IMG/VR virus record: IMGVR_UViG_3300037245_003487
Coordinates: 105,441 to 122,610 of that record
Strand: one strand, 5' to 3'
DNA from: a virus
Taxonomy: Duplodnaviria; Heunggongvirae; Uroviricota; Caudoviricetes
Length of the DNA: 17,170 nucleotides
Shown here: one piece after another, positions 1 through 17,170 of the stretch
Position numbering within the stretch: position 1 is the first letter of the stretch
Layout of the letters: every line of letters starts with the position of its first letter
The notes under the pieces: generated by a model
Seen by the model: the letters and a program-made list of their open reading frames with translations, nothing else
What the model was told of the DNA's origin: nothing
Database searches by the model: none
Made by a program: the position numbers and the translations under genes

Positions 1-81
1 TGTAACAGGCTCCACAGTGGGATCTGTTATAACCTTAAAAACTCTATTACCTTTGATGTCTACCTTAGCTTCTGATAACAT
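1..81 (-). CDS. Head-tail connector protein (HK97 gp6 / phiE125 gp8-like), N-terminal fragment running off the left edge
   Basis: Manual translation from the ATG at 81-79 (TAATG overlap with the upstream stop) gives MLSEAKVDIKGNRVFKVITDPTVEPVT. 'vit.P.vEPVT' is the typical N-terminal motif of this connector family, and the position after the capsid genes fits. Confidence 0.65.
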   Translation of the reverse strand, partial: MLSEAKVDIKGNRVFKVITDPTVEPVT

Positions 82-419
82 TATTTACCTTTTTTTGTTG
101 TTTTCTTTACTGTTGTTTTCTTAGCAACAGGTTTTCCTGTATAAACAGGTTTGGTTTCCTTCTTTACTTCAACATTTTTATTTACAGGAACTTCCATAGC
201 CTTATTTTTTGGGGCTACTTCCATTTTCTTTTCTTTAATCTGTTCTTCAACTTCTTTAATATCTTCAATTACAAGGTTAACTGGAACAGCTACCTTGAGT
301 CCTGAAACAAATGCTCTGTAAAGAGATTCGGGAACATCATATTCTTGGTTAACTAGATAAGTTTCAATAGTTTTACCATCTGGTGATCCTTGTTCTGTTT
401 TTAACATTTTAATTTTCAT
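81..419 (-). CDS. Hypothetical phage protein with Lys-rich low-complexity C-terminus
   Basis: 112-aa ORF with a GAGG RBS, co-oriented and translationally coupled to the next gene. The N-terminus MKIKMLKT..GSPDG resembles small proteins found between capsid and connector genes. The tail is KKTTVKKTTKKGK. Confidence 0.8.
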   Translation of the reverse strand: MKIKMLKTEQGSPDGKTIETYLVNQEYDVPESLYRAFVSGLKVAVPVNLVIEDIKEVEEQIKEKKMEVAPKNKAMEVPVNKNVEVKKETKPVYTGKPVAKKTTVKKTTKKGK

Positions 420-433
420 AAAAATTCCTCAAA

Positions 434-1045
434 TTAGACTAAGCTTTCTGTATTAGTGTCACCCTTTGCTACAATTCCCCAAAGGTTTCCGCCTGTTCCT
501 TGAATACCAAGCAACTCTATAAAACCTGTTGAATTAGCTGAAGTGAACATTTCAATTATTGATATATCAGAACATGCGCTCATTAAATCAATAACACTAG
601 CACCTGATCCTAAGCCTTCAGCTGCGCCACCACAGTGAATTGATAAATCAACAAGAGTACTCGTGTAAGAACCACCACCACCAAGAACAATTATTTTCAT
701 TCTTTGGCCAACGAAATTTGCACTACAAAGCCTAAGACTAAGTGTTGATGCTTGAGCGCCACTTACATCTATCATAATTACACCATATCCTGATGGAATT
801 ATTGGATGTGCGCTATCGCCAGCTATAGCATCTGAAAGAACAGATCCTGTAGTTGATTGATTACCAAAAACATAAACTTTATTGCTTGCTAATGCAGCAT
901 TCATCTGTACGTCTGTATATGTTTCATTGAAAAAAGTAAATGTTGATCCGTCCTCCATGTTGATTTTGCCACCATCAGCAACAACAAATTCATCACCTTC
1001 TCTTTTATGGTAAACTTTTTGATTATTATATGTATTGTCTGCCAT
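434..1045 (-). CDS. Putative head decoration / head fibre protein
   Basis: 203-aa Gly/Ser/Thr-rich ORF with a strong AGGAG RBS. The N-terminal 'Y..KVY.K..GDEFVVA.GG.I..E.G' motif resembles post-capsid accessory proteins. The product is an inference from context. Confidence 0.55.
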   Translation of the reverse strand: MADNTYNNQKVYHKREGDEFVVADGGKINMEDGSTFTFFNETYTDVQMNAALASNKVYVFGNQSTTGSVLSDAIAGDSAHPIIPSGYGVIMIDVSGAQASTLSLRLCSANFVGQRMKIIVLGGGGSYTSTLVDLSIHCGGAAEGLGSGASVIDLMSACSDISIIEMFTSANSTGFIELLGIQGTGGNLWGIVAKGDTNTESLV

Positions 1046-1064
1046 TATTTTCTCCTAATATTAT

Positions 1065-1092
1065 ACAGGGCCATAAAGACCCTGTTGTTTTT
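1065..1092. terminator. Intergenic stem-loop, possible intrinsic terminator or mRNA stability hairpin
   Basis: ACAGGG (1065-1070) pairs with CCCTGT (1080-1085). It is followed by TGTTTTT on the + strand only, so it looks like a terminator only in the antisense direction. Confidence 0.4.
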
Positions 1093-1113
1093 AATTATTA
1101 TTTACTGTTACTG

Positions 1114-1632
1114 TTAGCTAATATTTACTGGTGTATTAATTGGCCAGTCACCTGGTTGTCCAAGCATCCATAAAGCACCCATATCAACAGCTGAAGCGCC
1201 ACCAACATTAGATAGTTTAAATCTAATATATCTATGCGCTGCGTCACCTTTATATCCAACTGTGAATACATAAGAAGCTTGTGTGGACCCTGTAAATTCA
1301 GTACCTGATGCTATTGATAAAAATACTCCAGTTTCACCTGTTGAATCATATCCGCCTACTACTGAATGAACTAGCATACTACCTGGAACATTACTCCATG
1401 CACTTACACCTGCAGCGCTTGCTAAACCATGCTGTATTACTAAAATTAAGTAATCACCTGCACCATTTGCTCCACCTGAACAGATACTTGTTAGTGTACC
1501 AGTTAATGTAGCTGCGTTAAATCCTCTTAAATCTATTGTGTTTCCATTTGTCGCTCCAGCTGTTCCATCGTCTGGTCCAGTAGGAATTGCGTTATACCAA
1601 CCAAAATTAGAAAATTGATCTTTAAAAGACAT
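1114..1632 (-). CDS. Putative capsid decoration / cement protein
   Basis: 172-aa beta-rich ORF with an AGGAG RBS. The motifs 'KD..SN', 'NG..IDL.GF' and 'VGYKG...RYIR' are typical of small proteins encoded just after HK97-type major capsid genes. Confidence 0.6.
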   Translation of the reverse strand: MSFKDQFSNFGWYNAIPTGPDDGTAGATNGNTIDLRGFNAATLTGTLTSICSGGANGAGDYLILVIQHGLASAAGVSAWSNVPGSMLVHSVVGGYDSTGETGVFLSIASGTEFTGSTQASYVFTVGYKGDAAHRYIRFKLSNVGGASAVDMGALWMLGQPGDWPINTPVNIS

Positions 1633-1657
1633 ATATTTCTCCTATATTTATTTTATT

Positions 1658-2527
1658 TTATGTGCTATATTTAGCACCTTTACTTAAATTATCCTTCGCC
1701 CATAATGGCTGAAGGTTTTTGTAATGGAAGCATTTTTGTTGCTCACTTTCTTGTGTCAAATCATATAAAGCGCAAGGTTTTAAATGATCTATATGTATTT
1801 CACCATTCATGAATGCTTCCCATGTCATGTCTGGAGTGAATAGCGATTTGAAGTAGGTTGTGAATTGTTCTATTGTACAACCTAGTAATTGTAATGAACT
1901 GCATGTTTTATTCACATCTTTTCTTTTTAATGCATCTCTAATTCTAGTACTAATTTTCTTTTTAATTTGGTACTGTTCATTATTTTTCTTTTTTATAGAA
2001 TCACAATTTTTACAAATTGCCTTTAACCCATTCCCATTTTTATGAAAATATTCTAACGTATGCGGTATTTGTTTTTTGCAAACATTACATATTTTTAAAG
2101 TTTCTCCAGTTTTTGGATCAATTAATGGGGTCTCTATTTCAATTCCATTTTCTATTTCTTGCAACTGTTTCTTCAACTTCCTAATTCTATAAGCTTCGCT
2201 TTGCTTATTCTTTCTGGATTCCAAATTATCATATTTTCTATGTAGCTCCAGCGACTTTTTTTTTCTTTCCTCACCTAAAATAGGATCATTGAAGTATTTT
2301 TTTCTACTTAATTTTCTTTTTTCTTTATTGTTTTTTTCATATAACGCACCTGTTATTTTATGCCTAGCCTTAACTTCTGGAATTTTATTCCTTTCTTTAT
2401 AATGGCCAGAATAACAAGTTTTACAACTATTCATAACTCCATATTTACAGCCAGAATGTTTGTAAAAAAAATTTAATGTAGCAGATAATTCTTTTTTGCA
2501 CTTAGTACAAATTTTTGTTTTATTCAT
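1658..2527 (-). CDS. Free-standing HNH (homing-type) endonuclease with two Zn-ribbon modules
   Basis: The C-terminal HIDHLKP...NLQPLWAKDNLSKG is an HNH core, preceded by LLGCT...F...MTW. There are two CxxC...CKxC modules at aa 7-38 and 147-175. Confidence 0.85.
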   Translation of the reverse strand: MNKTKICTKCKKELSATLNFFYKHSGCKYGVMNSCKTCYSGHYKERNKIPEVKARHKITGALYEKNNKEKRKLSRKKYFNDPILGEERKKKSLELHRKYDNLESRKNKQSEAYRIRKLKKQLQEIENGIEIETPLIDPKTGETLKICNVCKKQIPHTLEYFHKNGNGLKAICKNCDSIKKKNNEQYQIKKKISTRIRDALKRKDVNKTCSSLQLLGCTIEQFTTYFKSLFTPDMTWEAFMNGEIHIDHLKPCALYDLTQESEQQKCFHYKNLQPLWAKDNLSKGAKYST

Positions 2528-2542
2528 ATTTTCTCCTGCTAC

Positions 2543-2571
2543 ATTATATCATAATTTAATTATATTGTAAA
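2543..2571 (-). promoter_or_regulatory. Sigma70-type promoter for the HNH gene
   Basis: On the minus strand: TTTACA (2571-2566), 17 nt, TATAAT (2548-2543), with an extended -10 TG. An AGGAG RBS and the ATG at 2527 follow. Confidence 0.65.
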
Positions 2572-2602
2572 GTGTTATAATTTACGTTAACATTTTATTT
2601 AC

Positions 2603-3994
2603 TTATGCCGAGATAACTCCCAATTTTAGGGCTTCTGTGATTCTAAGGTCTCCGCCAGTTCTACGTCTTGTATAAAATTTTACAAAAGGAACTACAGTAT
2701 AAGGATCTCTAAGAACTGAGATGCCTAATCTATCAACTATCTGATATGATTTTGACCAATCACTTAAGGCTACTGCTAAAGCACCTGCTGCAACTATAGG
2801 CATATCTGCTGCCATTCTTACAGGAAAACCCATTATTGTATCTGCTCTATCTTCTGAAATACCATTTTTCCATATGTAATCACCAATACCATTCTTGAGC
2901 AAAAGTGCTGCAAGCACTGTTGTTCTATTCATTAGCCATGTACCATTTCCGTGATATTGCTCTTTCATGGCATATTTAATATTTTTAAACCCATCAGCTG
3001 TCAATGCGTTAGCTGCACCCATAGCTACTTGTTCTACAGTAGTTGGAGTTGTGCCATCAGCATAACTCAAGAAACCCATTGGTTTTCCTTGACCATCACC
3101 TGATACAAATGCAGTTGCTTCAGTCCTTGCAAATTTCTCTGCAACTTTACCAGCTAACCATTGTTCAATATTGATAGCTGAATCTTCAAGTAATTGCTGT
3201 GTCGCTCTAGGAGCTGCATACATTTCATGAACGAATATTTTTTTCATTCCCATATCAGGTGTTGCTGTCTCAGGTCTATTTCCTGTTTCTGAAACCCAGC
3301 CGCAAGCCGCTTCATCATTATCAGTAGGGAATTCAATAGAATCTGTACTAATAGATGTAACTGCTGCAAGTTGTCTGATAGGTGAAGTTTCATATAAAGT
3401 TTGAATAATCTTAGCACCAGTCGCTGGGGTTACTGTATAACCGCCATGAGGCTGAACTCCAACTGAAAGTGTTTTGATTTGTTCAGGAGTTATGCCACTT
3501 CCATCTCTATCACTACCTTTAATTAAGTATTGCTCAAAATTCTTAACATACTCTTTATATTCTTCGCCTGTATAGTCCATATTTTCAAGTATAAATCTTG
3601 ATGTGTCTTTTTTTTGGGTAGCTCTACAAGCAATAAAATGATCCTGAACTTCTTTTATAGAAACAGGACTTTCTTCATTAGCTCTAATTCCACCAGGTCT
3701 TTTTACTAACAATTCAAAATCATCCATTCTTTTCTTAAATTCAGCTTCTTTAGCTTCTTTTGCAACAAAAACTGCATCCAGTTCTTCTTTTCTAGTTACA
3801 ATAGCTTCTTTTAATTTTTCTATTTTAGTTTTATCAGCATATTTTGAATCATTTTCATCTTGAGCTGATTTAACTTCTTTTCTTAATTCTTCATAATTCT
3901 TCTTAACAGCGTCGTAATCGCCACCTAATCTTTTAATTTCAACAAGTGTATCTTCATGCACTTTTGTTTCATTTATGCTTGTTTCGTCAGACAT
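2603..3994 (-). CDS. Major capsid protein, HK97 family
   Basis: 463 aa with an N-terminal coiled-coil delta domain, then GGYTVTP, SPIRQLA, WVSETG.RPET, LLEDSAINIEQWL, 'E..AFVSGDG..KPMGFL' and LRDPYT..PFVKFY..RR.GG. Confidence 0.95.
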   Translation of the reverse strand: MSDETSINETKVHEDTLVEIKRLGGDYDAVKKNYEELRKEVKSAQDENDSKYADKTKIEKLKEAIVTRKEELDAVFVAKEAKEAEFKKRMDDFELLVKRPGGIRANEESPVSIKEVQDHFIACRATQKKDTSRFILENMDYTGEEYKEYVKNFEQYLIKGSDRDGSGITPEQIKTLSVGVQPHGGYTVTPATGAKIIQTLYETSPIRQLAAVTSISTDSIEFPTDNDEAACGWVSETGNRPETATPDMGMKKIFVHEMYAAPRATQQLLEDSAINIEQWLAGKVAEKFARTEATAFVSGDGQGKPMGFLSYADGTTPTTVEQVAMGAANALTADGFKNIKYAMKEQYHGNGTWLMNRTTVLAALLLKNGIGDYIWKNGISEDRADTIMGFPVRMAADMPIVAAGALAVALSDWSKSYQIVDRLGISVLRDPYTVVPFVKFYTRRRTGGDLRITEALKLGVISA

Positions 3995-4024
3995 ATTTTC
4001 TCCTATCTGTTTTAGATGAATGTA

Positions 4025-4765
4025 TCATCTTATTTTTTTTAGTTTGTTTAAAAGTTCCTCAGTATGTTTTTTACCGAGTTCCAAATTGACTTTTTCGTCA
4101 ACTATCATCTGTAATTCTTCATCAGTTAAGAAATTGCCTCTCGCAAACGCCTTTTCCTTACAAAGTCCTACAATATATTTAGCTGCGTTTACTGTCATGC
4201 TACATTCATCTCGCAATGCCATTTCTAGTTCACGCTCATTTTTTGCTTCTTCTATAATACTCTTTACATTTGTAACACTTGCTCTAATATTAGAAGGAAA
4301 AGTTACAATTGAAATTTCCCATAAATCTAATTTATTTAAAAATCTTATTCCTTTTTTATCATCCCATTCAACTGCATCCTCTAATCTATTGCCTTTATCA
4401 TCTCTTGCGATATCAAATCCAATAGACAATCCTTTTAATGCACCTTGTTTTAATAATGAATGAGCTTCTCTTGCTCTCTGGACTTCTAAATTTAATTGAC
4501 CCTGAACCTTTAGTCCTTTAGAATTTTCTACTAATTCTTCCCAGACACCAATTGGCTCATCAGATCTATGTTGATATAATAAAACAACTCCAGTACCATT
4601 TCTACCACCATTTGCTATAGATTCTTTAAAAGCTCCTTGTCTTATTACATCCCCATGAGAATCTGGTTTTCCGCCAAATGTAGATCCATAACCAGTAAAT
4701 ACTCCTTCATCACTTACATCTTCTGCTTTTATTTCAAAAGGAATTTTTTTATATTCAAGTTTCAT
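4025..4765 (-). CDS. Prohead maturation protease, HK97 family
   Basis: Motifs FTGYGS.F...DSHGDVI..GAF, LLYQH, PIGVW, LKGLSIGF and LWEISIVTFPSN. It lies directly upstream of the capsid gene. Confidence 0.95.
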   Translation of the reverse strand: MKLEYKKIPFEIKAEDVSDEGVFTGYGSTFGGKPDSHGDVIRQGAFKESIANGGRNGTGVVLLYQHRSDEPIGVWEELVENSKGLKVQGQLNLEVQRAREAHSLLKQGALKGLSIGFDIARDDKGNRLEDAVEWDDKKGIRFLNKLDLWEISIVTFPSNIRASVTNVKSIIEEAKNERELEMALRDECSMTVNAAKYIVGLCKEKAFARGNFLTDEELQMIVDEKVNLELGKKHTEELLNKLKKIR

Positions 4766-5043
4766 TACACTGCCGCCTTTTCAGGTATGCTGCTTAAATC
4801 AATACTATTAAGTTCTATTAGTGCTTGATTAGCCTTGGCTTTAGCGTCATTAATTTTAGCCTTAATATCTTTTAGTGCTATAATTGTTTTGTAGTCTTGC
4901 GCTGCAACTTCATTATGGCCAATATTAAGTTTTCCTAAGTCTAAAGCTCCATTACCAACTTCATCCCAAGCTATTACATCTTTAAGTTCTGTTGGCGATA
5001 TCTCTATGATGAAATTATTATCAGTCTTTCCAATAACCTTCAT
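4765..5043 (-). CDS. Hypothetical protein
   Basis: 92-aa ORF coupled by TAATG overlaps at both ends, with a helical C-terminus. Confidence 0.7.
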   Translation of the reverse strand: MKVIGKTDNNFIIEISPTELKDVIAWDEVGNGALDLGKLNIGHNEVAAQDYKTIIALKDIKAKINDAKAKANQALIELNSIDLSSIPEKAAV

Positions 5044-5336
5044 TAAAACCTCCTGGTCTTTTCTGCTTTTAATTGTTTATCATCGTCCAAGATGATTTTA
5101 TACATCGGCATATCTTTACCTTCTGGAATCTCATCAAACAACTCATTACATACTGCATCATATTCAAAACTATCTAATACAAACATAAATTCACATCTAA
5201 GAATTATCATTTTACCCATTAGTTTCATAACCAATTCAGGCTCTTGTATAATCAATGCTCTGTTTAATCTAAAAGATCCCCTTTTCTCACTTAAAGATAA
5301 AGTTTTTTCTTTTTCATCACTCACTATCATCTCCAT
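5043..5336 (-). CDS. Hypothetical phage protein (start uncertain: ATG 5336, ATG 5330 or GTG 5324; the ORF track start at 5381 is probably too long)
   Basis: Its stop is coupled to the next ORF. A GGAG lies 6 nt before the GTG at 5324, overlapping the portal stop. Confidence 0.7.
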   Translation of the reverse strand: MEMIVSDEKEKTLSLSEKRGSFRLNRALIIQEPELVMKLMGKMIILRCEFMFVLDSFEYDAVCNELFDEIPEGKDMPMYKIILDDDKQLKAEKTRRF

Positions 5337-7095
5337 CACTTGGTTCTTTCTCTGGTTGGCTGTTATTAAGCTCACCATCATCTTCTATATCAGCATTCTG
5401 AGTTTTACCCAATACAGGAGTTAAAACTGGACCAGGCTGCAGTATAGTATAATTCAGGGGAACTAAGATAACATCACTGCCGTCTAGATCGTCCATACCA
5501 AGTATTCTTCTTTTTTCATTTATTGTTAGGAAATCACTTTTCTGCATTCTTTCCCATAATCTTTCACGTTTAATAGATAATGCAGGTATTTTTTCTAGAT
5601 CGAAATCTAAAAATAATTTCTCTGGATTATCTACTCCAAAGATCCAGTTATTCAACTCTTCTTTGATAATATTTAAGTAGGATACTACTGTATCTTCCCA
5701 AAAAATCATTCTTGCTGTTTCAAAATTACTGTTATGAACAACAATTCCATCTGCAATAAAGTTATGACTTCCTTCTACTTCTATATCAAAAACATCTTCT
5801 GCTTCTAATTCATTTATTTCTTTTATTTCAGAGAAATTTAAATATTCAATTGGTATAATATAACCAGCTAAATTACCTCGATGATCCTCATAAGGATTAG
5901 TGTGCATTTCAACAATAACATCACCAACTTTTAATCTTCCAACTTGAACATAAGTTAAATAATACTTATCCTGATATGTTTTTCTAACAAGTACTGGATG
6001 ATTATTAGTAGCTTTAAGCGTATTGTTTTCAGCAATAATTTCATAAAGTACTTTATGTCCAGTTTTCATTTGTTCAAGAACTTTTCTTTCTTCAAGTCTA
6101 TTACCGACTAATGAATAAACATAGTCTCCAACTGAAAGCTCTGAAATGCTTCTTAAACCTTTTGATGTTGCAACTTTAGCATAGGATGGTAAACAATAAG
6201 TACTATCGCCTATAATACCAAGCATTTGAGGTGGAACACCCCATCCTGAAGAAATGCCCCTTGCTAATTCCCTATTAGATTCCATGAAATCCAATTCTTT
6301 TGGAGTCCAATTATAAGGAACTACTTTAGCTCCATTCTCAACTATCAAATTACTTCCAGCACCATTAGCGCCAGAATGTTTATCTTTTAAAAGGTTTTCA
6401 AGTCTATCATATTGTTGATCACTTAATGTGCCATCAACTGTAAATACTAAACCTGGTCTACCCTCATTTTCAAGTATTTTCTTTTGCCATTCTATAGCTT
6501 CATTCGAAGTATCAATTTCTCTCATTAATGCTTTTATTGGAGATGCACCCCAGAAGTCATCTAATGGATTTGGTAATTTTGAATGTAAAACATCAGAATC
6601 ACCTGAAACTGGATCAATTTTAAATGGTATTGCTTTGTCAAAAGTATAACTATCTAATCCGCCAGTATTAGGATTAGTATTAATCTGCATTTTATCGGGT
6701 CTTAATGTATAAAGTTCTCTAGGATATTTCTCATTACCAATCATAACTCTTTCTAAAAAAGAATTACCACTTGCTAATAAATAAATAACCCACTTAAAAA
6801 GAACTGCATTAAATGTTTCATGAGGATTAGCTTTTTTTAAAAGATTCATTATTTCGTGATCTTCAACTTTATCTATCTTATCATTATTCCATTTAAAAAG
6901 CTTCCATGTTACATTACTTATAGACTGAGCAATCATAAACATAGCTCTAAAACAAATCCTATTTTTAAGATATGTCTCAGCTATAAATTGTTCATAATTA
7001 TCAGGAGTCCAATGAGCACTGCCCATTTTAGTATTAATAATCTGTGTTCTGCTTTCTTTTATGTGTCTTGGTTTAAATATATTTAAAAAACCCAT
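5317..7095 (-). CDS. Portal protein, HK97 family, intein-containing precursor (592 aa; about 437 aa after splicing)
   Basis: Motifs NPHET, 'YLLASGNSF', LRPDKM, 'DDFWGASPI', 'S.PKELDFME', 'GVPPQMLG', TY/SNFE and 'FLTINEKR..LG'. It lies upstream of the protease and capsid genes. Confidence 0.95.
   Translation of the reverse strand: MGFLNIFKPRHIKESRTQIINTKMGSAHWTPDNYEQFIAETYLKNRICFRAMFMIAQSISNVTWKLFKWNNDKIDKVEDHEIMNLLKKANPHETFNAVLFKWVIYLLASGNSFLERVMIGNEKYPRELYTLRPDKMQINTNPNTGGLDSYTFDKAIPFKIDPVSGDSDVLHSKLPNPLDDFWGASPIKALMREIDTSNEAIEWQKKILENEGRPGLVFTVDGTLSDQQYDRLENLLKDKHSGANGAGSNLIVENGAKVVPYNWTPKELDFMESNRELARGISSGWGVPPQMLGIIGDSTYCLPSYAKVATSKGLRSISELSVGDYVYSLVGNRLEERKVLEQMKTGHKVLYEIIAENNTLKATNNHPVLVRKTYQDKYYLTYVQVGRLKVGDVIVEMHTNPYEDHRGNLAGYIIPIEYLNFSEIKEINELEAEDVFDIEVEGSHNFIADGIVVHNSNFETARMIFWEDTVVSYLNIIKEELNNWIFGVDNPEKLFLDFDLEKIPALSIKRERLWERMQKSDFLTINEKRRILGMDDLDGSDVILVPLNYTILQPGPVLTPVLGKTQNADIEDDGELNNSQPEKEPSDGDDSE
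5731..6195 (-). mobile_element. Mini-intein (155 aa, Cys301-Asn455) in the portal protein
   Basis: It starts CLPSYAKVATSKG (block A, with VGDYVY), has ATNNHPVLV (block B TxxH) and DVFDIEVEGSHNFIADGIVVHN (blocks F/G), and is followed by a +1 Ser. Removing it restores the portal motif GDSTY-SNFE. It is too short to hold a LAGLIDADG domain. Confidence 0.95.
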
Positions 7096-7103
7096 TTTCT
7101 ACC

Positions 7104-8525
7104 CTATATCGATCTTATTATTCTATTTTGAAAACCTAAATCAGTTTTGTATATTGGCTGATCAAATCCATCATTGGTTAAAGTATTATCACTACCTGTT
7201 ATTGGCTCCGCAAATTGCTCTTCTCCAATATATAGCTTTCTATAATCAAGAAACTTAGTTGCGTTTTGTGGGTGAACACCATCATTCAGTCCATAATAGA
7301 CCCTAGTAATGTCCTCACTGTTAAATGTTTGACCTGATAAGTCAGATACTAATTGTCCCCCGACCCATATTTTTAATGTTCCTGCTGCATAATCAAGATG
7401 GTATTCAAGGGGAATCCAAATATTTTCTATCAATGTTGGGTAATTATTATTCATTGCATTTGCAGAAGTAGCTATAACAACTCTATTTTTTGTTATATCA
7501 CCAGTTCCTTCTACAACTTGTGTATACTCTGCTTGAACAGTTGCACTATTTAACCAATTAAAACCAATAGTGTTTTCAATCATGAATAAAACAAACTTAT
7601 CATCATAATCATGATTTACATCAAAGTTTAAGGGTAATTTAAATTCAAAATATCCCCAAATTTCACCGTTTTTTAATCTATTTGGTACAGCGGATGACCT
7701 GCCACAACCACAAGCATTCCCATTAAAATTATATCTTGTATAATCTGTTCCCACTTGAGTTATAGATGTTATTTCATCAGTTCCGCCAATCCCAGTACCT
7801 AAAGAATATTCACTAAACTCTGCAAATCCCCCTAAATCATAAGGACTGTAATTAGTCCATTTAGCTGGTTTTGTTCCGTATCCGTTGTATAATGCTAAAA
7901 TTAGTCCATCGGAAGGAACTGAGCCTGTCCAAGAATATACCCTGGGGTCACATAATTCAACACCGCCTAAAAATCCTGCTGGATCATCGTAAGCATTAAC
8001 AATCATCTCACCTTCGACTTTTAGAGTCTGTCCAAGCGTTTTTATATGCACGCCATCTAAATATACTTTCATGCTGCCAACGCCATTATAGACCAAAACC
8101 AAATGGTGCCATGTTGCAAAATCATACTCAGTAGCTGCTAAAATATCTCCGCTGGGAGTATCAATAGTACCATCCCATGATCTTACTGCCGTACCGCTAG
8201 TGGCTTTCCATCTCATTATGCACCCTTGATGTAATATCTGGTGCCTAAAAAGAAATGAAATAACAGGATTTGAAACACTTGGTATTCCTGCAACATTTCT
8301 TAAAACGTCCTTCCCTGTTCGTGATCCTTTCTTATAGCCTCGTTTGTGAAGACCAATATAACTTCTATCAGTCATTCCTATCAATGGGTTTAAAGTATTT
8401 GATTTACACCATCTTATATCGTTGTCACCATCATAAGGAGTTAGATGTTTACCACCTACAATATCATTTAATGTAGATCCTGTGCCTTCATCACAAGGCC
8501 AGTGGTGTTTTAGTGTTACTGCCAT
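7104..8525 (-). CDS. LamG / concanavalin A-like lectin-domain virion protein
   Basis: HWPCDEGTGSTLND and TWHHLVLVYNG...KVYLDG are LamG-like signatures. A second ConA-like segment (WIPLEYHL...GTLKIWVGG) lies in the C-terminal half. Confidence 0.75.
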   Translation of the reverse strand: MAVTLKHHWPCDEGTGSTLNDIVGGKHLTPYDGDNDIRWCKSNTLNPLIGMTDRSYIGLHKRGYKKGSRTGKDVLRNVAGIPSVSNPVISFLFRHQILHQGCIMRWKATSGTAVRSWDGTIDTPSGDILAATEYDFATWHHLVLVYNGVGSMKVYLDGVHIKTLGQTLKVEGEMIVNAYDDPAGFLGGVELCDPRVYSWTGSVPSDGLILALYNGYGTKPAKWTNYSPYDLGGFAEFSEYSLGTGIGGTDEITSITQVGTDYTRYNFNGNACGCGRSSAVPNRLKNGEIWGYFEFKLPLNFDVNHDYDDKFVLFMIENTIGFNWLNSATVQAEYTQVVEGTGDITKNRVVIATSANAMNNNYPTLIENIWIPLEYHLDYAAGTLKIWVGGQLVSDLSGQTFNSEDITRVYYGLNDGVHPQNATKFLDYRKLYIGEEQFAEPITGSDNTLTNDGFDQPIYKTDLGFQNRIIRSI

Positions 8526-8556
8526 TTATTATTTTCCACCCTTTCTTAAATTATCC

Positions 8557-8952
8557 TCAGCCCAGTACGGCCCAACCAATTACTCTTAAACTCAACTCAT
8601 TTGCACCACTTTTACATGAAAGTGTAAAAATCATCTTTTCATCGCTTTCAAATACTAAAGGATCGAGATAATCAACCCATAAATTTTGCGATCCAATTAT
8701 TGCATAACTTAAAAGAGTCATGTTAAAAATAGTACTTAAATTACCGCTTTGACTTGTTGCTACTATAAAATCTTCTGTTGATGCAAAAGCAGACGAACAA
8801 CGAACTCTTATTTCTTTAAGCTCCCATCTTTTACCAATATCTATTGTTTTTTCTAATATACCATCATCTCCATTGGCTGCAAAAAACGTAAACTGTGTTT
8901 TTCTATCATAAGGTGTCATAACCTCAGTGTCAAAATCACTATAATTTCCCAT
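8557..8952 (-). CDS. Hypothetical, probable virion protein (paralog of 11490-11888)
   Basis: 131-aa ORF, co-oriented, alignable by eye with the 132-aa ORF. Confidence 0.75.
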   Translation of the reverse strand: MGNYSDFDTEVMTPYDRKTQFTFFAANGDDGILEKTIDIGKRWELKEIRVRCSSAFASTEDFIVATSQSGNLSTIFNMTLLSYAIIGSQNLWVDYLDPLVFESDEKMIFTLSCKSGANELSLRVIGWAVLG

Positions 8953-8961
8953 TATTTTTCC

Positions 8962-10050
8962 TTATTTTCTATTCTCAATGTAACCACCAGCACTTATTCT
9001 AAATTCTAATAGCCCTGATAAATCATCATTTACTGTCATTGTCATTTTATCATCATCTTCAGCTTTTAATATTACTGCCTGTGGAAATAAAACATTTATT
9101 GCTACCCATGAATTGGTTCCATCTGAACCATAACCTGTAACTTGTCCATTACTAAAATTCATCATATCTAAATGTCTTTTAATAGATGTTGTTACTATAG
9201 GTTCGCCATTTTTAATTCTCTGATAAGTTATTCCTGTATCTAACTCTCCAACCCCAAGCCAACCATCATATGGTATTTTTGGCATTGTACTATCAGTTAA
9301 TACTGGATTATACACATCAGCATAAACTATCATAAATTTATCAACATAATACCATGTTCCCTGCTGTGGTTTCACGGTATATATGATTGGATCACCAGTT
9401 TCTTCAAATTGTATATCATCAAGAAAATATTGAGGCTTAATTCCAGTTGAAGCTTCTTGTTGAAATCTAATTGCATCAACAGTTATAGTTCCTGAAACTC
9501 CTAAATCATCTAATGGTATAGTTATCTTTTGCCAAGCATCAAAATCTGAGAAATTAAAATAATCTTCTAAAAATACCTTATTGCCAACTTGCGTTCCAGT
9601 ATCTATATCCCAACAATAAACTGATGTAGATTCGCCTAAATCCCAATTATTATCAATATATATCCAAATAGTCAAACTTACAAAACCACTTAAATTAACA
9701 TCTGACCCTTTTGCAAATTGCCATATATCATTTGTATTAGGTTTATTAGCATAAACACTTTGTGAACCACCATGAAATTTTAACACACTATTGAATACAA
9801 CTGTAACACCAGTTATATTTGAGCCAGTCCATAATATAGAATCAATACCATCATGAATTTCTTCGGGAGTACCGCCAGCAGCAGCATTCTGGTTCATGTT
9901 TACACCATAATCTGCATTAGTAAAAAATGATAACCTATTCTCAAAAGTTTTAAGAGGGCGTGTAGCTACTACTAATCCGTTTTTTTCTGCTCCATTCTCA
10001 ACTTGTGCTTGAATACCAGTCATTGGATCAGTAATTATGCTTTTTATCAT
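8962..10050 (-). CDS. Probable virion protein with a carbohydrate-binding-module-like beta-sandwich
   Basis: 362 aa. The segment 'LSGFVSLTIWIY...WQKITIPLDDLG...DAIRFQ...YFLDDIQF' resembles galactose-binding/CBM11-like folds. The product is an inference. Confidence 0.65.
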   Translation of the reverse strand: MIKSIITDPMTGIQAQVENGAEKNGLVVATRPLKTFENRLSFFTNADYGVNMNQNAAAGGTPEEIHDGIDSILWTGSNITGVTVVFNSVLKFHGGSQSVYANKPNTNDIWQFAKGSDVNLSGFVSLTIWIYIDNNWDLGESTSVYCWDIDTGTQVGNKVFLEDYFNFSDFDAWQKITIPLDDLGVSGTITVDAIRFQQEASTGIKPQYFLDDIQFEETGDPIIYTVKPQQGTWYYVDKFMIVYADVYNPVLTDSTMPKIPYDGWLGVGELDTGITYQRIKNGEPIVTTSIKRHLDMMNFSNGQVTGYGSDGTNSWVAINVLFPQAVILKAEDDDKMTMTVNDDLSGLLEFRISAGGYIENRK

Positions 10051-10607
10051 TCCTCACCTATAATATCTATCGCTAAATCTAAAAACCCCTCTAATGCTGT
10101 GGTCCCTGTTTGAGCGTACATTGTAAATACACCATTTTTAGCAAGTACAATATCCATTTCAAAATTTCTATAATTTGTACCACTACCTGTTGCATGATAA
10201 AATCTATAAGCAGTATTGCCACCAGATAAACCAGTTATATTATTTCCGTCTTGAATAGTTCCTGTAATTGATTGACCAGAACTTGTATTTAAATTTACTG
10301 GAGAAATATCAGTTCCGGCAACTGGCGTACCATCATCTCCTAATTTAAGATCTATATATTCATTAGCTACTAATTTTATCCCAAAACCTTCAATAAGAAG
10401 ATCTTTTTCGCCTGTATTTTTAAGGTAGAAAAAACAATCATCAGCACCTGTTGGAGTTGCAGAAAAACTAATTACAAATGCGGTTCCATGCTCATGATTT
10501 AAATGATGTTCTGGAGATGCTGAGATTGCAGTTACCTTTAATCTTCCATCATCATTTATTTGAGCGCTTTTTCCATTCCCAGAGCCTGATTCTATTATCA
10601 ATCCCAT
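10047..10607 (-). CDS. Hypothetical, probable virion protein (paralog of 10618-11202)
   Basis: 186-aa Gly/Thr-rich ORF with a GGAG RBS and an ATGA overlap with the next gene. Confidence 0.75.
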   Translation of the reverse strand: MGLIIESGSGNGKSAQINDDGRLKVTAISASPEHHLNHEHGTAFVISFSATPTGADDCFFYLKNTGEKDLLIEGFGIKLVANEYIDLKLGDDGTPVAGTDISPVNLNTSSGQSITGTIQDGNNITGLSGGNTAYRFYHATGSGTNYRNFEMDIVLAKNGVFTMYAQTGTTALEGFLDLAIDIIGEE

Positions 10608-10617
10608 AATTTATCTC

Positions 10618-11202
10618 CTATATTTCTTTTAACAAAAAACTAATTCTTGTATAGAGTATTCCACCTGTTTGATCGCCCACATAACTCAATTCAATTGTTT
10701 GATTTGGTGGTATAATAACAGAGCCTTCTTTATTAAAAGCATTCATATCACATTCTGATTTCGTATACCATCTATCTATTTCTCTTGCTGTTCCAGTTAA
10801 TGTAGGATCGTCCTGATAAGCAGTCACTTCTGCCTGATTTCCAGAACCAGAAAAAATGTTTACTGGAGTCGCAGTACTTCCTGTAGCAGAATAAGTTCTT
10901 CCTAATGCTACTCTAAAATAATTACTAGCATTAGGTATAGCTGTACCACCAGATTGATCTATAATTTGGTGTCTTATGTATGTAACAATCATGTTTTTAG
11001 TAACACTTGTATTTTTTATATGTAAACCAACTACCGTTGCAGCTGCTAAAGTAGCTGTTCCTATGCATTGGTAAGCCTCTTCATTATCAACACTTATATT
11101 ATGTTGAATACTTTCAGCAACACTTCTTGTTTGCAGTCTGTTTTTTTTATCAACACCTGCTAGGTATCCTCTACCTTTCCCATCACGAACCATATCGGGC
11201 AT
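10618..11202 (-). CDS. Hypothetical, probable virion protein
   Basis: 194-aa ORF with a TAATG overlap, sharing motifs with 10047-10607. Confidence 0.75.
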   Translation of the reverse strand: MPDMVRDGKGRGYLAGVDKKNRLQTRSVAESIQHNISVDNEEAYQCIGTATLAAATVVGLHIKNTSVTKNMIVTYIRHQIIDQSGGTAIPNASNYFRVALGRTYSATGSTATPVNIFSGSGNQAEVTAYQDDPTLTGTAREIDRWYTKSECDMNAFNKEGSVIIPPNQTIELSYVGDQTGGILYTRISFLLKEI

Positions 11203-11438
11203 TATATTATCTCCTGCTGTGTTATGTAATTATCTGTTAAAATTGCTAAATGAATATTCATAATCCTTAACTCTTTTAACACATTATCCATAAGTGTTTG
11301 ATTATTACTATCAGTAATATTTATTTTTTGCTGAGTTCCTTCAGTTACTAAAGTTCCAGGATTTGTAACAAAACCACCGCTTCCAGTCTCTGAATTTTTA
11401 ACCATTATTATTGAATGGGAATTAACTGTTTCTATCAT
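11202..11438 (-). CDS. Small hypothetical protein
   Basis: 78-aa ORF coupled to the next gene, with an amphipathic helix LMDNVLKELRIMNIHLAILTD. Confidence 0.7.
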   Translation of the reverse strand: MIETVNSHSIIMVKNSETGSGGFVTNPGTLVTEGTQQKINITDSNNQTLMDNVLKELRIMNIHLAILTDNYITQQEII

Positions 11439-11489
11439 ATTTCCATACTCTGTTTACGCCTTTCGTACAACTCATGCTTTTCGCTACGC

Positions 11490-11888
11490 TTATGCTTCAA
11501 TAGCCCATCCCCTTACTTCTAATCCATATGTGTTATTTGCACTTCCGCATGACATCTCAAAAACTAAATGATCATCAGAATTTAAGGATACTTCCTCACC
11601 TGAAGGCCATATAGCTCTATAATCTTGTATGTCAAGCATAGTATGACTCAATATTATATAATTAAAGTTTGAGCCTCTATCTGCACTTATATATATTTTT
11701 AAATATTCTTGTGATATAAAAGGAACAGACCAATGCATTCTAATTTCAGTTAGAGTAAATCTTCTAGCTTTTGCATGTTCATCTGGACCAATAGACTGTT
11801 GTACAGCCCCATTAGATCCATTTTCACCTGAATAGAATGCGAACTCACTCCATCGATCATGGGCGTATATATCCCCACTAAAACTCAT
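11490..11888 (-). CDS. Hypothetical, probable virion protein (paralog of 8557-8952)
   Basis: 132-aa ORF whose start overlaps the last codons of the HNH gene. Confidence 0.75.
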   Translation of the reverse strand: MSFSGDIYAHDRWSEFAFYSGENGSNGAVQQSIGPDEHAKARRFTLTEIRMHWSVPFISQEYLKIYISADRGSNFNYIILSHTMLDIQDYRAIWPSGEEVSLNSDDHLVFEMSCGSANNTYGLEVRGWAIEA

Positions 11889-12555
11889 ATTTACCGCCCT
11901 TACTCATATTATCAAAACCCCATAAAGGCTGTAAATTGGTATAATTAAAACATTTTTCTTGTTCTTCTTTTTTTGTTAAATCAAAACTGCAGCAAGGACG
12001 AATATGATCTATATGCCATCCATAATAACTATAGTTATCAAAGGTCATTCCTGGTTGGAATTTAGATTTCAAATACAACTTTAATTCTTCAATTGAACAA
12101 CCTAATAATTCAATTGTTGATTTAGATTTATATTTACCTTTTAATGCACCCCAAATTCTACCTCTTAAATTATCAGTTAGTTTATAATTAATATCATTTT
12201 TGTATTTTTCTAATTTATATGCACTTATTTTATTTCTATTATTTTTTCCGTATACCCTATCTTGCTCTCTTTTACATATCTTGCATTTAGCATTCAATCC
12301 ATTCTTAGAATTTCCGTTTTTATTAAAATATTTTAAAGTACCTGGGTACTCTTTACCGCAGCAAGTACATTTTTTAAGTACATTTTTATCTAAAATAAAA
12401 TTTTGATTTCTTAATTTATATTTTTCTTTATATATTTTTTTACATGATTTGCATTGTGATTCTAATCCATATTTTCCAAACTTCGCATTATTAAAATTAT
12501 CTTCAATAGCTGATAGTTCAGTATTACATTTAGTACATATCTTAGTTTTTATCAC
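11878..12555 (-). CDS. Free-standing HNH (homing-type) endonuclease with two Zn-ribbon modules
   Basis: GTG start with an AAAGGA RBS. It has LLGCSIEEL, WHIDHIRP and NYTNLQPLWGFDNMSKG, plus two CxxC...CKxC modules. It is a paralog of 1658-2527. Confidence 0.85.
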   Translation of the reverse strand: MIKTKICTKCNTELSAIEDNFNNAKFGKYGLESQCKSCKKIYKEKYKLRNQNFILDKNVLKKCTCCGKEYPGTLKYFNKNGNSKNGLNAKCKICKREQDRVYGKNNRNKISAYKLEKYKNDINYKLTDNLRGRIWGALKGKYKSKSTIELLGCSIEELKLYLKSKFQPGMTFDNYSYYGWHIDHIRPCCSFDLTKKEEQEKCFNYTNLQPLWGFDNMSKGGKYEF

Positions 12556-12578
12556 ATTATCCTTTATTGTTTTTTAAT

Positions 12579-12621
12579 TAGGAAAAATGAAAACATTACT
12601 GCTGCTCTTCAGTTTTTCCTA
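12579..12621. other. Intergenic stem-loop between terL and the HNH gene
   Basis: TAGGAAAAA-TGAA (12579-12591) pairs with TTCA-g-TTTTTCCTA (12608-12621): 13 bp with one bulge. Confidence 0.5.
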
Positions 12622-12623
12622 TA

Positions 12624-14048
12624 TTAAATTGTTCTTATATTGAAGCTGGAATTACATGACTCATATAAACATAGAAGCAAAGCGTCCGCCATATCTGGAC
12701 TATTAAATCCACGTTTCTTATAATCATCCTTGCTCTCAATACATCTTCTACCTTTAAGATCAAGTTTCCATTGTCTATTAATTAACTCTTGCTCTAGATC
12801 TCTATCAAATTGACATGAGCAATTTTTTATTTTACTTGATGCTTCAAACCACATTTCACTAGAAGAATTATTGTATGAATCAGGGTCTTTAGCCTTAGAT
12901 CCAAAATTAATCCCTTTTACATTGTAATTATCTGCTTTTAACATATCTGCAACACCAGCACCAAGGCCAGTTTCATCGACATTAATCAATGTGCTTTTAT
13001 CAAAATCAGCAAACTTTTTTAACTCTTCAGTTATTGTTACTAAATCTTGATTTGATATTGTTTTTTTATCTATTATTTTTAAACCTTTTCTTTTATAAAA
13101 TACAGTTCTGTCGATCCCGAAACGAGCCAAGTCTGCGCCAATAAACACTTTCCCATCATCATTAAAATTTTCATCTTCATGATTTGCAAACATTTGTTTA
13201 ACATCAGCATAACTTACAGCTGTATTAGCACCCTCTGAAACTATTTCGCCTAAAACCTTAGTTTTGAACATTACAGAGTTTACGCCCCAATCACGTTCGC
13301 CATCTTCAATGTAGCCTTTACCTGATATCTGAGCGCCAAGGTCCTTATATGATTTTTCAATTCTATTAAAATTAAAATCCAATCCCTGGAACTTTTCACC
13401 AGTTAACTCAGGAGTATCATAAGCACTAATGCTTATTTTATGCCAAGGACTATCTGGTAAAAATGCTTGCTGATATTTACTTCCTATTTCAACACCATCT
13501 GTAGTACTTATTATCAACCATCTAGGGTCTCCAGCATTCATAGCACCCATGGCGCTATCGAACATCCATTCCTCGACACCTTTTGCTTCATCAAAAATAT
13601 AAAGCAAATGAGGAGCATGAAAACCTTCAGCTCTTGCTGGATCATCAGTACTAAAACCTAACATTTCATGTTTAGCATGATCTCTGTCTTTTACTTCTAC
13701 CTTTAAACAATCTCCAATAAGGAACTTATTGCTTTGATAGAAATTTCTTATTTCACCCCAAAGTAGTTTATCTACTTGTGGAAAAATAGGTGCAGTTGTA
13801 ATTACCTTGCTTTCAGGAAATACATTATAAAACCAACATGCTGCAACTGCTGCTGTGAAAGTTTTACTAACACCATGGGCTGCCTTTACAGCGGTCCTTT
13901 TATTATCTCTAATACTATAAAGAACTTCACGCATTTTACCCCAGGTGTACACACCGAGTATGTGCTCTGCCCAAAAGACAGGATCATCTCTATATTTTTG
14001 GAATAAATCTGCTAATGCATCATCATTTATTTCTGTTTCTTTTGCCAT
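12624..14048 (-). CDS. terL: Terminase large subunit
   Basis: DPVFWAEHILG, a Walker A-like KAAHGVSKT, Walker B YIFDEA, and an RNase H-like nuclease domain with IGADLARFGIDRT, VDETGLGAGVAD and SPDMADAL. Confidence 0.95.
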   Translation of the reverse strand: MAKETEINDDALADLFQKYRDDPVFWAEHILGVYTWGKMREVLYSIRDNKRTAVKAAHGVSKTFTAAVAACWFYNVFPESKVITTAPIFPQVDKLLWGEIRNFYQSNKFLIGDCLKVEVKDRDHAKHEMLGFSTDDPARAEGFHAPHLLYIFDEAKGVEEWMFDSAMGAMNAGDPRWLIISTTDGVEIGSKYQQAFLPDSPWHKISISAYDTPELTGEKFQGLDFNFNRIEKSYKDLGAQISGKGYIEDGERDWGVNSVMFKTKVLGEIVSEGANTAVSYADVKQMFANHEDENFNDDGKVFIGADLARFGIDRTVFYKRKGLKIIDKKTISNQDLVTITEELKKFADFDKSTLINVDETGLGAGVADMLKADNYNVKGINFGSKAKDPDSYNNSSSEMWFEASSKIKNCSCQFDRDLEQELINRQWKLDLKGRRCIESKDDYKKRGFNSPDMADALLLCLYESCNSSFNIRTI

Positions 14049-14464
14049 GCTTCCATTGTTGCTTTCATACTAAAACTATGACTTACTGCTGCTGTAATAT
14101 CCACAGCTTTCTTTTCTTGCCAATTCTCACGGTCAAATCTTTCTAGCCAATAAGCTGACCATTTAGGATTCTTTGCCGCTGCATCTTTAATGTTTCTAAC
14201 ATGAAAATCATAATTTTTAGTTTCAGCTTCTTTTAATCTTGTAAAAAAATTTACAAGCTTTTCCTTTTCAGATTTAGGAACTCTTACGGGTTCCTTTCCA
14301 GTCATAATATCTTCGTAACGTTTTTTCCAGATCGAGTATGTAGACATGGCAATCCCAACTGATGTAATTGCATATGTTCTAAAGTGACCTACTCCAACCA
14401 TTTCAACTATTTTATCAATTTGTGTTTTGGTAAGTTTTATCCTACCGCCTCTTCTTCCCGCCAT
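14027..14464 (-). CDS. Probable terminase small subunit (HTH-containing)
   Basis: 145 aa, overlapping the terL start by 22 nt. It has an HTH-like 'KLT...I..G.....A...VGI..STY..W' and a C-terminal 'W.AYWLER'. Confidence 0.7.
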   Translation of the reverse strand: MAGRRGGRIKLTKTQIDKIVEMVGVGHFRTYAITSVGIAMSTYSIWKKRYEDIMTGKEPVRVPKSEKEKLVNFFTRLKEAETKNYDFHVRNIKDAAAKNPKWSAYWLERFDRENWQEKKAVDITAAVSHSFSMKATMEAWQKKQK

Positions 14465-14482
14465 GTTATTACCTCAGTATGT

Positions 14483-14511
14483 ATAATAACATAGAATGGA
14501 TGAAGTGTAAA
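14483..14511 (-). promoter_or_regulatory. Sigma70-type promoter for the packaging/head operon
   Basis: On the minus strand: TTTACA (14511-14506), 17 nt, TATTAT (14488-14483), with an extended TG. A GAGGT RBS precedes the ATG at 14464. Confidence 0.6.
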
Positions 14512-14621
14512 TCAATCTCATGGTCAAATGTAAATTAATTGTAATAGCAGGAAACTGGGTATGGATAAAAGCATTGAAGTCAAACAATGTTAAATTTTTT
14601 ACTTATACCAACCTACTGTAC

Positions 14622-14650
14622 TTGACAAAAATAAATAAATATGTTATTAT
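14622..14650 (+). promoter_or_regulatory. Sigma70-type promoter
   Basis: TTGACA (14622-14627), 17 nt, TATTAT (14645-14650), with an extended TG. A GAGG RBS lies at 14661. Confidence 0.7.
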
Positions 14651-14669
14651 TAAAAATAAAGAGGTTTTT

Positions 14670-15512
14670 ATGGAAAGTGGTTATATTTACGTTATAAGAA
14701 GCGAATTAGTAAAAAACTGGATCAAGATTGGAAGATCTACAAATTTATTTAATAGAATGAAAAGTCATTCATCTTCAATGCCTGGTAATATTGAAAATTT
14801 ATTATCATTCCATGCTGATGGATACAAAAAAACAGAATTATTCTTACATCATTTTTTTAAAAATTATAGAGCTACGCCTAAAAGAGAATGGTTTATTTTT
14901 CCTGATATAATTATAAAAAAAATTAAATTTCTCAATTTTATATTAGATGAATCTAAAAAGACACATCATGATGATGTTAAAGATATCTTTATTAAAGAAT
15001 TTAATGAAAATATTCATACAGAAAATGGAATATGTTATGACTGCGGAAATGAATTGGATTTAAATAGTTATAATTTTCACAGGGACAATAATTCATTATC
15101 TAAATTTAAATCTATTTGTAAAAAATGCAGGAATGAAAAAGAAAAATTAAAGTATGGCGGCTACAAAAAACAAAAGGAATATAGAAAAGAATATAATTAT
15201 ATCTCAATAATAAATAAAAAAAATAAAATAATATTAAAAGAGTCCGATGGGCCACTTCTAGAAGATGGAATATTATTAATTATAAAAACAAGTGATAATG
15301 CTAGATTTATAAAATTTTTTACCGATGAGTTTTCCTTAGAAATGAATGACTTTAAATTTAATAAATTATTAAAAGGAATAAAAAATGTTAATGACCAATT
15401 ACAGATAAATACAAATTTTTATACTTATGATTACTTTAGGGTTAGTCATGTTATTGGTCTTTTTGAAAAATATTGTAAAACAAATGTAAATGCTGTTGAC
15501 AACGAAAATTAA
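14670..15512 (+). CDS. GIY-YIG superfamily endonuclease (T5orf172/MUG113-like) with a Zn-ribbon
   Basis: GYIYVI...WIKIGRSTNL..RM...E..LH..F..YR...REWF is a T5orf172-like GIY-YIG pattern. The start was reset to the ATG at 14670 because the promoter and RBS lie inside the longer ORF-track call. A CYDC...CKKC module lies at 15033-15128. Confidence 0.8.
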   Translation: MESGYIYVIRSELVKNWIKIGRSTNLFNRMKSHSSSMPGNIENLLSFHADGYKKTELFLHHFFKNYRATPKREWFIFPDIIIKKIKFLNFILDESKKTHHDDVKDIFIKEFNENIHTENGICYDCGNELDLNSYNFHRDNNSLSKFKSICKKCRNEKEKLKYGGYKKQKEYRKEYNYISIINKKNKIILKESDGPLLEDGILLIIKTSDNARFIKFFTDEFSLEMNDFKFNKLLKGIKNVNDQLQINTNFYTYDYFRVSHVIGLFEKYCKTNVNAVDNEN

Positions 15513-15524
15513 TTATGTTACATT
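15496..15524 (+). promoter_or_regulatory. Sigma70-type promoter for the 253-aa gene and its RNA tail
   Basis: TTGACA (15496-15501), 17 nt, TACATT (15519-15524), with an extended TG. An AAGGAGG RBS lies at 15541-15547. Confidence 0.7.
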
Positions 15525-15553
15525 ACAATTAACTTAAATAAAGGAGGCTCCTA

Positions 15554-16315
15554 ATGAGCGAAAAAACAAAAAATCAGCTTCATCAATTATTAGCTGTAGA
15601 GAATGGCAGAAAACAGCAAGCAGTCAATATTATGAATGAAACTATTAATACGTTTCAGAAAAAAACAGATCACTTTGATGGTCTAACTAAAATCTACTCA
15701 GCATTTGAAGAAGGTGGGCAAGAAGTTCCACCAGAAACCAAAGAAGTAAAAGAAACAGTTCCATCAAAAATTAATTATGCAAAAAAATCAATAATCAAAG
15801 CTATTGATGCGCAATTATCAAAGGAAGAATCAAATGCATCTGGTATTGTAAGGGCAGAATTACTTGTAAAAGGTGTTAGCTTTGGCGAGTTATCATCAAC
15901 TTCATTACTTGCACTTGAAAGCCATATGCTTAAAGTTAGAGCTGTATATAAAGCTATTCCAACTTTAGACCCTGTAAGAAAATGGAACAAAGATGAATTT
16001 GGCATTTATATAACTGACTCTGAAGTTAAATATAAAACATCTAAAAAACAACAAGTTATTACGCTTTACGAAGCGACCAAAGAACACCCAGCTCAAGTTC
16101 AGCTTGACTATGTAGACACACAAGTTGGTCAGTATGATACAACTTATAAATCAGGTAAAATTACACCAAAGCAAAAATCAGACTTACTTGCTAAAATTGA
16201 CAACATCATTGATGCAGTTAAAAGAGCAAGAGCGAAAGCTAACCAGGCTGAAATTGTTGAAATGAAAATTGGTAATAAATTATTTGATTACATTAACAAA
16301 GATATTTTAGGCTAG
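15554..16315 (+). CDS. Uncharacterised helical/beta-hairpin protein (resembles, from memory and unverified, the DUF7873-like family)
   Basis: 253-aa ORF with a perfect RBS and its own promoter. Conserved-looking motifs include LHQLLAVE, LLALE, IPTLDP..KW, LYEATKEHPAQV, SG.I and AVKRARAKAN. Function is unknown. Confidence 0.85.
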   Translation: MSEKTKNQLHQLLAVENGRKQQAVNIMNETINTFQKKTDHFDGLTKIYSAFEEGGQEVPPETKEVKETVPSKINYAKKSIIKAIDAQLSKEESNASGIVRAELLVKGVSFGELSSTSLLALESHMLKVRAVYKAIPTLDPVRKWNKDEFGIYITDSEVKYKTSKKQQVITLYEATKEHPAQVQLDYVDTQVGQYDTTYKSGKITPKQKSDLLAKIDNIIDAVKRARAKANQAEIVEMKIGNKLFDYINKDILG

Positions 16316-16432
16316 ATTTATATATCAGCATTAGTCTTAGCTTTACAAGGAATCTTAGCTCATAGTAGCTATGTTTTCCGATCAGACTTTTGCCTAACTA
16401 GCTTTATTCATTAAAATCTATTTTACATACAA

Positions 16433-16587
16433 GATGATGGTTTTTTAAACATCCTGTGCGTTGGTTCGAATCCAACATCTGCATCTGACAAGTGGATGAG
16501 TATATAATATGAATAAAACTCTCCAAGTGTTTGATGCGGATTAGCTCAGTGGCAGAGCAAGGATATTAGCAACAAAAACCAAAGATC
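16433..16587 (+). ncRNA. Circularly permuted tRNA-like RNA, unit A (3' half before 5' half)
   Basis: 3' half: ATCCT 16451-55, GTGC, T-arm GTTGG-TTCGAAT-CCAAC 16460-76, ATCTGCA 16477-83. 5' half: TGCGGAT 16535-41, TA, D-arm GCTC-AGTGGCA-GAGC 16544-58, A, AGGAT 16560-64. The acceptor (7 bp, one G.U) and anticodon (5 bp) stems pair only in the permuted order. Confidence 0.8.
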
Positions 16588-16609
16588 GAGTTATTAGATT
16601 TTAATACAA

Positions 16610-16680
16610 TACTAAAAGGTTCGACTCCTTTTGCTTCCAATTAAAAAACCAAGGGAGCAGCACAAATGGATGGTGCAGTA
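16610..16680 (+). ncRNA. Circularly permuted tRNA-like RNA, unit B (compact, alanine-type acceptor)
   Basis: T-arm AAAGG-TTCGACT-CCTTT 16615-31 and TGCTTCC-A 16632-39, a 13-nt linker, GGGAGCA 16653-59, D-like arm GCAC-AAATGGATG-GTGC 16660-76. AGTA 16677-80 can pair with TACT 16610-13. Confidence 0.65.
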
Positions 16681-16692
16681 CAAACAAACTTA

Positions 16693-16730
16693 GGGGGCTA
16701 TACAGGATACATGTGGCCCCCATTTTTATT
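16693..16730 (+). terminator. Intrinsic terminator closing the ORF plus RNA transcript
   Basis: GGGGGCTATA pairs with TGTGGCCCCC (10 bp including G.U) and is followed by ATTTTTATT. Confidence 0.7.
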
Positions 16731-16755
16731 TATTGTAAGTATTGTGTAAAAACAC

Positions 16756-16783
16756 TTTACTTTTAAATATAATTTGCTATTAT
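16756..16783 (+). promoter_or_regulatory. Possible sigma70-type promoter
   Basis: TTTACT, 16 nt, TATTAT with an extended TG. An AAGGAG RBS precedes the ATG at 16818. Confidence 0.45.
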
Positions 16784-16817
16784 TAGTTATAAAAATAAAC
16801 GAATAAAGGAGACTTAT

Positions 16818-16961
16818 ATGTCAATCAGTTTAATTTTAGTTGTAGTTTTAATTAGCTTTGTATGTTTTAAGGTTTTCCCAAAGATAACCCTTAAAAACAT
16901 CTTAAAACCTCTAAAAAGTGGCACTAAGAAAGTCAAGACTACATGGAATGAAATAGATTAA
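16818..16961 (+). CDS. Small single-pass membrane protein (47 aa; absent from the ORF track)
   Basis: Manual translation gives MSISLILVVVLISFVCFKVFPKITLKNILKPLKSGTKKVKTTWNEID. It has an AAGGAG RBS, a hydrophobic N-terminal helix followed by a basic tail, and a terminator right after the stop. Confidence 0.7.
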   Translation: MSISLILVVVLISFVCFKVFPKITLKNILKPLKSGTKKVKTTWNEID

Positions 16962-16986
16962 TGGGGTTCGTCCCCATTTTTCTTTT
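16960..16986 (+). terminator. Intrinsic terminator
   Basis: AATGGGG-TTCGT-CCCCATT followed by TTTCTTTT. Confidence 0.7.
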
Positions 16987-17000
16987 AAAAGGAGTAAGAA

Positions 17001-17170
17001 ATGAAAAGAATATTATTTTTAGTTTTAATTATTTTTATGTTTAGCTGTAGTTATGAAGGAAGAAAAATTAAATATAACAAGCCTATTTTATTAAAAGAAT
17101 TTATGTTAAAAAATAAACAGTATGAATATTTTATTAATGGTAAACAAATTAATGAATATAGTGAATTTGA
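17001..17170 (+). CDS. Putative lipoprotein, partial (runs off the right edge)
   Basis: AAGGAG RBS. MKRILFLVLIIFMFSC has a basic n-region, a hydrophobic h-region and a lipobox-like Cys16. The frame stays open to the window end. Confidence 0.65.
   Translation, partial: MKRILFLVLIIFMFSCSYEGRKIKYNKPILLKEFMLKNKQYEYFINGKQINEYSEF

What the first reader, a model, noticed from the sequence alone, without database searches (positions are those of the whole stretch)
15496..16730. Candidate protein-plus-RNA system: one transcription unit encoding an uncharacterised protein and two tandem permuted tRNA-like RNAs
Seen: a near-consensus promoter, an AAGGAGG RBS, a 253-aa ORF, a 6-nt periodic tract, permuted tRNA-like unit A, a short spacer, permuted unit B and one terminator, with no terminator seen in between. 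Established: permuted tRNA genes are known from some algae and archaea. Two-piece tmRNA genes in some bacteria have the same order: acceptor 3' piece, excised spacer, 5' piece. Inference: the protein and RNAs form a functional module, for example a tRNA-mimic decoy against host tRNA-sensing or tRNA-cleaving defences, a ribosome rescue/tagging device, or a ribonucleoprotein. I know of no described phage system with this layout, but cannot exclude one.
Basis: partly seen in the sequence, partly recalled or inferred. Interest (0 to 1): 0.9.

Follow-up and report, generated by a model that had tools for sequence, protein, structure and literature searches.

The report
tRNA-mimic RNA paired with DUF7873
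This marine-sediment phage carries a gene for an uncharacterised protein (DUF7873) followed by a structured RNA built from back-to-front, anticodon-less tRNA look-alikes; the same protein and RNA occur together in many phages and bacteria and resemble bacterial Y RNA particles, but without their usual Ro60 protein.

Summary
The 253-aa ORF (15554-16315) is Pfam DUF7873. About 415 nt of non-coding sequence follows: a tract with NAG every 6 nt, then a strong permuted tRNA-like head (unit A: T arm, loop-capped acceptor stem, D arm, no anticodon loop) on a long helix, then a weaker, degenerate head (unit B), then a terminator.

Unit A scores 70 bits on my covariance model. Unit B scores only 22-26 bits and has no orthologue for testing covariation.

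The protein-RNA link is real:
- Strict permuted-tRNA parses follow 42 of 59 viral homologues and appear in none of four control regions.
- All seven acceptor pairs covary.
- No protein-coding neighbour is conserved across 136 loci.
- In Cytophagales the gene and RNA are often unlinked, yet they co-occur by genome (18/22 against 3/99). Two of the three exceptions are genuine YrlA RNAs next to Ro60; the third is a tRNA gene pair.

The window is better read as one composite RNA than as two RNAs.

The closest known system is YrlA/Ro60, but membership fails: no Rfam hit, no Ro60 gene, no Ro-binding motif.

DUF7873 has no recognisable fold and is predicted to form a symmetric dimer. Its function is unknown. 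Binding, transcription and processing have not been shown.

This scan has already reported the same module on more than 100 other genomes. I found no published description.

The parts
15496..15524 (+). Sigma-70-like promoter candidate: TTGACA, 17-nt spacer, TG-extended TACATT
   Evidence: 10 of 12 matches. Such matches are no more frequent here than in shuffled sequence, so this is plausible only.
15541..15547 (+). Shine-Dalgarno sequence AAGGAGG, 6 nt before the ATG
   Evidence: Sequence.
15554..16315 (+). DUF7873 protein gene, 253 aa. Invariant motif EATKEHPAQ at residues 173-181, on the tip of a long beta-hairpin.
   Evidence: Pfam PF25283, E 1.4e-69. Alignment A2. AF2 model with pLDDT 87 and pTM 0.74. 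No fold match outside its own family. Predicted symmetric homodimer, ipSAE 0.68 against 0.00 in the best control.
16326..16346 (+). Leader block 1: NAG motifs at 6-nt spacing (CAGCAUUAGUCUUAGCUUUAC)
   Evidence: Conserved from phages to Cytophagales in alignment A6.
16349..16379 (+). Variable hairpin between the two leader blocks (GGAA...UUCC)
   Evidence: Minimum-energy folds. Length varies between relatives.
16380..16409 (+). Leader block 2 (GAUCAGACUUUUGCCUAACUAGCUUUAUUC), holding the conserved YAGCUUUA motif
   Evidence: Alignment A6 and periodicity test.
16411..16420 (+). 5' strand of the long closing helix P1, which pairs with 16595-16604
   Evidence: Minimum-energy fold. The equivalent strands in L001 and L002 differ in sequence but stay complementary (read by eye; not tested statistically).
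16441..16568 (+). Unit A, the permuted tRNA-like head. Closing ('anticodon') stem 16451-16455 with 16560-16564. Variable loop 16456-16459. T arm 16460-16476. Acceptor 3' strand 16477-16483. Capping hairpin 16484-16534. Acceptor 5' strand 16535-16541. D arm 16544-16558. No CCA.
   Evidence: R1 70.1 bits, E 1e-28. Fold z = -4.0. Family covariation.
16595..16604 (+). 3' strand of closing helix P1
16599..16686 (+). Unit B, a degenerate permuted tRNA-like head. T arm 16615-16631. Acceptor 3' strand 16632-16638. A-rich 14-nt cap 16639-16652. Acceptor 5' strand 16653-16659. D-like hairpin 16660-16676. No U8/N9 linker, shortened variable loop, no CCA. The acceptor carries G3.U70 and A73.
   Evidence: R1 22.1 bits. 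R2 26.0 bits, E 1.8e-6, with alignment shown. Fold z = -1.5. No orthologue found in relatives.
16693..16731 (+). Intrinsic terminator: GGGGGC...GCCCCC hairpin followed by AUUUUUAUUU
   Evidence: Fold and sequence. Missed by the scanner because its loop exceeds 8 nt.

Best explanation
The locus encodes a two-component module. One component is the DUF7873 protein, probably a symmetric homodimer. The other is a roughly 400-nt structured non-coding RNA.

The RNA core is a tract of NAG motifs spaced 6 nt apart, followed by a tRNA mimic. In the mimic the T arm, a 7-bp acceptor stem capped by a loop, and the D arm appear in permuted order. A long helix takes the place of the anticodon arm, so the RNA cannot decode. 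This phage adds a second, degenerate head (unit B) before the terminator.

Shown here: the RNA structure is under selection, and gene and RNA travel together, in cis or in trans, without Ro60.

Inferred: the two components work as a ribonucleoprotein analogous to Ro60/Y RNA. The protein dimer may hold the periodic tract, in the way TRAP and HutP read spaced NAG triplets. The tRNA-shaped heads would then engage proteins that recognise the tRNA body, such as RNase P, the CCA-adding enzyme, modification or repair enzymes, or tRNA-directed nucleases. The phage would use this to influence tRNA or RNA surveillance during infection.

In relatives whose heads encode N-CCA, RNase P cleavage and 3' trimming probably open the capped acceptor stem, as shown for Mycobacterium smegmatis YrlA. 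The window's own heads lack CCA.
For: Protein:
- The ORF matches DUF7873 at E 1e-69.
- It is a confident model with no known fold.
- A homodimer is predicted at ipSAE 0.68; the best of three controls scored 0.00. That mark was reached by 20 of 30 known homodimers and 1 of 23 monomers. Runs agree on at least 97% of contacts, and pLDDT is at least 86.

Linkage in cis:
- Strict permuted-tRNA parses occur in 42 of 59 viral loci within 600 nt downstream on the same strand (57 hits). None occur in about 147 kb of control sequence: the opposite strand, the upstream region and the gene body.
- By covariance model, essentially every viral locus with downstream sequence has a hit, as do at least 53 of 57 non-Bacteroidota bacterial loci.
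- Cultured Klebsiella, Ralstonia and Gordonia phages have it too.

Structure:
- Across 67 heads the acceptor stem is 99% paired and all 7 pairs show double changes. The T stem is 99.7% paired. The covariation score is 0.83 against 0.22 in shuffles and at most 0.21 when the partners are slid.

No other partner:
- No protein-coding neighbour is conserved in 136 loci. The largest cluster that does not overlap the gene appears in 7 loci.

Linkage in trans:
- Bernardetia sp. OM2101 has a solo gene and three tandem complete RNA units about 135 kb away. G106, G024 and G042 show the same pattern.
- In 121 Cytophagales genomes, hits of at least 56 bits occur in 18 of 22 DUF7873-positive genomes and 3 of 99 negative ones (Fisher p 7e-15).
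- Of the three negatives, two are YrlA-type RNAs beside a TROVE gene and one is a tRNA gene pair.

Other features:
- 6-nt periodicity at family level: z = 12.4.
- N-CCA follows the acceptor 3' strand in 23 of 55 distinct heads.
Against: - Nothing here shows that the protein binds the RNA, that the RNA is transcribed, or that it is processed.
- The family is not basic overall (median pI 6.3), which gives no general support for nucleic-acid binding.
- The seed heads were selected for perfect acceptor pairing, so the percent-paired figures are inflated. The independent controls are those.
- Unit B is weak, and no orthologue is available to test it.
- Many Cytophagales genes have no RNA within 4 kb, so the protein does not need an RNA in cis.
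- At looser thresholds (42 bits or more) the model also hits 38 of 99 DUF7873-negative genomes. Only three were inspected; that one was a tRNA gene pair makes tandem tRNA genes the likely source of the rest. The genome-level statistic therefore depends on the cut-off.
- The idea that the protein binds the periodic tract rests only on analogy and on the predicted dimer.
Confidence: 0.6

Rival explanations
1. tRNA-body decoy or inhibitor. The RNA heads act as competitive inhibitors or sponges for host enzymes that recognise the tRNA body, such as tRNA-cleaving defence nucleases or tRNA sensors. DUF7873 would only stabilise, process or load the RNA. This overlaps the best explanation but makes the RNA the effector and counter-defence the purpose.
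For: - The heads keep the T-loop and D-loop consensus and a 7-bp acceptor stem but lack an anticodon loop, so anticodon nucleases could bind them without cutting.
- The family is mostly viral: 75% of an 876-member Atlas cluster.
- The module often sits in phage tRNA clusters, with up to 13 tRNAs in a locus.
- This phage carries 7 tRNAs and an RtcB fragment.
Against: - The module is also a resident gene in 18% of sampled Cytophagales genomes and occurs in many other phyla. That fits a cellular housekeeping or stress role at least as well.
- No defence or anti-defence gene is a conserved neighbour.
- No target is known.
Confidence: 0.2
2. Divergent member of the YrlA/Ro60 Y RNA system. The RNA would be an ordinary Y RNA serving a Ro60 protein supplied by the host.
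For: - Same T arm, capped acceptor stem and D arm topology as YrlA (PMC4201824).
- My model R1 also detects genuine YrlA RNAs next to TROVE genes in G093 and G055.
Against: - No Rfam RF02553 hit at E up to 1.
- No TROVE gene in the complete phage genome, nor in the DUF7873-positive genomes G001, G106 and G024.
- No GNCGAAN0-1G motif.
- The RNA tracks DUF7873, not TROVE.
Confidence: 0.04
3. Two-piece tmRNA-like or aminoacylatable split tRNA. After cleavage in the acceptor cap, a head would be charged and would act on ribosomes.
For: - The gene order (3' acceptor piece, spacer, 5' piece) is that of permuted tmRNA genes.
- 23 of 55 distinct heads in relatives encode N-CCA.
- Unit B carries G1-C72, G2-C71, G3.U70 and A73, the AlaRS identity set (sequence; alignment).
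- M. smegmatis YrlA gains CCA in vivo (PMC4201824).
Against: - ARAGORN finds no tmRNA.
- No Rfam tmRNA family matches.
- Neither window head has CCA.
- G3.U70 is not a family trait.
- No SmpB-type partner is present.
- The only open frame after unit B runs through the terminator, so its stop codon would lie beyond the transcript end.
- The periodic tract lies on the wrong side of the head to serve as a tag template.
Confidence: 0.04
4. Not a functional RNA. The region would be decayed tRNA genes, an attachment-site remnant, or merely a structured 3' UTR that stabilises or regulates the DUF7873 mRNA in cis.
For: - Phages carry tRNA fragments at att sites.
- Unit B is degenerate, and its fold is not unusually stable (z = -1.5).
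- In this window the RNA is probably co-transcribed with the ORF.
Against: - Compensatory changes keep all four stems across 67 heads.
- The leader motifs are conserved from phages to Cytophagales.
- Stand-alone, multi-copy RNA genes with their own terminators lie far from the protein gene.
- No hits occur in the control regions.
Confidence: 0.05

Closest known systems
YrlA-class bacterial and phage Y RNAs with Ro60/Rsr (Rfam RF02553; Chen et al. 2014, PMC4201824)
   Same: - A non-coding RNA whose effector module mimics a tRNA, with the T arm, a loop-capped acceptor-like stem and the D arm in that order. A helix opens where the anticodon arm would be.
- Often two RNAs or heads in tandem.
- Found in both bacteria and phages.
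- Encoded next to one dedicated protein gene on the same strand.
- Some members have a 7-bp acceptor stem and are opened by RNase P and given CCA.
   Different: - The partner is DUF7873 (about 250 aa, unknown fold, predicted dimer), not the Ro60 ring.
- No Ro60 gene in the phage or in tested carrier genomes.
- No Rfam match and no GNCGAAN0-1G Ro-binding motif.
- Carries a 6-nt periodic NAG tract that YrlA lacks.
- Heads are more tRNA-like, with a regular 7-bp acceptor stem and often an encoded N-CCA.
- The RNA can sit in stand-alone tandem arrays far from the protein gene.
Two-piece (circularly permuted) tmRNA genes of alpha- and beta-proteobacteria and cyanobacteria
   Same: Permuted gene order, with the T arm and 3' acceptor strand upstream of the 5' acceptor strand and a spacer between them. 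The anticodon arm is replaced by a long helix.
   Different: - No tag reading frame and no pseudoknots detected.
- A canonical D arm instead of the reduced tmRNA D-loop.
- No conserved G3.U70.
- No ARAGORN or Rfam match.
- The partner is not SmpB.
TRAP and HutP, ring-shaped proteins that read spaced (G/U)AG triplets (general knowledge, not tested here)
   Same: The RNA carries NAG triplets at a regular short spacing in two blocks. The partner protein is predicted to be oligomeric.
   Different: - No sequence or fold similarity between DUF7873 and TRAP or HutP was found.
- The spacing here is 6 nt.
- Binding is pure inference.

Membership tests
YrlA / bacterial Y RNA (RF02553) | tRNA-like module ordered T arm, capped acceptor-like stem, D arm | tested here: met
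   Parse, fold, model hits and covariation.
YrlA / bacterial Y RNA (RF02553) | Match to the Rfam covariance model | tested here: not met
   cmscan of the whole window at E up to 1 returned only a chance miRNA hit.
YrlA / bacterial Y RNA (RF02553) | Ro60/Rsr (TROVE) gene within about 4 kb on the same strand | tested here: not met
   No TROVE match in the complete 122.6-kb phage genome, nor in the carrier genomes G001, G106 and G024. The positive control works: G093 and G055 have TROVE beside their YrlA-type RNAs.
YrlA / bacterial Y RNA (RF02553) | GNCGAAN0-1G Ro-binding motif near the 5' end (PMC4201824) | tested here: not met
   No occurrence in 16316-16740.
YrlA / bacterial Y RNA (RF02553) | Bound by Ro60 in vivo | not testable with these tools
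   Needs immunoprecipitation.
DUF7873-associated tRNA-mimic RNA (undescribed; defined by this scan) | DUF7873 gene in the same genome, usually directly upstream on the same strand | tested here: met
   PF25283 at E 1.4e-69. The stop codon lies 11 nt before the leader.
DUF7873-associated tRNA-mimic RNA (undescribed; defined by this scan) | Permuted tRNA-like head matching the family model | tested here: met
   Unit A scores 70.1 bits on R1. Unit B scores only 22-26 bits.
DUF7873-associated tRNA-mimic RNA (undescribed; defined by this scan) | 6-nt periodic NAG tract in two blocks upstream of the main head | tested here: met
   Window counts, conserved blocks in A6 and family periodicity z = 12.4.
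DUF7873-associated tRNA-mimic RNA (undescribed; defined by this scan) | Long helix closing the head in place of an anticodon arm | tested here: inconclusive
   Predicted by the minimum-energy fold, and complementary in L001 and L002 by eye. RNAalifold did not recover it from alignment A6.
Two-piece tmRNA | Detected by ARAGORN or by the Rfam tmRNA families | tested here: not met
Two-piece tmRNA | G3.U70 with an encoded CCA end, and a tag reading frame | tested here: not met
   Unit A has C3-G70. Unit B has G3.U70 and A73 but no CCA. No frame closes before the terminator (sequence).

The most novel reading that the evidence does not exclude
DUF7873 and this RNA form a previously unrecognised class of ribonucleoprotein that is widespread in tailed phages and in at least half a dozen bacterial phyla. 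A dimeric protein of new fold would read a 6-nt periodic NAG tract and present one or two tRNA-shaped heads. Some heads would be opened and given CCA. The heads would capture or redirect enzymes that handle tRNA. This would be a Ro60-independent counterpart of Y RNPs, which phages use in conflicts over tRNA.
Probability: 0.35. Interest if true: 0.85.

Novelty: new variant of a known kind. Interest (0 to 1): 0.75.

Why it matters
Bacterial tRNA-mimic RNAs are so far known as partners of Ro60, and what the tRNA-like domain does is still an open question. A second protein, unrelated to Ro60, has its own family of tRNA-mimic RNAs. That suggests a tRNA-shaped head carried on a protein is a general design rather than a Ro60 peculiarity.

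It also offers tractable systems for finding what the heads bind. The module occurs in cultured Klebsiella, Ralstonia, Gordonia, Vibrio, Rhizobium and Arthrobacter phages.

There is a practical gain for annotation too. In deposited phage genomes the RNA region is currently annotated as a suppressor tRNA or as small hypothetical ORFs.

Tried and rejected
- Rfam, all 4227 families at E up to 1, gave nothing relevant. ARAGORN found no tRNA or tmRNA.
- blastn of the locus against 50,697 phage records found no match.
- PHROGs and NCBIfam have no family for the protein.
- Fold searches found only the protein's own family or generic helical-hairpin matches: PDB Foldseek best E 0.04; VIA-align wide best Z 8.3 on helical bundles; the second look best Z 6.6; AFDB clusters; ESM Atlas. 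Cas7 chains appeared among the Foldseek rows at E 0.06-0.18 with TM about 0.1. The 6-nt periodicity made me consider a Cas7-like filament, but those scores are noise level and the second look did not keep them. I rejected the idea as unsupported.
- Sequencing runs: only the probable source DNA run (marine sediment metagenome) was listed, and no RNA holder was listed. Expression and RNA ends could therefore not be examined, and read laying was not used.
- Searches of viral, genome and metagenome contigs found no relative above 62% protein identity, and none of the relatives has a unit B orthologue. Unit B could therefore not be tested for covariation.
- RNAalifold on 13 full-length RNAs recovered only the head, not the leader or helix P1.
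- Literature: 'DUF7873' returns zero papers. Searches on YrlA, Y RNA, tRNA-like elements in phages and structured RNA found no description of this module.
- A type III toxin-antitoxin reading was considered and dropped. The RNA lies downstream of the gene, it is not a short-repeat array, and it can be unlinked from the gene.
Full report
**Setting.** The window is the last 17 kb of a complete 122.6-kb virus record with terminal repeats. The genome is 29.8% G+C and carries seven tRNA genes at 65-73 kb. The only sequencing run that holds it is a marine sediment metagenome, probably its source. The minus strand of the window encodes a tailed-phage structural module: an HK97-type capsid protein, an S78 prohead protease, a portal protein interrupted by a mini-intein, and a large ORF I read as the large terminase, without a Pfam match. 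The finding lies beyond that terminase-like ORF, on the plus strand. A T5orf172/GIY-YIG-type gene precedes it.

**The observation.**
- A TTGACA-17-TACATT promoter-like site lies at 15496-15524. It matches 10 of 12 positions, but such matches are as common in shuffled sequence.
- AAGGAGG lies at 15541-15547, and the 253-aa ORF runs from 15554 to 16315.
- A tract rich in TAG follows, with TTAG at 16331, 16337 and 16355 in one 6-nt phase. TAG occurs 6 times against 2.0 in shuffles (p about 0.01).
- Unit A (16441-16568) comes next, then unit B (16599-16686), then a hairpin with a U tract at 16693-16731.
- The consensus scan found no terminator-like site between the promoter candidate and that hairpin.
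- ARAGORN and Rfam report nothing.

**Unit A.**
- The elements run in this order: a 5-bp closing stem, a 4-nt variable loop, a T arm (GUUGG UUCGAAU CCAAC), a 7-bp acceptor stem extended and capped by a hairpin, then UA, then a canonical D arm (GCUC AGUGGCA GAGC).
- The closing stem stands where the anticodon stem would be and continues into a long helix.
- The minimum-energy fold of the isolated segment gives exactly this four-way junction (z = -4.0).

**Unit B.**
- It has a perfect T loop, a 7-bp acceptor hairpin with an A-rich cap, and a D-like hairpin whose loop keeps the GG.
- It lacks the U8/N9 linker and most of the variable loop. Its fold is not unusually stable (z = -1.5).

**The protein.**
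- The ORF is a full-length member of Pfam DUF7873 (E 1.4e-69). It has no PHROG or NCBIfam family.
- An AlphaFold model built on 48 homologues is confident (pLDDT 87, pTM 0.74). It shows four long helices with beta elements inserted between them.
- These include a long beta-hairpin whose tip carries the invariant EATKEHPAQ motif.
- Foldseek and VIA-align searches of the PDB, AFDB clusters and the ESM Atlas found only the protein's own family or generic helical matches.
- Two copies are predicted to form an extensive symmetric dimer. The score is ipSAE 0.68, and the best of three controls scored 0.00. That mark was reached by 20 of 30 known homodimers and 1 of 23 monomers. The runs agree on at least 97% of contacts, and pLDDT is at least 86. 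This supports dimerisation but does not show it.
- The conserved hairpin tip lies outside the predicted interface.
- The family is not basic overall (median pI 6.3).

**Is the RNA linked to the protein?**
- I collected 59 viral, 80 genomic and 80 metagenomic loci that encode homologues.
- I applied a strict parse to the 59 viral loci. It required a T-loop consensus, at least 4 of 5 T-stem pairs, 7 of 7 acceptor pairs across a cap of at most about 70 nt, and a D stem. It hit 42 of the 59 loci within 600 nt downstream on the coding strand (57 heads). It hit nothing on the opposite strand, upstream on either strand, or inside the gene, about 147 kb of controls in all.
- A covariance model built from 57 heads (R1) finds a head just downstream in essentially every viral locus that has downstream sequence. 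It also finds one in at least 53 of 57 non-Bacteroidota bacterial loci and in the closest metagenomic relatives.
- Three cultured phages that I inspected have it as well: Klebsiella vB_KpM_FBKp24, Ralstonia phiRSL1 and Gordonia Ziko.
- On 67 heads the acceptor stem is 99% paired, and all seven pairs show changes on both sides. The T stem is 99.7% paired, the D stem 76% and the closing stem 69%.
- The covariation score is 0.83, against 0.22 in shuffles and at most 0.21 when the partners are slid. The seed was selected for acceptor pairing, which inflates the percentages. The empty controls are the independent check.
- Clustering all ORFs in 136 loci found no conserved protein-coding neighbour. 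Every large cluster was an antisense ORF overlapping the gene itself. The RNA is the only conserved partner.

**The unlinked cases.**
- Among the Bacteroidota genes, which are the window protein's closest bacterial relatives at about 50% identity, only about 8 of 23 have the RNA next to them. The rest end in a terminator with no head within 4 kb.
- I searched the complete genome of Bernardetia sp. OM2101, which has such a solo gene. Three tandem RNA units lie about 135 kb away. Each has the periodic leader, a head, a 3' tRNA-like element and its own terminator, and no DUF7873 gene is nearby.
- I inspected three further genomes, and all three show the same arrays.
- In a sample of 121 Cytophagales genomes, 22 carry DUF7873, and all 22 have an R1 hit of at least 44.8 bits.
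- At 56 bits or more the count is 18 of 22 against 3 of 99 DUF7873-negative genomes (Fisher p 7e-15).
- One of the three negatives is a pair of tRNA genes. The other two are a different permuted tRNA-like RNA lying 1-1.5 kb downstream of a TROVE/Ro60 gene, which makes them genuine YrlA-type Y RNAs.
- The three carrier genomes I tested have no TROVE gene, and neither does the phage.
- So there are two parallel systems, each RNA following its own protein. The RNA can act in trans.
- Caveat: at 42 bits or more, R1 also hits 38 of 99 negative genomes. I inspected only three negatives, one of which was a tRNA gene pair, so tandem tRNA genes are the likely source. The statistic therefore depends on the cut-off.

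**Architecture of the whole RNA.**
- I aligned the window with its closest relatives and with the Bacteroidota RNAs. The leader is conserved in sequence. It has two blocks of NAG motifs at 6-nt spacing (for example CUAGUC UAAGUU UUAGAC UUAG) on either side of a variable hairpin, followed by the motif YAGCUUUA.
- Across 41 distinct viral loci, AG recurs at lag 6 (69 pairs observed, 17.6 expected, z = 12.4) and at lag 12 (z = 7.3) in the 110 nt upstream of the head.
- The head sits on a long helix. In the window, 16411-16420 pairs with 16595-16604, and an inner helix pairs 16439-16445 with 16575-16581. The outer strands differ in L001 and L002 but stay complementary. I read this by eye, and RNAalifold did not recover it.
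- The part after the helix varies between relatives:
  - a terminator alone in the closest relatives (L001, L003, L165);
  - a normal-order, odd tRNA-like element with a weak A/U acceptor stem, no CCA and assorted anticodons, followed by a terminator (L163, L164, the Bacteroidota units and many viral loci);
  - a second permuted head, upstream or downstream of the main head, in the many two-headed RNAs.
- The window fills this slot with unit B. Unit B scores 22.1 bits on R1 and 26.0 bits on a model of heads with a long D-loop (R2). Units A and B are the only two R2 hits in the whole window.
- No relative has an orthologue of unit B. It is a credible degenerate head, but it has not been tested by covariation.
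- The window therefore holds one composite RNA rather than two tandem RNAs.

**Transcription.** Only 11 nt separate the stop codon from leader block 1, and no terminator intervenes, so co-transcription with the ORF is the simplest reading for this phage. It is not a family rule. The Cytophagales arrays are autonomous, and the Klebsiella phage record annotates a promoter between the gene and the RNA. No RNA run holding this sequence was listed.

**Processing.** In 23 of 55 distinct heads, the 7-bp acceptor 3' strand is followed directly by N-CCA. Both heads of the Klebsiella phage RNA have this. This suggests the cap is removed by RNase P and 3' trimming in those members. That has been shown for M. 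smegmatis YrlA, which also has a 7-bp stem (PMC4201824). The window's heads have no CCA, and unit A's stem is extended, so they may stay closed.

**Mechanism.**
- Shown: a conserved, covarying tRNA mimic without an anticodon loop, a conserved periodic leader, and a dedicated protein that co-occurs with the RNA.
- Inferred: the two form an RNP. The dimer may bind the two NAG blocks, by analogy with TRAP and HutP, which read spaced NAG triplets (general knowledge). The heads would engage proteins that recognise the tRNA body.
- The phage context fits a role in tRNA or RNA surveillance or in conflicts over tRNA. Many carrier phages have tRNA clusters, and this phage has seven tRNAs and an RtcB fragment.
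- The module is also resident in many bacteria, so a general cellular role, as for Ro60, is equally possible.

**Comparison with known systems.**
- The closest known system is YrlA/Ro60. The topology of the mimic, the tandem tendency, the distribution in bacteria and phages, and the one-gene linkage are the same.
- The locus fails the tests that define YrlA membership: the Rfam model, a Ro60 neighbour and the Ro-binding motif.
- Two-piece tmRNA shares only the permuted order.
- I found no paper describing DUF7873 or this RNA. One candidate prior source, Burroughs and Aravind 2016, could not be read.

**Earlier work in this scan.** A look-up returned 134 earlier findings on at least 104 genomes that describe the same module, with the same closest-known system. 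I had reached the YrlA-like reading before that look-up. A later check recorded there questioned whether pairing is the rule. That note led me to run the genome-level test, which shows that unlinked genes have their RNA elsewhere in the genome.

**Verdict.** The interpretation as a protein-plus-RNA module is supported, while its details (two RNAs, an obligate single transcript, a tmRNA-like role) are not. The module appears undescribed in print, is widespread, and can be tested in cultured phages. Its function remains unknown.

Noticed in passing
window 5317-7095 (-): The portal protein gene is interrupted by a mini-intein (Pfam Intein_splicing and Hint, residues about 297-454 of 591).
   Followed up: partly
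G000:C1:66627-66854 (-), locus L061 1492-1956: Within the tRNA cluster, the phage genome encodes only the C-terminal part of RtcB (a 153-aa ORF matching profile positions 347-425). No N-terminal part was found. It may be a split or decayed RNA ligase gene.
   Followed up: partly
L155 (G093:C125:107700-108800) and L156 (G055:C5:2716200-2717200): Two Cytophagales genomes without DUF7873 carry several tandem permuted tRNA-like RNAs of another kind, flanked by GUCGUA...UUACUUCG motifs. They lie 1-1.5 kb downstream of a TROVE/Ro60 gene on the same strand and look like multi-copy YrlA-type Y RNAs.
   Followed up: partly
L157 (Klebsiella phage vB_KpM_FBKp24, NC_061421), L158 (Gordonia phage Ziko), L159 (Ralstonia phage phiRSL1): In deposited records of cultured phages the RNA region is annotated as 'tRNA-Sup-TTA' straddling the two heads (FBKp24) or as small hypothetical CDSs (Ziko gp125 and gp126). 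These are probably misannotations. In phiRSL1 the region is an unannotated 480-nt gap after ORF270.
   Followed up: partly
window 16632-16659: Unit B's acceptor stem has G1-C72, G2-C71 and G3.U70, followed by A73. This is the alanyl-tRNA synthetase identity set, as in tRNA-Ala and tmRNA. It has no CCA and the stem is capped. Other heads in the family do not share the feature, so it may be chance.
   Followed up: partly
L150 6440-7900 (-) (Bernardetia sp. OM2101), L151-L153: The stand-alone RNA units in Cytophagales sit in tandem arrays of two to three units of about 500 nt. Leader, head and terminator are nearly identical between units, but each unit has a different normal-order tRNA-like 3' element.
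   Followed up: partly
window 1658-2527 (-) and 11878-12555 (-): Two paralogous cysteine-rich ORFs with HNH-like C-termini are inserted in the structural module. They have no Pfam hit and are probably homing endonucleases. An ORF with a T5orf172 domain lies at 14520-15512 (+).
   Followed up: no
L164 2263-2850: In one 58%-identical relative, an extra ORF of about 190 aa is inserted between the DUF7873 gene and the RNA leader. Gene and RNA can therefore be separated even within this clade.
   Followed up: no

What the first reader, a model, noticed from the sequence alone, without database searches (positions are those of the whole stretch)
16433..16587. Unit A: a complete cloverleaf in permuted order, with paired leader/trailer and a hairpin spacer
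Seen by hand pairing: the acceptor TGCGGAT/ATCTGCA extends to 9 bp. There is a canonical D-arm with GG, a canonical T-arm with TTCGAAT, and an AGGAT/ATCCT anticodon stem, but the 3' half lies upstream of the 5' half. The ~50-nt spacer continues the acceptor helix (TGACA 16486-90 with TGTTT 16528-32; GGA-GAG 16494-500 with CTCTCC 16519-24). Beyond the anticodon stem, the leader TGGTTTTT (16438-45) pairs with the trailer AAAAACCA (16574-81), and GAT (16433-35) with ATC (16585-87), around an internal loop. No CCA is encoded. Inference: this is what a processing substrate would look like, either ligation at the anticodon junction plus RNase P/Z removal of the spacer, or a two-piece RNA with a tmRNA-like long helix 2. 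Five mutually consistent helices are hard to explain by chance.
Basis: partly seen in the sequence, partly recalled or inferred. Interest (0 to 1): 0.88.

Follow-up and report, generated by a model that had tools for sequence, protein, structure and literature searches.

The report
Back-to-front tRNA mimic beside DUF7873
The stretch encodes a real RNA shaped like a transfer RNA with its two halves swapped; it belongs to a widespread, unnamed family of tRNA look-alikes that follows one unknown protein gene (DUF7873) in phages and bacteria, and is more likely a Y-RNA-type mimic than a gene for a working tRNA.

Summary
RNAfold on its own reproduces all five helices (z = -3.3). ARAGORN accepts the re-joined halves as a canonical cloverleaf.

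The window is the end of a complete 122.6-kb phage from marine sediment. Unit A lies 95 nt downstream of a DUF7873 gene (PF25283). The same T arm / capped acceptor / D arm module, enclosed by a leader-trailer helix, follows DUF7873 homologues in three sets:
- 47 of 60 viral loci (window included)
- 64 of 80 bacterial loci from many phyla
- a cultured Rhizobium phage

It is always on the gene's strand and shows full covariation.

The closest known kind is YrlA, the Ro60-bound Y RNA described as a "circularly permuted tRNA". Unit A fails YrlA's defining tests:
- no GNCGAA Ro60 site
- no TROVE gene in the phage
- no Rfam hit

I found no sign of splicing into a decoding tRNA. In Unit A the acceptor is sealed by a stable hairpin and no CCA is encoded. 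However, 25 of 58 relatives encode N-CCA there, so acceptor-end processing is plausible in part of the family.

Verdict: a real RNA and a new variant of a known kind. This scan has already noted the family on other DNA (at least 99 genomes). Function is unproven.

The parts
15496..15524 (+). Promoter-like site (TTGACA-17-TACATT with TG) upstream of the DUF7873 gene. It is a possible start of a gene-plus-RNA transcript.
   Evidence: Consensus scan, 10 of 12 matches. Pattern match only.
15554..16315 (+). DUF7873 gene (253 aa), the conserved neighbour of the RNA. It carries the invariant motif YEATKEHPAQ.
   Evidence: Pfam PF25283, E 1.4e-69. Alignment of 28 homologues. AlphaFold model pLDDT 84, with no named structural relative.
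16316..16409 (+). 5' region of the RNA with TTAG(N)C-type short repeats and a TAGCTTTATT block.
   Evidence: Sequence. The TTAG-type blocks and TAGCTTTATT are best conserved in L003 and L004 and partly in L005 and L007.
16410..16420 (+). Outer terminal stem, 5' strand (ATTAAAATCTA). It pairs with 16595-16605.
   Evidence: MFE fold of 16316-16740. Duplex fold of leader with trailer.
16433..16445 (+). Leader strands GAT and TGGTTTTT. They pair with the trailer 16574-16587.
   Evidence: Own duplex -15.0 kcal/mol, against -7.3 with foreign trailers.
16451..16455 (+). Anticodon-type stem, 3' strand (ATCCT; tRNA positions 39-43). It is followed by the 4-nt variable region GTGC, 16456-59.
   Evidence: Family covariation.
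16460..16476 (+). T arm: GTTGG TTCGAAT CCAAC.
   Evidence: Paired in 100% of cells in 57 relatives, though the detector selects for this.
16477..16483 (+). Acceptor 3' strand ATCTGCA (positions 66-72). U73 at 16484. No CCA.
16484..16534 (+). 51-nt spacer hairpin that continues and caps the acceptor helix.
   Evidence: Spacer MFE -11.0 against -5.4 for shuffles, z = -2.9.
16535..16541 (+). Acceptor 5' strand TGCGGAT (positions 1-7; U1-A72, G4.U69).
16542..16559 (+). U8-A9, then D arm GCTC AGTGGCA GAGC, then A26. The elbow nucleotides are all present: U8, A14, G15 (with C48), G18 and G19.
16560..16564 (+). Anticodon-type stem, 5' strand (AGGAT; positions 27-31).
16565..16573 (+). 9-nt asymmetric bulge ATTAGCAAC. 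AT-AG of the ATTAG motif is invariant in the nearest relatives.
   Evidence: Alignment A3, invariant A250 T251 A253 G254. The U-Y-A-R motif is only about 2-fold enriched family-wide.
16574..16587 (+). Trailer strands AAAAACCA and ATC. They pair with the leader.
16595..16605 (+). Outer terminal stem, 3' strand (TAGATTTTAAT).
16615..16676 (+). 'Unit B': T arm, loop-capped 7-bp acceptor (TGCTTCC/GGGAGCA) and a D-like hairpin. A weak, degenerate second module.
   Evidence: Model R1 gives 17.7 bits (E 0.04; 0.007). No counterpart in the nearest relatives L003-L007.
16683..16721 (+). GC-rich hairpin GGGGGC...GCCCCC followed by a T-run: the likely intrinsic terminator of the RNA.
   Evidence: Sequence and fold. 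The simple scanner did not flag it. Nearest relatives have terminator-like hairpins 30-95 nt after the trailer.

Best explanation
Unit A is the tRNA-shaped head of a roughly 400-nt phage non-coding RNA. The RNA runs from the DUF7873 stop codon to the terminator near 16720.

It belongs to a conserved family of circularly permuted tRNA-like RNAs. These are encoded directly downstream of DUF7873 genes, on the same strand, in phages and in many bacterial phyla.

Architecturally it is a Y-RNA of the YrlA type:
- The 5' and 3' flanks pair into a long irregular stem that runs into the anticodon-type stem.
- The T arm, acceptor helix and D arm follow in that order and can form a normal tRNA elbow.
- The acceptor is sealed by a hairpin, so there is no free CCA end, and there is no anticodon loop.

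Shown here:
- the structure
- its conservation by covariation
- the gene-RNA linkage
- the absence of the Ro60 site and of a Ro60 gene

Inferred:
- The RNA acts as a scaffold or mimic. Its head engages proteins that recognise the tRNA elbow, acceptor and T arm (RNase P, CCA-adding enzyme, modification enzymes, or a tRNA-directed host factor).
- The long stem, with its conserved bulge, is held by a partner protein, most simply DUF7873.
- This particular unit stays closed and is neither charged nor used in decoding.
For: Structure:
- Unconstrained MFE equals the permuted cloverleaf, z = -3.34. The outer stem appears in the 425-nt fold, z = -3.78.
- ARAGORN accepts the re-joined halves.

Family in viruses:
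- Pfam DUF7873, E 1.4e-69.
- A strict detector (T arm, then a 7/7 acceptor across a loop, then a D arm) finds 65 units in 85 kb downstream on the gene's strand, in 47 of 60 viral loci (window included).
- Controls: 1 in 178 kb upstream, 0 in 375 kb on the opposite strand, 1 in 1.7 Mb of shuffled sequence.

Covariation on 57 units:
- Score 0.78, against 0.21 shuffled and 0.13-0.20 for slid partners.
- The anticodon-type stem, which the detector does not select, is 65% paired against 38-48% slid. It is 5/5 paired in 31 of 58 units, where about 8% is expected.

Leader-trailer duplex: -16.2 kcal/mol with own trailer, -10.5 with foreign trailers. 53 of 56 units are better with their own; p = 7e-10.

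Independent test:
- A covariance model built only from viral units gives 92 hits at E <= 0.01 on bacterial DUF7873 loci.
- All hits are on the gene's strand and downstream, in 64 of 80 loci, often two per locus.
- It also hits a cultured Rhizobium phage at 59 bits, in an unannotated gap inside a tRNA cluster.

Likeness to YrlA:
- Rfam YrlA is the only non-tRNA family to hit the relatives: full-length, 28-35 bits, in 7 of 10 loci.
- The literature describes YrlA as T, AS, D in this order with a closed acceptor, 'resembling circularly permuted tRNAs'.

Closed state of Unit A: no CCA, and -1 pairs with 73. That pairing is seen in 21 of 32 CCA-less units against 9 of 25 CCA-bearing units.
Against: - No transcript, end-mapping, binding or modification datum exists for this RNA or any relative I could reach. 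No RNA run was listed.
- That DUF7873 binds the RNA rests on synteny only. Its fold has no informative relative.
- Five of nine other DUF7873 phage records do carry a TROVE/Ro60 gene, 5-10 kb away in three. The system may therefore work with Ro60 where one is available, for example from the host, and not independently.
- N-CCA follows the acceptor in 43% of relatives, and G1 is present in 43 of 57. The head is therefore under selection for real acceptor-end features, which a purely 'closed mimic' reading does not explain.
- The T-stem and acceptor covariation figures are inflated, because my detector required those pairs.
Confidence: 0.65

Rival explanations
1. Two-piece tRNA-like RNA. RNase P cuts at the 5' side of U1 (16535). 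The spacer is trimmed back and CCA is added after U73. This leaves two base-paired pieces with a free, possibly chargeable acceptor end, as reported for M. smegmatis YrlA.
For: [quoted passage not shown]
- N-CCA is encoded at 73-76 in 25 of 58 relatives, where 1.6% is expected by chance.
- In CCA-bearing units, AU precedes position +1 in 12 of 25 and G is at +1 in 20 of 25.
- M. smegmatis YrlA is cut by M1 RNA in vitro and receives CCA in vivo.
Against: - Unit A has no CCA and has U1-A72.
- Positions -1 and -2 pair with 73 and 74, and the helix continues into a stable 51-nt hairpin (z = -2.9).
- This is the 'closed' class, in which -1 pairs with 73 in 21 of 32 units.
- Wang et al. judge most closed YrlA acceptors to be poor RNase P substrates.
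Confidence: 0.15
2. Classical YrlA. The RNA is a Y RNA bound by a Ro60/Rsr protein supplied by the host. It tethers Ro60 to an exoribonuclease. DUF7873 is an accessory factor or only a neighbour.
For: - Same module order and terminal stem as YrlA.
- Sub-threshold full-length Rfam YrlA hits on relatives.
- TROVE genes in 5 of 9 other DUF7873 phage records, 5-10 kb from the locus in three.
- TROVE over Pfam's cut-off in 2 of 5 bacterial carriers, with a third hit below it.
Against: - No GNCGAAN0-1G or CGAA motif in Unit A's flanks. The motif is present in only 3 of 57 family units.
- No TROVE in this complete phage, in another complete carrier phage, or in the complete Bernardetia genome.
- Unit A itself gets no Rfam YrlA hit even at E <= 10.
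- The invariant linkage is to DUF7873, not to TROVE.
Confidence: 0.1
3. True permuted tRNA gene. Leader and trailer are excised and the ends ligated, via a circular intermediate. RNase P and RNase Z then open the acceptor and CCA is added. The product is a decoding tRNA, for example tRNA-Leu(UAA) for an AT-rich phage.
For: - The re-permuted sequence is a flawless class-I cloverleaf for ARAGORN.
- The phage's seven ordinary tRNAs include no Leu.
- Bulges next to the stem often contain U-Y-A-R: 22 of 57 units, against 10-12 in control windows.
- Wang et al. raise this possibility for YrlA.
Against: - No conserved 7-nt loop can be reconstituted. The flanking helix and bulges vary in length.
- The anticodon depends on an arbitrary join.
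- A Leu tRNA with a 4-nt variable loop and U73 does not fit bacterial LeuRS identity (my own knowledge).
- No bulge-helix-bulge motif, and no such endonuclease is known in bacteria.
- The family includes tandem two-module RNAs, and it is tied to one protein gene across phyla. That is not how tRNA genes behave.
Confidence: 0.06
4. Debris or chance: the junction of two decayed tandem tRNA genes, or an attP-type tRNA fragment, with no function of its own.
For: - Dimeric tRNAs are a known source of false YrlA calls.
- Phages carry tRNA fragments at attachment sites (my own knowledge).
Against: - There is no D arm upstream and no T arm of matching acceptor downstream.
- The two strands of one acceptor pair 7/7, with different sequences in each lineage.
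- Leader and trailer co-vary.
- The element keeps its place after DUF7873 across phyla.
Confidence: 0.03

Closest known systems
YrlA (Y RNA-like A; Rfam RF02553), partner of bacterial and mycobacteriophage Ro60/Rsr (Chen et al. 2014, PMC4201824; Wang et al. 2018, 10.1101/312249)
   Same: - The 5' and 3' ends form a long stem that leads into an anticodon-type stem.
- Next come the variable region, T arm, loop-closed acceptor stem and D arm, in that order.
- The tRNA elbow nucleotides are kept.
- There is no anticodon loop.
- It occurs in phages as well as bacteria.
- It is the only Rfam ncRNA family that scores on the relatives (28-35 bits).
   Different: - No GNCGAAN0-1G Ro60 site.
- No TROVE gene in this phage.
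- Below Rfam's gathering score in relatives, and no hit at all for Unit A.
- The constant neighbour is DUF7873, not Ro60.
- The acceptor is a full 7 bp and, in 43% of relatives, is followed by N-CCA.
- The RNA is about 400 nt and often has two modules.
Mycobacterium smegmatis YrlA, the processed form (Chen et al. 2014)
   Same: A 7-bp acceptor next to a 5-bp T stem. The CCA-bearing relatives of Unit A look like substrates for the same RNase P cut and CCA completion.
   Different: Unit A itself has no CCA and has a continuous capped helix. Processing is untested in this family.
Circularly permuted tRNA genes of Cyanidioschyzon merolae, other algae and Thermofilum pendens (Soma 2007; Maruyama 2010; Chan 2011, as cited)
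   Same: - The 3' half lies upstream of the 5' half.
- The acceptor is closed by an intervening sequence.
- The termini pair beyond the anticodon stem.
   Different: Those are matured through a bulge-helix-bulge cut, circularisation and RNase P/Z into decoding tRNAs with defined anticodons. Here there is no conserved anticodon loop, no BHB, no known endonuclease in the host domain, and linkage to a protein gene.
Two-piece (permuted) tmRNA of alpha- and beta-proteobacteria and cyanobacteria (Rfam RF01849-RF01851)
   Same: Permuted gene order, with the T arm and acceptor 3' strand ahead of the acceptor 5' strand.
   Different: - No tag reading frame and no pseudoknots.
- Full D arm and anticodon-type stem.
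- No G3:U70 in Unit A.
- Only a 12.9-bit partial beta_tmRNA match on Unit B and 7.3 bits on Unit A's T arm. ARAGORN finds no tmRNA.

Membership tests
YrlA (RF02553) | tRNA-like module in the order (V) - T stem-loop - acceptor-like stem-loop - D stem-loop | tested here: met
   Feature as defined.
YrlA (RF02553) | Long stem formed by the 5' and 3' ends, leading into the anticodon-type stem | tested here: met
YrlA (RF02553) | GNCGAAN0-1G (CGAA) Ro60-binding motif near the 5' end | tested here: not met
   No match in 16316-16459. The only CGAA in 16316-16740 is the T loop. The motif occurs in 3 of 57 family units.
YrlA (RF02553) | Encoded within about 4 kb of a TROVE (Ro60/Rsr) gene on the same strand | tested here: not met
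   No TROVE match at E <= 1 in the complete 122.6-kb phage.
YrlA (RF02553) | Reaches Rfam's gathering score (69 bits) | tested here: not met
   No hit on Unit A at gathering or at E <= 10. Relatives score 28-35 bits.
DUF7873-associated permuted tRNA-like RNA (unnamed; defined here by model R1) | Lies directly downstream of a DUF7873 gene on the same strand | tested here: met
   The gene ends at 16315 and the outer stem starts at 16410. Same layout in 47 of 60 viral loci (window included) and 64 of 80 bacterial loci.
DUF7873-associated permuted tRNA-like RNA (unnamed; defined here by model R1) | Matches the family covariance model over its full length | tested here: met
   73 bits, E 2e-18. However, Unit A was in the seed. 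Out-of-seed bacterial units score up to 78 bits.
Circularly permuted tRNA genes (algal/archaeal type) | 3' half upstream of the 5' half, giving a canonical cloverleaf when re-joined | tested here: met
Circularly permuted tRNA genes (algal/archaeal type) | A defined anticodon loop restored at a conserved junction (bulge-helix-bulge) | tested here: inconclusive
   - No conserved 7-nt loop or fixed bulge geometry across 57 units.
- The UYAR motif is only 2-fold enriched.
- I did not search for BHB with a dedicated tool.
Circularly permuted tRNA genes (algal/archaeal type) | A circular intermediate and a mature CCA-ended tRNA are detected | not testable with these tools
   No RNA run was listed.
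Two-piece tmRNA | Tag reading frame, pseudoknots, G3:U70 alanine identity | tested here: not met
   ARAGORN finds no tmRNA. No Rfam tmRNA family reaches threshold. Unit A has C3-G70.

The most novel reading that the evidence does not exclude
DUF7873 and this RNA form a ribonucleoprotein that does not need Ro60. In the CCA-encoding members, the tRNA-like head is opened by RNase P and completed by the CCA-adding enzyme. The result is a two-piece tRNA-like RNA held together by the long stem and the protein, possibly aminoacylated. That would be a third kind of bacterial and phage tRNA-derived machine, beside tmRNA and Ro60-Y RNA. In phages it might be used to feed, repair or decoy the host's tRNA-handling systems.
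Probability: 0.15. Interest if true: 0.85.

Novelty: new variant of a known kind. Interest (0 to 1): 0.6.

Why it matters
tRNA mimicry is a recurrent way for RNAs to borrow the cell's tRNA-handling enzymes; tmRNA, viral tRNA-like structures and Y RNAs are examples.

This family has the YrlA architecture but a different constant partner, and it lacks the Ro60 site. It occurs in many bacterial phyla and in cultured phages of Rhizobium, Gordonia, Klebsiella, Vibrio and Ralstonia, where it is unannotated and often sits in tRNA clusters.

- If DUF7873 is its protein, a widespread RNP has been overlooked.
- The CCA-bearing members offer a direct test of whether bacteria or phages make two-piece or permuted tRNA-like molecules. 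Wang et al. (2018) raised that possibility explicitly.

On the practical side, the family deserves an Rfam model. The gaps after DUF7873 genes should not be read as empty intergenic DNA.

Tried and rejected
- ARAGORN on the native window found no tRNA or tmRNA.
- Rfam at gathering score found nothing in the window. At E <= 10 there was only noise plus weak beta_tmRNA fragments.
- blastn of 16300-16760 against deposited phages gave no match.
- Sequencing runs: one DNA holder (a marine sediment metagenome, probably the source) and no RNA holder listed. I therefore did not use read laying.
- DUF7873 fold:
  - Foldseek PDB found nothing at E <= 0.001.
  - VIA-align found only generic helical matches, Z <= 8.8.
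  - AFDB clusters returned only uncharacterised homologues.
  - The PDB profile search and the ESM Atlas added nothing.
  - PHROGs had no family.
- The 253-aa ORF upstream of the second permuted unit at genome 50.5-51.3 kb is not a DUF7873 paralogue. It is a cytidylyltransferase.
- Literature:
  - No paper mentions DUF7873.
  - No paper links permuted tRNAs to phages in this sense.
Like Sim et al. 2020, it is not held, so I could not check the claim.
- I considered reading the U-Y-A-R bulge motif as a leucine anticodon remnant. I rejected it as support because the enrichment is only about 2-fold.
- I considered G3:U70 as a family feature of second modules. It is not seen in other second units.
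- I did not run complex prediction. It handles proteins only, and no protein-protein claim is made.
Full report
**Where the window lies.** The window is bases 105441-122610 of a 122,610-bp IMG/VR virus record rated 100% complete. GC is about 32%. It has a 127-bp terminal repeat that may only be an assembly overlap. It encodes terminase, a portal with an intein, and capsid. Seven ordinary tRNA genes lie far away, at 65-73 kb on the other strand. The only public run holding the stretch is a marine sediment metagenome.

**Checking the observation.** RNAfold of 16425-16595, without constraints, returns these elements:
- the T arm
- a 9-bp acceptor helix
- the spacer hairpin that continues that helix
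- the D arm
- the AGGAT/ATCCT stem
- the TGGTTTTT/AAAAACCA and GAT/ATC leader-trailer pairs

MFE is -46.4 kcal/mol against -33.5 +/- 3.9 for shuffles; z = -3.34 and no shuffle is as good.

Folding the whole intergenic stretch 16316-16740 adds an outer 11-bp stem (16410-20 with 16595-605). It also shows a GC-rich hairpin plus T-run at 16683-16721.

ARAGORN sees nothing in the native order. It calls the re-permuted sequence a clean 74-nt cloverleaf. The anticodon it reports, UAA or UAG, changes with the arbitrary join. The elbow nucleotides are all present: U8, A14, G15/C48, G18, G19, T54, T55, C56, A58 and G53:C61.

**What it sits next to.** The ORF ending at 16315 is a DUF7873 protein (PF25283, E 1.4e-69). 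A scan of IMG/VR with this protein returned 59 related loci. Almost all have a T loop, then a short loop or hairpin, then a TAGCTCAGTGG-type D arm just downstream.

I wrote a strict detector requiring:
- a 5/5 T stem with a TTCRANN-type loop
- a 7/7 acceptor across 3-60 nt
- a D arm with GG

| Region searched | Units found | Sequence searched |
|---|---|---|
| Downstream of the gene, same strand (47 of 60 loci, window included) | 65 | 85 kb |
| Upstream | 1 | 178 kb |
| Opposite strand | 0 | 375 kb |
| Shuffled sequence | 1 | 1.7 Mb |

In the phage's own genome the detector finds only Unit A.

**Conservation of the structure.** On a MAFFT alignment of 57 non-redundant units, the four cloverleaf helices are 86% paired. 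That compares with 55% for shuffles and 38-48% with slid partners. The covariation score is 0.78 against 0.21, and 20 of 21 pairs show double changes.

The T and acceptor figures are inflated because the detector demanded those pairs. The anticodon-type stem was not selected:
- It is 65% paired in the fixed alignment.
- With the variable region allowed 3-6 nt, it is 5/5 paired in 31 of 58 units, where I estimate about 8% by chance.

The flanks also co-vary. The best leader-trailer duplex is -16.2 kcal/mol with a unit's own trailer and -10.5 with trailers from other loci. It is better in 53 of 56 units; Wilcoxon p = 7e-10. For Unit A the values are -15.0 and -7.3.

Spacers of 20 nt or more fold better than shuffles, with mean z -2.9; Unit A is also -2.9.

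**Independent test in bacteria and cultured phages.** I built a covariance model (R1) from the viral units only. It was run on 80 bacterial DUF7873 loci from GTDB representatives. These cover Cytophagales and other Bacteroidota, Myxococcota, Planctomycetota, Acidobacteriota, Actinomycetes, Verrucomicrobiota, Thiomargarita, Spirochaetota and others.

- It gave 92 hits at E <= 0.01.
- Every hit is on the gene's strand and downstream of it.
- Hits fall in 64 of 80 loci, often two per locus.

The closest proteins, at about 50% identity, are from Cytophagales. That suggests the host clade.

tblastn finds DUF7873 in 84 deposited phage records, all annotated as hypothetical. They include Vibrio, Rhizobium, Gordonia, Prevotella Lak, Klebsiella, Serratia, Arthrobacter, Ralstonia phiRSL1 and Pseudanabaena phages. 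In Rhizobium phage RHph_Y65 the gene sits inside a tRNA cluster. An unannotated 454-nt gap follows it, and there R1 scores 59 bits.

**Comparison with YrlA.** The architecture is that of YrlA, the Ro60-bound Y RNA:
- It has a long 5'/3' stem, then T, acceptor-like and D stem-loops in that order.
- Crystallography shows it to be a close tRNA mimic with a closed acceptor and no anticodon loop.
- Its authors describe it as resembling circularly permuted tRNAs.

Rfam's YrlA model is the only ncRNA family that scores on relatives of Unit A. The matches are full-length at 28-35 bits in 7 of 10 loci, with the gathering score at 69.

In the same phage, YrlA scores 24 bits and R1 scores 35 bits on a second permuted unit at genome 50107-50264 on the minus strand.

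Unit A nevertheless fails the defining features:
- no Rfam hit even at E <= 10
- no GNCGAAN0-1G site, which occurs in only 3 of 57 family units
- no TROVE gene in the complete phage

Ro60 is not irrelevant, though. Five of nine other DUF7873-carrying phage records encode a TROVE protein, 5-10 kb from the locus in three. Two of five bacterial carriers have one over Pfam's cut-off, elsewhere in the genome, and a third has a sub-threshold match. A complete Bernardetia genome has none. Ro60 is thus a frequent companion, but DUF7873 is the constant one.

**The acceptor end.** N-CCA follows the acceptor 3' strand in 25 of 58 units. The two classes differ as follows:

| Class | G at +1 | AU before +1 | -1 can pair with 73 |
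|---|---|---|---|
| CCA-bearing (25 units) | 20 | 12 | 9 |
| CCA-less (32 units) | 23 | 5 | 21 |

The first class looks like an RNase P / CCA-enzyme substrate, as shown experimentally for M. smegmatis YrlA. The second class is sealed. Unit A belongs to the sealed class: U1-A72, U73 paired with A(-1), no CCA, and a 51-nt capped helix.

**The anticodon side.** Beyond the 5-bp stem there is no loop. There is a helix with bulges of varying size. In Unit A and its nearest relatives a 9-nt bulge begins with a conserved ATTAG motif (AT-AG invariant). Family-wide, a U-Y-A-R word near this position is only about twice as frequent as in control windows. I give its coincidence with leucine anticodons no weight.

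**The rest of the RNA.** The nearest relatives (L003-L007) share the 5' tract of TTAG-type repeats to varying degrees, most clearly L003 and L004. They have one module, followed by a terminator-like hairpin 30-95 nt after the trailer. In the window, 'Unit B' is interposed at 16615-16676. It has a T arm, a loop-capped TGCTTCC/GGGAGCA helix and a D-like hairpin. It scores only 17.7 bits with R1. More distant viral and bacterial loci commonly have two full modules.

A good promoter match precedes the DUF7873 gene (15496-15524). No terminator was found between gene and RNA, so co-transcription is possible but unproven.

**The protein.** DUF7873 gives a confident AlphaFold model (pLDDT 84) of long helices packed on a beta sheet, with an invariant YEATKEHPAQ segment. 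None of the following returns an informative relative: Foldseek, VIA-align, AFDB clusters, PDB profile search, the ESM Atlas or PHROGs. That it binds the RNA is an inference from synteny alone.

**Verdict.** The evidence favours a YrlA-like mimic within a longer ncRNA. It does not favour a precursor of a decoding tRNA. For this unit it favours a closed acceptor, not an RNase P-opened one.

The family is not in Rfam 15 and is not mentioned in the papers I could search. It is unannotated in deposited phages. I rate it a new variant of a known kind.

Earlier notes of this scan describe the same DUF7873-RNA pairing on other DNA: 124 findings in at least 99 genomes. I had reached the YrlA reading and the DUF7873 linkage before the word search that returned those notes. 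They name Burroughs & Aravind 2016 as nearest in print, which I could not read.

Noticed in passing
G000:C1:50107-50264 (-), = L067; outside the window: A second circularly permuted tRNA-like unit in the same phage. Scores: R1 35 bits, E 3e-7; Rfam YrlA 24 bits. Its leader-trailer helix runs straight on from the anticodon-type stem. It is not next to DUF7873. It lies between a cytidylyltransferase gene and an HNH/NUMOD4 homing-endonuclease gene in the sugar cassette.
   Followed up: partly
G000:C1:about 50270-50390 (-); outside the window: An over-long tRNA-like sequence with a 9-bp acceptor (GGATAGAGA/TCTCTATCC), a D-like arm and a T arm. About 60 nt are inserted between them. ARAGORN does not call it.
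   Followed up: no
window 16615-16676: Unit B has no counterpart in the nearest relatives L003-L007, which go from module 1 to a terminator-like hairpin. Its G3.U70/A73 set is not shared by second modules of other loci.
   Followed up: partly
window 16330-16409; L003, L004, L005 and L007 at the same position: A tract of TTAG(N)C/TTAGAC-type short repeats and a TAGCTTTATT block between the DUF7873 stop codon and the outer stem, clearest in L003 and L004. Similar TTAG-type words flank modules in distant loci.
   Followed up: no
L044 (G004), L018 (G006), L048 (G009), L033 (G001), L036 (G002): TROVE/Ro60-like genes occur in 5 of 9 other DUF7873-carrying phage records. In L044 and L018 the gene is about 5 kb upstream on the same strand.
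   Followed up: partly
L015:3988-4057, L026:3990-4061, L039:4025-4092, L044:4062-4133: In several related phages an ordinary tRNA gene (Rfam tRNA, 53-62 bits) follows the permuted unit directly, where the window has Unit B.
   Followed up: no
window 5317-7095 (-): The portal protein gene carries an intein (Intein_splicing and Hint domains inside Phage_portal).
   Followed up: no
window 14520-15512 (+): A T5orf172/MUG113 (GIY-YIG-like) protein gene with an endonuclease VII-like segment lies just upstream of the DUF7873 promoter. It is probably a homing-type nuclease, and I did not examine whether relatives conserve it.
   Followed up: no
G000:C1:1-127 and 122484-122610: The 'direct terminal repeat' is only 127 bp, so it may be a circular-assembly overlap and not a physical end. 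The window would then continue into the start of the record.
   Followed up: no

Follow-up and report, generated by a model that had tools for sequence, protein, structure and literature searches.

A permuted tRNA-like module with the alanine identity set in a phage noncoding RNA linked to DUF7873

The 17,170-nt stretch of DNA analyzed here (the window), which is the last part of a complete phage genome of 122,610 nt, contains two small tRNA-like units, A and B, downstream of a gene of the DUF7873 family. An initial annotation, made from the sequence alone, proposed that these RNAs may be alanylatable tRNA mimics rather than decoding tRNAs, which raises the question of whether unit B is made to be charged with alanine or whether its alanine mark is incidental to another role. 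The main determinants for AlaRS are G3.U70 together with A73, G2-C71, and G1-C72, with G4-C69 and G20 as minor determinants in bacteria, and neither AlaRS nor LeuRS needs the anticodon (PMC9976931).

Genomic context of the RNA

The left part of the window contains the head and packaging genes on the minus strand, among them those for the terminase (12624-14048), portal (5317-7095), protease (4025-4765), and major head protein (2603-3994). A T5orf172 (GIY-YIG-like) gene (14520-15512) and two endonuclease VII/HNH-like genes (11878-12555 and 1658-2527), which flank or interrupt this module, are likely homing endonucleases. On the plus strand, a sigma-70-like promoter (15496..15524; 10/12 matches with an extended -10, a consensus match only) lies ahead of the gene coding for the 253-aa DUF7873 protein (PF25283; 15554..16315, +; Pfam E value of 1e-69), a gene conserved upstream of the RNA as its partner, and probably drives the gene and the RNA together. 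The structure model of this protein (pLDDT of 87) had no Foldseek match at E values up to 0.001 and no clear structural match in the PDB, where the best Z score (7.9) was to helical bundles.

The region following the gene begins with an RNA leader (16316..16450, +) with short repeats of the AG-Y-Y-T type, which is a candidate for the protein-binding part, and continues through units A and B to a G+C hairpin followed by a T run (16693..16727, +). The loop of this hairpin has an RGGRUA-like motif that recurs in related loci (sense strand in 107/157, antisense in 50), and the hairpin was not called by a strict terminator scan. As a whole, the 420-nt stretch after the DUF7873 gene folds well (z = -3.9). 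Further downstream, a bidirectional terminator-like hairpin (16960-16978) comes after a 47-aa open reading frame (16819-16962) with a hydrophobic N terminus.

Elsewhere in the genome, we identified a CCA-type tRNA nucleotidyltransferase of 444 aa with an HD domain (L467:1435-2769; G000 about 8463-9797, +), whose best NCBIfam match, PRK13299, was below the cutoff; none of the nine tRNA or tRNA-like genes of the phage has an encoded CCA. The tRNA region also includes an RtcB fragment (L466:1492-1956; G000 about 66618-67082, -), a frame of 126 to 154 aa that has a Pfam match limited to the C-terminal part and looks like an internal deletion. TROVE/Ro60 (PF05731) is absent from the complete genome, a very divergent copy aside, while control genomes gave matches. 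A further permuted tRNA-like module of the same phage (G000:C1:50121-50253, -; about 1500-1790 of locus L465) has A73 and an E value of 4e-4 with the YrlA model, below the cutoff. No DUF7873 or TROVE gene lies beside it, and it is located directly after a normal-order tRNA-like element with a long insert and upstream of a NUMOD4-HNH endonuclease gene.

Structure of unit B

The second module of the noncoding RNA that follows the DUF7873 gene, unit B (16610-16680, +), is tRNA-like and permuted. It consists of a T arm (16615..16631, loop at 16620-16626), the acceptor 3' strand (positions 66 to 72) with the discriminator A73 (16632..16639), a 13-nt A-rich linker that closes the acceptor stem (16640..16652), the acceptor 5' strand (16653..16659), and a D-like part (16660..16680), all on the plus strand. 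CCA is not encoded after A73. In the acceptor stem, 16653-16659 pairs with 16632-16638 to give G1-C72, G2-C71, G3.U70, A4-U69, G5-C68, C6-G67, and A7-U66; G1, G2, and G3 are 16653-55, the wobble pair is 16655/16636, and the discriminator is A16639. The D-like part comprises a hairpin (16660-16676) with a 4-bp stem and a 9-nt loop containing GG, followed by a strand that pairs with 16610-13 in a weak closing helix (pair probability of 0.33 to 0.5). The remaining pairs have probabilities of 0.84 to 1.0 in the partition function for 16610-16680, except 7:66 (0.55). The identity set, pairings, coordinates, and compact permuted fold described in the initial annotation are therefore correct base for base, and its T-loop and D-like loop with GG are where it placed them; what it described as almost no anticodon loop is the absence of the whole anticodon arm.

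The folding energy of unit B is ordinary (z = 0.15), and its full architecture had 0 occurrences in a 4.9-Mb Markov-simulated genome. A refolding of 5+7 bp was rejected, being 4 kcal/mol worse, while one of 6+6 bp is about equal in energy and still has the G.U as pair 3. There is no U8-R9 connector, with 0 nt between the acceptor and the D-like stem, and no U at -1. These two absences and that of an encoded CCA make unit B a weaker candidate for processing than most members of its family. Its T arm and acceptor had no exact match among viral contigs. The only other records of the same phage (L140 and L141) are identical over the RNA, and neither Rfam nor ARAGORN had a match in the window. The tRNA-Lys(UUU) of the same phage (G000:C1:65415-65487, -) has as its acceptor 3' strand the same 7-mer as unit B at 16653-16659, as well as an identical T-loop sequence, both possibly by chance.

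A family of permuted modules downstream of DUF7873

From collections of viruses, genomes, and metagenomes, we gathered 228 DUF7873 loci, selected by similarity to the protein of this phage, and scanned with a structural descriptor the 203 that had enough flank. Of these 203, 158 have a permuted module after the gene, compared to 0/203 on the reverse strand, 0/203 in shuffled sequences, 6/184 upstream, and 6/170 further downstream. About one-fifth of the loci lack the module, mostly chromosomal Bacteroidota copies. In the set L060-L083, most chromosomal genes from Bacteroidota (mainly Cytophagales) have no downstream module, unlike phage copies and those of other phyla. The cassettes adjoin genes for TROVE/Ro60 (L227:1-1119), the major vault protein (L225:1-363), and an RNA ligase (L461:2117-2469), as well as tRNA clusters. 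No paper naming DUF7873 was found in the literature searched, and this widespread RNA family is unpublished under that name.

Once near-duplicates were removed, 166 distinct modules were left, which belong to two classes. The larger one (122 modules, including unit A) has a 4-bp D stem, a mixed discriminator, and an encoded CCA in 68 members, while the Leu-like class (44 modules) has a 3-bp D stem, A73 in 40, and a CCA that is seldom encoded. Throughout the family the acceptor is 7 bp, with G1-C72 in 134/166, a stem extension of at most 1 bp in 142/166, CCA encoded at 74-76 in 72/166, and U at -1 in 82/166; U8 is present in 164/166, a feature that the descriptor rewards. The Levitt 15-48 pair, which is not scored by the descriptor, covaries in 115/121 modules (G-C in 65, A-U in 50). 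The 7-bp acceptor, G1-C72, and this covariation are marks of substrates for RNase P and CCA addition, as in the YrlA RNA of Mycobacterium smegmatis, which has a stem of 7 bp, undergoes cleavage by RNase P, and acquires CCA (Chen et al. 2014, PMC4201824). Position 73 is A in 57, U in 50, G in 41, and C in 18 of the modules, and pair 3:70 is G-C in 58, C-G in 58, A-U in 26, U-A in 19, and G.U in 4. Judging from these frequencies, the family appears to require no particular amino acid and looks built for end processing, not for alanine.

Unit A (16451..16564, +; fold z = -3.5), another permuted tRNA-like module, falls in the 4-bp-D-stem class and is formed by a T arm (16460-76), the acceptor 3' strand (16477-83), U73 (16484), a 50-nt linker, the acceptor 5' strand (16535-41), U8-A9, and a D arm (16544-58). 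It does have the acceptor G.U pair reported in the initial annotation, at 4:69 (16538/16480) in the 7-bp register, along with U1-A72, U73, and an extended stem. The other register considered there, of 6 bp with the wobble at pair 3, was rejected, since the 7-bp register is set by U8-A9 and by the family, a shift would make pair 2 C-G, and L222, the nearest relative (which ends before unit B), has only Watson-Crick pairs in the counterpart of unit A, with no wobble. By its sequence, unit A is not a candidate for alanine.

The acceptor stems of unit A and its closest relatives are prolonged by 2 to 12 extra bp, and this favors a quite different explanation, in which the acceptor remains a closed hairpin, as in Salmonella YrlA, and unit B only provides a shape or is an accessory copy in decay, its G.U being tolerated and never meeting AlaRS. 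Most YrlA RNAs are thought to be closed (bioRxiv 10.1101/312249), and the loss of the anticodon arm and U8 in unit B, the lack of a second module in many close relatives, and the RtcB fragment of the phage speak in the same direction. However, unit B itself has a stem of exactly 7 bp, G1-C72, A73, and an unpaired linker, its pairing has remained perfect through rearrangement, and the encoded CCA and G1-C72 across the family point to processing. We consider a permanently closed acceptor quite unlikely.

Origin of unit B

The positional orthologues of unit B, found at six loci (L223, L224, L227, L464, L016, and L019), are permuted Leu-like modules with Leu-type D arms, A73 in five of the six, and G3.U70 in L224 only. 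Their D arms (3-bp stem and Leu-type loop) presumably resemble those of tRNA-Leu. Four of them (L223, L224, L227, and L464) carry, behind the D arm, a complete anticodon arm with a 7-nt loop, but their anticodons (CGU, CAU, CCU, and UGA) mismatch both their own acceptors and their D arms. At about 15 other loci, the position of unit B holds a normal-order D-anticodon-T fragment with a broken acceptor. The second element of the cassette, whatever its acceptor identity and whether permuted or in normal order, in many cases retains an anticodon loop of the form Y-U-N-N-U-A-A, with an anticodon ending in U (L223, L224, L227, L464, L007, L012, L013, L037, L042, L068, L145, and others), and this loop is possibly a decoy for anticodon nucleases or t6A enzymes.

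The sequence of unit B can be aligned to those of L224 and L227 across the spacer, T arm, linker, and 3' hairpin, and unit B appears to descend from a leucine-type permuted module with loss of the anticodon arm and the U8 core. Tentatively, it may have gained about 11 nt after G3, with the former D-stem strand now closing a new hairpin, a model with a shuffle p value of 0.01 against L227 and weaker values against the other orthologues. The 12-bp acceptor/T helix is perfect despite the remodeled lower half, which suggests selection on the upper half. In the protein tree, an open fork joins the DUF7873 protein of this phage and the relatives concerned, so that G3.U70 may have arisen once or repeatedly.

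The permuted order, as in two-piece tmRNA and in algal or archaeal permuted tRNAs, together with the 7-nt anticodon loops of four orthologues, could indicate that unit B matures into a decoding tRNA-Ala or is the tRNA-like domain of a two-piece tmRNA. Against the former, unit B has no anticodon arm and the anticodons of its orthologues fit neither their acceptors nor their D arms. As for the latter, unit B lies only about 15 nt from the 3' hairpin, and no tag frame is present. Neither Rfam nor ARAGORN at its default threshold found a tmRNA, and no smpB or tmRNA was found in the phage genome, so the analogy with tmRNA and SmpB drawn in the initial annotation is unsupported. Low-threshold ARAGORN tmRNA calls were discarded as noise (184 genome-wide). 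Both versions are largely refuted, and we regard them as highly improbable.

Alanine identity of unit B and its relatives

Unit B has the four main determinants, G1-C72, G2-C71, G3.U70, and A73, and lacks the minor ones, with A4-U69 in place of G4-C69 and an A after GG in the D-like loop where G20 is expected. Conservation of the G.U position across homologous loci, proposed in the initial annotation as a check, is not seen at the family level, as G3.U70 occurs in only 4 of the 166 distinct modules (G.U counts at acceptor positions 1 to 7 are 1, 2, 4, 3, 4, 15, and 10) and, among the seven positional orthologues including unit B, in unit B and L224 only. On the other hand, all four G3.U70 modules have A73 (4/23 versus 0/39 of G3-Y70 modules; Fisher p = 0.016), and L224 keeps the complete set, G1-C72, G2-C71, G3.U70, and A73, despite changes on both strands in pairs 4, 6, and 7.

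Two symmetric scans of IMG/VR covered permuted modules starting with five G, with A73 (n = 27) and without it (n = 13), the second scan being a control fixed before its outcome was known. U was found at 70, 69, and 68 in 7, 1, and 0 of the 27 modules with A73 and in 1, 3, and 3 of the 13 without it. The plain frequency of U70 (7/27 versus 1/13) is not significant (p = 0.24). The position of the wobble depends on the discriminator, being 3:70 in 7/8 viral modules with A73 and in 1/7 without it (p = 0.01 for the viral modules alone, 3e-5 pooled, and 0.03 with the DUF7873 cases collapsed to two lineages), a comparison between related sequences that are not phylogenetically independent and whose pooled test was framed after the outcome of the first scan was known. 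Eight of the 10 alanine-marked viral modules are in TROVE-encoding contigs, which indicates that the mark recurs in YrlA-like RNAs too; a search of these contigs found no DUF7873, and its positive control also gave no match. Several TROVE-linked permuted modules, selected by pattern, have the full alanine set with varied pairs 4 to 7, while the pattern-found viral modules of the Leu type linked to DUF7873 have G3-C70, the two patterns not being symmetrical.

By the A73 link, the retention in L224, and the IMG/VR scans, the G3.U70 mark does not appear to be random, which leads to the possibility that alanylation itself is selected. The opened mimic would be charged by AlaRS, which is among the few synthetases independent of the anticodon, in the unit B lineage and in several Ro60-linked YrlA lineages, and the alanyl end would recruit EF-Tu, shield the RNA, or report the charging state. 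This is favored by the strict company of G3.U70 and A73 in the DUF7873 set, by the survival of the set in L224 amid changes in its other pairs, by the Leu-type D arm of L224, which leaves the mark unexplained by descent from tRNA-Ala, by the A73-dependent wobble position in the viral scans, and by the TROVE-linked modules. Nevertheless, most positional orthologues lack G3.U70, the U70 frequency alone does not differ significantly, descent from tRNA-Ala genes explains the viral GGGGG-type modules without charging, unit B has neither G4-C69 nor G20, and the Leu-type viral modules found by pattern carry G3-C70. We therefore regard selected alanylation as a rather unlikely explanation. The family as a whole does not appear to be an alanine mimic, and alanine loading would be at most a lineage-specific trait. 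The proposal of alanylatable mimics in place of decoding tRNAs thus stands as far as mimicry is concerned (no anticodon arm in unit B and the YrlA order) and falls for the alanine identity of unit A.

Proposed function

The explanation that we favor, with a probability of roughly one-half, is that unit B is a tRNA mimic of YrlA topology within a DUF7873-linked RNA and acts as a processed decoy or tether, alanine not being the purpose of the system. An RNA of about 410 nt would be cotranscribed with DUF7873, and the linker of unit B would be opened by RNase P and 3' trimming, as suggested by the family features and the M. smegmatis precedent. A host or phage enzyme would then add CCA, yielding an RNA in two pieces whose tRNA-like end is free. 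DUF7873 may bind this RNA, which would serve as a protein-bound decoy of tRNA or as a tether for tRNA-handling proteins, protected by its mature end. Such a role in a tRNA-related conflict is suggested by the neighbors of the cassettes, namely, TROVE, the vault protein, RNA ligase, and tRNA clusters. We lean slightly toward unit B being opened in vivo; cutting of the linker must precede charging, and an opened unit B, judged by its determinants, is probably chargeable. G3.U70 would in this case be a variant of the unit B lineage that probably lets AlaRS charge the opened RNA. Counting against a purely incidental mark is the co-occurrence of G3.U70 and A73 above expectation, which it does not predict.

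A bolder proposal, which we consider unlikely, is that a subset of anticodon-less permuted phage RNAs (the unit B lineage and some Ro60-linked YrlA RNAs) are opened, CCA tailed, and alanylated under selection. If true, they would be a class of aminoacylated bacterial noncoding RNAs other than tmRNA that could act, for instance, as a decoy bound by EF-Tu in the course of infection. Aminoacylation of Y-RNA-like tRNA mimics has been in question since 2014, and unit B is a compact natural substrate on which to test it, with L224 and L227 as a natural pair of orthologues with G.U and G-C. The association of G3.U70 with A73 in viral permuted RNAs offers a new lead. Should charging fail, unit B would be one remodeled member of the DUF7873-linked family.

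Comparison with known systems

Two-piece tmRNA (RF00023 clan) shares with unit B the acceptor 3' strand before the 5' strand, the set of G1-C72, G2-C71, G3.U70, and A73, and the lack of an anticodon. Unit B differs in having no mRNA-like domain or tag and no SmpB, in its D-like stem, and in an alanine mark that is not conserved in its family. With the class II bacterial tRNA-Leu, the orthologues of unit B share the 3-bp D stem, the Leu-type D loop, and A73 (40/44 in the class), but they are permuted, their anticodons mismatch, and unit B has replaced the Leu-type D arm. In algae and archaea, circularly permuted tRNA genes likewise have a closed acceptor in the precursor, but they are spliced into decoding tRNAs, while unit B has no anticodon arm.

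The closest resemblance is to YrlA (RF02553; structure in bioRxiv 10.1101/312249), whose permuted order of T arm, acceptor hairpin, and D arm is that of unit B and for which aminoacylation has only been suggested (PMC4201824; bioRxiv 10.1101/312249); no paper combining YrlA with a demonstrated alanine charge was found in the literature searched. The partner of YrlA is Ro60/TROVE and that of unit B is DUF7873, with no Ro60 on the same strand nearby or genome-wide, and unit B differs further in lacking U8. RF02553 had no match in the window at E values up to 5, its best match in the genome being outside the window at 24 bits (gathering score, 69), and no GNCGAAN0-1G Ro60-binding motif was evident by eye in 16316-16460. 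The TROVE-linked modules are also below the RF02553 cutoff, which suggests that the model is narrow. Unit B thus fails YrlA membership, with no Ro60 and no Rfam match, but by analogy it would work like a YrlA of the M. smegmatis type.
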